From positions 1-64,000 of the forward strand of contig OZ223475.1 of the NCBI GenBank assembly GCA_965140785.1: a DNA stretch of 64,000 nt. Reading direction: 5' to 3'. Shown one piece after another: positions 1 through 64,000 of the stretch (the stretch's first letter is position 1; each line of letters starts with the position of its first letter). The position numbers were made by a program, and so were the translations under genes. The notes under the pieces were generated by a model. It worked only from the letters and a program-made list of their open reading frames with translations. It had not been told where the DNA came from and searched no databases. Source of the DNA: an uncultured Ruficoccus sp. GTDB taxonomy: Bacteria > Verrucomicrobiota > Verrucomicrobiia > Opitutales > Cerasicoccaceae.

Positions 1-597
1 CACGACAAAAAGCTGGCCGGGGAAATCCTGGAGGCGGGCGTCGGGCTGGTTATTGTCGTGAACAAGTGGGACTACGCCCGCGAGGCTTTCCGCCGCGACC
101 CGCCCAAGGGCTACGAGACCGAGTCGGACTTCCGCAAGGGCTTCATGGAGGCCGTGCGCAAAGAGCTGTTCTTCCTGCCGGATTCGCCCGTCATTTTTAC
201 CTCCGCGCTGGAGAACTTCCACGTCGAGGACATCCTCAAGGAGGCCGCGCGCGTCCACAAGACCCTCGCCCGCGAGCTGCCCACCGGTCCCATGAACCGC
301 CTGATCAAGGCGATGATCGAGAAAAAGCCGCCCAAGCTCGTCAACGGCAAGCGCTTTAAGATTTACTACGCGGTGCAGACGGGCCGCTGGCCCTTCCGCA
401 TCCGGCTTTTCTGCAACTCCGAGCAGCGTTTCGATGACAATTATCGCCGCTACCTCGAGACGGGTTTCCAGAAGGAGTTCAAGCTCAGCGGCTGCCCGCT
501 GCGTTTCGACCTCGTCGGCAAGCCCTCCAAATCCCGCGAACTCACCATCACCGAGTACCGCAAGAAAGGGCAGCGCAAGAAGCCGCGGCGAAAGTAG
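1..597 (+). CDS. der: Ribosome biogenesis GTPase Der/EngA, C-terminal part (5' end outside window)
   Basis: Frame is open from base 1 (HDKKLAGEILEAGVGLVIVVNKWD); G4 motif NKWD, FTSAL, and KH-like tail 'KIYYAVQTGRWP...NYRRYLE...F.LSGCPLR'. Confidence 0.93.
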   Translation, partial: HDKKLAGEILEAGVGLVIVVNKWDYAREAFRRDPPKGYETESDFRKGFMEAVRKELFFLPDSPVIFTSALENFHVEDILKEAARVHKTLARELPTGPMNRLIKAMIEKKPPKLVNGKRFKIYYAVQTGRWPFRIRLFCNSEQRFDDNYRRYLETGFQKEFKLSGCPLRFDLVGKPSKSRELTITEYRKKGQRKKPRRK

Positions 598-783
598 GGG
601 AGCTTTTTAACAGGAAGGCCGGGAAGAACGGGGATGTCAGCCATTGGCAATATTGCCCGCTCTTTCCGGCCTTCCTGCTAAAAGTATTCTTATTGAATAG
701 CGTGCCAACATGGCTGTTATTCTAAACGGGTAGTCCGTACAGAATCCCCTTTCCGCTTGGCTTTCGAAAGGCCGTGCGCTTCG

Positions 784-2906
<2,123 letters not shown>

Positions 2907-2941
2907 AGAGGGCAATCCTCATTGCGGAGTTCGGCTGGATT

Positions 2942-3040
2942 TACGCAACCCTTTCAGGGTTGAGGAGGTTGTATGTCTCCTTATCCCCGGGTAGCGAGGC
3001 AACCCAGGGCTATTCTGTGCAACCCCGTTGGGGTTGTCGG
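2942..3040. repeat. REP-like palindromic element (caaccc-N-ggggttg family)
   Basis: Hairpins caaccctttcagggttg and caaccccgttggggttg flank ccccgggtagcgaggcaacccaggg in the recQ-fmt gap. Confidence 0.65.
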
Positions 3041-3129
3041 GGAGTTTGGATACACTGCAGAGGGGGCGCGCCCTGCGGATAAAAAATTCTCTGCTTTCCT
3101 CGCCGGGTTCATGTTTCTATAACTGGAAA

Positions 3130-4116
3130 ATGTCCTCCTTACCCCGAGTCGCTTTTATGGGTTCCGACGCCATCGCCGTGCCGGTGCTGCGTTACCTGGC
3201 CACTGAGGCCGCGGACAAGGTCGAGGTAGCGGGGGTGTTCAGTCAGCCGGACCGCCCGAAGGGCAGGGGGAAGAAACTCCAGCCCAACCCGCTGGCCGCC
3301 GCCGCGCAGGAGCTGGGGCTTTCGCTGCTCCAGCCGGAGAAGCCCGGTGCGACCGAGGCCGAGTGGCTGGAGGCGCAGGGCGTGCGTCTGGTTTTCGTCA
3401 TGGCCTACGGGCACATTTTGCGCAAGCGCCTGCTGGCCGCGCCCGCGCTGGGCTATGTCAATTTCCACGCCTCGCTCCTGCCGAAGTACCGCGGCGCCTC
3501 GCCGGTCGAAACGGCGGTGGCTTGCGGGGAGCCCGAGACGGGCGTTACCCTGATGCGCATCGTCCCGAAGATGGACGCCGGGCCCGTGCTCGATGCCGAG
3601 TCGGTCGCGATCGAACCCCTCGACACCGGCGCCTCCGTCCGCGAGAAACTGTCCGCCGTCACCGTGCCGCTGCTCGCCCGCAACCTGGACGTTCTTTTGT
3701 CCGGCCAGGCGGATTTCAACGAGCAGGACGCGGGCGCCGCGACCTATTGCCGCAAGCTGGAAAAGGCCGACGGGCAGCTCGATTTCTCCGCCCCCGCACA
3801 CGCGCTGGCCGCTCGTATCAACGGACTCGATCCGTGGCCGGGCTGCTTCTGCGAGGTGCGGCAAACGCGCCTGAAACTGCGCCAGGCCCTCGCGCTCGGG
3901 AACGCCTTTTCGCCGGAAGGCGCCGCTCCCGGCACGGTCATCGAGGCGGGCAGGGAAGGGGTCGATGTCGCCACTGGCCAGGGGGTGCTGCGGATCACGG
4001 AGCTTCAGCGCCCCGGCGGCAAGATGCTCCCGGCACGTGACTTCCTCAGCGGCTTCGACCTGCCCGAGGGCACCGTCCTGGAGGGCGGCGAGATGCTCCG
4101 GCTGGAGCAGTCATGA
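3130..4116 (+). CDS. fmt: Methionyl-tRNA formyltransferase
   Basis: FMGS, SQPDRPKGRGKKL, NFHASLLPKYRGASP, MDAGP, PWPG and LQRPGGK motifs. Confidence 0.96.
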   Translation: MSSLPRVAFMGSDAIAVPVLRYLATEAADKVEVAGVFSQPDRPKGRGKKLQPNPLAAAAQELGLSLLQPEKPGATEAEWLEAQGVRLVFVMAYGHILRKRLLAAPALGYVNFHASLLPKYRGASPVETAVACGEPETGVTLMRIVPKMDAGPVLDAESVAIEPLDTGASVREKLSAVTVPLLARNLDVLLSGQADFNEQDAGAATYCRKLEKADGQLDFSAPAHALAARINGLDPWPGCFCEVRQTRLKLRQALALGNAFSPEGAAPGTVIEAGREGVDVATGQGVLRITELQRPGGKMLPARDFLSGFDLPEGTVLEGGEMLRLEQS

Positions 4117-4155
4117 GGGGCTTCGCCCCTACGCCACCAGAAAGACGGCTACCCC
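4114..4155. repeat. Short REP-like hairpin repeat (second copy at 44391-44432)
   Basis: tgaggggcttcgcccctacgccaccagaaagacggctac resembles tgagggggacaagcccccctacgccgccaaaaggcgactac. Confidence 0.55.
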
Positions 4156-4259
4156 GGGTTAGGCTGTGTCTGCCGGGAAAAACCGCGAACCGCGCCTCGG
4201 GCAAGCTGTCGATAACGGAAGCTTGCCAAAGAAAACGGACGGCTTAAGGTGGAATTTTT

Positions 4260-4847
4260 ATGATGAAAAGTGTTCTGACGGGATGCCTTGTGTGGCTGGT
4301 CGCGATCCCCGCGCTGATGGGCCAGACGCGCGTTACCCTGGCCGATGTGTATCAGCAGGTGGAGCAGTTGCGGGCCCAGGTCGGGCGTCTGCGGCTGGAC
4401 ATGGAGGCGCTCCAGCGCGAGAACGACAATCTTCGCAAGGCCCTGGAGGCTCAGTCCAAGCAGCAGTCTTCACTCGTGAGCCAGTACAACCAGCTCACCG
4501 CCCAGGTGAACAGCCAGCTCGGTATGATTCCAGAGCGGGAGAACGCGCTGAAGAAGGAAATCTTCGCGGAAATGACCCGCCAGATGAAGGACCTGGCCGC
4601 ACAGACCCAGAGCGGGTTTGACCAGTTGACGAAGGCCCGCAGCTACAGCCAGCAGAGCCAGACCACGACCTTTGACCAGGACTATCCGCAGACCGGCGTT
4701 TCCTACGTCGTTAAACCCGGTGACAGTCTTTCGAAAATCGCCCGCGAGAACAATTCCACCATCCGCGACATCCAGAACGCGAACCAGATCAGCGACCCCC
4801 GGGACTTGCGGGCGGGGGAAACCATTTTCGTGCCTCAGCGCAACTAA
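4260..4847 (+). CDS. Secreted coiled-coil protein with C-terminal LysM domain
   Basis: Signal peptide, long Q/L heptads, LysM 'YVVKPGDSLSKIAREN...IQNANQI...LRAGETIFVP'. Confidence 0.9.
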   Translation: MMKSVLTGCLVWLVAIPALMGQTRVTLADVYQQVEQLRAQVGRLRLDMEALQRENDNLRKALEAQSKQQSSLVSQYNQLTAQVNSQLGMIPERENALKKEIFAEMTRQMKDLAAQTQSGFDQLTKARSYSQQSQTTTFDQDYPQTGVSYVVKPGDSLSKIARENNSTIRDIQNANQISDPRDLRAGETIFVPQRN

Positions 4848-4852
4848 TCCCC

Positions 4853-5863
4853 ATGGCCCAAGCGAAAAAACGACTCGGTCGCGGTCTCGGCAATTTGATT
4901 GCCGGCGGCGTGGCTAAAAAGGAAGCATCCGCGCCTGCCCCGGCTCCCAAAAAGTCCAAGGGCAGCAAAAAGGAGAAGAGCAGCGTCAAGCCGATCAAGC
5001 GCGCCGCCCCTAAGCCGGCCCCGAAACCGGTTGAGGAGGTGGCCGCCACTCCGCCGCCGCCGGTGCCGGGCGGCCAGTACCGCGAGATCGATGTCGCCGC
5101 CATCGAGCCCAGCCCCTACCAGCCCCGGCGCAGCATGAATGCCGAGCCGGTCAAGGAACTGGCCGAGAGCATCCGCTCCGAGGGGCTGCTCCAGCCCATC
5201 GTCGTGCGCGTGCGCGGGGAAAAATTTGAACTGATCGCGGGGGAACGCCGTTGGCGCGCTCACCTGCACCTGGGGCTGAAAAAAATAGCCGCCCGCATCA
5301 TGGAGGCTTCGGACAGCTCCTCGGCGGTCATTTCGCTGATCGAGAATGTCCAGCGCGAGGGCTTGAACGCGATTGAAGAGGCGCTCGCCTACGCCAGCCT
5401 GATGGGCGACTTCGACCTGACCCAGGAGGCCGTGGCCGAGCGGGTGGGGAAGGGCCGCGCCACCATCGCCAACGCCCTGCGCCTGCTCCAGCTCGACCGC
5501 GAGATCCAGGGCTACGTGGCCAAGGGCATGCTCTCGGCCGGGCACGCCAAGGTCCTGCTCGGGCTCGAAGACCCCGCCCAGCGCCTCCTGCTGGCCCGCC
5601 GAATTATCGAGAGCGGCATGAGCGTGCGCGAGGCCGAGCGCCATGTGCAGCGTCTCAAGAGTGACTCCGGGAAAACACATCTTTCGCACCGGAACACCTC
5701 TGAGGCGGCGGATACCGTCGTGCGCGACCTGGAGAAACAGATCGCCACCCGCCTCAACACCAAGGTCCACCTCAAGCACACCCCGAAAAAGGGTCGCCTC
5801 ATTATCGAGTACTACGGGAACGAGGATTTGCAGCGGATTCTGGAAAAAACCGGCTTGCAGTAG
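4853..5863 (+). CDS. parB: ParB/Spo0J chromosome partitioning protein
   Basis: LGRGLGNLI N-terminal peptide, PYQPR, GLLQPIVV, IAGERRWRA, LIENVQREGL, HTH 'TQEAVAERVGKGRATIANALRLL'. Confidence 0.95.
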   Translation: MAQAKKRLGRGLGNLIAGGVAKKEASAPAPAPKKSKGSKKEKSSVKPIKRAAPKPAPKPVEEVAATPPPPVPGGQYREIDVAAIEPSPYQPRRSMNAEPVKELAESIRSEGLLQPIVVRVRGEKFELIAGERRWRAHLHLGLKKIAARIMEASDSSSAVISLIENVQREGLNAIEEALAYASLMGDFDLTQEAVAERVGKGRATIANALRLLQLDREIQGYVAKGMLSAGHAKVLLGLEDPAQRLLLARRIIESGMSVREAERHVQRLKSDSGKTHLSHRNTSEAADTVVRDLEKQIATRLNTKVHLKHTPKKGRLIIEYYGNEDLQRILEKTGLQ

Positions 5864-5986
5864 GCCCTGCCCGGCAGACGGATACGCCAGGCCGGGCGGG
5901 GGATTAAATCCGTCCGGTGCGGTTTCGGCTTGAACCGGCGGGAACTTTTCCTCATTTTCGGCCTCTTTTTTAGATAAAGTCATTCC

Positions 5987-6526
5987 ATGAGCGGTTTAAT
6001 CCTAGGTTTCTTTACAGTCGTCCTGATCCTTATCTGCGGCTTCATTACCCTGATCGTCCTGATGCAGCGCGCCAGTGCCAACTCCGGTATGGGCGCGGCC
6101 CTCGGCGGCGGCGCGGCGGAGTCCGCCCTCGGCGGCGGGGCCAGCAATGTGCTGGTCAAGGGCACGATCATCGGCGCGGCTCTGTTTTTCATCCTCTCTT
6201 TCGGCCTGTACCTCGGGTATATGGCCAACTACGACGCCGCGCAGCTCCAGAAGGGGGCCGCGTTGCCCGGCATGAGCGAAATGGAGGCCGATTCCTCGAA
6301 GGAAGCCCTGCCGGACCTGACCGACGTTCCCACCTCCACCTCGGGCAGCGGGACCTCTTCGGTCGAAGTGACCGAGCCGTCCGCGACCGCCCCGGAGGCC
6401 GATGCTCCCGCCACCGGCGAACAGGCCACCGCGCCTGCTTCCGAGCAGACGAGCGCTCCGGCTGCTTCGAAGACGGACAGCCCCGCGACGACTCCCGCCC
6501 CTGAGCAAGCCCCGGCCTCGAAGTAA
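5987..6526 (+). CDS. secG: Preprotein translocase subunit SecG with long Ala/Thr/Pro tail
   Basis: TM-'VLMQR...GMGAALGGG...ALGGG...NVLVKGT'-TM pattern. Confidence 0.88.
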   Translation: MSGLILGFFTVVLILICGFITLIVLMQRASANSGMGAALGGGAAESALGGGASNVLVKGTIIGAALFFILSFGLYLGYMANYDAAQLQKGAALPGMSEMEADSSKEALPDLTDVPTSTSGSGTSSVEVTEPSATAPEADAPATGEQATAPASEQTSAPAASKTDSPATTPAPEQAPASK

Positions 6527-6528
6527 GC

Positions 6529-7422
6529 ATGAGGACCGGCTGCGCAAAGCGTTTGTCCTGGCGGTGGCTTGTTGCCGCGTTCAGTTTCTTTTTAGTTTTC
6601 GGCACGGTCCACGCCCAGGCGGGCAAGCCCGGTGCCCGTGGTCGCGAGTCGATGGAGGTGGCGCCGCTCTCACAGGAGGAGGGGCGTGAGCAGTTGGAGG
6701 CCTTCCGTCGCCAACGGCTGAGCGGCGACTATGTTTTTCGCTTTGAGCTGGTGCACTATCCCCGGCGCGGTCCCAAGATCAGCTACGAGGGCTACCTGTG
6801 GGGGACGTGGAACCGCGAAGGTCCCCGCAGCCGCATTATCATCTGGAAGGACAACCAGACTGGCCAACCCGCCGTGGACATGATCGTGCAGAACGGCCAC
6901 AGCCCGAAAGTCTGGGTGGCGGGCGAAAACGGTCGCGCCGTCGAAATGTCCAAGGACAAGATGCGCGACCCCGTACTCGAAGGCATTGTCTTCACGCCCT
7001 TCGATCTGTTGATGCCTTTTATCTATTGGGACAACTTTGAGTACGGCGGCAGCGAGCGGCGCTCGGGTCGCCCCCACGATACCTTTAACATGCTCCCGCC
7101 TCCGGGCTGGGAAAAGAACGCCCCGGATCTCCAGAGCGTGGCCATCACGCTTGACCGCAATTTCCGCGCCTTGAATAAAATCGAGGAGATCGATCAGCAG
7201 GGCGAAGCGATGCGGACCTTCAAGGTTGTCAGCTACAAGGAAGTGGATGACCAGTACATCGTGAAGGAGATCGACCTGGTCGATGACAAGACGCACGACA
7301 AGACGCGCTTCGCCGTCGTGGCCGCAGCGGTGGATGTGGACTTACCCGCTTCGACTTTTGATCCGCGCGCGATTGGGGTGGGCTTGCCGCCGGTGCGCGG
7401 CCTGCCTTTCAAGGGCATCTGA
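6529..7422 (+). CDS. Outer-membrane lipoprotein-sorting (LolA-like) protein
   Basis: Signal peptide; 'FTPFDL', 'KEVDDQYIVKEIDL', 'DLPASTF' resemble the LolA-like family. Confidence 0.65.
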   Translation: MRTGCAKRLSWRWLVAAFSFFLVFGTVHAQAGKPGARGRESMEVAPLSQEEGREQLEAFRRQRLSGDYVFRFELVHYPRRGPKISYEGYLWGTWNREGPRSRIIIWKDNQTGQPAVDMIVQNGHSPKVWVAGENGRAVEMSKDKMRDPVLEGIVFTPFDLLMPFIYWDNFEYGGSERRSGRPHDTFNMLPPPGWEKNAPDLQSVAITLDRNFRALNKIEEIDQQGEAMRTFKVVSYKEVDDQYIVKEIDLVDDKTHDKTRFAVVAAAVDVDLPASTFDPRAIGVGLPPVRGLPFKGI

Positions 7423-7821
7423 GTTTAGTCAGGTATATCGTCCGGCGCATGTTTAAAAAACGGTGCCGTTAATTGAAGCGGGATGACCAGCCGGCATCGG
7501 CTTGTTGGAGCAGCAGGCAGGCTGCGTTATCACCAAAGCATCACTTCTGTAAAACTCATGGATGCTGCATGCGTGCCACTCAGTGGTGGAGTACGCTTTA
7601 CGGTATGGCTGAGTGGATGCAGTGGCTGCGAAGGGGAGGGCGTGTCAAGGGCTGGTGTATTGAAATCCCATGACGCCCGCGATGAGGTGCTGAATAGCTT
7701 CGTTTAAGCTGCGTTTTTATCTTTCGGTTAAATGAAGATTTTTATTGCCTGTTATGGTCACACTGATTTAGAGATGACTTTGTCGTCGTTAGGGCATACC
7801 AACGATTGACACCAAAAAATT

Positions 7822-8529
7822 ATGACGGCAACGCACAAACAAAAGACGTTCCCGATAACTTTCGACATCAGTCAGGAACAGTTCCGCCAGCTGCAAAAGC
7901 TCAAGCGGGAGTATGGGCTGGCATCGATTAGCGAACTGGTACGTCTGGCAGTATCGCGCTTTAACTTTGCCAAGGTCCCCTCGTCGGCACAGGAGCATCA
8001 ACAGATCTCGGTGCGTCTCGGGGAGGAGGACAAGGCTGTTTTAAGTACGACTTCTAAGGCTAGGAATATCAGCGTGGGAGGATTGCTCCGCTCTGCTTTG
8101 GACGAGCTTTTCTCCAATCTTCCCAATAAGGATACCATCCAAACCCAAACTAGAACGAACATGCCTACAAAAAAAACAGCCAAGAAAAAGACGGTGAAAA
8201 AAGCCGTCAAAAAAGCGCCGTCCAAAAAGGTCGCCAGAAAAGCCGTGGCCAAGAAGGTAGCTAAAAAGGCCGTGAAAAAGGTCGCCGCCAAGAAGGTCGC
8301 CAAGAAGAAGGTCGCCAAGAAGAAGGTCGCCGCCAAGAAAAAGGTCGTTGCCAAGAAGGCCGTCAAGAAAGTGGCGAAGAAGAAGGTTGCCAAGAAGGCA
8401 GTCAAAAAGGCCCCGGCCAAGAAGAAGGTCGCCAAGAAGGCCGTGAAGAAAGTCGCGACGAAGAAGAAGGTCGCGAAAAAGGCCGTGAAGAAAGTCGCCA
8501 AGAAAAAGGCCGCCAAGAAAAAGAAGTAA
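7822..8529 (+). CDS. Tandem ribbon-helix-helix (CopG-like) domains fused to a histone H1-like Lys/Ala/Val repeat tail
   Basis: Two RHH-like units (PITFDI...SISELVRLAV; QISVRL...SVGGLLRSALD), then ~120 aa of KKVAKK/KKAVKK repeats from Met at 8161. Confidence 0.8.
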   Translation: MTATHKQKTFPITFDISQEQFRQLQKLKREYGLASISELVRLAVSRFNFAKVPSSAQEHQQISVRLGEEDKAVLSTTSKARNISVGGLLRSALDELFSNLPNKDTIQTQTRTNMPTKKTAKKKTVKKAVKKAPSKKVARKAVAKKVAKKAVKKVAAKKVAKKKVAKKKVAAKKKVVAKKAVKKVAKKKVAKKAVKKAPAKKKVAKKAVKKVATKKKVAKKAVKKVAKKKAAKKKK

Positions 8530-8666
8530 CTTTGGACGCCTGACGGATGCACAGAGCCGGTCTTCGTGACCGGATGTGTGCGGCACTGCCAAAAAAGGGG
8601 TTGCTTTGCGCTGGCATTTAGCAACCATCGCTGGTCATCGCTATATAACCAGCGTATTTTAAGGCA

Positions 8667-9848
8667 ATGTCACAAGATCGTTTATCCGTCTGGGCCAAAG
8701 GCATCTCCCCGTCCCCCACGCTTGCCGTCGATGCGAAGGCGAAAGCCCTCAAGGCCGAAGGTAAAGATGTTTGCGGGTTTGGAGCCGGCGAGCCTGATTT
8801 CGATACGCCCGATTTTATCAAGGAGGCGTGCGTGGAAGCTTTGCGCGCGGGGCAGACTAAGTACTGCCCCGCCGCCGGTCTTCCGGCGCTGAAGCAGGCC
8901 TTGGCCGAAAAGTATCGGCTGGATAACAACCTGGAGGTCGATCCGGCCCAGATTGTTGTCAGCCCCGGTGGCAAGTACTCTTGCTACCTGGCCATTCTGG
9001 CTACCTGTGGACCGGGTGACGAGGTCGTCATCCCTGCCCCGTACTGGGTCAGCTACCCGGAAATGGTCAAGCTGGCCGGTGCCACGCCGGTGATGATCAG
9101 CGCCGGTGAGGACGCGGATTTCAAGATCACCCCCGACCAACTGCGCGCGGCGATCACACCGAAGACGAAGCTGGTCATCCTCAACAGTCCCTCGAACCCG
9201 ACGGGCACCGTTTACACGCCTCAGGAGATCGAGGCGCTGGTCGAGGTTTGCCTCAGCGCCGGCGTGCTCATCATGTCGGACGAAATCTACGAGTATCTGC
9301 TCTACGACGGCGTTACGCACCTGAGCCCGGCCTCGCTGAGCAAGGAAGCGGCCGAGGCCACCATCACGGTGGGCGGTTTCTCCAAGACTTTTTCCATGAC
9401 CGGCTGGCGACTGGGTACGCTGGTAGCGGCTCCCGCTATAGCCAAGGCCGTGGGCAGCCTGCAGAGCCAGACCTCCTCGAACGCTACCACCTTTGCTCAG
9501 TTCGGCGCGCTGGCCGCGCTGAAGCAGCGCGAGCAGGCCAAGTCCGCCGTGGCGCAGATGCTGAAAGTCTTCGACGGACGCCGCCGCAAGCTACTCGACG
9601 GTCTCAACGCCATCGAGGGCATCAACTGCCGCCGCGCCCAGGGCGCGTTTTATCTTTTCCCTTCCATGTCCAGTTTCGGGCTTAGCTCGACCGACTTCGC
9701 CGCCAAGCTCCTGGAGCAGGAGCTGGTCGCGGTCGTGCCGGGCGTGGCCTTCGGCGCAGACGAGTGTATGCGTCTGAGCTATGCGACCTCCGACGAGGTC
9801 ATTGACAAAGGGCTTGAACGGCTGGCGCGCTTCTGCCAGCAACTCTAA
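8667..9848 (+). CDS. aspC: PLP-dependent class I aminotransferase (aspartate aminotransferase)
   Basis: [60 protein letters not shown]. Confidence 0.93.
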
Positions 9849-9854
9849 TCTATC

Positions 9855-11087
9855 ATGAGCGAAAAAATCACCATCGATAACGGCAATCTCATCGTGCCGG
9901 ACAATCCCGTCATCCCCTTCATCGAAGGCGACGGCACGGGGCCGGACATCTGGAACGCTTCGGTGCGCGTCTTTGACGCCGCCGTCGAAAAAGCCTACGG
10001 CGGCTCTCGCAAGATCGAGTGGCTGGAGGTCATGGCCGGGGAGAAATCTTTCAACCAAACCGGTGACTGGCTGCCGCAAGCCACCCTCGACGCCTTCAAG
10101 GATTACCTCGTCGGCATCAAGGGTCCGCTGACCACGCCGGTCGGCGGCGGCATCCGCTCGCTTAACGTGGCGCTGCGCCAGATCCTCGACCTGTACGTGT
10201 GCCTGCGTCCGGTCCGCTGGTTCGAGGGCGTGCCCAGCCCGGTCAAGCGCCCGGAACTGACCGACATGGTCATCTTCCGCGAAAACTCTGAGGACATTTA
10301 CGCCGGGATCGAGTTCGAGAACGGCACCGAGGAGTGCGCCAAGCTCAAGAGCATGCTCAAGGATCACTTCCCGGATCTGTTCAGCAAGGTGCGCTTCCCC
10401 GATACGGCGGGCATCGGCATCAAGCCGGTCTCGCAGGAGGGTACGTACCGTCTGGTCAGGGCCGCGATCCAGTACGCGATCGACGAGGAGCGCGACTCTG
10501 TCACGCTCGTGCACAAGGGCAACATCATGAAGTTCACCGAAGGCGCCTTCCGTGACTGGGGTTACCAGTGCGCGAAGGAAGAGTTCGGCGCGACCGAGCT
10601 CGACGGTGGCCCCTGGTGCACCTTCAAGTCCCCGAAGACGGGCAAGGAGATCATCATCAAGGACGTCATCGCCGACGCCATGCTCCAGCAGATCCTGACC
10701 CGCCCGGCCGAGTACGAAGTTCTCGCCACGCTCAACCTGAACGGCGACTACATCTCCGACGCGCTCGCGGCCTGCGTGGGCGGCATCGGCATCGCCCCCG
10801 GCGGCAACATCAACTACGACACCGGCCACGCCATCTTTGAGGCGACCCACGGCACCGCCCCCAAGTACGCGGGCAAGGACCAGGTCAACCCCGGTTCGGT
10901 CATCCTCTCGGGTGAAATGATGCTGCGCCACCTCGGCTGGACCGAAGCGGCGGACCTCATCATCAAGGGTGTCAACGGCGCCATCAGCAAGAAGACCGTG
11001 ACCTACGACTTCGAGCGTCAGATGGAAGGTGCCAAGCTGCTGAAGTGCTCCGAGTTCGGTGACGCCGTCGTCGCCAATATGGACTAA
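9855..11087 (+). CDS. icd: NADP-dependent isocitrate dehydrogenase
   Basis: [55 protein letters not shown]. Confidence 0.98.
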
Positions 11088-11113
11088 GCGCCCCGCGCAA
11101 TCACTTCTTTACC

Positions 11114-11146
11114 AAGCCAGCCGGTCGTGACCGGCTGGCTTTTTTT
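11114..11146 (+). terminator. Rho-independent terminator after icd
   Basis: aagccagccggtc-gt-gaccggctggctt followed by a T tract. Confidence 0.9.
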
Positions 11147-11332
11147 GGGGGGATTTCAATGAGCCCGAATGTTACAATTGCGGGGGGTGAGGCCGATTTC
11201 GCTTTATGTCACGCATGGGTTACGGGATAATAGCATTTCTGTCGCGGAGCCACCGGCTCCTCCCTCATTCTTAAGCCGTTTTATTCGAGACCGCATCGCT
11301 GCTTTTTTTGTCCAACCTGTGCTTCTCACCGC

Positions 11333-12871
11333 ATGAAGGCCGACACCTGTATTCTCTTCGATTCCGAGGCGGCGGAAACGGCCTGTCGGGAGGCGCTGGA
11401 GCGGTGCTTTCAGTTGGAGAGCGTGAGCGCGGGGCAGAGCCGTCATGCTTATTTCGATACATTTGACTGGCGGCTGTTCGCGGAGGGGGCCTGCCTGGAG
11501 CGGACCGATGGCGAACTGCGACTGTGCTCGCTGGCCGATGACGAGGTGCTGGCCGTGGCCGACTGGAAAGGACGCCGTCCGCCGGTTTTCGCGACAGATG
11601 TCGCCGCGAAGGAACCCCTACGCAAACCCTTGGAAAACCTGTGCGGTATCCGTGCACTCATGACGCAGGCCGAGTTAGTTGCCCATAGCCGGGAGTACCG
11701 GGTGCTCGACGCCGACGCCAAGACCGTGCTGCGCGTCAGGGTGGGCAGCTACGCCTTTCACGGCGGGGACCAGCCGTTTCTGCGCGAGTGGCGCATCCGC
11801 CCGCTCAAGGGGTACGAGGGCGAGGCCCGGCAGTTCTGCGAACTGGCCGGTAACTACGGGACGCGGCAGAAGGGCGCGGGCGTGCACCCGTTGGCCGTGG
11901 CGCTGCGGGAGCGCGGCGTCGATCCGTTCCGCTACGCGCCCAACCGCGACCTGGGATTTTCCCCGGAGTTGCCCGCCTACCTGGCCGCACGCAATGTACT
12001 TGAGCACGCGCTGGAGGTGGTCGAGGCCAACCAGCAGGGCATTCTGGACGATACGGACACGGAATTTCTGCACCACTACCGCGTCGCCCTGCGCCAGACC
12101 AAGTCCGCGCTGGGGCTGTTTCGTGAGGTGCTCCCGAAGAAGGACGCGCTCGCGCTGAAGGAAACGGTTGGTCGGCTCGCCCGCGCCAGTAACACCGTGC
12201 GCGACCTGGACGTTTTTCTGCTCAAGCGCGGGTCGATCACGGCGCGGCTGCCGCGCGCGTTCAACCCCGGGGTGGAGACCTTTTTCCGCCGCCTGAAGGC
12301 CGAGCGCCGCCGCGAGTTCAAGAAGCTGTGCGCGTTCCTGCGCTCGGAGGAACTGCCCACGGCCAAGCTCGAGTGGCGCAACTTCGCCACGCGTCTGGCC
12401 AACCCGGACTACACACCGGCGCCGGGCATCTCCGTGTACACGGTGGCCTGCGCCAACATCTCCCGCCGCTACGCGCGCATCCTCAAGCGCGGCGGCAAGC
12501 TCGGGGCCGGTTCGCCGGAGGAGCCGTTCCACGAGCTGCGCATCGATTTCAAAAAGCTGCGCTACAACCTGGAGTTCTTCCGCTCGCTTTTTCCGGGCAA
12601 GGATATCGGGTACTTCATCCGCCACCTGCGCCGGATGCAGAACCTGCTCGGGGATTTGAACGACATCAAGGTCCAGCGGGACTTCCTCACGGCGCGGCTG
12701 GCCCGGCTGGATTTGAAAACCCGCGACTCGGCCAACGTCGCCGCTTCGCTCGGGGCGCTCATCGCCCGGCTGGAGGAGGGGAGCCTGCGCCTGCGCGAGG
12801 ACTTCCCCGAGGCTTTTAAGGAGCTGGCTGCCGGGCGGATGAAAACCATTGCCGAGCGCCTCTTCCGATAA
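11333..12871 (+). CDS. CYTH-like + CHAD domain protein (predicted polyphosphate-binding)
   Basis: N-terminal YFDTFDWRL; CHAD motifs 'EFLHHYRVALR', 'VRDLDVF', 'FHELRIDFKKLRYNLEFF', 'MQNLLGDLND'. Confidence 0.9.
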   Translation: MKADTCILFDSEAAETACREALERCFQLESVSAGQSRHAYFDTFDWRLFAEGACLERTDGELRLCSLADDEVLAVADWKGRRPPVFATDVAAKEPLRKPLENLCGIRALMTQAELVAHSREYRVLDADAKTVLRVRVGSYAFHGGDQPFLREWRIRPLKGYEGEARQFCELAGNYGTRQKGAGVHPLAVALRERGVDPFRYAPNRDLGFSPELPAYLAARNVLEHALEVVEANQQGILDDTDTEFLHHYRVALRQTKSALGLFREVLPKKDALALKETVGRLARASNTVRDLDVFLLKRGSITARLPRAFNPGVETFFRRLKAERRREFKKLCAFLRSEELPTAKLEWRNFATRLANPDYTPAPGISVYTVACANISRRYARILKRGGKLGAGSPEEPFHELRIDFKKLRYNLEFFRSLFPGKDIGYFIRHLRRMQNLLGDLNDIKVQRDFLTARLARLDLKTRDSANVAASLGALIARLEEGSLRLREDFPEAFKELAAGRMKTIAERLFR

Positions 12872-12874
12872 ACC

Positions 12875-13615
12875 ATGAAGATTTTGACCCTTTACCACCT
12901 CAAGGGCGGCGTGGGAAAAACCGCCGCCGCCGTCAACCTCAGCTACCTGGCCGCGGCGGAGGGTCGGCGCGTGCTCCTGTGCGATCTCGATCCGCAGGGC
13001 TCGGCCTCGTACTACTTCCGGATGCGTCCGGCGCGCAAGGTCAAGGTGGGCAAGCTGCTCAAGTCGGCCAAGTTCGCGGAGAAGCAGGTGCGCGAGTCCG
13101 ACTACGAAAATTTGTTTCTCATGCCCTCGGACCTGGCGCTGCGCCAGCTCGACCTCAAGCTCGAGTCCGGTAAGCACTCGCGCACGCGGCTCAAGCGGCT
13201 CTTCGCCGACATGGAGGATGATTACGACCTCGTGGTGGTGGACGCGCCCCCGGCGATTACCCTGCTGGCGGAGAATCTGTTCCGCGCCTCCGACCTGCTG
13301 CTGGTGCCGGTCATCCCGACCGTGCTGGCGCACCAGGCGCTGCTCAAGGTGGTGGAGTTCATGGAGCAGGAGAAGCTGGGCACGGAGCGCCTGCGGGCGT
13401 TTTTCTCCATGGCCGACCGGCGCAAGAAACTGCACCGCGAGTTCATGCGCCAGCTTGCGCAGGACCGGGAACGCTTTCTGTCCGCTGTCGTTCCCTATGC
13501 CAGCGCGGTGGAAAACATGGGCCTCGAGCGCCGTCCGCTGTCCGCCTACGACCGCAGCAGCCCTGCCGCCAAAGCCTATCGCGAGCTCTGGGCCCAGTGC
13601 CGGGCGTTTGTGTAA
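12875..13615 (+). CDS. Orphan ParA/MinD-family ATPase
   Basis: Deviant Walker A KGGVGKT, DLDPQG, Walker B 'VVDAPP', LVPVIP; starts 3 nt after the CHAD stop codon. Confidence 0.92.
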   Translation: MKILTLYHLKGGVGKTAAAVNLSYLAAAEGRRVLLCDLDPQGSASYYFRMRPARKVKVGKLLKSAKFAEKQVRESDYENLFLMPSDLALRQLDLKLESGKHSRTRLKRLFADMEDDYDLVVVDAPPAITLLAENLFRASDLLLVPVIPTVLAHQALLKVVEFMEQEKLGTERLRAFFSMADRRKKLHREFMRQLAQDRERFLSAVVPYASAVENMGLERRPLSAYDRSSPAAKAYRELWAQCRAFV

Positions 13616-13694
13616 ACCGGCCAGCCGTAACTGTTCGGTGGCGCCGGAGGGAGCTCGCGTGCGGGGACGCTTATGGGGTGCTGCCTGCGGAGGC

Positions 13695-14225
13695 TTATTG
13701 GGGGGTGCCGTGAATTCGTTCCAAGGCGGCTTGTCTTCTGAGCTCGAGCAGCGCATCCGCTTTTTGGGTGAGGAAGAAGAGCGTCATCGGCTGGCGATCG
13801 ACATCGACCGCCGTGCTTCCGAAGGTGTCGGCCAGTTGTTCGACAGAGACCTTCCGGCTGCCCATACTCTTGATCAGGCCGTGGCCGGAAAAGGTCAGCT
13901 CGATGCTAAACTCGACCAAAGATTTTCTTTTGACAGCTAGGGTGAGGAGCTTGTTGTCGTCGAGGTAGAGGGTGGTGTTGGTGGCATCGGTCAGCGGGCT
14001 GATGCTGAGCAGGACGGGCTGCCCGGTCTTGTCATCGATAAGCCCGTAACAGAGCATGGCCGTGTTCGTGTCGACGTAAGGGAGCAGGACGGCCGGGGCG
14101 ATGCGATTGGCTACGGCGGGCAGAATGGTTGCCCGCTCGAGCGGCTGGCGTGAAATTACCTCCGGGACTTCAGCCGAGGCCAGGGAGGGTAGGAGCAGCA
14201 GCAGGATCAGGCGGGACAGGCGCAT
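13695..14225 (-). CDS. Hypothetical secreted protein
   Basis: Signal peptide MRLSRLILLLLLPSLASA; directly downstream of the AI-2E gene. Confidence 0.7.
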   Translation of the reverse strand: MRLSRLILLLLLPSLASAEVPEVISRQPLERATILPAVANRIAPAVLLPYVDTNTAMLCYGLIDDKTGQPVLLSISPLTDATNTTLYLDDNKLLTLAVKRKSLVEFSIELTFSGHGLIKSMGSRKVSVEQLADTFGSTAVDVDRQPMTLFFLTQKADALLELRRQAALERIHGTPQ

Positions 14226-14243
14226 GCGAGCGATCTATGAGTG

Positions 14244-15476
14244 TCAGTCTTTATCGGGATGGGCCACCTGTTCGGCAGGTGGATCGAGGGAGCCGTCGGG
14301 ATTCTTCTCGGTCAGCATGGGCAGGTACTTGACCTTGACCAGGCGCCAGACGACAACGAAGAAGGCGGTCAGCGGGATGGCCAGGATCATGCCGAGGATG
14401 CCGTCGAAGGCGGTGCCCCAGAAGAAGATCGCGAGGATGATGACCATCGGGTGCAGGCCGGTGCGGTCGCCCATGATTTTCGGCGTCAGGAAATAGCCCT
14501 CCAGCGCCTGCACGGCGGCGAAGACGATGAGCACGTAGATGATCGTGCTGAGGCCGCCCCCGTCCTGCAGGTAGCCCACGGGCAGCGCCATGGCCAGGCC
14601 GAGAATGGTGCCCAGGTAGGGGATGATGTTGAGAAAGCCCATCGCCATCCCGATGAAGAAGCCGAACTTAAGCCCGACGATGCTGAAGCCGGTGGCGTAG
14701 CACACGCCCATGATCAGCCCGATGACGATCTGGCCGCGGAAGAAGGAGATGAGGATGCCGACAAACTCCTTGGCGAGGAAGACGATGTCGTCGCGGATCT
14801 TATCGTTGACGAAGACCAGTTCGTGCTTGAGATCCTGCGAAAAATCCCGGTCCGTCAGCAGGAGGAAAAACAGATATACCGGAATGATAGCGAACTGCGC
14901 TGACAGGCCGAAGAAGGTCATCAGGCCCTTGCCGGATCTCTCCAGGATGCTGACCATGCTGCCGGCGCTGTTCTTAATTACCTCCAGCACGCGGGCCGCC
15001 ACCTCGTCGCCCTGGTTCATCATCTGGTTCCACTTCTGCTCGCCAAAGATGTCCTGGCCGATCTTGGTCAGCTCGGGGAAGCGGTCTCTGACCGAGGCGA
15101 CCAACTGGCTGATCTGGTCGGGCAGGGTCTGGAAGAAGTCGATGATCTGCTGGTCGAAGACTGTGATCACGGCATAGAGCCCGCCCGCGACCAGCAGGAT
15201 GGCCAGGGCGTACAAGATGATGATCGACGGGATGAGCCCGAGGTGCAGCTTGCGGCTGATCAGCCCGACGACGGGACGCAGGAGCATGGCCAGGATACCT
15301 GCGGCGGCCAGTGGCCAGAGCACACCGCTGAAGGCGGCGACGAAAATCTTCAGCAGGTAAAAGCACAGCAGCACGACTGCGCATAAAAAGACGACACCCA
15401 GCGCGGTGAGAGCGGCCACGACAATGCGCTTTTGCAGGTCGCTGAAAGTCTTGTTCTCCGGCTGCTTTTCGCCCAT
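14244..15476 (-). CDS. AI-2E family transporter
   Basis: Multi-TM protein; 'FFRGQ', 'LNIIPYLG', 'QALEGYFLTPKIMGDRTGLHP', 'GILGMILAIPL'. Confidence 0.92.
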   Translation of the reverse strand: MGEKQPENKTFSDLQKRIVVAALTALGVVFLCAVVLLCFYLLKIFVAAFSGVLWPLAAAGILAMLLRPVVGLISRKLHLGLIPSIIILYALAILLVAGGLYAVITVFDQQIIDFFQTLPDQISQLVASVRDRFPELTKIGQDIFGEQKWNQMMNQGDEVAARVLEVIKNSAGSMVSILERSGKGLMTFFGLSAQFAIIPVYLFFLLLTDRDFSQDLKHELVFVNDKIRDDIVFLAKEFVGILISFFRGQIVIGLIMGVCYATGFSIVGLKFGFFIGMAMGFLNIIPYLGTILGLAMALPVGYLQDGGGLSTIIYVLIVFAAVQALEGYFLTPKIMGDRTGLHPMVIILAIFFWGTAFDGILGMILAIPLTAFFVVVWRLVKVKYLPMLTEKNPDGSLDPPAEQVAHPDKD

Positions 15477-15510
15477 GGAGGGAAGCATGCCGGGGGCAGG
15501 CACGCTGTCG

Positions 15511-15680
15511 AGGTTTTATATGACGGTGCGCGACCGCACAGGACATGCAGGGGGCCAGCCCCAACGCTCGCAGCCAAGGGTAATTTGCCGCCGAAGACTA
15601 TCACCCGCGCAGATGAGGTGAACAAAGTTCCTTTGACCCGGCCTCAACCACCGTTACCCATGCCTTTGCTCCAAGCAAAG
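15511..15680 (-). ncRNA. Candidate structured RNA (6S-like rod or cis-regulatory leader)
   Basis: Nested pairings on the minus strand: acggtg/caccgt, ggccg/cggtc, agga/tcct, gggtgat/attaccc, plus hairpins ggggctggcccc and ctttgcttggagcaaag. Family not recognised. Confidence 0.35.
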
Positions 15681-15723
15681 TCATCACGATCCGGTAGGAT
15701 CGAGCGTGCAGGGTATGCTCTGC

Positions 15724-16011
15724 CTAGTCGTCTTCGTAGTTGTCGGGCAGGCCGAGGGCGAGGCGGACTTCGGGCTCTTCGTCGAGGGCGTCCGTCAGTT
15801 CCTCCACACTGAAGTCCGGCACGATGAAGTCGCCGAATTCGAGGGTGGGGGTCTTGGTCTGGCCGCTGACCTCGATCATGCGCTGCATATTCTGGGCGCT
15901 CAGATTAACGTCGCGCAGATCGACCTCGACCGCGTGCTTCTGAAAGAAGGACATCGCGTCACGGCACCAGGGGCAGCCTCGCTTGATATACAGAATGGGG
16001 TGTTTGGACAT
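15724..16011 (-). CDS. Glutaredoxin family protein
   Basis: CPWC active site; 'SGQTKTPTL'. Confidence 0.9.
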   Translation of the reverse strand: MSKHPILYIKRGCPWCRDAMSFFQKHAVEVDLRDVNLSAQNMQRMIEVSGQTKTPTLEFGDFIVPDFSVEELTDALDEEPEVRLALGLPDNYEDD

Positions 16012-16163
16012 TACGTTTATCCTTTTCTTTAAGTGATTTAAATCAACCACGACCCGCCCGCCGCCGCAACCCTTTTTCGACGATTTAGCGGACGGTGAAA
16101 CAAATGTTCCTTGGCTTGCGGTGCGGACGAAATGGGGGCACGTTAATAGTTTTGTCCGGCACC

Positions 16164-19022
<2,859 letters not shown>

Positions 19023-19029
19023 GTGTTTC

Positions 19030-19077
19030 CTGGGCTTACCCAGCCCAGACTCGCGGCAGCCGAGGGCTGCACCCCGG
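19030..19077 (+). repeat. REP-like repeat, family A (ctgggcttac-cagcccagac-cgcggcagcc-gggctgcac)
   Basis: Near-identical to the reverse complement of 25657-25702; related to 25417-25462 and 44350-44385. Confidence 0.75.
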
Positions 19078-19205
19078 TTCGGCATCCGGGCTACGCCCAA
19101 ACGCCGGACCGCCTTTGAAGCCTTCCCTGACACAGGTTCGCCAAAAAAGAAGCGCAGCCTCTGGCGTTGCCAAGGGTGGGGGAAGCTGTCAGGGTGGCCG
19201 GCTTT

Positions 19206-20042
19206 ATGAAACCGCAAAAGAGAAAGCCGGGACGCAAGCCGGTTGCCAGCGAACTGCGCCACCGGATCAATGCCGGTCGGGTCGCGGTGAAGAACCAGAT
19301 TGCCTTTTTTGAGAGCCAGTTCGGCCAGGTCGAGAGTCAGTGGAAGGAAGACGAGACCCGCGTGACCTTCGTGGATTTTGCGATTTCCGAAAAAGTTTTC
19401 GGCGAGCTGCGCCGGTCGTTCCCGCATGATGACTTCTGCAGCGAGGAGTCCAACCCCGAGGACGAGGTCCTGCCGCTGGAGGCCGAGTACGCCTGGATCA
19501 TCGATCCCATCGACGGGACGAACAACTACGCGCTGGGCATCCCGATGTGTTCGATTTCGCTGGCCCTGCTGCGCAACGGAGAGCCCGTGTACGGCTACAT
19601 CTACGACTACGCGCGCAAGGTGCTGGTCCAGGGCGGGCCCGGCGAGGGCGTGCTTGACGGCACGCAGAAATGCCGTGTCCTCTCAGCCGAGCCGACCGGG
19701 CAGAGTCACTTCGCCACGAATTTCCCCTACGCGCCCGCGGACATGGCGCAGATGCGCCCACTGTTCGAGCAGTACCGGGTGCGGTGCTTCGGCAGCGCAG
19801 CGATTAACCTCGCCTACACCGCGGTGGGCAAGCTGGAAGCCTGCCTGGACTTCCGGGTAAAACTCTGGGACGTGGCAGCGGGCTTTGCCCTGATCAAGGC
19901 CGGAGGCGGCGAGGTCGTCTATCTGGATCAGGAGCCGTTGTTTCCGCTCAACGCCTTCCACGTGCACATGCCGAGCGTCCGTTACGTGGCGGGAAATCCG
20001 GCCTTTTGCCGGAAGGTGGAGGCGTGTTACCGGGGGCAGTAG
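19206..20042 (+). CDS. Inositol monophosphatase family protein (SuhB-like)
   Basis: SEE, WIIDPIDGTNNY, RCFGSAA, WDVAAG. Confidence 0.92.
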   Translation: MKPQKRKPGRKPVASELRHRINAGRVAVKNQIAFFESQFGQVESQWKEDETRVTFVDFAISEKVFGELRRSFPHDDFCSEESNPEDEVLPLEAEYAWIIDPIDGTNNYALGIPMCSISLALLRNGEPVYGYIYDYARKVLVQGGPGEGVLDGTQKCRVLSAEPTGQSHFATNFPYAPADMAQMRPLFEQYRVRCFGSAAINLAYTAVGKLEACLDFRVKLWDVAAGFALIKAGGGEVVYLDQEPLFPLNAFHVHMPSVRYVAGNPAFCRKVEACYRGQ

Positions 20043-20059
20043 CCCGCCGGTGGGAGACT

Positions 20060-20205
20060 TAGGGCCTGTTCAGATGAACGCTCAAAGTGGCAGGAAATGG
20101 GTCTTTTCGGCCCGATGCCGACGTTTTTCGACTCGACGAATCTGGATTGGCCTCGTCTCTAAACCTCAGCCCGTGCTCAGAAAATCCCTCATTTTTGCAT
20201 CTTTT
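20060..20205. repeat. Degenerate MITE-like palindromic element
   Basis: Begins tagggcctgttca; arms gcaggaaatgggtcttttc and gaaaatccctcatttttgc are imperfectly complementary. Confidence 0.35.
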
Positions 20206-20269
20206 CCGTTCCGTGTCCTCAAGGGCGCCAAGGCAGGCCGACCACCACCGTGTAAACCATGGTTTACAT

Positions 20270-20435
20270 TCTTCAGAGGAGCTCCCGTCTGCGCTTGCCT
20301 CTCATGCAGGGGTAGCAAGGGGGCTTTTCTTTTAGCTGACACACCTCCTTTTGGAGAGACTCGATGACCTGCTGCTATTGGCGGTTCATGGGTCGGCACT
20401 AAGCAGCCTCCCCCAACCCACCAACATGCTCAATA
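20270..20435 (-). pseudogene. Decayed N-terminal fragment of an integrase-core transposase (PVC type)
   Basis: Minus strand reads LSMLVGW-[short insertion]-MNRQ*QQVIESLQKEVCQLKEK, resembling the 'LAGWxNRQQQxVIEYLxEE' starts of such transposases. Confidence 0.4.
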
Positions 20436-20506
20436 GAAGCTGAAACTGAGGCTGCGCTACGAAAATGCTGCCCGCCTACAAGTCTCTGTTGATGAAGAGC
20501 GATGAT

Positions 20507-20728
20507 TTAACATTTATCAAACTTCATTTCTATAAATGCCACTATCAATAACAATAAAAGAATGGCGCCAAAAAGTATATTTCCAATACCTATACCCGAT
20601 GATATGCCAATCGCCATTCCAGCCAAAAACCATTTGAAGCCAAAAAGAGCTTTATGTGTATTTTTCTTGTCATTCAACATTTGGGCATACTTTAGCAGTG
20701 CAATAACTCCAGGCAACATACCAATCAA
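20507..20728 (-). CDS. AT-rich small membrane protein or gene fragment
   Basis: 73-aa hydrophobic ORF, much more AT-rich than its flanks; start codon uncertain. Confidence 0.4.
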   Translation of the reverse strand: MIGMLPGVIALLKYAQMLNDKKNTHKALFGFKWFLAGMAIGISSGIGIGNILFGAILLLLLIVAFIEMKFDKC

Positions 20729-20786
20729 CCGCCGTAATACCCCACACGACCCATCCTATCTGAAAACGACCTAGGGAAAAAGTGCT

Positions 20787-21368
20787 CTATTCCTTAAAAG
20801 CAAAAGTCTTGCGGATCAGGTCGAAGCCGGGGAGTGCGGTCTCAAGGTCGTCCGAGTAATACAGCTCGGTCACAAGGATGCCTTTCTTACCTTCGGTCGA
20901 GACAAAGATGCGGGCCCCGCCGGGGAGAAAGCTGGCGATCTTGCCCTTGAGGTGGACGCCTTCGCCCTTGAAGCTGCCCCAGTTGTCGAAGCTGTCGCGC
21001 GAGTAAGTGTCGATCATCGGGCCGTCCAGCGTGGTCAGGATGCTGAACATGATGTCGTCGGCGTCGGTATCGGCATCGGGGACGAAGATCTTGATCGTGA
21101 CATAGGAATCGGCATTGGCGACCTCGATGGTGAACAGGCGGTCGGCGTCGTAGTCCTGCTGGCTGGTAGCCACCTTCCAGCCGACCGGGTAGCGCAGGGA
21201 AAAGCCCGGACGGTCCAGAACGGCGACTTCGCTCGGGTCCCAATCTTCCTGGAGGGTGGTGAGAGCCAGCTGGGTGGCTGACTCTATGAGTGGCAGGCCG
21301 TTCATGGTGGCATTGGCTGCGGTGATCGACGCGAGAAAGGCCATTAAGGATGAGAGAATTTTAGGCAT
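20787..21368 (-). CDS. Secreted protein, PsbP/DcrB-like fold suspected
   Basis: Signal peptide; 'GFSLRYPVGWKV' and terminal 'FDLIRKTFAFK' patterns. Confidence 0.6.
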   Translation of the reverse strand: MPKILSSLMAFLASITAANATMNGLPLIESATQLALTTLQEDWDPSEVAVLDRPGFSLRYPVGWKVATSQQDYDADRLFTIEVANADSYVTIKIFVPDADTDADDIMFSILTTLDGPMIDTYSRDSFDNWGSFKGEGVHLKGKIASFLPGGARIFVSTEGKKGILVTELYYSDDLETALPGFDLIRKTFAFKE

Positions 21369-21531
21369 CACAGAATCGTTTTTATCATTAAAGAGTGAAT
21401 AAATATAGTGTTTTTGCAAAACCTTCTTACAAAAATTTAACACTCAGTTCACTGAGGCATATACCCCAATGAAATTTCGTTGTCAATGGGATTAACGAAT
21501 CTACTAAGCAAATACAGTGCCGATGACGGCG

Positions 21532-22890
21532 CTATACCGTATAGCACGTACCAGGGACCGGATCGGTGATCTGGTAGTTATGGCCATTTTGCTCGAACTG
21601 ATCACGGAACCACGTCCGGGCTTCCGGGTCGCCGTGAGTGAGGACGATAGCGCGGGGTTCGCAGCGGTGGGCAAAGTCGAGGAGTTCCTCCCGGTCGGCG
21701 TGTCCGCTCAGATCGAAGCGTTCGATGGCCGCGCGGACCGGCGTGACGTGGTCCAGTGCGTCAAAGACGAAGGAATCCTCGTGGGCGGTTTGCTGGAGCT
21801 TGCCGCCGGGGGTGTCCGGGTCGCAGTAGCCCACGAAACAGAGGCTGTTGTGGGGGTTGCCCAGCAGGGATGCCGCCACCGCATAGGAGGGCGTCTTCTC
21901 CACCAGCATGCCGCTGCTGACCACAAAGAGCGTGGGCCGCGAGGGGGACTTACCGGGGCCGGGAAAGCGCTTCATGGTCTGCACACCGAGCTTTTTCAAC
22001 ACACTGCGGCGGAATTTTACGGCGTTGAGCTTGCGGGCGATGACGTCGAAATAGTCCACCAGGTCCAGGCCAAGGCCGGAGCAGATGACGGGGACCTTGG
22101 GGATGTCTCCCCGGGCGCGGGCCTCCTCCAAAATGGCGAGGATCTCCTGCATGCGCCCAAGGGCGAAGGCCGGAATCAGCACCGACCCGCCATTCTCCAG
22201 GGTGTGGCTGACGGTCTGGAGCAGGCGTGCGACCTCCTCCTCGCGGGTTTTCTCGGCGGTGCGCTGGGTGAGCCCGCGGGTGGTCTCCATGACCAGGGTG
22301 TCAAAGGTTTCGTCCGGAAAGGACGCGCCGGGTAGGGTCTTTTGGTCGGTGAAGAGCACGTCACCGGTGAAGAAAATCGAGCGGTGCTTATAGGTAAGTT
22401 TGACCCCAGCGGCACCGACGATGTGGCCGGAGGCGTAGAGGGTGACTTGAACTTCTTCGTCGCCCTTGGCGAAGGTGCGGGCGTGCCCGTAGGGCAGGGC
22501 GAACATCATCGGCTCGAGCTTGTCGAGTTCGGAAAAGGAGTACAGCGGGTAGTCGGGGATATTCAACTCCTCGCGCTGGCGGCGCATGACGTTGCAGGAG
22601 TTGCGCAGCATGCGAACGGCCAGCTCCTGGGTCGGTCGGCTGAGGATGATCATGGCCTCGGGCTGGTCGCGCACCGCCACCGGGAGCGAGCCGAGGTGAT
22701 CGAGGTGACAGTGCGTCAGGATAACCGCATCAATGCTGTTAGGCGCGAGCTGGCCGTAATCGGGCAGGGTTGCGCGCCCGACTTTTTTCGGGTGGATGCC
22801 CGCGTCGATAAGGAAACGGAACGGGCCAAGTTCAACTAGCAGGCAATTGGCTCCAATGCCCCCGTGCGGGTTCAGGTCTGTTAACTTCAT
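21532..22890 (-). CDS. MBL-fold beta-CASP ribonuclease-family protein
   Basis: IGANC, DAG, THCHLDHLGSLP, SGHIVGA, FTGD, FALGRMQE, SSGML, VGYC, FDLSGHAD. Confidence 0.92.
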   Translation of the reverse strand: MKLTDLNPHGGIGANCLLVELGPFRFLIDAGIHPKKVGRATLPDYGQLAPNSIDAVILTHCHLDHLGSLPVAVRDQPEAMIILSRPTQELAVRMLRNSCNVMRRQREELNIPDYPLYSFSELDKLEPMMFALPYGHARTFAKGDEEVQVTLYASGHIVGAAGVKLTYKHRSIFFTGDVLFTDQKTLPGASFPDETFDTLVMETTRGLTQRTAEKTREEEVARLLQTVSHTLENGGSVLIPAFALGRMQEILAILEEARARGDIPKVPVICSGLGLDLVDYFDVIARKLNAVKFRRSVLKKLGVQTMKRFPGPGKSPSRPTLFVVSSGMLVEKTPSYAVAASLLGNPHNSLCFVGYCDPDTPGGKLQQTAHEDSFVFDALDHVTPVRAAIERFDLSGHADREELLDFAHRCEPRAIVLTHGDPEARTWFRDQFEQNGHNYQITDPVPGTCYTV

Positions 22891-23019
22891 GTAAAGCAGC
22901 CGAAGCTAACGTATAGAAACGCATTAAGGCAATCCCCCTGTTTACTGAAAAACGGCTCTAAAAGCCGCGCCATTTCCCTTCGCCACATCGTCGAGGTAGT
23001 GGGCTACGAGCGCTTTCGC

Positions 23020-23748
23020 TTAGACTTTGTTGTCGGTCTGATGATCGTCCCCCTTCTCACGGCGCGAGACGGTGTAAACAGCAATCGCCAAGGCACTCAT
23101 GCCGCCCCAGACCGCCCATAGTTTCATTTCGGGAACAGCGGAGAAAGTTTGTGTGCCATTGACATACTGTAGGTCACATATATTCGCTCCCTCTTGGTAA
23201 ACCAAGCTCATGTAGTAGCCCCCATCTGGAAAATTCTCGGCTTTTACCGGGTCGCCCGGCTGGGGCACCCCTGCCTCGGACGGATCGAAGTTGAACGATA
23301 CATAGAAATAATCTGCCAATGAGGAATGGGTGCCGTTCTGGGCAGTGACGTTGGCATTCACAATGTACGACCCGTAGGGGGAGTGCCCTACCAGCAGTTG
23401 ACCGTCACTGCCATAGAGTGAGTCATAAATTCCGTCAGCGTCCGGATTGTAAGTGAGGATATACGTTCCGTCGACGCCAGCCACACTTGCGCCGGTGATC
23501 GTCATCAGTGCCCGGGAAATGTCGGCGGTGCTATCCAGAACATCGTAGCTGGCATCGGGGATGTCATAGGTCTCCTGATCGATACGAAATCTAAAATCAA
23601 TATGGGAGCCGACCAGGCCGAGTCCGTCGTAGGTCTGCTCTTGACCAGTCGGATAGAACTGGACATCAAAGCCGAAATCCAGGGTGATGGCAGCGGGTAG
23701 GCTCGTGTGAAGCAGGATAAGCGCGAGGGAGATGATGGAGGCTTTCAC
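23020..23748 (-). CDS. Secreted protein with variant PEP-CTERM sorting signal (AVPEM)
   Basis: Signal peptide, acidic/Tyr-rich body, AVPE + TM + RR tail; lower GC than neighbours. Confidence 0.75.
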   Translation of the reverse strand: MKASIISLALILLHTSLPAAITLDFGFDVQFYPTGQEQTYDGLGLVGSHIDFRFRIDQETYDIPDASYDVLDSTADISRALMTITGASVAGVDGTYILTYNPDADGIYDSLYGSDGQLLVGHSPYGSYIVNANVTAQNGTHSSLADYFYVSFNFDPSEAGVPQPGDPVKAENFPDGGYYMSLVYQEGANICDLQYVNGTQTFSAVPEMKLWAVWGGMSALAIAVYTVSRREKGDDHQTDNKV

Positions 23749-23907
23749 GTAAATTTATCTAATGAGACTGCCGGCCTTAAGCAATCATAAAAAAGGGTGT
23801 AACCCGGACTGTAAACGGCCCGTCAACTCTACCGCGCCAGTGCAGATATCCTGATGAGAAAACGGGCGCAGGGGTGGATTCACGCGCCTTTTATATCAAG
23901 TCCGGCC

Positions 23908-24120
23908 TCAGCCGCCCGCGACGATGCGGACGATTTCGAGGTTGTCGCCGTCGGCGAGGGAGGTCTTGAGGGTTTCGGCGGGGGTGAGGGCCTCGCGGTT
24001 GCGCTCGACCACGACGCGCTCCGGGGCGAGCCCGAGTGTGCCCAGAAAGTCCGGCAGGGTGGTCGCCGTTTCCAGCACGTAGGGTTTACCGTTGGCGGTG
24101 ATGTGGATTTTGTCGCTCAT
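23908..24120 (-). CDS. thiS: Sulfur carrier protein ThiS
   Basis: 70 aa; 'VVVERNRE', C-terminal 'LEIVRIVAGG'. Confidence 0.95.
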   Translation of the reverse strand: MSDKIHITANGKPYVLETATTLPDFLGTLGLAPERVVVERNREALTPAETLKTSLADGDNLEIVRIVAGG

Positions 24121-24142
24121 GTCAGGGGAAATCTTGATCGGT

Positions 24143-25351
24143 TCAGGTGGAGGTGTCGGTCGTGACCAGGGCGCGGTCAAAGTCTTTCCAGACCGCTTCG
24201 TAGCCCTGGCGGCGGATCATGGCCGCAATCTCCACCGGCGGGCGCTCATCTGCAATATGAAACTGCTCGCCGGGCTGGTCTTCGGCGGGGGTCCAGGTTT
24301 CTTCGTTAAAGCTGTCGTAGCCGCCGGGCTCGGTGCTGGAGCCGGCGCTCATCAGGGTGACACCGAGCTTGACCAGGCCGTCGCGCAGCTTGGGCGATTC
24401 GCGGGTGGAGAGGGTGATGCCGACCTGCGGCAGGAACATCCGCAGCGCACAGATGACCTGCACCATTTCACGGTCGCTCATGAGAAAGGACGGGTCCGGC
24501 TGGTAACCGCCGGCGGCGGGACGCATGCGCGGAAAGCTGACCGAGATCTGCGCCTTCCAGCAGTTTTTCAGCAAATGGCGGGCGTGGGCAACGACGGCCA
24601 TTGTCTCATAGCGCCAGTCGTAGAGCCCGTAAAGGGCGCCGATGCCCAGCCGGCGGAAGCCGGCCTCGTAGCCGCGCTCGGCCGTGTCCACACGCCAGGC
24701 GAAGTACTTTTTCGGCCCGGCCTTGTGCATGGACTCGTAGGTGGGCTGATGATAGCTCTCCTGATAAACGATTAACCCCTCGGCCCCGGTCTGGACGAGC
24801 GGGGCGTACTCGGCGGCGTCCATCGGGCCCAGCTCCAGGGCGACGGAGGGCATGTGCCGCAGGGCGGCGCGGATGCAGTCGGCCACGTAGCCGTTGGAGA
24901 CGTACTTGGGGTGCTCCCCGGCCACCAGCAGCAGCGAGCGGAAGCCCTGACGGGCGATCTTGGCCATCTGCTCCTCGGCCACGTTGACCGGGATGGTCAG
25001 GCGGGGGATGTCGTTGTGACGCGAAAAGCCGCAGTAGGTGCAGACGTTGACGCACTCGTTGGAGAGATAAAGCGGGGCGAAGAGCCGGATGGCCTTGCCG
25101 AAAAAGCGCTGAGTCAGCCGCTGCGAATGCGCGGCCATGGTCTCCAGCCACTCCCCCGCCTCGGGGGAAATGAGCGCGGCAAAATCCTCCAGCGTCTCGG
25201 CCCGGCCTTTACGGATGAGCTGGGCGATGCGCTCGCGGTCGCCGTGACGCGATCGGTAAGCGAGTTCGCTGAGGGGAAGCCGTTGCAGGCTCTCGGAAAA
25301 ACGTCCCACCGGCGCCTGGGCCGGGGTGTGGTACTTGGCAGGTCTGGCCAT
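24143..25351 (-). CDS. thiH: 2-iminoacetate synthase ThiH (radical SAM)
   Basis: FAPLYLSNECVNVCTYCGF, YQESY, SFPRMRP, STRE, SAGSSTEPGGY, QFHIADER. Confidence 0.95.
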   Translation of the reverse strand: MARPAKYHTPAQAPVGRFSESLQRLPLSELAYRSRHGDRERIAQLIRKGRAETLEDFAALISPEAGEWLETMAAHSQRLTQRFFGKAIRLFAPLYLSNECVNVCTYCGFSRHNDIPRLTIPVNVAEEQMAKIARQGFRSLLLVAGEHPKYVSNGYVADCIRAALRHMPSVALELGPMDAAEYAPLVQTGAEGLIVYQESYHQPTYESMHKAGPKKYFAWRVDTAERGYEAGFRRLGIGALYGLYDWRYETMAVVAHARHLLKNCWKAQISVSFPRMRPAAGGYQPDPSFLMSDREMVQVICALRMFLPQVGITLSTRESPKLRDGLVKLGVTLMSAGSSTEPGGYDSFNEETWTPAEDQPGEQFHIADERPPVEIAAMIRRQGYEAVWKDFDRALVTTDTST

Positions 25352-25416
25352 GATCGGTTAATCATATTCGCGTCGCCCACAAAGGCAACGTCTTTGCAAA
25401 GAGATTTATTGGGGAA

Positions 25417-25702
25417 GAGCTGGGCCTGCGCGGCCCAGACCCGCGGCAGGCGGAGCCTGCACTTTCGATGCTGCGCATCGCATCAGCGTTTAGCGAAAGC
25501 GGTAACACCGTTTTCGCTAAACGCTGAGAGGCATCAAAACGGGGTCGCACCCTTTGATTAGCCGTAAGTCGCACGCTTGTCTAGTGGCGAGCTCGTGTCA
25601 GGGAAGGCTTCAAGATCGGTCTGGCGTTTGTGCGCAGCACGGGCGCCGGACCGGGGGTGCAGCCCTGGGCTGCCGCGGGTCTGGGCTGCGTAAGCCCAGC
25701 TC
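25417..25702. repeat. Inverted pair of family-A REP-like repeats enclosing a long hairpin (BIME/MITE-like)
   Basis: 25417-25462 and 25657-25702 are imperfect inverted copies; internal tcagcgtttagcgaaagcggt-aac-accgttttcgctaaacgctga at 25483-25527. Confidence 0.75.
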
Positions 25703-25704
25703 CA

Positions 25705-26520
25705 TCAATCCAGGAACGCGGTCAGGGGGCTGGTGGCGACGGCCTTGCCGGACTGGGCGCCGAGGCCCATCTCGTAGGCGGCGCGCCCGGCCTCGACAGC
25801 GGCGGCGAAGGCCTTGCCCATGCGGACCGGATCGGGCGCCACGGCGATGGCGGTGTTAACCAGGACGGCGTCGGCGCCCATCTCGAGCGCGGCGGCGGCG
25901 TGGGAGGGAGCGCCGAGCCCGGCGTCCACCACCACGGGCACGCGGGCCTGCTCGATAATGATCTCGATCTGGGCGCGGGTTTCCAGTCCGCGGTTGGAGC
26001 CGATGGGCGCGCCCAGGGGCATGACCGCGGCGCAGCCAATGTCCTGCAGGCGGGCGGCCAGCACGGGGTCGGCGTTGATGTAGGGCAGGACGGTCCAGCC
26101 CTCGTCAACGAGGGTTTTGGCGGCCTTAAAGGTCTCGATCGGATCGGGCAGCAGGTAGTTGGGATCGGGATGGATCTCCAGCTTGATCCACTGCGGCAGT
26201 CCGGCGGCCAGCGAGAGGCGGGCCAGGCGGAGGGCCTCCTCGGCATCCATGGCCCCGGCGGTGTTGGGCAGGAGCAGGTAGCGATCGGGCTCCAGAAAGT
26301 CCAGGATGTCCGCGAAGGGGTCGCTCTGGGCCTCAAGGTTGGCACGTTTGAGGGCAACGGTGACCAGTTCGGTGCCGCAGGCCCGGAGGGCGTCGCGCAT
26401 GGCCGGGTTGGAGGCAAATTTGCCGGTGCCGGCCAGCAGGCGGGAGTGGAAGCTCCGGCCCGCGATTTCCAGCGGTTGGCAGGATAAGGATTCGTTCGTC
26501 ATGTCTTCTTGTACCTTCAT
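25705..26520 (-). CDS. thiG: Thiazole synthase ThiG
   Basis: [44 protein letters not shown]. Confidence 0.97.
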
Positions 26521-26643
26521 AGCGGGCGGTGCCCGTCCTGGCAGGTATTTTTTTCGGAAAAGTTAACCTTGCGCTATTTTCAAGGTCTTGAACCATCCTT
26601 AACCTTGTCTTGGACGGACTGATCCGTGAAAGAGTAGTACTGG

Positions 26644-27573
26644 ATGGAGAAAAAGCAAGAGGGTCTGCGCGTAACCTGGCTGAGTATTTGGATGAATATC
26701 CTGCTGGGCGTGCTTAAGTGTGCGGTTGGGCTGGGGGCGCATTCAACGGCGCTGCTGGCCGACGGGCTGCACTCGCTGGTGGACCTCTCAACCGACCTGG
26801 CTGCGCTCATCGGCCTGAAAATGGCGGCCAAGCCCCGCGACGACAACCACCCCTACGGCCATCACCGCTTCGCCAGCCTCAGTTCGCTCTTTATCGGGCT
26901 GGCGCTCATGATCTTTTGCGTCTGGCTGATAATCGGCTCAGTTCAGCAACTGCTGGCGGAAAATTCGACTGATCCGACCTGGCCCGCGCTGGCCGCCGCC
27001 GCGGTCTCGCTCGTGCTCAAAGAGTGGCTCTATGTGCGCACCCGGCGCATCGCCCGCCAGGAAAAATCCCGCCTCCTGCTGGCTAACGCGCTTCACCACC
27101 GTACCGATTCGCTGTCGTCGGCCCTGGTTTTCATCGCCCTGCTGGCGATCCTGCTGGGGGGGCCGCAACTGGCCTTCGTGGACAAGCTGGTCGGCATCAT
27201 GCTGGGGGCCTGGCTCGGGCTGGAGGCCCTGAAGATCATCATCACGACCAGCAACGACCTGCTCGACACCGCGCCGGACCGCGAGGTGATCAACGACATC
27301 CGCGAGCACATCCTGCCGGTGCCGGGGGCGGTGGCCTATCACCAGTTCCGCGCCCGGCGGGTGGGGGACATGCTCGATGTGGACCTGCATTTGCAGGTGG
27401 ACGGCGCCCTGAGCGTGGACGAGGGGCATGAAATCGCTCGCCGCGTGCGCGAAAATATCCTCCAGCGCCATGAGGAAGTCCTTGATGTGCTGATACATGT
27501 GGAGCCTGCTAGCGCGGAGCACCTGCGCCGGGACGGCGTCTCCGACAAGGCGAAGGACGTGCCTGTTTTCTGA
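26644..27573 (+). CDS. Cation diffusion facilitator (FieF-like) transporter
   Basis: ADGLHSLVD, HPYGH, ANALHHRTD, 'VDLHLQVD', HVEP. Confidence 0.93.
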   Translation: MEKKQEGLRVTWLSIWMNILLGVLKCAVGLGAHSTALLADGLHSLVDLSTDLAALIGLKMAAKPRDDNHPYGHHRFASLSSLFIGLALMIFCVWLIIGSVQQLLAENSTDPTWPALAAAAVSLVLKEWLYVRTRRIARQEKSRLLLANALHHRTDSLSSALVFIALLAILLGGPQLAFVDKLVGIMLGAWLGLEALKIIITTSNDLLDTAPDREVINDIREHILPVPGAVAYHQFRARRVGDMLDVDLHLQVDGALSVDEGHEIARRVRENILQRHEEVLDVLIHVEPASAEHLRRDGVSDKAKDVPVF

Positions 27574-27739
27574 GAGATGCGCAATGGCCAGCCGGGAGCG
27601 GAAGGCCGCCATTTTTAGGAGATTTCCCCCTCTTGGCAGGTAGGTGCAACCCGTGCTTGCCATACGCGCAGGTTTTCGTCATTATTAGGGAACATTTCAC
27701 CCCGTTAAGGTTCTTATCAAGTAACCGATTTCTATTCTT

Positions 27740-28330
27740 ATGGAGACACCTCCCGCTGATCAGGTTCTAGTTGCACGCGTAAAAGACGGCGACAATGGTG
27801 CGTTTGGGGAAATTGTCACCCTTTACTGGGACCGAATTTTCGCACGCGCTTTTCAACTCCTCAAAAACCGAGAAGACGCTGAAGAAGTGACCCAGGACAC
27901 GTTTATCCGGGCCCAAAAGGGGCTGGAAAACTTCCGTGGCGACTCGGCGTTTTCCACGTGGCTGTACCAGATTGCCACCAATCTCGCGCACAACCGCTAC
28001 TGGTACTGGTGGCGGCGTAAGCGCAGTGCGTCCTTCTCGCTCGACCAGAGCCTGACTCAGGACAGCGACGCGACCCTGGCCGACGTCCTGCCCGCCGAAG
28101 GCGAAGACCCCGGCGAGGCGACCCTGACCCAGGAGTTCGTGGACCGCGTCTCCTCCTGCATGGACCAGCTCAACGACAAGCACCGCGAGATCTTGGTCCT
28201 GCGTAACGTTCACAACCTTTCCTACGAAGAAATCGCCGAGGAACTGCGCATCAGCGTAGGAACGGTCAAAAGTCGCATCGCCCGCGCCCGCGAAAGCCTC
28301 CGCGAGCAGATGGGGAGTGATTTTAAATGA
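27740..28330 (+). CDS. ECF sigma-70 factor
   Basis: DAEEVTQDTF, FRGDSAFSTWLYQIA, LSYEEIAE, GTVKSRIARAR. Confidence 0.95.
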   Translation: METPPADQVLVARVKDGDNGAFGEIVTLYWDRIFARAFQLLKNREDAEEVTQDTFIRAQKGLENFRGDSAFSTWLYQIATNLAHNRYWYWWRRKRSASFSLDQSLTQDSDATLADVLPAEGEDPGEATLTQEFVDRVSSCMDQLNDKHREILVLRNVHNLSYEEIAEELRISVGTVKSRIARARESLREQMGSDFK

Positions 28331-29025
28331 CCGACAGCCGCTTCGAGCAGCTGGTTAATCTCTATCTCGATAAGGAAATTTCCCCCGAGGGCTTTGCTGT
28401 GCTCAAAAAAGAGCTGGCCGAGAGCGCCGAGCGCCGCGCCACCTTTCAGCAGTACCGCAACCTCCGCGCGGCGGAGAACCGCATCATCCGCGGCTCGTAC
28501 GTGCCGGACCCGGCGGACGACATCATGCCGGAGCCGTCCCGCTCGCAGAAGCTTTTCGCCTACCTGACTCAGATCGGCGGAATGGCCGCCGCAGTCGCCC
28601 TCTCCGTGGGCGCGTTTCTCTACGTGACCCGCAGCGACTCCGTGCAGCTCGACTCCATCGCGCAGGATGCTTCCCAACTACGGGGCAAGCTCGATGCCCG
28701 CCAGATCGTGGTGGTGATGGATTCAGCGCCCAGCCGCGAGCTGATGGAGCGCCTGATGGACCTGCAAAACACCCACGCGGTGGTGGCGACCCGGATTGGG
28801 GACCGCCAGGGCTGGGTGGTCACGCCGGTCAATTACCAGCCCGTCCCCGCCAACCCGCTCCAATCGCTGGAAACGGCCCAGCCCGTCTCCATCGAGGAAC
28901 TGGCCATGCGCGTGCGCTGCCTGCGACAGATGCAGGAGCTGCCCGGCACCTCGGCTCCGGTTTCCCTCCCCGGCGAGCACCAGATGATGGATTACCCGCT
29001 CATGGCCGCCTCGGACGGGTACTGA
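28327..29025 (+). CDS. Putative anti-sigma factor
   Basis: ATGA overlap with the ECF gene; 'LVNLYLDKEIS' ASD-like start and one TM helix. Confidence 0.75.
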   Translation: MTDSRFEQLVNLYLDKEISPEGFAVLKKELAESAERRATFQQYRNLRAAENRIIRGSYVPDPADDIMPEPSRSQKLFAYLTQIGGMAAAVALSVGAFLYVTRSDSVQLDSIAQDASQLRGKLDARQIVVVMDSAPSRELMERLMDLQNTHAVVATRIGDRQGWVVTPVNYQPVPANPLQSLETAQPVSIEELAMRVRCLRQMQELPGTSAPVSLPGEHQMMDYPLMAASDGY

Positions 29026-29105
29026 GGCAAAAGAATTCGGCTGGACCGACAAGGCAATGGCTTCGCTCTTGCGGCCAATCTAAGCCATATTTGGCGAACC
29101 GTCAT

Positions 29106-30779
29106 TCAGCTATTGTCTTTGGGCTCGTCAAGCAGAGTCCTGGAGCGCGCCAGGGCTGCGTCGATGTCGGGGCAGACGTTTTCTTCGCCGATGCGGGCGA
29201 GCAGGCCGCTTTTTTTGAGGGCCTGGTAGGGCTGGGGCTGGAGGGCGCTGATCACGAGTTGGTGGTGGCGGTGCTGGAGCTTTTCGTAAAGATTTTCCAG
29301 CGCGTTGAGGCCGGTGGCGTCCACCACAGTGACCTTGCGCATGCGCAGGATGACCACGCGGGGTTCGCGCTGGGCGCGTTTGAGGGCGGTCTCCAGCCGG
29401 TCGGCCACACCGAAGAAGAACGGCCCCAGGATGCGGAAGACCTGCACCTGCTCGGGCACGTCCTTGCCCAGCAGGCTGTGCTGCGGGCCCTCGGTGTCGT
29501 TGTCGGGGCTGACCGGGGTGACCTGTGAGGTATCGGCCACGCGCTTGATGAAGAGGATAGCGGCCAGCACCATGCCCACTTCGACGGCCAGCGTGAGGTC
29601 GAAAAGCACGGTCAGTGCGAAGGTGGTCAGGAAGACCGCCGCGTCGCTGCGGGGCCACTTGAACAGCCGGGCGAAGTGGTGCCACTCGCCCATGTTGTAG
29701 GCGACCTTGACCAGCACCGCCGCCAGCACGGCCAGCGGGACGGATTTGGCCAGCGGCGCGGCCACCAGCAGGATGACTAGCAGTGTGAGCGCGTGGATCA
29801 TCCCGGCGACCGGCGTGCGGCCCCCGCTTTTGACGTTAGTGGCCGTGCGGGCAATGGCTCCGGTGGCGGGGATTCCGCCGAAGAGCGGGCTGAAAATGTT
29901 GGCCAGCCCCTGAGCCTTGAGTTCCTGATTGGAGTCATGGCGGTCGTCGATCATCCCGTCGGCCACCACCGCCGACAGGAGCGACTCGATGGCGGCGAGC
30001 AGGGCGATGGTCGTCGCCGGCTGGATCAGCCGGGCCAGCCCGCCAAAGGAAAACTCCGGCAGCTGAAAGGGCGGCAGCCCCTCCGGGATACCCCCGAAGC
30101 GCGAGCCGATCGTCTCCACCGGCAGCTTGAGCAGGGCCACGGCGAGAGTGCCGAGCACGAGCGCAACGACCGAGCCGGGCACGACGCGCGTCCATTTCTT
30201 GGGCCAGAAAACGATCAGCAGCAGGGCGCCGCCGGCCAGCAGCGCCGTGGGCAGGTGGGTGGTGTCGATCGCCCCGCCGAAGGCGGCGCACTTGTCGAGA
30301 AAGCCCGACGGCACGCTCTCCAGTTGCAGCCCGAAAAAGTCCTTGATCTGCGTGCTCAGGATCAGCACCGCGATGCCCGAGGTGAAGCCCACCGTGACCG
30401 GATAGGGGATGAACTTGATCGCCTGCCCGAGCCCGGCGAAGCCCATCACCAGCAGGATAAAGCCCGCCATGATCGTGCACAGGGCGAGGTTGGCCGCGCC
30501 GTACTCAGCCAGGATGCCATAGACGATGACGATAAACGCCCCGGTCGGGCCGCCGATCTGCACCCGCGAACCGCCGAAGGCCGAGATGATGAATCCGGCG
30601 ATGACAGCGGTAAATATCCCCGCCTGGGGCGGTACGCCCGAGGCGATGGCGAAGGCCATGGCCAGCGGCAGTGCTACAATCCCGACCGTGATCCCCGCGA
30701 CCAGGTCCGCCCGGAATTGCTCCCCGTTATACCCGCGCAGGCACTCGACGAGCCGAGGCCGAAAAGTTAAAAATCTCAT
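29106..30779 (-). CDS. SulP/SLC26 anion permease with STAS domain
   Basis: DLVAGITVGIVALPLAMAFAI, QIGGPTGAF, GPFFFG, VDATG. Confidence 0.95.
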   Translation of the reverse strand: MRFLTFRPRLVECLRGYNGEQFRADLVAGITVGIVALPLAMAFAIASGVPPQAGIFTAVIAGFIISAFGGSRVQIGGPTGAFIVIVYGILAEYGAANLALCTIMAGFILLVMGFAGLGQAIKFIPYPVTVGFTSGIAVLILSTQIKDFFGLQLESVPSGFLDKCAAFGGAIDTTHLPTALLAGGALLLIVFWPKKWTRVVPGSVVALVLGTLAVALLKLPVETIGSRFGGIPEGLPPFQLPEFSFGGLARLIQPATTIALLAAIESLLSAVVADGMIDDRHDSNQELKAQGLANIFSPLFGGIPATGAIARTATNVKSGGRTPVAGMIHALTLLVILLVAAPLAKSVPLAVLAAVLVKVAYNMGEWHHFARLFKWPRSDAAVFLTTFALTVLFDLTLAVEVGMVLAAILFIKRVADTSQVTPVSPDNDTEGPQHSLLGKDVPEQVQVFRILGPFFFGVADRLETALKRAQREPRVVILRMRKVTVVDATGLNALENLYEKLQHRHHQLVISALQPQPYQALKKSGLLARIGEENVCPDIDAALARSRTLLDEPKDNS

Positions 30780-30868
30780 GCTTGTTCCCCTGACAAGCAC
30801 CTGAAATTACTCCTCATGCGGCTCCCCGGTCAAGCTGTCGATTCTTGCGAGCGCAAAATTTTTGGACT

Positions 30869-31237
30869 TTAGACAGCCTGAGGCCCTGCCGGTAGCTCCT
30901 TGCTCCGGGCGTGGTTCCGCCAGATCAGCCCGCCGACCAGGGCGGTGAAGGGCGCGACCGTGACCAAGCCGAAGCTGCCCACCATGACCTTCAGGAACTC
31001 CGCCGCCACGTCGTTGATATTGGCGATGCAGGCCACGACGGGTTTGCCCTCCGGGTCGAGCGAGTATTGCAGGAGCATTTCCCCGTCCTCGCGGAAGTAC
31101 TCGTCGAGCGCTAGCTGGCCGGTGAGCATGTTGTCGGCCCGGAGTGTTTGGCCTTGATTGGGGCCATCCAGTAGCTCGACTTCCAGCCGCTACGCGCCGG
31201 AGCGGAGCATGAGGTTCTGGCGAAGGCGGGCGGGCAT
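30869..31237 (-). pseudogene. YibE/F-family relic with a premature stop and a large internal deletion
   Basis: One frame reads ...GA*RLEVELLDGPNQGQTLRADNMLTGQLALDEYF (N-terminal-like) joined to VAAEFLKVMVGSFGLVTVAPFTALVGG (C-terminal-like); TAG at 31190-31192. Confidence 0.6.
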
Positions 31238-31266
31238 AGAAGCCGGCAGGTCGGAGGGAAGGTGTG

Positions 31267-32193
31267 TCAGCGTCTTTCTCCGTCCCCGTAAACGAGGTTG
31301 ATAATGAACTCGATATCCTCTTCCCGACTCGGTCTTTTATTGCCGACCCAAAAGGTGCGGAATCTGAGGAGCTTAAAGAAAACATAATCGACATCCTTGC
31401 TGTTCAGGCGCCGGATTTTAAGCCCGCTGGAAACCAGCCTCTGGAACCGCGCGTTGGCATCGATAGCTTCGGGGAGGGTCGTGGTTTGCAGGATGGAGTT
31501 ACCCGTCAGGGGCAGGGCGGCCAGCTGGAGACTTCTCCGGTCGTCCCCCATGGCTGAGGAGATATACTGGCTGATGCGGGAGGCGATGAATTCGGGAGCC
31601 TGACGGGCGATGAGGCAGACATTGAGGACATCCACTTCATTCTGGAGTGCTGGGGACTCGTTTTTCCGGGCGTCCGGCCTTCTGTGCTCCCAGAGATTCC
31701 TGCGGAGGGAGGACAGCACGTCATAATAACTACTCCAGACCGCTTCGTTGCGGATATCGGAGTCGGAATTGGCGAACGCGAGCAGATAATCCGACACCAT
31801 CTCCGAGGCTGCCTCCGGCGCATTTATCTGAACATAGTGCAGATCCCAGAAAACCGGCGGACAGGCGTAAGTCCACCGGTTGGCATCGTCCCCGTAGTAG
31901 GTTTTGCCGTAAAAAGCTGAAAGCAGGCTCAGGTTGAAGACCGCTGCGTACTCCCCGTACTCCCGCGCGATGTTACGTGCGTTTTGAACTTCTTCCGGCT
32001 TCCCGGAGATCAGCGAAAGGTAGCGGATGAGTCCGGCATACTCTTTTTGCTGATCGAGGCTCAGCCGTTGAAAGTAGTTCAGCCTCTCCGAGGCCAGATG
32101 GGTGATAATTTTATCTGTGTCCGGCTCCGCGCGTACGCTCAGGCAGGCACTCAATAAGACGAGGCTAAGCAGTCGGACAGCGAATTTTGGCAT
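31267..32193 (-). CDS. Hypothetical secreted protein
   Basis: Signal peptide, 308-aa helical ORF, lower GC; no family recognised. Confidence 0.65.
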   Translation of the reverse strand: MPKFAVRLLSLVLLSACLSVRAEPDTDKIITHLASERLNYFQRLSLDQQKEYAGLIRYLSLISGKPEEVQNARNIAREYGEYAAVFNLSLLSAFYGKTYYGDDANRWTYACPPVFWDLHYVQINAPEAASEMVSDYLLAFANSDSDIRNEAVWSSYYDVLSSLRRNLWEHRRPDARKNESPALQNEVDVLNVCLIARQAPEFIASRISQYISSAMGDDRRSLQLAALPLTGNSILQTTTLPEAIDANARFQRLVSSGLKIRRLNSKDVDYVFFKLLRFRTFWVGNKRPSREEDIEFIINLVYGDGERR

Positions 32194-32377
32194 GGGGGCG
32201 TCAGATTGAGATCAGTGTGGAGGGGATAATAAATGCAATCAATATTAACGTCGGGTTCACAATGTTAATCTACCCACGCGGGGCTGACTGGTGGGTTTAT
32301 TATCGAGGCTGTCCAGCCATATAAAGAGGAGCTGTTGGTCAGAATCCGGCTACGCCTCCGTGCCCAGGCTCCGGCGG

Positions 32378-34522
32378 CTACTCGCTGCGCTGATTAAAGA
32401 GGCTGCGGTAATTAAAGCTGCGGCTGGCCTCCTGCCACCACGGACTGAGCTGGTGGTCGGGCTGGGACCAGACCTGCTTGTGCAGCCGCACGGTGGATTC
32501 GTAGTCGAGCAGCAGGCGCATCTTTTCGGCATTACTGAGCGCCTCGGCCCCTTCGTGGAGGAGCTTATCTTCGAGCTTTTGCAGGGTCTGGCGCACATGC
32601 GGATCGGGTTGAGACCTTTCGCGCATGAGCAGGCCGTGCAGGGCGTTGATGTAGGGATCGAGCACAACCCCGAGCAGCCCGATGTCCTCGAAGCGCTCTA
32701 CCGAGGCCGGCAACGGCGCCCCCTCCCGCGTGCGCTCGCGCAGGTCGCGAACCTCCTGCGGGGGCTCCGTCTCCTCGGGGGTGAGCAGCAAGCCGCGCTG
32801 GCGGAACCATTGGCCGGTGCTTTCGCGGCTGGTGTAGATGGACAGAGGGATGGCCAGGAGCCAGCCCAGCAGAACCGGGCTCATCCACCAGAACAGCATC
32901 GGGCTGACCATCCAGGCCAGGATGCCCCACAGCAGGCCGACGGCGAAGTGTCCGCGGTGCGCGGCAAAAGCTTCCCGAAAGGTGGTCCCATCTCCCGAAT
33001 CACGGACCTGGGTGGACCATTTGACCTTTTGCCCGAGCAGGATGGTGATGACGAAGCCGCTGTGAAAGAGCATCATGGACGGGGCGATGACGGTGAAGAA
33101 GAGCACCTCGACGAGGATGGAGGCGGCCGCCTTGAACCAGCCGCCGGAGCCCTTCGCCTCCCGGGAGCGGAACGCCAGCCAAACCAGGGTCATGAGCTTC
33201 GGGCCGAAGATCATGACGGCTGTCAGCCCGAGCAGAATCAGCCCCTGGTCGGCCAGGGACTCGGGCATGAGGGGCAGGCTGCTGTCGCGGACGACCAGCG
33301 TGAGGTCGCTGCCGACCCACTGGTAGGTGGCCAGGGTGGTCAGGCCCAGAAAGAGCAGCCACAGCGGCGAGGCCAGGTAGCCCATGATGCCGTTGATCAT
33401 GTGGATGCGGCTCTGGTTGGGAATCTTGCCGAAGAGCACCAGCCAGATGTGCTGGAGGTTGCCCTGACACCAGCGCCGGTCACGCTTGGCCAGGTCGATC
33501 AGGGTGGGGGGCATTTCCTCGTAGCTGCCCGCCATGTCATAGGCGAGCCAGACCTCAAAGCCCGCCTTGTGCATAAGCACGGCCTCGACAAAGTCGTGGC
33601 TGAGCACACGCCCGCCCAGCGGCTCCACTCCCGGCAGCTCGGGCAGCGTGCAGTATTTCAGGAAGGGCTTGAGGCGGATAATGGCATTGTGGCCCCAGTA
33701 GTTGCCATAGTTCTGCTGCCAGGCATTGAGCCCGGCGCCGGAGAGGTGCCCGTGCACGCGGTTGGTGAACTGCTGTAAGCGTGCCAGCAGGGTGCGCCCG
33801 TTGAGCAGGCCGGGCATGGTTTGGATGATGCCGACCTGCGGGTTGCGCTCCATCATCTCGGTCATGCGCACGATGCACTCGCCGCTCATCAGGCTGTCGG
33901 CGTCAAAGCAGAGCATGGTGTCGTAGGAGCCGGCCCAGCGGCGGCAGAAGTCGGCCACATTACCGGACTTCTGGTTGATGTTATTGCGACGGCGGCGGTA
34001 GAAGAGCTTGCCGTGGGCACCGAGGCGCAGGGCGGTTTCGTTCCAGGCGATCTCCTCCGCGATCCAGTGGTCGGCGTCGGTCGAGTCGCTCAGGACGAAG
34101 ACGTCGTAGTGTTCGATCTGGCCGAGTTGCTGGAGGCGGTGATACACGGTTTCCACCCCGGCGAAGAACCGGTCGGGGTCCTCGTTATAGATCGGAAAGA
34201 TCAGGGCCGTGCGGGTAGAGAGTTCAATCGTGGCCGGGTCCTTGTCCAGGTCGATGGTCCGGCTGATGGCGTGCGGGTCCTGCTTGCGCAGCGAGATGAA
34301 CAGCCCGAAGAGCGGCTGGAGAAAACCGAAGGTGATGTGCGCGAAAAGGATGACGAACAGCACCAGCAGCAGAAACCCCGTGGCGGTGAAGCCGGCCCGA
34401 TTGAGCAGGTCCCAGTAAATGGCGCCGCCCATGATTGTCAGCAGGGTGTGCAGGCCGAAGAATAGCACGCGGGCCCAGGGAGTGGCCGGAGTGGTTGAGG
34501 GCGGTGTTTCGTCGGTGCTCAT
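32378..34522 (-). CDS. opgH: Periplasmic glucan glucosyltransferase OpgH/MdoH
   Basis: FPIYNED, KSGNVADF, DADSLM, YWGHNAIIR, LSHDFVEA, RDRRWCQGNLQH; true start taken as MSTDE at 34522. Confidence 0.93.
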   Translation of the reverse strand: MSTDETPPSTTPATPWARVLFFGLHTLLTIMGGAIYWDLLNRAGFTATGFLLLVLFVILFAHITFGFLQPLFGLFISLRKQDPHAISRTIDLDKDPATIELSTRTALIFPIYNEDPDRFFAGVETVYHRLQQLGQIEHYDVFVLSDSTDADHWIAEEIAWNETALRLGAHGKLFYRRRRNNINQKSGNVADFCRRWAGSYDTMLCFDADSLMSGECIVRMTEMMERNPQVGIIQTMPGLLNGRTLLARLQQFTNRVHGHLSGAGLNAWQQNYGNYWGHNAIIRLKPFLKYCTLPELPGVEPLGGRVLSHDFVEAVLMHKAGFEVWLAYDMAGSYEEMPPTLIDLAKRDRRWCQGNLQHIWLVLFGKIPNQSRIHMINGIMGYLASPLWLLFLGLTTLATYQWVGSDLTLVVRDSSLPLMPESLADQGLILLGLTAVMIFGPKLMTLVWLAFRSREAKGSGGWFKAAASILVEVLFFTVIAPSMMLFHSGFVITILLGQKVKWSTQVRDSGDGTTFREAFAAHRGHFAVGLLWGILAWMVSPMLFWWMSPVLLGWLLAIPLSIYTSRESTGQWFRQRGLLLTPEETEPPQEVRDLRERTREGAPLPASVERFEDIGLLGVVLDPYINALHGLLMRERSQPDPHVRQTLQKLEDKLLHEGAEALSNAEKMRLLLDYESTVRLHKQVWSQPDHQLSPWWQEASRSFNYRSLFNQRSE

Positions 34523-35095
34523 CGGGCCAGGGTGATGATGATGGCAATTCCGCCCCACCAGGCAGGCGGAGAAGACGCAGATGCGCAGGATGGAGTTGCT
34601 AAAAATGCGACGCGTGCCTTCAGCCATGTCACTGACGGTTTCAAACTGGATCTGGGGCACCCCGATGGAGGCCCGGTGCATATTCGGCACCCCGATGATG
34701 CGGGCCTCCCTTACCGCCTGCAGCATGGCCGGGTCGAACTCCTGCCCGGAGAGAAAACACTGGGGCCAGCGCTGGATGATGCGGGAGGCCTGGACGATGG
34801 TCAGCATCCGCGCCTCGCTGTAGCCATTGCGGCCTTTCTCGTCTGTGGCATTGTTGAGGCGCCTCAGCCACGCCGACAGGCGACAACGCAAATTGTCCAC
34901 TGCGACGGCTTCCGGCTCCTGGCCGGGAGCAAGTAAAGGCATGGCTTCATGCACAATCTCGTGCGCCAGCTCGTGCCGTACGAAGGAGTTCTCCACCTCG
35001 TAGGCCCGCAGGAGAGAAGCGACTTTACGGTAGGCCCGATCCCAGGCCTGGAGATCCGTGGACGGGTCGTTTAGGGGCGCCATTGATAGATCCAC
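34519..35095 (-). CDS. Hypothetical protein between opgG and opgH, fused to opgH by an apparent +1 indel
   Basis: Removing one base near 34553-34556 gives a TM end '...LVGGIAIIITLAR*' whose TGA overlaps the opgH ATG (ATGA). Confidence 0.7.
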
Positions 35096-36570
35096 ATTTC
35101 GCTGACCGGCTTGTCCCCGCGCATCAGTTGCAGCTTGAGGTCGGCCATCGGCGTGTCGGGCAGCGCGCGCAGGTCGAAGTGCACACGCAGCCCGGAGGTG
35201 ACGGAATTGTACAGGATTTGCGGCTGCTGGACGATCTCGGTGCCCTCGGCGCTGAGCTTGGCCGTGAGGTCGCGGATTTCCACCGGTTTGAATTTATCCG
35301 GCGCGGTGAAGTCCACCAAAAAGGAAGTGGCCCCGGCGAAGTGCAGGGAGGGGCCGATCCGGGTGGCCTCGACCCGCTCGACATCGCTGTCCGGTTCGAG
35401 GTACTGGAAGTTGAGCCAGTAGGACAGCTCGTACGGCTGGCCCGGCTGGGGCGGATCGGCGGGACGGAAAAAGGCCACGATGTTGTCCACGGTTTCCTGG
35501 TCCTGATGAAACTCGAAGAGCACGACATCGCCCTTGGGCCAGTCGCCCCGGGCCTGAACCCAGGCCGACGGGCGCTTGTCGTAGCGCTCGCCCAGGTCCT
35601 GGTAATTGTCGAAATTCCGGTCGCGCTGGAGCAGGCCGAAGCCGTAGAGCTTTTCCGTGGAGATAGCGGTGAAGTGGTTGCCGGGGTAATTGGTCAGGGG
35701 GCGCCATAGCCAGTTGGAGCCTTCATGGACGATCAGGCCGTCGGAGTCGTGGACCTCCGGTCGCCAGTCGCCGGTTAGCTTGTCGCGGGCCTCGCCGTAC
35801 CAGAACATGCTGGTCAGAGGCGCGAAGTAAATGTCGTCCCGGGCATCCTTGCGACGGAAGACGCGCGCGGTGACTTCTATCTGGGTGCTTTCGCCCGGGG
35901 TGAGAAAGAAGCGGTAAGCCCCGGTCACGCTCGGACCCTCCAACAGGGCCAGTATCTCCAGCGAACGGGCGTCAGGGGTCGGTTTTTTTAGCCAGAAGCG
36001 GCTGAAGCGGGGGAACTCCTCGTTGTCCCCGCCGGTGCCCACGGCGAGCCCGCGGGCCGAGAGCCCGTAGTACTGGTCCCGGCCGAGGGCGCGGAAGTAC
36101 GAGGCCCCCTGGAAAACCAGCACGTCGTCAAAAACATCCGGTTTGTTCAGCGGAGCGCGCACCCGCAGCCCCGCGTAGCCCTGCAAGTCCCAGTCGTCAG
36201 GATTGATGCCGTTGAGGTCGAAGTTGAAAAAGTCCTTCACATACGGAATCTGCTGCGAGTGGGTGTCGCTGTATTCGTAAATCTCTACAGTCTCGGGATA
36301 GATGTACCCGTTGTGGAAGAAATCGATCTGGAAGGGCAGGTTGGCGGTTTTCCAAAGGGCTTTGTCCTTGTTGAAGCGAATCTTGCGGTACTCGTCGAAA
36401 TCGAGCGCGGCCAGTTCCGGCGGCAGTTGGGCCTTCTGGCTCGCATAGGGTTGCGTAGCCAGGTCGCGGGCGATCCCGGTGACATAGTCCAGGTTAATCT
36501 CTCGGCGTTCGAAGGCATGCAGCGGCGCCAGCCCGGAAAGGGCCAACAGAATAATCAGGCTTAACCTCAT
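35071..36570 (-). CDS. opgG: Periplasmic glucan biosynthesis protein OpgG/MdoG
   Basis: FQGASYFRALG, YGLSARGLA, EEFPRF, APLTSMF, RPEVHDSDGL, ETVDNIVAF, SEMWIYQW. Confidence 0.95.
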   Translation of the reverse strand: MRLSLIILLALSGLAPLHAFERREINLDYVTGIARDLATQPYASQKAQLPPELAALDFDEYRKIRFNKDKALWKTANLPFQIDFFHNGYIYPETVEIYEYSDTHSQQIPYVKDFFNFDLNGINPDDWDLQGYAGLRVRAPLNKPDVFDDVLVFQGASYFRALGRDQYYGLSARGLAVGTGGDNEEFPRFSRFWLKKPTPDARSLEILALLEGPSVTGAYRFFLTPGESTQIEVTARVFRRKDARDDIYFAPLTSMFWYGEARDKLTGDWRPEVHDSDGLIVHEGSNWLWRPLTNYPGNHFTAISTEKLYGFGLLQRDRNFDNYQDLGERYDKRPSAWVQARGDWPKGDVVLFEFHQDQETVDNIVAFFRPADPPQPGQPYELSYWLNFQYLEPDSDVERVEATRIGPSLHFAGATSFLVDFTAPDKFKPVEIRDLTAKLSAEGTEIVQQPQILYNSVTSGLRVHFDLRALPDTPMADLKLQLMRGDKPVSEMWIYQWRP

Positions 36571-36691
36571 AGTGGATGTCTGGCAGTTAATGCGCGTGCC
36601 CTGCCAAAGCAATTGATTCATACAAAAAAATCCCGCCCGTGAGGGACGGAAAATATGTTGAATGCAGGACTGATGCCAATCTGTGGGCGTG

Positions 36692-37573
36692 TCAACTCCC
36701 CGTATGGGCCAGAACGAGGTCTCCCAGACAAATCTTGGCCGCCGTTTTGTCGGTCAGGGCTTTGACCACCATTTCACATTTGACCATGAAGAGCAGAAAG
36801 AAGTCCGGCTCGCCGTCGAAGCATTCGGCGTTGGCCTGCCCCTTGGCCAGACGCACGTCGCAACGCTCGATCTGCTCCCAGACCGTCCAGCCGGGAGCCC
36901 CGGGGGCGGGTTTGCCGGGCCCCATCTGGACGACTTCGACCCGCTCCAGTTCCCGGATGCCGACCCCGCTCGGCGTCTTCGGCCAGCGCGTCATTGAGAA
37001 AAAACCTCCCCGCGCACGACGAAGAGAATCTTTTCCAGCTCGAAGCGTGTCAGCAGCTCGGTCAGCAGCAGCCGGTCAAAAACAATTTCTCCGGCGTTGT
37101 CTGCCAGGTAGGCCAGCGTGCGGGCGCCCCGGAGACGCTCGGTCAGCATGGGCAGGTGATTGATGGCGAGGGGCTGGCTCAGGCAACGCTCCAGGGTGGC
37201 CTCCAGATCGAAGGGAACCTGCGGGCCGTAGTCGATGACGTTGCCCGCCACCGCCAGCCGTACTGCGTGCTCGAAGGGGTCGATGATGGCCTTTCCCGGC
37301 TGCTGCCGGAGAGATTCCACCCAGGCGGCGGCCTGGGCGTTGCTCTGGCTCTTGATGTCCCCGTAGGGGTCGGCCTGGCCGGTGATTTCGCGGACGATCT
37401 GCTGCACGGTGCGGGCCAGCTCGACCGGAGACTCGTCCGGGTCGCCACCAAGCAGGTGCCCCCATAATGGCGCGTACGACGAGGTCCTGCTCCTTGTCGC
37501 TCGCCCCGGCCAGCCGGGCGGCCCGCAGGCCTTGCCGGATAAAGCAACTGAAGCAGTCGATCGTTGTTTTCAT
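36692..37573 (-). CDS. DUF89/ARMT1-like damage-control phosphatase, broken by three apparent +1 homopolymer insertions
   Basis: MKTTIDCFSCF, DPYGDIK, LAVAGNVIDYG, YLADNAGEIVFD, LNDA, AKGQANAE and FMVKC are spread over different frames; shifts at ~37460, ~37000 and ~36965. Confidence 0.85.
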
Positions 37574-37605
37574 AAGAGGGAGAAGGGGATCGGGCGTGGG
37601 GAGGC

Positions 37606-37989
37606 TCAGGCGTGATGCTCGTGGTGGCTGTGTTCGCCATGATGGCCGTGGCACAGACCGTCTTCGCTCATGGGGGCGAGGGTATGGGCCTTGTAGGCGG
37701 CGAGGGCTTCGTCCACCGTTTCGCAGTCGGTCCGGAAAACATCGATCCCCATGTCGCGCAGGCGGACAAACGCTCCCTGACCCAGTCCCTGGCAGACTAC
37801 CGCCAGCACGTCGAACCGCGCCAGCGTGTCCACCGGCGTGCAGGCGCCGTGCTCGCAGGCGGTCTTCTCCGCGTAGTGGACGACCTCGCCGCTGTCGGAG
37901 AGGATCAAATGAGCGGGAGCCTGCCCGAAGTGCGGCGAAACCGCGCTCAGCAGACCGTTGTTTTCAAGAACCGGGACGCAGATATTCAT
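37606..37989 (-). CDS. NifB/NifX-family (FeMo-cofactor-binding-like) protein with His-rich tail
   Basis: VSPHFGQAP, 'VVCQGLGQGA', C-terminal CHGHHGEHSHHEHHA. Confidence 0.88.
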   Translation of the reverse strand: MNICVPVLENNGLLSAVSPHFGQAPAHLILSDSGEVVHYAEKTACEHGACTPVDTLARFDVLAVVCQGLGQGAFVRLRDMGIDVFRTDCETVDEALAAYKAHTLAPMSEDGLCHGHHGEHSHHEHHA

Positions 37990-38102
37990 AGTTTTGTACT
38001 TGCTAGAAATGAGCATATACTCATAACTAGGTGATCACTGTTGGTCAAGCGACATTTTCTTATCGTGAGCAATTTCGTCATAAAAATCTCTAACGTCCTC
38101 GC

Positions 38103-38381
38103 ATGCGCCCGAAAAAACACCGCTGCATCCGCTGTGAACTGAAGGAAACGGTCTTCAAGCCGCGCGGTATCCCCACCTGCGAGCTGGAAGTCGTCGCGCT
38201 GGAAGCCGATGAGCTGGAGGCCCTGCGCCTGGCGGATGTGGAGCGGCTTCACCATGAGGAGGCGGGTAGCCGCATGGGGGTCTCCCGGGCGACCTTTGGG
38301 CGCATCCTCGAGTCCGCCCGCGGCAAAGTCGCCCGCGCCCTGCTCAACAACCACGCCATCGAGCTGCGCACGGGTGCGTGA
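38103..38381 (+). CDS. DUF134 putative DNA-binding protein
   Basis: MRPKKHR, FKPRGIP, ELEALRLAD, MGVSRATFGRILESARGKVARAL. Confidence 0.92.
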   Translation: MRPKKHRCIRCELKETVFKPRGIPTCELEVVALEADELEALRLADVERLHHEEAGSRMGVSRATFGRILESARGKVARALLNNHAIELRTGA

Positions 38382-38450
38382 CCCTTCATACGGTGATAAA
38401 TAAATATAGCGAACCCATTGGGTGGTCTCCCTCTCTTCCTCACGACCCCG

Positions 38451-39065
38451 ATGAAAAAATGGCTAAAAGGCGGATTGTTGTTATTGGCCGTGCTATGTTT
38501 CGCATTTTCCCTGATTACTGGTAGTCACGGGTGCTGGGGGATCGTCGGACGAAGCCAGGCGAAGAGCCTGGCGAGTCTTGTCATGACTTACCGGCTGTCC
38601 AATAACGGGGACCTGCCGCGGTTCTGGCGGGAGCTTTATCTGTATGGCCATGTAAACACACGCCGACAAAAGCCGGAGGACGATCTGACGCGGCGCTACG
38701 CCTGGCTGCCGGAGCGGCCCTCCATCGAGGAGGGGAGGGTGCTTCTGGCTACCGCGCACCCTTTTGAGGAGAACGGATACTTAATGCCGGACGACACTTT
38801 ATGGTGCCATCTCCTTGTTATGGACGAGAAGGGGTTCGTCGACGTGTTGTCGTATCCCGTCGATGAGTACCGGGAGCTTTTAGAACGCAACAATCTGCGT
38901 ATTCCCCCGGCCACGCCTTACAATCCGGATTATTTCGAGCGCGGGGTGCTGAGCGGTTTGGGCCGGCATTGGGTTGAAAACGGCACCAGCCACTCTGGCA
39001 GCGGCGTTGATTTAAAAGCTTACATCGAGAAGCTGCGCCGCGAAAAGCAGGCTGAACCTCGGTAG
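38451..39065 (+). CDS. Hypothetical membrane-anchored/secreted protein
   Basis: N-terminal hydrophobic segment; no family recognised. Confidence 0.65.
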   Translation: MKKWLKGGLLLLAVLCFAFSLITGSHGCWGIVGRSQAKSLASLVMTYRLSNNGDLPRFWRELYLYGHVNTRRQKPEDDLTRRYAWLPERPSIEEGRVLLATAHPFEENGYLMPDDTLWCHLLVMDEKGFVDVLSYPVDEYRELLERNNLRIPPATPYNPDYFERGVLSGLGRHWVENGTSHSGSGVDLKAYIEKLRREKQAEPR

Positions 39066-39128
39066 AGACCGGCTTTTCGCAAAACCGTCGAGGCAACACC
39101 TCGGCTCAAATAATCCGGATTGTAAGGC
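38915..39128. repeat. Perfect 21-bp inverted repeat (38915-38935 / 39108-39128)
   Basis: gccttacaatccggattattt and its exact reverse complement aaataatccggattgtaaggc. Confidence 0.9.
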
Positions 39129-39187
39129 CTGCCCGGATGCACTTTCCCCTTGTCGAAGGGGGAGTGGGTGGATTTGGTGGAGGGCTT

Positions 39188-40551
39188 ATGCAATACGTCA
39201 GTACGCGCGGACAAGGCGAAGCGGTCTCCTTCACACCCAGGCGGTCGCCGCCGGGCTGGCCCCGGACGGCGGGCTGTACCTGCCGCGGGAGCTGCCCGAC
39301 CTCTCTGGCAAGCTGGCCGCGTGGGAGTCGCTGAGCTACCCGGAGCTGTGTTTCGAGTTTTTAAAGGCATTCGCGACCGACATGGACGAGGCAGTCCTGC
39401 GCGCCCGGGTCGAGGAGTCCTACCAGTGCTTTACCCACCCGAAAACCGCCCCGCTGGTCGGCCTGAGCGACGACCTCTACGTCCTGGAGCTTTTCCACGG
39501 CCCGACGCTGGCCTTCAAGGACTTCGCCCTCCAGTTGGTGGGCAACCTCTACGAGGAGCAGATTCGCGGCAGCGGGGAGCACATCAACGTGCTCGGGGCC
39601 ACCTCCGGCGATACCGGATCAGCCGCCATCCACGGCCTGCTGGGCAAGGACGGGGTCAACATTTTCATCCTCTACCCGGACGGGCGCGTCTCCCCCTTGC
39701 AGGAGCGGCAGATGACGACCACCGGCGCCGACAACGTCTTTCCGCTGGCGATCACGGGCAGCTTCGACGACGCCCAGCACATCGTGAAGGAGCTGTTCGG
39801 CGATCTCGACCTCAAGCGCCAGTACCGGCTCTCGGCCATCAACTCGATCAATCTGGCCCGCATCCTCGCCCAGTGCGTGTACTACTTCTACGCGTATTTC
39901 CAGCTCCCGCCGGAGCGGCGCGAGGCGGTCGAGTTTATTGTGCCCACTGGGAACTTCGGCAACATCCTGGCCGGCTGGCTGGCCAAGGGCATGGGCCTGC
40001 CCGCCTCCTCCTTCCGCGTGGCCACGAACCAGAACGACATACTCTACCGGCTTTTCACCAGCGGCCTCTACGAGGTGGACGAGGTCGTTCCGAGCCTGGC
40101 TCCGTCGATGGACATCCAGGTCGCCTCGAACTTCGAGCGCTTCCTCTACTACCTGGAGGGGCGCGACCCCGAAAAGGTCCGCGCCGTCATGAGCGCGTTC
40201 AAGGACACCGGGCGGCACCAGTTCGAGAATTTCAACGCCGACGTCTTTACCGCCTCGCGCACGACCGATGCCGGCATCCGCGAGGTCATCGCCGACGTTT
40301 ATAAAAAATACGGCTACGTCGTCGATCCGCACACCGCCTGCGGCTTCGTCGAACGCGACCCGGCCAAGACCGCGATCGTCCTCGCCACCGCGCACCCGGC
40401 CAAGTTCCCCGACACCATCACCGAGGCGATCGGGATCGAGCCGACCGCGCCCGCCCTGGAGGCGATCAAGCAGAAGCAGATCGTCAAACACCGGCTCCCC
40501 GCCGACGAGGACGCCGTGCGCGCCTTCATCGAGGAGCATGCGCAGGTCTGA
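39188..40551 (+). CDS. thrC: Threonine synthase; apparent frameshift at ~39233
   Basis: MQYVSTRG, then GLAPDGGLYLP, LELFHGPTLAFKD, ATSGDTG, NSINLARI, VPTGNFGN, DPHTA and TAHPAKF in a shifted frame. Confidence 0.95.
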
Positions 40552-40683
40552 GGAATACAGCCACTCGGTTAAGGTCATGCAGTTCAAAGAACGAGGTTGT
40601 CAGTCTTTTTTGGAGGGAGAAGCCAAAAGCGGCACAGACGCGCGCCGTAAATCCGCGGGTTGAAATTACCCGGTGCTTACTCC

Positions 40684-42468
40684 ATGAATACCCGTATGAG
40701 TACAATCTCTCGGTACCGTCTGGTTTGGGTGGTGTTTCTGCTGCTGCTGGCAGGTTTTCTCGCCAACAGTATCAGCAGCTACTATGTCTCCCGGGCCGAG
40801 GTGCGCGAGACGATCACCGAGAGTTCCCTGCCGCTGACTTCCGACAACATCTACTCGGTCATCCAGCGGGATCTGCTGCATCCCATCTTCATTTCCTCCA
40901 TGATGGCTAACGACGCCTTCTTGCGCGACTGGACGCTAGCCGGGGAGAAAGATGTAACGCAGATGCAGCGCTACCTGCAGGAAATCCGGCGTGAATTCGA
41001 CACGGTCAGCAGCTTTTTCATTTCCGAAAAGTCCCGTAATTATTACTACAGTGATGGCATCCTCAAACAAGTCTCCGAGGACGAGCCGCGCGACCTGTGG
41101 TACTACCGCGTCCGCCAGATGGAGCAGCCCTTCGAGATCAACGTGGACCCCGACATGGCCAACCACGATGCGCTCACCGTTTTCGTCAACTACCGCGTTT
41201 TCGACTATGACAACAATTTCATCGGGGCGACCGGCACCGGGCTCACCGTCAAGCGCGTCAATGCACTGATCGAGCACTACGAAAAGCGGTTTAACCGAGA
41301 GATATTCTTCGTCAACGATGAAGGCCGTATCGTGCTCTGTCCCCGCGACAGCAGCCTTTCCTCCTATGAAGAGCTCGCCGAGGTACCCGGCCTGACGGGT
41401 AAGGTGGATGAACTGCTGCACGGCCAGGAGGAGATCAAACTGAGGTATGAGCGCGATGGTAAAACATACTTCCTGAACAGCCGCTGGGTGCCGGAGTTGC
41501 ATTGGTATCTTATGGTTGAGCAGTCGGAGGATGAACTGCTGTCGCCGCTGCGCCATACCCTGGCGCTGAACATTCTGCTGGCACTGGTCATTACCGCCAT
41601 CGTCTCGGGGATGTGTTTGTCGGTCATCAGCCTGCATCAGAAGCGCCTGAAGGCCCGCAACGCGGAACTCTCGGCCAAAAATGCGGAAATCCAGATGCAA
41701 AAGCAGGAACTGGAAAACTCGGCGCAGGCCTTGGCAGAGGCCAACGCCGCGCTTTCGGCCCTCAACCGCGAGAAGGACGAGTTTCTTGGGATTATCGCGC
41801 ATGACTTGCGGAGCCCTTTGGGCACGATCCTGGGCCTGTGCCTCCTGATTGAGGACGAGTTGGCGAATTCCCCGGGAGGGGCCCTCGAATTCCTCAAGGA
41901 TATCCAAAAAAGCAGCCTGCATATGCAGGAACTCATTGGAGACCTGTTGGACATCAGCTCGATCGAGAGTTTCCACGGCCAGGTTGATCTGGAACCGTGT
42001 GTCTGGAATCGCCTGGCTACGGACGTTCGGGATCGTTTCAGAGCACAGGCCGCGGCCAAGGAGATTCAACTGAAGACCCGTCTCGATGCCCCCGAAGGGG
42101 AGGAGGTGCTTACCCGTGTCAAGTGGATGACCATCTGCCTGAACAATCTCGTCAATAACGCGATCAAGTATTCCCCCCATGGCAGCCAGGTATGGATCGA
42201 GACCGCAGTGGCGGCCGACGGTGCCGCCGAAGTGCGTGTGCGCGACGAGGGGCCCGGTATTTCCGAGGAAGAGCACGACCGGTTGTTCCAAAAGTTCAGC
42301 CGGCTTTCATCTCGGCCAACAGGGGGCGAGCAATCCAGCGGCCTGGGCCTGTATATCGTGCACAAGATGTGCCAGCGCCTCGGGGCAACGGTCGAGCTAC
42401 AGGCGGATACGAAAAAAGGGTGCTGCTTCATTATCCGCCACCCCCGCCACAGCACGAAGCGGATCTAG
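40684..42468 (+). CDS. Membrane sensor histidine kinase with periplasmic Cache domain (orphan)
   Basis: Two TMs around a Cache region; H-box AHDLRSPL, N-box NNAIKYSP, DEGPGI, GLGLYIV. Confidence 0.92.
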   Translation: MNTRMSTISRYRLVWVVFLLLLAGFLANSISSYYVSRAEVRETITESSLPLTSDNIYSVIQRDLLHPIFISSMMANDAFLRDWTLAGEKDVTQMQRYLQEIRREFDTVSSFFISEKSRNYYYSDGILKQVSEDEPRDLWYYRVRQMEQPFEINVDPDMANHDALTVFVNYRVFDYDNNFIGATGTGLTVKRVNALIEHYEKRFNREIFFVNDEGRIVLCPRDSSLSSYEELAEVPGLTGKVDELLHGQEEIKLRYERDGKTYFLNSRWVPELHWYLMVEQSEDELLSPLRHTLALNILLALVITAIVSGMCLSVISLHQKRLKARNAELSAKNAEIQMQKQELENSAQALAEANAALSALNREKDEFLGIIAHDLRSPLGTILGLCLLIEDELANSPGGALEFLKDIQKSSLHMQELIGDLLDISSIESFHGQVDLEPCVWNRLATDVRDRFRAQAAAKEIQLKTRLDAPEGEEVLTRVKWMTICLNNLVNNAIKYSPHGSQVWIETAVAADGAAEVRVRDEGPGISEEEHDRLFQKFSRLSSRPTGGEQSSGLGLYIVHKMCQRLGATVELQADTKKGCCFIIRHPRHSTKRI

Positions 42469-42581
42469 GCAGTGTTGGCACCATACGCAACGAACGTACG
42501 GCGACTGGTTTTTACAACCTCGGCCCCGGGCAAAAAAGCGTTGCGAAATCGGCGGCGGGCGTTTTGCTTTTACGCCTTCAC

Positions 42582-42626
42582 ATGCGTTTCATCGTCACCA
42601 CTCTCGCCATTGCGCGAATTCGGTAG
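42582..42626 (+). promoter_or_regulatory. Putative attenuation leader peptide MRFIVTTLAIARIR upstream of cimA
   Basis: 14-codon ORF with 3 Ile, 2 Thr, 1 Val, 1 Leu, followed at once by hairpin gcccggga-tcct-ttccgggc; ends 133 nt before cimA. Confidence 0.65.
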
Positions 42627-42759
42627 CCCGGGATCCTTTCCGGGCCAAGGTTGGCATGTGACTTACGGAGGGGATTTCCGGGCCGGGCAAAAAGCTCACG
42701 GTGGGACGGCATTTTGCCGTCAGCAAACGCGTTTTTAATTTTCCAGTAAAAATTTCCCC

Positions 42760-44346
42760 ATGAACCCGAAATCCAACGTTTTTATCTATGACACCACCCT
42801 GCGCGATGGCACGCAGGGCGAAGGGGTTTCCTACTCCGTCTCGGCCAAACTCCGCGTGGCCGAAAAGCTCGACCAGTTCGGCGTGGACTACATCGAGGGC
42901 GGCTGGCCCGGCTCAAACCCGCGCGACGTGGACTTTTTCCAGCAGGCCAAAAGCCTGGAGCTGACGCACGCCAAGATCGCGGCCTTCGGCTCGACCCGCC
43001 GCGCCAACACGCCTGTCGATCAGGACCCGCAGGTCGCCCTCCTGCTGGAGGCTGAGACGCCGGTTGTGACCATTTTTGGCAAGACCTGGCTCATGCACGT
43101 GACGGAGGTCATCCGCACCACCGCCGAGGAGAACCTCGCCATGATCGAGGACACCGTGCGCCACCTCAAGTCCCATGGGCGCGAAGTCCACTACGACGCC
43201 GAGCACTTTTTCGACGGGTACAAGGATAACCCCGATTATGCGCTCAAGACGCTGGAGGCGGCCCGGCGGGGCGGGGCGGATTTCCTCACCCTCTGCGATA
43301 CCAACGGCGGCATCATGGTCCACGAGGTTTCCGAGATCGTCCAAACCGTAGTCAGCCGTTTCCCGGACGCGAAGATCGGCATGCACTGCCACAATGACTG
43401 CGGCCTCGGCGTGGCGGTCAGCCTGGCTGGGGTCCGAGAGGGCGCCTGCATCGTCCAGGGCACGATGAACGGCTTTGGCGAGCGCAACGGCAACGCCAAC
43501 CTCACCAGCATCATCGCCAACCTTTCCCTCAAGCTCGGCTACGACATCCATTGCGCGGCCAACTTGAACAAGCTGCGCGACATCTCGCTTTTCGTGGATG
43601 AGATGGCCAACCTGCGGCCCGACATCCGCGCGCCCTTCGTCGGGGCGGCCTCATTCGTCCACAAGGGCGGAGTCCACGCCGACGCGGTCAACAAGGTCAA
43701 ACACTCCTACGAGCACATCCGCCCCGAGGACGTGGGCAACCGCACACGCGTGCTCGTCTCCGACATGTCCGGGCGCTCCTCGGTCATGATGAAGGCCAAC
43801 GAGCTGGGCCTCAATGTCGATCCGAAGTCCCCGCAGATGAAGGAGTTTCTGGAGGAGCTCAAGTCGCTCGAATACCGCGGCTACGAGTATGAGGCCGCCG
43901 ACGCCTCCTTCCGGCTCATGCTGGCCCGCTTCCTCAAGAACAAGCCCGATCACTTCGAGGTCATCCACTACCGCGTCATCGACGTGCACGGCGAGTGGAA
44001 AGACGAGCTTACCTCCGAGGCCTCGGTCAAGCTCCGCATCAACGGCGAGCCCTACCACACGGTGGCTGAGGCGACCGGCCCGGTCGGCGCTCTCGACCTT
44101 GCCATCCGCAAGGCCCTGGAGCAGGTTTACCCGCAGATCAGCAGCGTCAAACTGACCGACTTCAAGGTCCGCATCCTCGACGGCAAGCAGGGCGCCGACT
44201 CCATCATCCGCGTCCAGATCGAATCCACTGACGGCGAGGAAATCTGGGGCACCGTCGGCGCCTCCGACGACATCATCGAGGCCTCCTGGGAAGCCCTCCT
44301 GGACTCCTACGAGTACAAGCTCCTCCTCGACGCCGGCCAGCCGTAG
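42760..44346 (+). CDS. cimA: Citramalate synthase
   Basis: YDTTLRDGTQGEG, IEGGWPGSNP, YDAEHFFDGY, HCHND, HKGGVH, YEAADASF; C-terminal regulatory domain. Confidence 0.93.
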   Translation: MNPKSNVFIYDTTLRDGTQGEGVSYSVSAKLRVAEKLDQFGVDYIEGGWPGSNPRDVDFFQQAKSLELTHAKIAAFGSTRRANTPVDQDPQVALLLEAETPVVTIFGKTWLMHVTEVIRTTAEENLAMIEDTVRHLKSHGREVHYDAEHFFDGYKDNPDYALKTLEAARRGGADFLTLCDTNGGIMVHEVSEIVQTVVSRFPDAKIGMHCHNDCGLGVAVSLAGVREGACIVQGTMNGFGERNGNANLTSIIANLSLKLGYDIHCAANLNKLRDISLFVDEMANLRPDIRAPFVGAASFVHKGGVHADAVNKVKHSYEHIRPEDVGNRTRVLVSDMSGRSSVMMKANELGLNVDPKSPQMKEFLEELKSLEYRGYEYEAADASFRLMLARFLKNKPDHFEVIHYRVIDVHGEWKDELTSEASVKLRINGEPYHTVAEATGPVGALDLAIRKALEQVYPQISSVKLTDFKVRILDGKQGADSIIRVQIESTDGEEIWGTVGASDDIIEASWEALLDSYEYKLLLDAGQP

Positions 44347-44349
44347 TTT

Positions 44350-44432
44350 CCGGGCTTACGCAGCCCAGCCCGGGTTGCACCCGGTGGCATTGAGGGGGAC
44401 AAGCCCCCCTACGCCGCCAAAAGGCGACTACT
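44350..44432. repeat. Composite REP-like element (family A half plus the 4114-type hairpin)
   Basis: cgggcttacgcagcccagcccgggttgcacccgg followed by gagggggacaagcccccct. Confidence 0.65.
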
Positions 44433-44544
44433 CCTGATTGTTTGGTCGGCCACTCTTAGATGAAATATTGGTGTCGGGGCAGGAGCCTTTCTGGCTCCGA
44501 TGGGGCAGCGCCCCATCCAGATGCGTAGCATCTAAGGTGAAGGA

Positions 44545-45420
44545 CTATGTCCTTCCGCCGGTGAGGGCGAGGACTTCGTGGAAGGTCTTGCGGTCCTCGT
44601 CGGTGGTGCGCTCGTCGAGATCGAAGGAGCGGATCATCTCGTCGATATTGAGGCGGTCGCGCAGGCGGGCATCGACCAGGAGGCGGTAGGCGAGGTCGGG
44701 AGTCTGGTACCAGTGGGATTCGAGTTGCTTGGCGATGTCGCACAGCTCGTCCACCGTGATGTCCGAGAAGTGGCAGACGCCCTTCAGGTAGGCGCGCACG
44801 GCGGAGCCTTTTTTAAACTGCTGGGGCGAGAAAAAGTGGGAGAGGATGGCGCCGATGGTGACGAGGGCGCGGGTGAGCTTGTTCGCGCGGTCCTTGGGGG
44901 CGCGGTGCCAGTACTGCTCAAAGGCTTTCTCGAAGCCCGGCATGGCCAGGAATTGCGCGAAGTCCTCCTCGCGCTCGGATTCGGAGGGGAGGAACTCCCC
45001 CTCGGCCTGGTCTGACGGGGCTTTGGGGCGGCGCAGCAGGCGGAAAGGCAGTCCGCCCGGGGAGGGCGAGAGCCAGTCGCGGATGAGCGGGTGGCGTGCG
45101 GCGGCTTTTTCCAGGTCGTCCGGCAGGCAGCTGAGCATCCACGTGGCCAGCGTCTGCCGGGATTTGCTGGTGGGGACCAGCTTCTCGATCCGGTGGGTCA
45201 GGTAACGCTCTTCGTTGACGGTGGGGGCGCTCTCCTCGTACAGCTCGATCAGACGCCGGTCCTCGGCCTTGAGCATATCGAGCTGCTGCGTGACTGCGCG
45301 CAGCTTCGTCCAGTTTTCGCGCAACACCTTGCCGGCGATTTCCCAGCTCAGGCAATAGGCCAGGCAGACGGACAGTCGCAGGGTCTCGGAGGAAAACTGA
45401 GGCGGCGGCACCTTTATCAT
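44545..45420 (-). CDS. Hypothetical protein
   Basis: 291-aa ORF with host-like codon bias; no motif recognised. Confidence 0.7.
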   Translation of the reverse strand: MIKVPPPQFSSETLRLSVCLAYCLSWEIAGKVLRENWTKLRAVTQQLDMLKAEDRRLIELYEESAPTVNEERYLTHRIEKLVPTSKSRQTLATWMLSCLPDDLEKAAARHPLIRDWLSPSPGGLPFRLLRRPKAPSDQAEGEFLPSESEREEDFAQFLAMPGFEKAFEQYWHRAPKDRANKLTRALVTIGAILSHFFSPQQFKKGSAVRAYLKGVCHFSDITVDELCDIAKQLESHWYQTPDLAYRLLVDARLRDRLNIDEMIRSFDLDERTTDEDRKTFHEVLALTGGRT

Positions 45421-45570
45421 GCGAGATCTATCAGCATCACCAAAAGCCTTCCCCCGTCAACGCAACTTGGCGGCTACGGCTAATATTTTGTCCGGCGGCA
45501 CTCGCGCCTTAATCAGTCACTCTCGGGTTAACATGGCTGGAAGCAGCGCAAGGCCGCCGGTTCGTCCGGT

Positions 45571-45825
45571 TCAGGCGTCGATCTCGACGTCTTCGGTCGG
45601 GACGCTGCAACAGAGCAGAATGTGGTCGTCGTCGGGCACGCCGTCGTGGCCTTCGGGGTAGTTCACCGCGCCGGCGACCAGGCGCTGCTGGCAGGCGGTG
45701 CAACTGCCCATCCGGCAGCCGAAGTCCAAGCTCAGCCCCTCGGCCTCGGCCAGCTCAAGCAGGCTCTCGTGTTCGCCGGTCCACTCGGCGCTGACGCCGG
45801 ATTGCAGGAAGGTCACCTTTGGCAT
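45571..45825 (-). CDS. 2Fe-2S ferredoxin
   Basis: SLLELAE, GCRMGSCTAC, LLCCSVP. Confidence 0.92.
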   Translation of the reverse strand: MPKVTFLQSGVSAEWTGEHESLLELAEAEGLSLDFGCRMGSCTACQQRLVAGAVNYPEGHDGVPDDDHILLCCSVPTEDVEIDA

Positions 45826-45924
45826 GATAGGCCTACGATAAACCCGCCGGATCGGCTTTGCAAGGAGGGAAGGGCAACCTGGGAGCGGCTTTGCTGGGGG
45901 CACTCGACTGAGCAGGCGGCGGCC

Positions 45925-46686
45925 TCAATCCACCGTGGCGGTGGCGGCCAGAGGTTTTGCCCGCTCTACAATGCGGTTATGAGGGATGATGAGCACCGCC
46001 TGGCTCCCTTGGGGGTCGAGAAGACGCTCGATCCGCTTGAGTTCGGACCGGTTGGCTTTCAAATCTTTTTCGAGTCGTTTAAGGGGGGCCTGCTCGGCTG
46101 GCGTTAGAGGCGATGTCCGGGCTGCTTCGCGGTAGCGCGCGAGTTTCGCCCGTTGTTCCGTGATTGTGGCGCGGAGTTGTCGGGCCTTGTCCGGCATGGT
46201 TTTGGCTTCGGCCATGGAGGCTTCGACCCGTTCGCGGACTTCGTGCTTCACGAATTCGTCCGCGTAAAAATTGGCGGTCAGCGCGGCTATCTCCGTGTCG
46301 GGATGGGAAAAGCCGATCCGCACCCGGCGGGCGGACAGGTTCCGCTCGACCGAGCGGTATTTGAACACGACCTCGGCCACGGTCGGGGGCTTCTCCTGCG
46401 TACCGGTCGCGAGATACGGTGCCAGCAAGCGCGTCCGTTGCTCGTCCGAAAAGCGCCCGGCAACGGCTTCGGCCAAGGCAGGCTGGTCGAAAATAGCGGT
46501 GCGCGTGGCATACTCCTCCTCGCTTATAGGTGGCTGCTTCTGGGTATCGGTCTGAAGTACGGTAGGCGCGCCGCCCAGCAACTCGATAGTCGCTTCCGCG
46601 TAATAAAGCTCATCGGCCCGCAGTCCGGCGAAAGGCCCGCCCGCGAACAACAGTAGAAGTAAAAATCGGGGCTGGGGTCGTCTCAC
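45925..46686 (-). CDS. Stand-alone Wzc/GumC periplasmic-domain-like protein
   Basis: YYAEATIEL, RIGFSHPDTEIAALTANFYADEF, coiled coil, terminal NRIVERAKP; no second TM and no kinase domain. Confidence 0.55.
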   Translation of the reverse strand: MRRPQPRFLLLLLFAGGPFAGLRADELYYAEATIELLGGAPTVLQTDTQKQPPISEEEYATRTAIFDQPALAEAVAGRFSDEQRTRLLAPYLATGTQEKPPTVAEVVFKYRSVERNLSARRVRIGFSHPDTEIAALTANFYADEFVKHEVRERVEASMAEAKTMPDKARQLRATITEQRAKLARYREAARTSPLTPAEQAPLKRLEKDLKANRSELKRIERLLDPQGSQAVLIIPHNRIVERAKPLAATATVD

Positions 46687-46725
46687 GGTGGGAAAGGCGG
46701 GGAGAAGGTCCAGAATCGGAATGGC

Positions 46726-47877
46726 TCAGCTTTTCGGTCGGGTTTTTTGGAAATATTGGTGCAGCAGCTCCTCGACGGAGGCGCCGACACTGATTTGGCC
46801 GGCCTTGATCTCGGCCTCCATCTGCGGCAGGCGCTCCTTGATCAGCGGGTCGCGGAAAAACCGCGTCTTGAGCCCCTCTTCGATCAGGGCGTGCATCCAC
46901 TCGATCTCCTGGCGCTGGCGGCGCTTTTCGAAGACGCCGCTCTCGCGGGTGCTGGTGTAGAAGCGCTCAATCGTGCCCCACACCTCGTCCACACCGAATC
47001 CGGTCTGGGCCGAGCAGACGCCCGCGGTCGGCTTCCAGCCCTCGGTGGTGGGGTGCAGGTAGCGCAACACGCTGTGCAACTCGGAGCGCTTGGCCTTGGC
47101 GCTGTCGAGGTTGGAGCCGTCTGCCTTGTTGACAAAAATCGCGTCGGAGAGCTCGATCACGCCCTTTTTAATCCCCTGAAGCTCGTCCCCCTGGCCCGAA
47201 AGCATGAGCAGGAGAAAAAAGTCCACCATGGAGCGGACCGTGACCTCGCTCTGGCCTACGCCGACTGTCTCGACCAGAATCACGTCAAAGCCCGCCGCCT
47301 CGCACAGAACCATCGTTTCGCGGCTCTTGCGGGCGACACCGCCGAGGGTGCCGCTGGAGGGGGAGGGGCGGATAAAGGCGTCCGGACGCCGTGAAAGCAA
47401 CTCCATGCGGGTCTTGTCCCCAAGCACGCTGCCTCCGCTGACGGTGCTGCTGGGGTCCACGGCGAGCACGGCCACCTTCTTGCCCATTTCGCACAGCATC
47501 ATGCCGAAGGCTTCGATAAAGGTGCTCTTGCCCACGCCCGGCACACCGGTGATGCCGATGCGGGCGGCATTGCCCGCCTCGGGCATGAGGGCGTTGAGGA
47601 CCGTCTGAGCCATCTCCTGGTGCGCGGGGGCGTTACTCTCAACCAGGGTGATGGCGCGGGCGAGGATGGTGCGGTTGTGCTGGCGGATGCCCTCGATGTA
47701 GTCCTCCGCGCTGAGCACGCGCCGCTTCTTCAGCTTGGTGCGAATGGCGGTGTTGTGAACGCTCTGTCCGGGCATGCCGTCATGCCCGCCCTGCACGCCC
47801 TTCATTACTTCGGTCGTAAATGCCTGTCCGTCGGCGCCCGTGGGCACCCATTCCGGTCGTTGCTTATCCTGAGCCAT
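46726..47877 (-). CDS. meaB: Methylmalonyl-CoA mutase-associated GTPase MeaB
   Basis: GITGVPGVGKST, AVDPSS, GSVLGDKTRM, ETVGVGQSE, GDELQGIKKG, NKAD. Confidence 0.95.
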   Translation of the reverse strand: MAQDKQRPEWVPTGADGQAFTTEVMKGVQGGHDGMPGQSVHNTAIRTKLKKRRVLSAEDYIEGIRQHNRTILARAITLVESNAPAHQEMAQTVLNALMPEAGNAARIGITGVPGVGKSTFIEAFGMMLCEMGKKVAVLAVDPSSTVSGGSVLGDKTRMELLSRRPDAFIRPSPSSGTLGGVARKSRETMVLCEAAGFDVILVETVGVGQSEVTVRSMVDFFLLLMLSGQGDELQGIKKGVIELSDAIFVNKADGSNLDSAKAKRSELHSVLRYLHPTTEGWKPTAGVCSAQTGFGVDEVWGTIERFYTSTRESGVFEKRRQRQEIEWMHALIEEGLKTRFFRDPLIKERLPQMEAEIKAGQISVGASVEELLHQYFQKTRPKS

Positions 47878-47960
47878 GTAAATGGCATTGTCCGGGCGAG
47901 GCTGGATGCGTCAAATGCATTTCGCCACCCCGGCCGGATGAAGAGGTCCGCTTGCCGCGG

Positions 47961-50318
47961 CTATGGCGTCAGCTTATAGGCATGCCGGCCAGTGACGGTG
48001 ATCGGCTTGTGCCCGGGCAGGGTGAGGGTGGCCTTGACGCCGCGGGGCAGCTTGAGTTCGCCTTCGATCGTGTTGCCCTTGCGCTGCCAGCAGGAGACGA
48101 GGTCGCCCTTCGGGCTGGGGATGCGGATCGCGGCGTGATCCCCCTCGAAATGCGGGGCGCAGGTGATTGCCTCCCAGCCGGGCGCGCTCTGGCGGACACC
48201 GCCCAGGATCTGCATGAGGTGGAAAAGCGGATGGGCCGACCAGGCATGGGAAAAACTCTCTGCGGCCAGGACCGGATCAAAGTTTTCCCAGGTCGTGCCG
48301 TGGGCGACCATCGGCGTCCAGCGGCGACGGATGACCTCCAGCACCTCCGCCGCATGCCCCCGCTCGGCCAGGGCGCTGAATATATAAGTGATCCAGTAAG
48401 CCGAGGGCTGGATGTCGGTCTTGAGCGTGCCGCGCAGGGCGGGCAGGAGGCGTTTTTCGAGCATCGTCTGCTCGTGTTCGGGGCACAGACCGGTGATCAA
48501 CGCCAGCGTCTGGGCATGGACGGAGGTGGACGGGTCGATTTTTCCTTGCTCGGTATAACCGTCCCGCATCAGGCCGCTGCGTTTGTCGATCAGCTTGCTC
48601 AGGTTTCCCCTCAGGGATTTCGCCCACCGGCGGCAGGCGGCGGCTGACTTTTTATCCCCTGTCAGGGTGTACATCTGGCTCAGGCGGTCGAGCGCGTGCA
48701 GCAGCCACAGGTTGTAAACGCTCGAGCAGCCCTCGCGCCGAATCCCCGTCCAGTCGAGGAAAAGCCAGTAGCGCTTGTCATAGCGGAGCAGGCCGGTTTT
48801 TTCGTCCGTCCACTGGCGGAAGTACGCCAGCGCGCCGCGGATCGTCTCCTGATGAGCCTGGAAGGGCTCCAGCGAACCGGTCTGCCAGTAGTAGTCCCAG
48901 AGGGTCAGCATCCAGATCAGGGTGAAGTCCGGCAGGATGCAGTTGTGAGCGATGGTCGGGGCATGCCCGTAGGTGACGCCGTCCGGCGTGGTCTGGGCGG
49001 CGATCTGCCGGATGCCGCGCCGGAACAGCCGGGCGTCGCCGTCGAGGTGAAAAGTGTTCCAAGCCTGCACGCGGGCATCGCCCCACCACTGAGCCTGCTC
49101 CCGGTGCGGGGTATCGACATAGGCGTCGAGGCTGCACACCCGCTGCGTCCAGGCACAGGTTTCCCAGATGGCCTTCAGCTGCTCGTCCGAGCTGTCGAAG
49201 CAGCCGTTATGCCGGAGCGGGTAGAGTGCGGTTCTCAGGCTGGGGGTGACGGTGAGCGGGCCGGCATTACCCCGCACGGTCAGCACCAGATAGCGAAAGC
49301 CGAATACCTGGTAAAAAGCATGCCGGTTCTGTCCCGGACGGCAGGTCAGCCGCTGACTGAACGCCATCCGGCAGTGGGCCTCGGGCTTGTAATGCGGGCA
49401 CAGGGTCTCCCGGTCGATCGTCTCGAAGTGGCAGGTCTCCACCATCTCGCCGCCCCGGGCTCCCTCGATATCGAGGATAACGCTGCCCACGTGCAGCTTG
49501 CCCAGATCGATCAAGACGCTGCGCCAGCCGTTTTTCGGCGAGCGCTTGAAGGGAATGTTTTCGATGTCTTTCTCAAAAGGCTCATGGGCCAGCCCTTCCT
49601 CGAAACGCGTCACGCTGAGGTTGCGGGTAGTCAGGACATCGGGCGCGTTGCTCCCGCAGGCCTGGCCGATTACCCGGCCGGGCCGGATCTCGTTCTCCTC
49701 CAGCATGGGCACACCTCGCTCCTCCAGCCCATACCAGGGCATGCCGTTCCAGCAGGTCCCATCCAAGGGGTGAGTCCAGTTAGAATCGTCGAAATCGGGC
49801 GACATCCACTCCGTGTCATCCACGCGCAGATCGATGACTTCCTGGGGAAAAAGTTGGAGGCTCCCGGGAACCATCTCCTTGCGGATGCTGGTCTGCGAAC
49901 AGGCTTTCCAATCCTTTGTCGTGAAAATCTCCGTCTGGCCCCACTTGGCCGCGACGAGCAGCCCGGCTTTGCCCTGGTTCAGGTACTGAAAATTACTCAG
50001 GCCGGGATTGTGTGCGCGAACGGCGAGCAGGTTTTTCCCTTTTTTTAGCCACCGGCTGACATCGACGAGATCATACGGCCAGCTGTGCTGGAACCCCCGC
50101 GCCGGCCCCCGGCACACGTATTCGCCATTGATGTACAGCTGGTAGGACTGGTCGGCAGTGATCAGCAGCGGCGCTTTTGACGGAACGGCCTTCAGACTGA
50201 AATAGTGTCGGAAGACCGCATACCGGTTGACCCGGTCCCAGTCGGCCTTGGTCGGCCAGATCCAGTCGGCTTTATCTAAAACCTCGGGAAGAGGGGAGGG
50301 GGCAACGGTCTTTTTCAT
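47961..50318 (-). CDS. Alpha-L-rhamnosidase (GH78)
   Basis: ITADQSYQLYING, GFRY, DTPHREQAQWWGD, FLDW, TTWE, SFSHAWSAHP, SPKG. Confidence 0.88.
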   Translation of the reverse strand: MKKTVAPSPLPEVLDKADWIWPTKADWDRVNRYAVFRHYFSLKAVPSKAPLLITADQSYQLYINGEYVCRGPARGFQHSWPYDLVDVSRWLKKGKNLLAVRAHNPGLSNFQYLNQGKAGLLVAAKWGQTEIFTTKDWKACSQTSIRKEMVPGSLQLFPQEVIDLRVDDTEWMSPDFDDSNWTHPLDGTCWNGMPWYGLEERGVPMLEENEIRPGRVIGQACGSNAPDVLTTRNLSVTRFEEGLAHEPFEKDIENIPFKRSPKNGWRSVLIDLGKLHVGSVILDIEGARGGEMVETCHFETIDRETLCPHYKPEAHCRMAFSQRLTCRPGQNRHAFYQVFGFRYLVLTVRGNAGPLTVTPSLRTALYPLRHNGCFDSSDEQLKAIWETCAWTQRVCSLDAYVDTPHREQAQWWGDARVQAWNTFHLDGDARLFRRGIRQIAAQTTPDGVTYGHAPTIAHNCILPDFTLIWMLTLWDYYWQTGSLEPFQAHQETIRGALAYFRQWTDEKTGLLRYDKRYWLFLDWTGIRREGCSSVYNLWLLHALDRLSQMYTLTGDKKSAAACRRWAKSLRGNLSKLIDKRSGLMRDGYTEQGKIDPSTSVHAQTLALITGLCPEHEQTMLEKRLLPALRGTLKTDIQPSAYWITYIFSALAERGHAAEVLEVIRRRWTPMVAHGTTWENFDPVLAAESFSHAWSAHPLFHLMQILGGVRQSAPGWEAITCAPHFEGDHAAIRIPSPKGDLVSCWQRKGNTIEGELKLPRGVKATLTLPGHKPITVTGRHAYKLTP

Positions 50319-50400
50319 GCTTCTATTTTAGAATAAATTAAAAAAAGGTGTTACCGAATTTTGAGTTTAAAAGTTCTCAAAAATTGACATCCTGTTATCT

Positions 50401-51294
50401 ATGCCCGTGCTGATTCATCAGGATGGCGAAGACCTGCGCCACCTGCAAGTCTCCCCTGATACCTGGTTTTACATGAACCACATTCACCGTCACAAAACGG
50501 AGGCGGCGCATGATCATAACTATGCCGAACTGGCATTCGTGCTGGGAGGAAGCGCCCGCCATACGACGATCCGGGGCGAGTCGGTCTGCTCACGTGGAGA
50601 TGTTCTCCTGATCCCACGCGGTGCCTGGCATGGCTACAGTGCCTGCCGACGCTTCGAGGTGGTCAATTGCCTGCTCTCGCCCGCTTTGCTGGAAAACGAA
50701 TTAGCCTGCGTGCGTTCGGAGTATCCTTTCGCTGACTGGCCGGAGTGGACGGAGAGCCTGGGCGGGGTGGAAATCCGCACGCTGCACTTGCCGGAGCGAA
50801 GGTTGGCTGTGGCTCGGCAGCGGCTGGAGGCGTTGGAGGCCGCTTACTGCCGTTGGGGCTCGCGGCTGGAGTTGATCGGGCACCTCTTGTTGACACTCGA
50901 TGTCCTCAAGTCGGCAAGAGGCCCATCCCAATCCCCGTCCTTGCACGTCCATCAGGAGCACCCCTCCATCCGAGCCTCGCTGGCTCTGTTGCATCGGGAC
51001 TACGCCCACGACTGGACACTGGGAAAATTGGCCGGCCATCTGAGGCTCAACAGCAGTTACCTCGTCCGGCTGTTTAACATCCACGTCGGTCAGCCTCCGA
51101 TGAAATACTTGTCCAAAATCCGCGCTCACCGCGCAGCCACCTTGCTCTTGACCACTCGCCTGCGTATCGCCGAGGTGGGCGAACGCGTCGGCTGGCCTGA
51201 GCCCAAGCTCTTTGCCCGCCAGTTTCGGCAGCATTTCTCGATGAGCGCGAGCGATTACCGACACAAACAACTCCAGCCTTTTCAGGCCCGGTGA
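50401..51294 (+). CDS. AraC-family regulator with cupin domain (RhaS/RhaR-like), divergent from GH78
   Basis: HDHNYAEL cupin; HTH 'WTLGKLA...SYLVRLF', 'IAEVGERVGW...FARQFR'. Confidence 0.92.
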   Translation: MPVLIHQDGEDLRHLQVSPDTWFYMNHIHRHKTEAAHDHNYAELAFVLGGSARHTTIRGESVCSRGDVLLIPRGAWHGYSACRRFEVVNCLLSPALLENELACVRSEYPFADWPEWTESLGGVEIRTLHLPERRLAVARQRLEALEAAYCRWGSRLELIGHLLLTLDVLKSARGPSQSPSLHVHQEHPSIRASLALLHRDYAHDWTLGKLAGHLRLNSSYLVRLFNIHVGQPPMKYLSKIRAHRAATLLLTTRLRIAEVGERVGWPEPKLFARQFRQHFSMSASDYRHKQLQPFQAR

Positions 51295-51431
51295 GCAGCT
51301 ATTTTCCCCGATGCGGCCCACAAAGCCGGTAAAAGCCCCGAGACTATGAGCGATAGATATCCGTGCTGTTAGTGGGCGTGCGGGTATGTTAGAGTCCTTT
51401 TCAGAAAATAAACTTTCTGGGTTTTTACCGC

Positions 51432-51459
51432 TTGACGCCTTTCCGATGACCCCTACCAT
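51432..51459 (+). promoter_or_regulatory. Candidate sigma-70 promoter for tRNA-Lys
   Basis: TTGACG-16 nt-TACCAT. Confidence 0.5.
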
Positions 51460-51524
51460 TTGCCGTTTTCCTCAATGCGGCATACGCCCAAACGCATTCC
51501 GCAGAGGAGATTGACATTGGTTAC

Positions 51525-51600
<76 letters not shown>

Positions 51601-51602
51601 AT

Positions 51603-51640
51603 GAAAAATCCCGCAAGACCAACGACTTGCGGGATTTTTC
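51603..51640. terminator. Bidirectional-type hairpin after tRNA-Lys
   Basis: gaaaaatcccgcaag...cttgcgggatttttc. Confidence 0.75.
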
Positions 51641-51822
51641 GTGTCTGGAGTTGGCGGTCATCGGTAAATCACTGTGCCAATCCTGTGCCATTTTTGAGGT
51701 CCTCAAGCTGGGCCATTTGTGGCCATTCTAGGTCAGTCCGAGCCGAGCCGAACCTTCCGCTGCCCCTGGCTCACCATCCTGAGAGCCCAGCCTTTTGCTT
51801 CCGATGGAGCGAATCTTTCCCC

Positions 51823-52205
51823 TGACCTGCCTACGCAAACTGTACCGCGTTGAGAGTTCGTCTGAGCGGGTTAATGATGTGATTAAGGGTTAGGTTGTAG
51901 AGGGAGTCAAGGCTTGGGCGGAAGGAGGGCGTAGCCCGAGTGTCGCCCATGCCTTGGAGGTTGGTTTCGAAGAGTTCTGGTGCGGTTTCTTTTGCCGCAA
52001 ACTCCAGTGGCGTGAGCAGTCCGAGTGAACGGTGAGGTCGGATGTTGTTATACTGGGCGCTACGCTAGTGTCGTCGCTACGCTCCTCGGTACCAGCGCCA
52101 ATCTTCGATGACAACGCGTGCCTCGGTGAGCGTGTAAAACCACTCGCGGTTGAGACACTCGTCGCGTAGTCGTCCGTTGAAGGACTCGATGTAGCCGTTC
52201 TGCCA
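51823..52205 (-). mobile_element. IS3-family transposase 3' relic with right terminal repeat
   Basis: WQNGYIESFNGRLRDECLNREWFYTLTEARVVIEDWR...YNNIRPHRSLGLLTP; element ends ...gcaggtca, an IS3-type CA end. Confidence 0.88.
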
Positions 52206-52470
52206 TCTTGGGGATCAGGATAATGGAGAATGCTTTGCTGACAAATATTCTTAAATAACTGGTAAATTCGCTTGCCGACATACCGGGGTAGAGCCCTTGG
52301 GCAATCAAGCCTGCGCTGTATTCGGGTACATAAAAACGAGAGTCGGGTATGGATTGCCTGGTCCCTCCTTCATCGGGATTTGCCGTTTGAGCCGTGGCAA
52401 CAGGCACAAGATTTAACAGGCCGAAAAGCAGGGTGAGCGGGATGCGCCTTGGTAAGAAGGACCGATTCAT
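52206..52470 (-). pseudogene. 5' fragment of a secreted-protein gene truncated at the IS3 relic
   Basis: Signal-peptide-like MNRSFLPRRIPLTLLFGLLNLVPVATA; the frame runs into IS sequence. Confidence 0.4.
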
Positions 52471-52589
52471 CCGGTCTGCCAAACGGCTACTTGAAACCAC
52501 ATGGCTTAATGACCGGATTGACGCCTGTGATGTAGCGATGAACTTTGAAAAGCTATTTGCGTGTTGGGGCGCGCTCTACCTATGACAAA

Positions 52590-53687
52590 TTAAGGGAGGA
52601 GTTTGTTCACGGATTGCCTGTCCACGACCTTGCCTTGGAAAAGCATAATGCCGGGTTTGGCATGGGGTGGGGTGCCGGCAAGGGTCGAGGATATCCAGTG
52701 AACGGCTTCATGCGCCATCTCCACGTAGGGGACGGTGTGGGTGGTGAGTGACGGTTTTAGAAAATCACAAATGCCGGGATCATTATCGCATCCAATCACA
52801 CTGAGATCATCTGGGATGCGAATGGCGTTGCGGTTAGCGTATTGATAGATCGCGGCGGCGATCCAGTCGTTGGCGGCGAAAAGCGCGGTGGGGCGTCGGC
52901 TCTCGGGAAGACTGAGTAATTTTGCTAGCTCCGGATCGATGTCACTGGTGGGAAGGGCCGTTTCCACGGGTGAACCCTGTGGTTGGCGCAGGCGTATGGT
53001 CCAGTCAGGCTCCGTGCTTAGCTCGGCCTCGTCAAGCGCCTGCAGATAACCCATGTAGCGCAGGCTGAAGCTACGGTGAAAGCGTGTATTGCTGACAAAG
53101 CCGATGCGCTGGTGTCCGTGCGAAATCAGGTGTTGCGTGATGCTGTAGCCGGTCCGCATCGAGTCGATGTCGATAAAGGAGTTATCGTTGTCAAAGGGGC
53201 GGCACACGATGCCGAGTTTCGGCATCTGTTTGGGTAATTGTCGTGTGAACTCGTTACTGGGAGAACCGGCGATGAAAATCGCGTCTGCTCCAGAAAGATC
53301 GGGGAAGGGTTCACCGTTGTCTTCATTATAAAAGATCGTCCATAGCCGCCCTCCTTGCTTTTCCAAGCCCACACTAATGGTATGGATGAGGATGTTGGCC
53401 AAGTGCGTGTGTCGCCAGCCCTCGGTGGTATTGACCCATATGAGTGCGACATTCGCGGACGGCGGTGACCCCTTGCCATTGGTGGCAGGAAGTATCTTAC
53501 GCTGTGGGCGGCGACGCTTGCGTTGGGCGCTAAGGTAGCCCAGGTCCTTCGCTGCGGCCAGTACGCGGGCACGTGTTTCTTCGCCGACAGAGCCTGTTTC
53601 GTTAAGGACAAACGAGACAGTTGTGGTCGAAGTGCCAGTTCGTTCAGCTATCTGGGCGAGCGTTACACGTGGGGGCGAAGATCTCAT
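52590..53687 (-). CDS. LacI-family transcriptional regulator
   Basis: VTLAQIAERTGTSTTTVSFVLN HTH; GHQRIGFV, PTALFAAND, IPDDLSVIGCDN, PSLTT. Confidence 0.95.
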   Translation of the reverse strand: MRSSPPRVTLAQIAERTGTSTTTVSFVLNETGSVGEETRARVLAAAKDLGYLSAQRKRRRPQRKILPATNGKGSPPSANVALIWVNTTEGWRHTHLANILIHTISVGLEKQGGRLWTIFYNEDNGEPFPDLSGADAIFIAGSPSNEFTRQLPKQMPKLGIVCRPFDNDNSFIDIDSMRTGYSITQHLISHGHQRIGFVSNTRFHRSFSLRYMGYLQALDEAELSTEPDWTIRLRQPQGSPVETALPTSDIDPELAKLLSLPESRRPTALFAANDWIAAAIYQYANRNAIRIPDDLSVIGCDNDPGICDFLKPSLTTHTVPYVEMAHEAVHWISSTLAGTPPHAKPGIMLFQGKVVDRQSVNKLLP

Positions 53688-53718
53688 ATTGGGTTCGTTA
53701 TGGCTATCTTATGAGCAG

Positions 53719-53905
53719 TTTTTAATTTTAGTAAAATTAAAAATATCCAAAATTTACTAAATATTATGGGTGCCTATCGTGCATAAACTAGTCTTTTTAC
53801 CTTAATTATTCTAGATTTTTAGAGTGTTCGATGAAAATTAACGGATAGCGATAAATTTACTTGCAAAGATTATTATTTAGTAAAATATAAATCCAATTAC
53901 TAAAA
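53719..53905. promoter_or_regulatory. AT-rich divergent promoter region with repeated TTA(G/C)TAAA candidate operators
   Basis: 25-bp palindrome tttttaatttta-g-taaaattaaaaa at 53719-53743; related cores at ~53753, ~53876 and ~53897. Confidence 0.65.
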
Positions 53906-53939
53906 GTTTATTCGTTTACCCCTCTAGCGAATCTTCTCA

Positions 53940-54587
53940 ATGCGTCATCCTATACATACCCCTGGAAAGTCAGCTGCAGCCTTTACGCTTATTGAACTCT
54001 TGGCGGTGATTGTTGTGATTGGCATTCTTGCCGCGATCATCATACCGGTTGTTTCTGATGTGCGCGATAGGGCTCAACTCACCCAGTGTGTGTCCAACCT
54101 GCGACAAATCCATGCTGGATTTGAGCTGTACGCTCCCGAACATCAAAACACCTATCCGAGATTTTATAGTGATGGGGAGGGCGGGGATCAGACCTGGATG
54201 GCGAAGCTGGCTCCCTATGTGGGCATGGTCGATGGCTACATCGGGTCGGACTTTAAAACACAGCAGCGATCGGCAGGGATCTTTATATGCCCCAGTTATG
54301 ACCCGGAAAAAGTTGCGGCTCGGCGCGTCTCATACGCTTGTAATGGCTACCTGAAAAGGGATCCCTGGAACTACCGCCGAGCTGTGATTCCTGAGCCGGC
54401 GAAAACAATCATTGTGGGCGAGATCGACCGTAACTCCGAGACGATCAAGACCATGGATTATGACATTGTGGCGCGGCATCCAGACAAGAGCGCCAACTTT
54501 CTTTTTGCTGACGGACATGTCAGTAATATCCCCAACGCCGAGGAACTTGATTACAGCGAAAATCGGATGGTATGGCGCTGGTGGTAA
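53940..54587 (+). CDS. Prepilin-type N-terminal cleavage/methylation protein with H-X9-DG motif (DUF1559-like)
   Basis: AFTLIELLAVIVVIGILAAII, CVSNLRQI, IFICPS, RHPDKSANFLFADGHV. Confidence 0.93.
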   Translation: MRHPIHTPGKSAAAFTLIELLAVIVVIGILAAIIIPVVSDVRDRAQLTQCVSNLRQIHAGFELYAPEHQNTYPRFYSDGEGGDQTWMAKLAPYVGMVDGYIGSDFKTQQRSAGIFICPSYDPEKVAARRVSYACNGYLKRDPWNYRRAVIPEPAKTIIVGEIDRNSETIKTMDYDIVARHPDKSANFLFADGHVSNIPNAEELDYSENRMVWRWW

Positions 54588-54653
54588 GGACGTTAAGCCA
54601 TTTTTACACTTACTTTCACTGATCAATATGAAACACAGTAACCCCCGATAACC

Positions 54654-55460
54654 ATGATTGCACTCCGTACCCAAACTCTCGTCTTCACGCTTTGTCGCAT
54701 CGCATCGCTGACGGCGCTCGCTACGCTTCCGGCCGTCGCTGTTCAGGCGCAGACCGTGATCCTACAGGAAGACTTTTCCAACCCGCCGTGGTCCTCACTG
54801 CCAACGTCGCTGACGTCGTCCAGCCAGAACGGATGGATCGGTAATGATGGCGACACTGGAATCACCTCTGAGGTCATGGATTATGACGGTGGGCAATCGC
54901 TCTATATCAGCGACAATAGCACGTCAGCATCAGCTAAAGCCCGTTATGACCTCGGAGAAAACTATGACAATGGCTACATCGAGTTTTCGGTGAAGGATAC
55001 GGGGTCTTCGGGAGTGCTCTATTTTTACGGCTATGATACCGGCTCGACCAGCTCGAGTGCGCGTAATTTTATATTGACGATCAACCGCTCGAGCGAAGAA
55101 ATCTCTCTCATCTCCGTCGTCGACGGCTCGAGTTCGACGCGCAGCGATAACGTCAGTTTTGCGGATGCTGACTACACGGATGGGGACTGGAACTCTGTTC
55201 GCATCTATTTCGACGATGAGAGCAAGAGCGCTTACGTCTCCATAAACGGATCCAACATTTCAGGACTCTCTGTGGAGAATGAAAATACGAACTGGCGGCT
55301 TGGAAACTTCGAGTTGGTGGCCGGGTATAGCTCGGGCACTGGGCCTTCCGGGCATTTTGACGACATCCAGGTCGCTGTCGTTCCCGAGCCTTCAGGAGCT
55401 GCTCTGATCGGCGGAGCGCTGCTGGTCGTAGCGATTGGCATCCGCCGCATTCGTCGCTGA
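54654..55460 (+). CDS. PEP-CTERM surface protein (beta-sandwich/lectin-like body)
   Basis: Signal peptide, Ser/Asp-rich beta-strand body, FDDI, VPEPS + TM + RRIRR. Confidence 0.92.
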   Translation: MIALRTQTLVFTLCRIASLTALATLPAVAVQAQTVILQEDFSNPPWSSLPTSLTSSSQNGWIGNDGDTGITSEVMDYDGGQSLYISDNSTSASAKARYDLGENYDNGYIEFSVKDTGSSGVLYFYGYDTGSTSSSARNFILTINRSSEEISLISVVDGSSSTRSDNVSFADADYTDGDWNSVRIYFDDESKSAYVSINGSNISGLSVENENTNWRLGNFELVAGYSSGTGPSGHFDDIQVAVVPEPSGAALIGGALLVVAIGIRRIRR

Positions 55461-55626
55461 GCTTGGTCAGTGCCTCCTTCAACGTCCGTAACTGCGCGGG
55501 CGTTGAAGGAGATTGCGTTGTCAAAAGTCAGAGTCACAGGTAGTACCGGTGCTCACCGCTCTTATCAAGCAGATGAGTGTGCCGCGTCTATCGAGTTCCT
55601 CCATTGCTTAATCCCAAATACTCCAA

Positions 55627-58128
55627 ATGAAAATACTCGCTAGAACGATGACGTTTCTCGGCCTGTCAGTGGCAACCCTGGCGGCTCAGGATATTCCGAT
55701 CGAGAATCCCGGTTTTGAAGCGGTCATGAGCGGGTGGCGTATCCCCAGTCAGGATGGAGGAATGAGTCGCATCACCAGCGATGCGGCCAAAACCGGGAGC
55801 TACGGTGCCCAGGTTATTGATTCGTCCGGCGCAGCTGGAAGCAGTCTGGAATCTCAGAAAATAGCGATTAGGGGTGGGGAAGGCTACCGCTTGTCCTATG
55901 ACGCCAAGGTGGTCAGTGGTGGCGGTATTGGCGTGTATCTGCTGTTTTTTGACAGTACTGGTGCGAAGATACAACAGGACGAACCAACGGTGAAATCCAT
56001 GCGCGAAATGTGGGGCTGGCAGCGCCATGAACTCGTCTGTGTGGCTCCTGCGCAAGCGGTTGAGCTTGCTGTATGGGTCCATTCCTACCGTGTATCGGAG
56101 GTCGAGGCGTTTTTTGATAACTTCGCGGTTGAGCAAATCCCGGCAAGTGAGGCCGAGAAGATTCTCAAAAGCCAAGCCGGGCCGGAAGCGCCGATGTTTC
56201 CGAAGGAGGATCCGGAGCATGAGTTTTCCGCTTATAAAGTTTATCAACCCGACGGAAGCGTTTTGCGCACACCGGTAGAAGATTGGGAGGGCGCCCGGCA
56301 GCGGGTTGCCAATGATCCCGGTTGGGCTCAATGGTTGGCCGATCGGGAGGCGGAGGTTACCGCCTGGATGGACTCTCATCAGGACCGTGCAGAGTGGCAG
56401 GGTGGTTGGTGGCACAATTTTGTCAGCCCGGTTGACGGGGCATTTTTGGTCTGGACGGATGAGGTGCCCGGTGAAGACGTGGAGTATCTCATGAGCAGGA
56501 GCGGGGATCAGGTTGCCGTGACCACGGATATTTTTGAAGGCTGGGTCTTCGGCTTTCGTAAGCGCAACTTTGCCAACATGGTGGAAGCTGCCCGGCTCTA
56601 CCACCTCACGGGCGAGACCCGCTATGCGGACTGGGTGGTGGAGCAACTGGATTTTTACGCCGACAACTACGAGGGTTGGGGTAACAACCCGCGACAACGG
56701 AAGGGGTCGCACCTGGGTTGGCAAGCGCTGGAAGACGCGACCTGGTTGGCAAAAATGGTCGAGAGCGCGCGTCTGGTTTTTGATTACGTGAGCGAGCCCG
56801 AAAGGCAGTATTGGTATGATCACTTGTTCAAGCCGCAGGCTGACCTGCTGACCGGCCAGGGACAGTACGTGCACAACATACCCATGTGGTTCCGGTCAGC
56901 CGCCGCCCAAGTCGCCTTGCTTTATGACGATGAGGACTTGTGGGACACGACAATAAACGGTCCCTTTGGCCTGCGCGATCAGTTTGAGAAAGGTGTGACG
57001 AGCGACTATTTCTGGTACGAGCAGTCGATGGGCTACAACAGCTACATCATGATGGCGACCTATCCGCTGTTTGTCTTCGCCGGATTATTAGACGAAGGGG
57101 AACGCCTTGAGCCAGAAGCAGCGATTTTGCAAAATCTGATGCTTGCTCCCTATACGCTGGCTTTCCCCGATGGCCGCATTCCGAATCCCGCGGATGCGAG
57201 CGGTCCGGCCAAGCTCACCGCTGGCTCTCTGGGAAGAATCTATCGCGTGCTGCCGACTTGGGCTGGCTTGGATGTTGCCGCCGGTCAGCGTTCCTGGGAC
57301 ACCTTAATTGATCCTCCGGAGGCGGTTCAGGGCGATGCGTCACTCCCTGACGTGGAGCCCCGTCTGATGGAAAGTTCACGTTTTGCGGTGATCAAGGACG
57401 GTCCCTGGCAGGTGTTTTTACATGCTGGTCAGCTCTGCCGGTCTCACTCGCAGGCCGAGGCATTGAATTGGTCCGCTTACTTTGGGGAGACGCTTGTTTC
57501 ACAGGATGCAGGCACGGTTGGCTATGGCTCGCCGCTGGCGAAAGGCTACTACTCGCGAGGCTTGGCACATAATGTTCCGTTGATTGGCGGTTACGGCCAG
57601 CAGGGCTGGAATCCCGGTGAGTTCTTGGACTACAGTATGCAACCTGCCCGGATTCAGGCGGTACAGGAACAGTATCGCGATGGTATCTGTGCGGAGCGAA
57701 CGATTGCCGTCGTGGGAAATGCACTGGTCGATGAGGTAAGTGTTACTGTTGCGGAGAGTGGGGCAGCGAAACCCATTGGGCTGGCTTTGCATCTGGAGGG
57801 CACGCCAAGCGTCGGAGGATCGTTTGTATCGGTGCCTGCGGCTGCGTTCGCTGAGGGACGGTCGTCTGCTTTTGGCTACTGGCAAGATGTTGTGTCTGCC
57901 GATTTTGTCGGGACGGCTGTTGTGCCAGTTGCTTTCGACGGTGGTTTGGTCCTCGATGTTACCTTCAGCTACCCCGGATCATTCACACTCTATATCGGAG
58001 ATGCTCCGGGGCAACCACCTGCCAGGCACGCGGCTTTTTATCTTGAGACGGAAGCTTATGGGCAAGCGACGATAAGAACAACCCTCGTGCCCGCTCAAGT
58101 GCCTGAAACAGCTTCACTGGGCGAATGA
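55627..58128 (+). CDS. Secreted polysaccharide-lyase-like protein (CBM4/9-like + alginate-lyase-like + heparinase II/III-like)
   Basis: Signal peptide, NPGFE...FFDNF CBM-like domain, HNIPMW, WYEQSMGYN, PNPAD, GYGSPL...AHNVP. Confidence 0.75.
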   Translation: MKILARTMTFLGLSVATLAAQDIPIENPGFEAVMSGWRIPSQDGGMSRITSDAAKTGSYGAQVIDSSGAAGSSLESQKIAIRGGEGYRLSYDAKVVSGGGIGVYLLFFDSTGAKIQQDEPTVKSMREMWGWQRHELVCVAPAQAVELAVWVHSYRVSEVEAFFDNFAVEQIPASEAEKILKSQAGPEAPMFPKEDPEHEFSAYKVYQPDGSVLRTPVEDWEGARQRVANDPGWAQWLADREAEVTAWMDSHQDRAEWQGGWWHNFVSPVDGAFLVWTDEVPGEDVEYLMSRSGDQVAVTTDIFEGWVFGFRKRNFANMVEAARLYHLTGETRYADWVVEQLDFYADNYEGWGNNPRQRKGSHLGWQALEDATWLAKMVESARLVFDYVSEPERQYWYDHLFKPQADLLTGQGQYVHNIPMWFRSAAAQVALLYDDEDLWDTTINGPFGLRDQFEKGVTSDYFWYEQSMGYNSYIMMATYPLFVFAGLLDEGERLEPEAAILQNLMLAPYTLAFPDGRIPNPADASGPAKLTAGSLGRIYRVLPTWAGLDVAAGQRSWDTLIDPPEAVQGDASLPDVEPRLMESSRFAVIKDGPWQVFLHAGQLCRSHSQAEALNWSAYFGETLVSQDAGTVGYGSPLAKGYYSRGLAHNVPLIGGYGQQGWNPGEFLDYSMQPARIQAVQEQYRDGICAERTIAVVGNALVDEVSVTVAESGAAKPIGLALHLEGTPSVGGSFVSVPAAAFAEGRSSAFGYWQDVVSADFVGTAVVPVAFDGGLVLDVTFSYPGSFTLYIGDAPGQPPARHAAFYLETEAYGQATIRTTLVPAQVPETASLGE

Positions 58129-58257
58129 TAATAGGCTCAAGCTGGTCGGGGCTCAGCGGTCATGAGCGCGGACGCGATCCTTGGCGTACTGCTGAGAAAC
58201 CTGATTCTGCCATGATCATTACAACCATGAAAAGCTGACTGCGCTTTCGCTACTGAA

Positions 58258-60063
58258 ATGACATTAGAATACATAACCTTGGTCGTTTACCTTGTTGTCC
58301 TGCTTGCCTTGGGGGCGTACTTCAAGAAGTTTACGCGTGACCTCAGTGACTTTGTCCGCGGGGGCGCTCAGGGGAGTTGGTGGCTTGTCGGGATGAGTAT
58401 TCTGATGTCCTCGATCAGCGCTTTTACCTTTACGGGTAATGCATCGGCTGCCTATGAGGCGGGCCCGTCGTTACTGGTTATCTACGCCGCGAATTGCCTG
58501 GGGTTGATGTGTGGCGCATTATTCCTGGGGCCTTGGCTGAGGCAGACGCGTGCCTACACCAGTGCTGATGTCGTGCGCGCGCGCTATGGTGTGCCGGTGG
58601 AGCAGTTTGGAGCCTGCTTTGGCGTGCTGATTGGTCCACTCGGTGCGGCGATTCAACTCTATGCTTTGTCGTTTTTCACCAGCACGGTTATGGGGCTTCC
58701 GCTGCTGCCCACAATGGTGACCATCGCCGTCATTGTGACATTCTACTCCACCAGCGGTGGCAAGTGGGCGGTGATGGCAACGGACTTTGTGCAGGCCATG
58801 GTTATGCTCTCGATTACGTTTCTTGTCTGTTACCTATCGCTCCGGGAGGTGGGAGGGCTTTCCGGGTTTTTCTCGTTGTTCAGCGATCCTAAGTTCGCGA
58901 CGGACTTTCAGTTCATCAAGGAGCCCGGTTCTTTCCCCGGTGATCGATACACGCTGATGTGGGCGGTGATGGTGTTCATCATGCAGGTGAACTCACAACT
59001 CAGCCTCTCCGCTTCAGGCCGATACATTGCTGCCAAGGACGGGCGTGAGGCATCACGGGCCTCCTGGCTGGCGTTTGTGTTGATGGCTTTGGGGAGCGCG
59101 GTGTGGTTTATCCCGCCGATGGTTGCGCGGTTTGTATATGCCGATGAGATCATGGCCTCGACAATGGAAAACCCCGCCGACAGTGCCTACGCGTTCATTG
59201 CGATGAAGCTACTTCCCAACGGGTTGGTAGGCCTGTTGATCGCCGCCATGTTTGCTGCGACTATGAGTAGTATGGACACCGGACTCAATGCGCAGGTGGG
59301 CGTGCTGGTGCGCAACATCATCCCGCGCTTTCGTGGTGCGATTGGTAAGACCGAGCCGTTGACGACGAAGGTGGAAATGAAGATCTGCCACGTGGCTACG
59401 GTGTGTCTAGGCTGCCTGATTGTGACCTACGGGTTTCTCTTTGCGACACAGGACAAGATCGTCCTCTTCGATGCGAGTCTGATGATTGCCTCGGTTATCG
59501 GTGTCCCTATGGCTTTCCCGATGTTCGTAGGGTTGTGGCTGAAGCGCTTGCCCAAGTGGTCGTATTTTCCAATTTTCACGGCATGCCTGGCGCCGTCCAT
59601 CTGGTCTTTTATCGACAGCAAAGTGTATGGTGTCAGCTGGACGATCCAGGACCGTGCATTGTGGATTGTTATCTGTGGCACGAGCGCATCGGTCCTGTGC
59701 CTTTTGCTTTCGAAGCTGAATACGCAAAAGGCGCGCGAAGACGTGCATGAGTTTTTTACACTGATGCATACCCCGATCGACTATGATAAGGAGATCGGGC
59801 GATCGAGCGTGGACTACGAGCAGTACTTTGCCTTGTCCAAGGCTGTCTTTGTCGTCGGCGGGTTAATCCTGCTGATCCTTGTTGTGCCCAACTCGGTCTT
59901 TGCACGTATGAGTATCCTTGCTGTTGCGCTGAGTGTCCTCGCGGTCGGTGCTTTGCTGTGGGTGGGAGGTCTGCGCGTGAAGAAGCGTCTGGTGCTTGAG
60001 ACGGCAAAGCCGGAAGCCGTTGGGAGTTATGAAGCGGCAAAGTCAACGGCTGGTGAATCCTGA
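58258..60063 (+). CDS. Sodium:solute symporter (SSS family)
   Basis: WWLVGMSI, SAFTF, GGKWAVMATDFVQ, GLVGLLIAAMFAATMSSMD. Confidence 0.93.
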   Translation: MTLEYITLVVYLVVLLALGAYFKKFTRDLSDFVRGGAQGSWWLVGMSILMSSISAFTFTGNASAAYEAGPSLLVIYAANCLGLMCGALFLGPWLRQTRAYTSADVVRARYGVPVEQFGACFGVLIGPLGAAIQLYALSFFTSTVMGLPLLPTMVTIAVIVTFYSTSGGKWAVMATDFVQAMVMLSITFLVCYLSLREVGGLSGFFSLFSDPKFATDFQFIKEPGSFPGDRYTLMWAVMVFIMQVNSQLSLSASGRYIAAKDGREASRASWLAFVLMALGSAVWFIPPMVARFVYADEIMASTMENPADSAYAFIAMKLLPNGLVGLLIAAMFAATMSSMDTGLNAQVGVLVRNIIPRFRGAIGKTEPLTTKVEMKICHVATVCLGCLIVTYGFLFATQDKIVLFDASLMIASVIGVPMAFPMFVGLWLKRLPKWSYFPIFTACLAPSIWSFIDSKVYGVSWTIQDRALWIVICGTSASVLCLLLSKLNTQKAREDVHEFFTLMHTPIDYDKEIGRSSVDYEQYFALSKAVFVVGGLILLILVVPNSVFARMSILAVALSVLAVGALLWVGGLRVKKRLVLETAKPEAVGSYEAAKSTAGES

Positions 60064-60099
60064 AGCAAACAGAGCTGCTAATATTTTTGAAGATTTGAA

Positions 60100-61554
60100 A
60101 TGATTAATATGAAGACGGATTTATCGCTTAAAGAACGTGTGTACGGCTGCTGGCTTGGGAAATCCATCGGCGGGACAATCGGGTTACCGGCCGAGGGCGA
60201 TGTCGGTCCGCTTAACTTTACGTATTACGATCCGGTCCCGACTTCGGCACCGCCTAATGACGACCTGGAACTGCAACTGGTTTGGCTCCATCTGCTAGAG
60301 CAGAAGGGCTTGGCACTGACGCAGGAGGACCTCGCACAGGCCTGGCTTGAGCACATCCACTACATGTGGGATGAGTACGGTCGCTGCCGTTGGAATCTAC
60401 GCCGTGGCGTGCCCGCTGCTGCCGTTGGTTCGTTTGAGAACTGGTTTGGGGCCGGGATGGGCTCGCCGATCCGTTCTGAGATCTGGGCCTGTGTGTGTGC
60501 GGGCAAGCCCGATGCTGCGGCCGCCTATGCGCGCTTGGATGCCTCACTGGATCACAGCCTGGAGGGGATTGAGGGCGAGGTGTACCTGGCCGTTATGCAG
60601 AGTCTGGTCTTGGCTGGTGTGCCGCTCAGGCAGGCGATGGAGGAGGCTATGTCCTTTATCGATTCGACTTCCGAAACTGCGCAAGGGCTCGCCCAGGCTT
60701 TACGCCTGTACGGGGATTGTGTTCCGGCTTGGGATGCCTACGCTCAGATCACACAGCTGCACAAGCATGATAATTTTACCCACGCGCCCCTGAACCTGTC
60801 GCTTATTGGTTGGGCGCTCGCCTACGGTGAGGGCGACTTTGATTCTTCTCTGCTCTTGGGCACAAACTGTGGTTATGACACCGACTGCACGGCGGCTACG
60901 GTGGGGGCCACGATGGGGATGCTACTGGGGGCTGAGGCTATTGACGAACGCTGGACGTCGCCAATCGGCGATGGTGTGTATGTCGGGCAGGGGATACAGG
61001 GGATTCGTGCGCCAGATACGCTGGGGGAATTGACGGAGCGCACCATGCGGATGCACGAGAGCTTTGTGCAGAGATCCCATCATGCGCTGCCCGTTGTGAA
61101 ACAAGCGCCCAAGGTGGACCTCGGGTCATTGCCGGGAACTGTGTCGTTGTTGCCTTTCGGTGCAACAGAGCCCGTGCGTTGGGCCAACGGTGAACTGCCC
61201 CGCGAGGTTCTCGGGGCGGGAGGCGCTGAGTGGGTATGGACAGTCGGGGCTGAGGTTGCTGCAGGGTGTCACCTCATTGCTTTGGCGCGTGAGGGGTGCC
61301 GCTTATACGTGGATGACAAGTTGGTGGTCGATTGTCCTTCGGGGGTTGAATTTGTGCCCGCGGTGCACCGCCCGGCCACAGCAGCAAAGGTTAAGTTTCA
61401 GCCTGAGCGTGGCAGCTACAAGGTGCGGTTGGAGTTGAACTGTAAGTCGGAGGAGCAGGATGCATCGGTACTGCTTGGTATGTTGAATAGACACCTGACT
61501 GCCTGGGATGGCAGCGTGATGCCGAATGGGGCACGGTTGGCAAACCCCAGCTAG
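60100..61554 (+). CDS. ADP-ribosylglycohydrolase-family protein with extra C-terminal beta domain
   Basis: GCWLGKSIGGTIGLPAEG, NDDLELQ, MGSPIRSEIW, GYDTDCTAATVGA. Confidence 0.88.
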   Translation: MINMKTDLSLKERVYGCWLGKSIGGTIGLPAEGDVGPLNFTYYDPVPTSAPPNDDLELQLVWLHLLEQKGLALTQEDLAQAWLEHIHYMWDEYGRCRWNLRRGVPAAAVGSFENWFGAGMGSPIRSEIWACVCAGKPDAAAAYARLDASLDHSLEGIEGEVYLAVMQSLVLAGVPLRQAMEEAMSFIDSTSETAQGLAQALRLYGDCVPAWDAYAQITQLHKHDNFTHAPLNLSLIGWALAYGEGDFDSSLLLGTNCGYDTDCTAATVGATMGMLLGAEAIDERWTSPIGDGVYVGQGIQGIRAPDTLGELTERTMRMHESFVQRSHHALPVVKQAPKVDLGSLPGTVSLLPFGATEPVRWANGELPREVLGAGGAEWVWTVGAEVAAGCHLIALAREGCRLYVDDKLVVDCPSGVEFVPAVHRPATAAKVKFQPERGSYKVRLELNCKSEEQDASVLLGMLNRHLTAWDGSVMPNGARLANPS

Positions 61555-61577
61555 GGCAAAGCAAGATTTGTATTTAT

Positions 61578-62990
61578 ATGTTGGATACACAAATGAACGG
61601 TCATGATTTTTCTTTTCCCGACGGATTCGTCTGGGGTGTGGCGGCTGCATCCGCCCAAATCGAGGGTGGCGCTCACGCGGGAGGCAAAGGGCCGTCTGTG
61701 TGGGATCACTATGCAAAGCAGGTCGGGGCGATTCGCAACGGGGACAATCTCGATGTCGCCTGCGATCATTACAATCGCTTCGCGGAGGATTTTAAGATTA
61801 TGCGCGAGCTTGGGATTCGGCACTACCGCCTGTCGATTGCCTGGCCCAGAATCTATCCCGACGGTGAGGGTGAGGTGAATGCCGAAGGACTCCGTTTTTA
61901 CCATCGTCTGTTCGACGAAATGGAGGCGAACGGGATTACTCCCTGGGTGACATTATTCCATTGGGATCTTCCGCAGGCGTTAGAGAGCCGGCTGGGAGGA
62001 TGGCGCTCACGTAAAGTGGTTGATGCTTTTGCGCAATATGCTGACACCGTTTTGCAATCGTTCGGGGAACGCGTGCGTCACTGGTTTACTATCAACGAAA
62101 TGGTGGCTTTTACGGCCAATGCTTATGGTCGTGGACGTAACGCACCGGGCTTGAGCCTCGATGAGAAAACGGTGACGCGGACCTATCATCACGCGCTACT
62201 GTGCCACGGGCATGCGGTGCGTGCGGTGCGCGAGTATGGGCAGCCCGGAAGCATTGTTGGCCTCGTTGACAATCCGATGGTCGCGATGCCACTGGATGAA
62301 AGTAAACCGGAGGACCTGGAGGCAGCGCGGACTTGCTTCAAGCAAGATAGTATGCGCGTGCTCAACCCCATCTATCATGGCGCTTACACCGACGAATACA
62401 TCGAAATGTTTGGTGAAGATGTTTTGCCAGATGTGCAGGCGGGTGACTTCAGTTTGATTTCATCACCCTGCGACTTTCTTGGGCTGAACCTTTACTGGGG
62501 TTACTACGTGAGGGCAGGGGAGAATGCTGAGCCGCAGAAAGTCGATTTTCCCGAAAGCTATCCGAGTGCTTCGAGTTGGTGGCAGAAGTTGACTCCGCGG
62601 TGCATGTATTGGGGAGTCCGGCATGTTCATGATCTCTATGGCCCTAAGACTATCTATATTACCGAGAACGGTTGTGGATATACGGATGAGGTGGTTGTTG
62701 ATGGCGAATGCCTGGATCTACACCGAAGAGATTTTGTGAGGAGTTGCCTGATGGAACTTCATGCTGCGATTGCTGAGGGCATCGATGTGAAAGGCTATTT
62801 CCTCTGGTCACTGCTGGATAATTTCGAGTGGTCGCAGGGCTACTCAATTCGCTTCGGGATCATCCACATTGACTATGAGACCCTTAAACGAACTCCCAAG
62901 CTGAGTGCCCGTTGGTATGCGCAAGTCATTGCCACCAACACGCTATCGTCCGGATCTTGCCTGTTATCGAACACGTGCGATGCGCTGTGA
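61578..62990 (+). CDS. Beta-glucosidase (GH1)
   Basis: FVWG...QIEG, ACDHY, YRLSIAWPRI, TLFHWDLP, TINE, ITENG, WSLLDNFEW. Confidence 0.96.
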   Translation: MLDTQMNGHDFSFPDGFVWGVAAASAQIEGGAHAGGKGPSVWDHYAKQVGAIRNGDNLDVACDHYNRFAEDFKIMRELGIRHYRLSIAWPRIYPDGEGEVNAEGLRFYHRLFDEMEANGITPWVTLFHWDLPQALESRLGGWRSRKVVDAFAQYADTVLQSFGERVRHWFTINEMVAFTANAYGRGRNAPGLSLDEKTVTRTYHHALLCHGHAVRAVREYGQPGSIVGLVDNPMVAMPLDESKPEDLEAARTCFKQDSMRVLNPIYHGAYTDEYIEMFGEDVLPDVQAGDFSLISSPCDFLGLNLYWGYYVRAGENAEPQKVDFPESYPSASSWWQKLTPRCMYWGVRHVHDLYGPKTIYITENGCGYTDEVVVDGECLDLHRRDFVRSCLMELHAAIAEGIDVKGYFLWSLLDNFEWSQGYSIRFGIIHIDYETLKRTPKLSARWYAQVIATNTLSSGSCLLSNTCDAL

Positions 62991-63280
62991 GTGACCCGTT
63001 AACCATTTAGAAATAGGTGTTCATCAACAGAGACTTGTAGGCGGGCAGGCATCTTCTACGTTTAGACCTTCGCTTGCGCGAAGGATACGGATGATCTCTT
63101 CGGTGCTTCGTCTTCCTCGTTTCATACTCGATTATCTGTCATTTGACAGAAAATCATCTCACTAGCAATGGACCGGTTTCGGCAGGCTCAGGCATCTACG
63201 CCAGAACCTCAAAAACCAAACCAACCAACACAATCACACGACCGGAAAGCGATCATAGCGACTGGGCCAAATCGTGGGAC

Positions 63281-63433
63281 TCAGCCAGGATGCAGGCGGT
63301 AGACCCGCTCCGACTCCTCGGAGACCTGGTTGAGGTCGCTCAGCTCCGCCCGCACCGTCACCCCGTACTGGTGCGACGAGTAGCCGGGCAGCCCGAGTTT
63401 TTTGGAATAATTGGCCTCCAGCACGATTGCCAT
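63281..63433 (-). pseudogene. Truncated hypothetical gene, probably from a mobile element
   Basis: MAIVLEANYSKKLGLPGYSSHQYGVTVRAEL...; GC-rich codons, breaks off after ~46 codons. Association with PVC mobile regions is from recall and unverified. Confidence 0.5.
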
Positions 63434-63700
63434 GGAGGGCCTCCTTTCTCTTGCGTGACCGCCGCAGATACAACAAGACCCGGACTGCGGTCGCCCGACC
63501 GGGTCTCGGATAACGGAGCCCCCGCTATCAACTCTATATAACGCAGAAACGGGGCCTTTTGCGGAGGAGAGCGAGGATGCTACAAACGTCGGGATATATC
63601 GCAGTCGCTCGGCGATATATTCTTATTTCAATTCTTACTTAGGTCTATGTTGATCGATGGCTATCTCGTAAGGCGTTGCTGGTTAGCAACAATAAAAAAA

Positions 63701-63718
63701 TGGTCGGGCTGAGAGGAT
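63701..63718 (-). repeat. Partial duplicate of a tRNA-Pro 3' end (att-like)
   Basis: tggtcgggctgagaggat versus tggtcgggctgcagggat at 63867. Confidence 0.7.
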
Positions 63719-63866
63719 AAATTTACGAACCGGTTCGTACCCCGCGTATCCCGGCAGCAAACCAGCGGTGATCAATTTCAGAAATGGGAAAAAATGTCTG
63801 TCGCACAACAGACTCCTCGTGAAAAAGGGAGATGCGCAGCATCTCGTTTCCAAAGCTCTGCTTTGG

Positions 63867-63943
<77 letters not shown>

Positions 63944-64000
63944 TCAAGAAATCGGGAAAGAGTCGAAGATGGCAAAGCTACCGATACAGGCAAGTTTTTT

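Follow-up and report, generated by a model that had tools for sequence, protein, structure and literature searches.

Two genes, one encoding a CHAD protein and the other a ParA/MinD-type ATPase, form a pair whose adjacency goes far beyond chance and which is co-inherited and co-transferred as a unit. The reading that we consider most likely, and to which we give somewhat more credit than doubt, is that the pair constitutes a ParA-type system organising polyphosphate (polyP) granules, with the CHAD protein as the adaptor. The pair is a concrete candidate for the machinery that organises polyphosphate storage granules. The initial annotation of the window (the whole stretch of 64,000 nucleotides that was analysed) had already proposed that the CHAD protein is the granule adaptor and that the ParA distributes the granules. 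This interpretation is partly supported, and those of its refuting conditions that computation can address were all decided in its favour.

Anatomy of the locus and domains of the two proteins

Table 1. Coordinates of the gene pair, its domains and the features discussed in its surroundings (positions in the window)
Feature	Position	Strand	Basis
CHAD protein gene, 512 aa	11333..12871	+	ORF
N-terminal TTM-like domain, residues 1-~196 of the CHAD protein	11333..11920	+	predicted fold
CHAD domain, residues ~202-512, predicted polyphosphate-binding helical module	11936..12871	+	Pfam, structure comparison
ParA/MinD-type ATPase gene, 246 aa, distinct CHAD-linked clade	12875..13615	+	ORF, Pfam
Intrinsic-terminator-like hairpin with T run at the end of icd, upstream edge of the two-gene unit	11114..11148	+	
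RHH-like N-terminus with ~120-aa (A/V)KK histone-H1-like tail, possible accessory	7822..8529	+	Pfam, NCBIfam
ParB with ParB_N, HTH_ParB and ParB_C domains	4853-5863		Pfam

The two open reading frames lie as the initial annotation had described them, and the spacer of 3 nt that it gave between the CHAD stop and the ParA start agrees with the junction TAA-acc-ATG. The strong terminator said to separate the pair from icd is also present, since a 12-pair stem (8 GC pairs, 11114-11141) with a 4-nt loop is found 3' of icd, followed by TTTTTGGGGG. As the region contains three terminator-like sites and the mean of shuffled sequences is likewise 3.0, the strength of the stem is the one argument for this terminator. 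Between it and the CHAD gene lies an intergenic stretch of 187 nt. A search for sigma-70 consensus promoters upstream of position 11333 gave no match, and the promoter type of this organism may differ from that consensus. The neighbours of the pair are icd upstream and, downstream on the opposite strand, a 176-aa ORF with no Pfam match and an AI-2E transporter gene. Pfam searches on the neighbouring ORFs detected no adjoining ParB, MinE or Che gene, as had been claimed.

The CHAD half of the first protein is matched by Pfam CHAD (PF05235) at residues 222-452 (E 3e-53, 181 bits at a gathering cut-off of 25.6), and the same family is found in all 76 orthologues. It superimposes on CtCHAD (6qv7) with a VIA Z of 34.2 and an rmsd of 1.9 over 309 residues (TM 0.92, 31% identity), and on the polyP complex of CtCHAD (6qva) with a Z of 33.3; the match to 6qv7 indicates the CHAD fold of two four-helix bundles with a basic central cavity. 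A profile built from 12 CHAD orthologues matches CtCHAD with E 1e-94, and a ParA-linked orthologue from Chlorobiaceae scores 461 bits against it. Judged from these comparisons, the CHAD half is an orthologue of CtCHAD and a member of the same clade. CtCHAD, from Chlorobium tepidum, has been crystallised with polyphosphate and binds it in vitro, and mutating its residues H253, R256, R260 and R296 is reported to lower polyP binding (PMC6537752). The residues that align with these four, H247, R250, R254 and R290, are invariant among the 76 orthologues. By its orthology to CtCHAD, the CHAD domain is a predicted polyphosphate binder.

The N-terminal domain is represented by an AlphaFold model of pLDDT 88. 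VIA comparison of this predicted model revealed the eight-stranded tunnel fold of the TTM proteins, AtTTM3, ThTPase, a Sulfolobus TTM and class IV cyclases being matched along 150-178 residues with Z values of 11-14. For AtTTM3 (3v85) the Z is 13.8 and the rmsd 3.3 across 175 residues, and other TTMs give Z 12-14. Foldseek matched TTM folds with E 1e-4 to 1e-8. In contrast, Pfam CYTH (PF01928) is detected in none of the 76 orthologues at E ≤ 0.01, and the CHAD protein has no NCBIfam match. The CYTH family is reportedly defined by an N-terminal ExExK catalytic motif (Iyer and Aravind 2002, as cited in PMC6537752); a regular-expression search over the first 60 residues found this motif in one of the 76 orthologues. 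Invariant among them are R107, K130, G160 and Y161, with D42 and F44 near-invariant. The predicted fold of the domain is a degenerate, probably non-catalytic triphosphate tunnel of the CYTH/TTM-like type. The protein had been annotated as CYTH-CHAD, of which the CHAD part stands; the label CYTH holds by the predicted fold and not by family match or motif, since Pfam gives no match for the N-terminal region alone (residues 1-230) even at E ≤ 10.

The second protein has an intact set of ATPase motifs and a Soj-like fold. It matches the AAA_31/CbiA/ParA-type families of Pfam (E 6e-36), and its model (pLDDT 89.4) resembles Soj/ParA structures with Foldseek TM values of 0.84-0.89 and E-values down to 1.8e-20. 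The motif KGGVGKT (residues 10-16) and the basic patches RPARKVKVGK (51-60) and DRRKKLHR (181-188), all pointed out in the initial annotation, were found in the translation. In the deviant Walker A motif, which has the signature lysine, K10, G11, G12, G14, K15 and T16 are invariant in 76 orthologues and V13 is conserved in at least 90%. Equally invariant are D37, D39 and D123, which we take to be the Walker A' and Walker B aspartates. The basic patches are clade-specific, with the consensus RxKPxKK at 49-56 and RKK at 183-185. The cluster R183-K184-K185 aligns at R182 of Soj from T. thermophilus (R189 in B. subtilis), a residue of non-specific DNA binding (PMC5393062), and gives a hint that the CHAD-linked ParA may bind DNA. 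The protein scores below every NCBIfam cut-off (ParA_partition: 96 bits, cut-off 180).

Further upstream, 2.8 kb from the CHAD gene, lies the gene of a histone-H1-like protein with a Pfam RHH_1 match (E 1.4e-6) and a weak NCBIfam match to histone H1-like proteins; it is the only pure AKK-repeat ORF of the genome. Seven of 11 related loci have a K/A-rich ORF on the upstream side of the CHAD gene at a distance of 2-4.3 kb, and in locus L076 the distance is 280 nt. Genomes of the same genus without the pair retain the H1-like gene, and since it persists where the pair is missing, we rejected it as an obligate part of the module.

Linkage and distribution of the gene pair

The conservation of the linkage in other genomes, which the initial annotation had left as a point to check, is evident at three levels. 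Among 41 related genomes searched, 12 have a ParA orthologue, and in all 12 the gene immediately before it, in the same orientation, is a high-scoring CHAD gene; both genes are absent from three close relatives. In a broader search with one genome per species, a full-length CHAD orthologue (profile positions ~5-515) stands directly upstream in 68 of the 80 best ParA loci, from about ten phyla as labelled in the records; these 80 are the top-ranking loci among more than 592 matches, which makes the linked share look higher than it is. The genes of a pair are tightly spaced: of 64 complete pairs, 60 have overlapping genes or a gap of no more than 31 nt, and 31 of those 60 are ATGA overlaps. Finally, among 301 genomes sampled evenly across the phylum, CHAD is directly upstream in nine of the 12 genomes that hold the ParA clade and unlinked in three. 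Viewed from the other side, the ParA is present with nine of the ten members of this CHAD clade in that sample, the exception being genome G108, which has a CHAD orthologue and no ParA. In the same sample, no ParA adjoins the long CHAD genes that belong to other subfamilies.

Both genes also share their history. The ParA and CHAD trees contain the same unexpected sister pairs across phyla, Nitrosomonas/Falsochrobactrum, Pontiella/Gemmatimonadaceae and Verrucomicrobiae/Geobacteraceae (support 97-100 in both), and the matrices of pairwise identity of the two proteins correlate with r 0.855. In two genomes of the same genus (G001 and G004) the flanking synteny is kept and both genes are absent, the gap between icd and the transporter gene being 1009 bp and 310 bp, respectively, as compared with 3164 bp here.

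The linkage has exceptions. No CHAD gene is nearby in nine of the best 80 ParA loci (among the more than 592 matches), although one of these nine (L097) lies at a contig edge and is not evaluable. The unlinked loci belong to a Methylococcales subgroup, two Bacteroidota, Mariprofundus and a Puniceicoccaceae MAG, and three of five genomes with unlinked ParA that were searched hold no CHAD at all.

The module is rare and patchy, with 12 carriers among the 301 genomes of the phylum. With such a distribution it cannot account for granule positioning in general.

Possible functions of the pair

The mechanism that we propose is modelled on other ParA/MinD cargo systems. The adaptor would bind polyphosphate through its CHAD domain, so that the CHAD protein coats the granules, and ATP-bound ParA dimers would bind the nucleoid non-specifically. 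Contact of the CHAD protein with ParA would stimulate ATP hydrolysis, and the resulting ParA depletion zones could space, position or partition the granules. We infer the contact between ParA and CHAD, the DNA binding by ParA, the ATPase stimulation and the effect on granules. If this is true, an inorganic polymer granule joins the cargos of ParA-type ATPases and CHAD proteins gain a function beyond binding. Moreover, the two genes would provide a handle on granule placement and inheritance that is amenable to direct tests in carriers that are tractable.

The genome encodes ppk1, two ppk2 and ppx, and ppk1 is present in all 12 relatives that hold the pair, while the pair is found in none of ten genomes lacking ppk1. 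In 13 of the best 80 loci (among more than 592 matches) ppk1 or ppk2 lies within 4 kb, and a scan of 72 ORFs directly upstream of the pair detected ppk1 (3), PPK2 (1), stand-alone CYTH (7) and NUDIX (2) genes. These ppk, CYTH and NUDIX neighbours fit a metabolic role equally well. It is possible, if rather unlikely, that the pair controls polyP metabolism or granule biogenesis (nucleation, size, turnover or hand-over to enzymes) and not position. The ParA-like ATPase would then switch the TTM-like/CHAD protein in an ATP-dependent manner, much as enzymes or assemblies are controlled by other SIMIBI ATPases, and the retention of the TTM-like tunnel with invariant R107 and K130 is in line with this. 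However, the ATPase is nearest in sequence and fold to the nucleoid-binding Soj/ParA proteins and keeps the basic cluster at the DNA-binding position of Soj, ExExK is missing from the TTM-like domain of 75 of the 76 orthologues, and no polyP enzyme adjoins the pair in the window.

A more elaborate form of the granule-organising system, coupled to the nucleoid and able to sense, appears doubtful to us. Here the degenerate TTM tunnel would read polyP chain ends or short polyP and gate the stimulation of ParA by the CHAD-coated granule, so that granule number and spacing would follow the polyP state, and the H1-like RHH protein would act in this lineage as a third, DNA-bridging part. If true, a ParA system would for the first time have an inorganic cargo, and its adaptor would be ligand-gated.

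Still less probable is an assembly of ParA on the granule surface with polyphosphate itself, and not DNA, as its matrix, where the CHAD protein would compete with the ParA or recruit it. Granules might then be shaped, or their coalescence prevented, independently of the nucleoid. Nothing in our data is specific to such an arrangement and, to our knowledge, all characterised close relatives of the ParA use DNA or the membrane as matrix. In its favour, the two clade-specific basic patches could bind any polyanion, and CtCHAD is reported to oligomerise on long polyP (PMC6537752).

The patchy distribution and the horizontal transfer of the unit would also suit a mobile defence or selfish-element module in which the CHAD domain is incidental, and ParA-like NTPases have recently been surveyed in immunity systems (bioRxiv 10.64898/2026.10.19.760177). 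We regard this as very unlikely, since PADLOC returned only P-loop-level matches for the ParA (residues 4-39) and none for the CHAD protein, domain scans here and on the upstream ORFs of other loci found no integrase, nuclease or toxin domain beside the pair, and the neighbours are housekeeping or polyP genes. The accessible text of the survey makes no mention of CHAD.

The initial annotation had named one further possibility, that the ParA groups with chromosomal Soj and binds the ParB encoded upstream. This ParB is a real and solitary gene with the domains given in Table 1, 7 kb upstream of the ParA. The CHAD-linked ParA does not group with Soj: the tree separates 13 Soj-like and other paralogues from 88 members of the clade with an SH-aLRT of 97, or of 100 in a tree by a quick method without a long branch. 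That it is the partition ATPase of the chromosome is extremely improbable, since the genome's own Soj-type ParA is encoded on another contig, clusters with the conserved paralogues of the order and scores 222 bits against M. xanthus ParA 8RAY, as opposed to 64 bits for the CHAD-linked ParA, which is absent from two of four genomes of the genus and 29 of 41 relatives. The CHAD-linked protein is only 25% identical to this Soj-type ParA and 39-51% identical to its cross-phylum partners. On the evidence of sequence, it is not the chromosomal Soj.

Comparison with known systems

According to a study from 2026, the mechanism that positions polyP granules has yet to be defined for E. coli, Caulobacter and cyanobacteria, and S. 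elongatus spaces its granules with no ParA-family system other than McdA (PMC13556221). In the openly accessible literature searched, no paper was found to put forward a ParA system that acts on polyP granules, and the reviews and surveys covered do not list polyphosphate as a cargo of ParA/MinD proteins. The only mention of a CHAD-ParA pairing found in print within the same limits is a remark on a gene cluster of Acidithiobacillus. In this folD-ppk-parA-CHAD cluster, comparable to our pair by gene content alone, ppk, parA and CHAD are conserved together in the genus; the accessible part of the source describes the ParA only as a plasmid-partition protein, with no positioning role, and covers a single genus (PMC10892726).

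The CYTH-CHAD triphosphatase YgiF of E. coli (PDB 5A60) likewise consists of a TTM fold followed by CHAD. Over both domains, however, it matches the CHAD protein with a Z of 15.4 and an rmsd of 17.7, reflecting a different domain arrangement. In addition, the N-terminal domain described here has neither the Pfam CYTH match nor, in all but one orthologue, ExExK, the CHAD of YgiF belongs to another subfamily, and no linkage to ParA was seen for YgiF-type genes in the phylum sample.

AlgP of Pseudomonas aeruginosa, a histone H1-like protein, is reported to localise to polyP granules and to affect their spacing (PMC9239181). The H1-like protein encoded upstream of the pair, which recurs near it in related loci, resembles AlgP in its general description as a Lys/Ala-repeat H1-like protein and differs by its RHH-like N-terminus.

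With the ParABS system (Soj/ParA and ParB) the CHAD-linked ParA shares its best matches in sequence and fold, the deviant Walker A motif with the signature lysine and the basic residue at the DNA-binding position. It differs in having no adjacent ParB, in forming a clade separate from the genome's own Soj-type ParA, in falling under the NCBIfam cut-offs and in its patchy distribution.

The McdA/McdB system of carboxysomes offers the same general arrangement, in which a small ParA-type ATPase is encoded beside a cargo-bound adaptor and the cargo is cytoplasmic and not DNA. A nucleoid-based ratchet, with the mechanism described in PMC13556221, would be expected here as well. In contrast to that system, the adaptor is a TTM-like/CHAD protein that, judged by its domains, does not resemble McdB, and polyphosphate would take the place of the carboxysome as cargo. 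The pair does not belong to the McdA/McdB family, since the partner is a CHAD protein and McdA structures rank below those of Soj/ParA: the ParA profile scores 130 bits to 8RAY and 61 bits to McdA (6noo), and the Foldseek E-values are 1e-18 to 1e-20 for Soj/ParA and 1e-13 for McdA.

CtCHAD (UniProt Q8KE09; PDB 3E0S, 6QV7, 6QVA) is the counterpart of the CHAD half, to which it is orthologous with the four central polyP-binding residues unchanged. The published work, as far as its accessible text goes, concerns residues 208-522 only, so that neither the TTM-like domain at the N-terminus nor the ParA encoded downstream is covered by it (PMC6537752). The availability of a CtCHAD crystal structure with ligand shortens the path to the biochemistry of the pair.

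The CHAD-ParA gene pair and its conservation

P0001 is the product of the only CHAD gene in the window's genome and carries its CHAD domain at residues 222-452 (Pfam, E 3e-53). The gene of P0002, a ParA/MinD-type P-loop ATPase (Pfam AAA_31, E 6e-36; below all NCBIfam cut-offs), follows after a junction that reads TAA-acc-ATG. Upstream of the pair lies icd, ending at 11087, and downstream, on the other strand, there are a 176-aa ORF and an AI-2E transporter gene. The 176-aa ORF gave no match in Pfam and NCBIfam searches, and since the matching space in G003, a genome of the same genus, is only about 200 bp long, it is either lineage-specific or no gene. Elsewhere, the window's genome possesses ppk1, two copies of ppk2 and ppx; a Pfam-CYTH gene was not found in it.

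Coordinates of the features in the window and in other loci (L-numbers; G000, the window's own genome)
Feature	Position	Strand	Remarks
ParB	4853-5863	+	genuine; stands alone
H1-like protein, 235 aa	7822-8529	+	RHH-like N-terminus, ~120-aa (A/V)KK histone-H1-like tail
Hairpin	11114-11148		after icd; 12 pairs, then T run
P0001, 512 aa	11333-12871	+	ORF
P0002, 246 aa	12875-13615	+	ORF
176-aa ORF	13695-14225	-	N-terminus hydrophobic, signal-peptide-like
Soj-type ParA	L002:1435-2271		G000 contig C2; beside RNase III
ParA-like ATPase, 296 aa	L004:1495-2385		G000 contig C10; very divergent
327-aa ORF	L004:2400-3383		follows divergent ATPase; no Pfam match
Stand-alone CYTH	L022:570-1052	+	~160-aa Pfam-CYTH, directly before adaptor
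Stand-alone CYTH	L024:5406-5888	+	same
Stand-alone CYTH	L027:5506-5988	+	same
Stand-alone CYTH	L023:8784-9263	-	same
Stand-alone CYTH	L025:8629-9147	-	same
Stand-alone CYTH	L026:8789-9292	-	same
Stand-alone CYTH	L070:1930-2409	+	same
Fused clade ParA	L060:3992-5677	+	Bacteroidota MAG; sucrose-6F-phosphate phosphohydrolase domain; preceded only by C-terminal remnant of CHAD gene

Among 41 genomes (the window's own and those of its genus, family and order), 12 possess a P0002 orthologue (at least 41% identity), and in all 12 a CHAD gene lies directly upstream on the same strand (E ≤ 4e-47). Four other genomes contain weaker CHAD genes and no P0002-type ParA, and two of the four same-genus genomes have neither gene. 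In 8 of 11 relatives, the two reading frames share 1-4 nt. A cross-species scan with the ParA alignment, one genome per species, returned more than 592 relatives, of which the best 80 were kept, a sample biased to close matches. A full-length orthologue of P0001, the candidate adaptor, is found directly upstream of ParA in 68 of these best 80 (four cut by contig ends); the 64 complete pairs include 31 ATGA overlaps, and 60 either overlap or are at most 31 nt apart. The CHAD gene is downstream or convergent in two Binatia loci, reduced to a remnant in a Bacteroidota locus, where ParA is fused to a sucrose-phosphatase domain, and absent from the vicinity in nine loci, one of them not evaluable. 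According to the record labels, carriers belong to Verrucomicrobiota, Thermodesulfobacteriota, Calditrichota, Lentisphaerota, KSB1, Chlorobiota, Actinomycetota, Pseudomonadota, Kiritimatiellota and Gemmatimonadota, among others. In 301 genomes drawn evenly from the window's phylum, the ParA clade occurs in 12, with CHAD directly upstream in nine and not in three. All three samples speak against the possibility, raised in the initial annotation, that the linkage is not conserved.

In the trees, the unlinked ParAs branch from within the linked clade at four or more points, as expected for a secondary loss of linkage. Three of five unlinked-ParA genomes searched contained no CHAD gene at all; these are MAGs, so that absence is unproven. 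Among the long, high-scoring CHAD genes without ParA that were fetched, only that of one genome (G108) belongs to the adaptor clade. The remaining ones belong to other subfamilies, because they score 115-169 bits against 427.

The pair also behaves as one inherited unit. G001 and G004, of the same genus and lacking both genes, keep the synteny H1-like/aspC/icd and AI-2E/uvrA, and the distance from icd to the transporter gene is 1009 bp and 310 bp, respectively, versus 3164 bp in the window. The pair thus shows a clean presence/absence polymorphism inside one genus, and transfers are congruent in both gene trees. Nitrosomonas and Falsochrobactrum, Pontiella and a Gemmatimonadaceae MAG, and a Verrucomicrobiae MAG and a Geobacteraceae MAG are unexpected sister pairs common to the CHAD and ParA trees, with support of 97-100 in both. 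The identity matrices correlate with r 0.855 and the nearest neighbour is identical in 43 of 76 rows, figures that are inflated by co-inheritance. Matching trees and matrices show co-transfer of the two genes, not contact.

The ATPase and the chromosomal ParA

All ParA motifs cited in the initial annotation are present in P0002, and K10, G11, G12, G14, K15, T16, D37, D39 and D123 do not vary among 76 orthologues. The predicted structure (pLDDT 89) is nearest to Soj/ParA structures (Foldseek TM 0.84-0.89), with McdA, MinD, BcsQ and FleN ranking behind. R183 aligns to R182 of T. thermophilus Soj, described as the equivalent of B. subtilis R189 and implicated in non-specific DNA binding (PMC5393062); the clade consensus in this region is RKK (76 orthologues).

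Scores, identity and tree position exclude P0002 as the chromosomal ParA. The M. xanthus ParA 8RAY scores 222 bits with the genome's Soj-type ParA, encoded on another contig, versus 64 bits with P0002. P0002 is 25% identical to this Soj-type ParA and 39-51% (median 44%) identical to 64 CHAD-linked ParAs from other phyla. In a tree of 101 rows, 13 paralogues are separated (SH-aLRT 97) from all 88 clade members, and a quick tree search without one very long row supports the same split with 100; the grouping with Soj that had been considered is thus not observed. That P0002 has Soj function is very unlikely. The ParB in the window is chromosomal, has no ParA beside it and is flanked by a LysM protein and SecG. 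The divergent ATPase at L004 is the third ParA-like ATPase of the genome and, with the ORF following it, may be a further orphan ParA pair.

The two domains of the putative adaptor

The CHAD half of P0001 (AlphaFold model built with 12 orthologues, pLDDT 88) closely resembles CtCHAD, the Chlorobium tepidum CHAD domain: residues 202-512 of the predicted structure superpose on 6qv7 with VIA Z 34.2 (rmsd 1.9, 309 residues), on the polyphosphate complex 6qva with Z 33.3, and Foldseek gives TM 0.92. The 12-orthologue profile matches the CtCHAD chain with E 1e-94 versus 2e-23 for castor-bean CHAD, and a Chlorobiaceae genome (L084) encodes a ParA-linked CHAD protein that scores 461 bits against the same chain. 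Since the construct expressed for CtCHAD comprised residues 208-522 of 522 (PMC6537752), CtCHAD is the C-terminal half of a protein sharing the architecture and clade of P0001. CtCHAD, whose crystal structure is known, and the ParA-linked adaptor are orthologues. According to this paper, CtCHAD binds polyphosphate with nanomolar-to-micromolar affinity, its central cavity holds a 9-mer, and mutation of H253, R256, R260 and R296 lowers the affinity (PMC6537752). The aligned residues H247, R250, R254 and R290 of P0001 are invariant in 76 of 76 orthologues.

The term CYTH used in the initial annotation holds for the N-terminal half with regard to fold and not to sequence. Residues 1-196 are predicted to form a beta-rich domain that matches CYTH/TTM enzymes with VIA Z 11-14 across 150-178 residues. 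This domain has no Pfam match even at E ≤ 10; Pfam CYTH is found in none of 76 adaptor orthologues at E ≤ 0.01 and the ExExK motif in one. R107, K130, G160 and Y161 are invariant in the 76 orthologues and a DTFDW stretch is nearly so. The domain is thus a predicted TTM fold without the catalytic motif, presumably a degenerate and probably non-catalytic tunnel; its remaining role may be to bind a phosphate ligand or to contact ParA.

In one related genus (L022, L024, L025, L026 and L027), the adaptor has an extra Lys/Arg-rich C-terminal tail of 30-45 residues, whose end coincides exactly with the ParA start codon. At least eight K/R among the final 25 residues occur in 7 of 76 orthologues; P0001 itself has no such tail.

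Neighbouring genes and possible functions

The best-supported reading, to which we give slightly better than an even chance, is that the pair forms a cargo system of the ParA type in which the CHAD protein serves as adaptor to the granule. The main rival, a role in granule biogenesis or polyphosphate metabolism and not in placement, is possible and rather unlikely; it draws on the enzymes encoded next to the pair. Of the best 80 of more than 592 loci, 13 have ppk1 or ppk2 at a distance of no more than 4 kb, and of 11 related loci, none. Among 72 ORFs that immediately precede the adaptor gene, there are three ppk1, one PPK2, two NUDIX, two ROK kinases, three small RHH proteins (weak matches) and seven stand-alone Pfam-CYTH proteins. 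Six of these seven belong to the window's own family, and five loci show a 4-nt overlap between the CYTH and adaptor genes. CYTH, TTM-like+CHAD and ParA thus form a putative three-gene operon in this family and a Lentisphaerota genome. ppk1 is present in each of the 12 relatives with the pair, and the pair is absent from all ten genomes without ppk1, which is weak evidence as the genomes are kin.

The H1-like protein of the window, encoded by the genome's only pure AKK-repeat ORF, recalls AlgP, a granule-spacing protein; its gene is kept in same-genus genomes without the pair. Of 11 related loci, 7 have a similar K/A-rich ORF upstream of the CHAD gene, at a distance of 2-4.3 kb; in a Methyloprofundus locus (L076), this distance is 280 nt.

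A variant in which polyphosphate itself is the matrix for the ParA appears improbable, and a role in defence, for which PADLOC was negative, very much so.

In the text of the freely accessible papers searched, the only remark on the pairing concerns Acidithiobacillus, where ppk, parA and CHAD genes are described as conserved together, with no positioning idea (PMC10892726). The searched passages of the CHAD structure paper, a polyphosphate-chromatin review, a 2024 ParA/MinD review, a multi-ParA study of H. neapolitanus, a 2026 survey of ParA-like NTPases and a 2026 cyanobacterial polyphosphate paper do not mention it. We class the pair as a candidate ParA/MinD positioning system, which would differ from the known ones in its adaptor class and its inorganic cargo.
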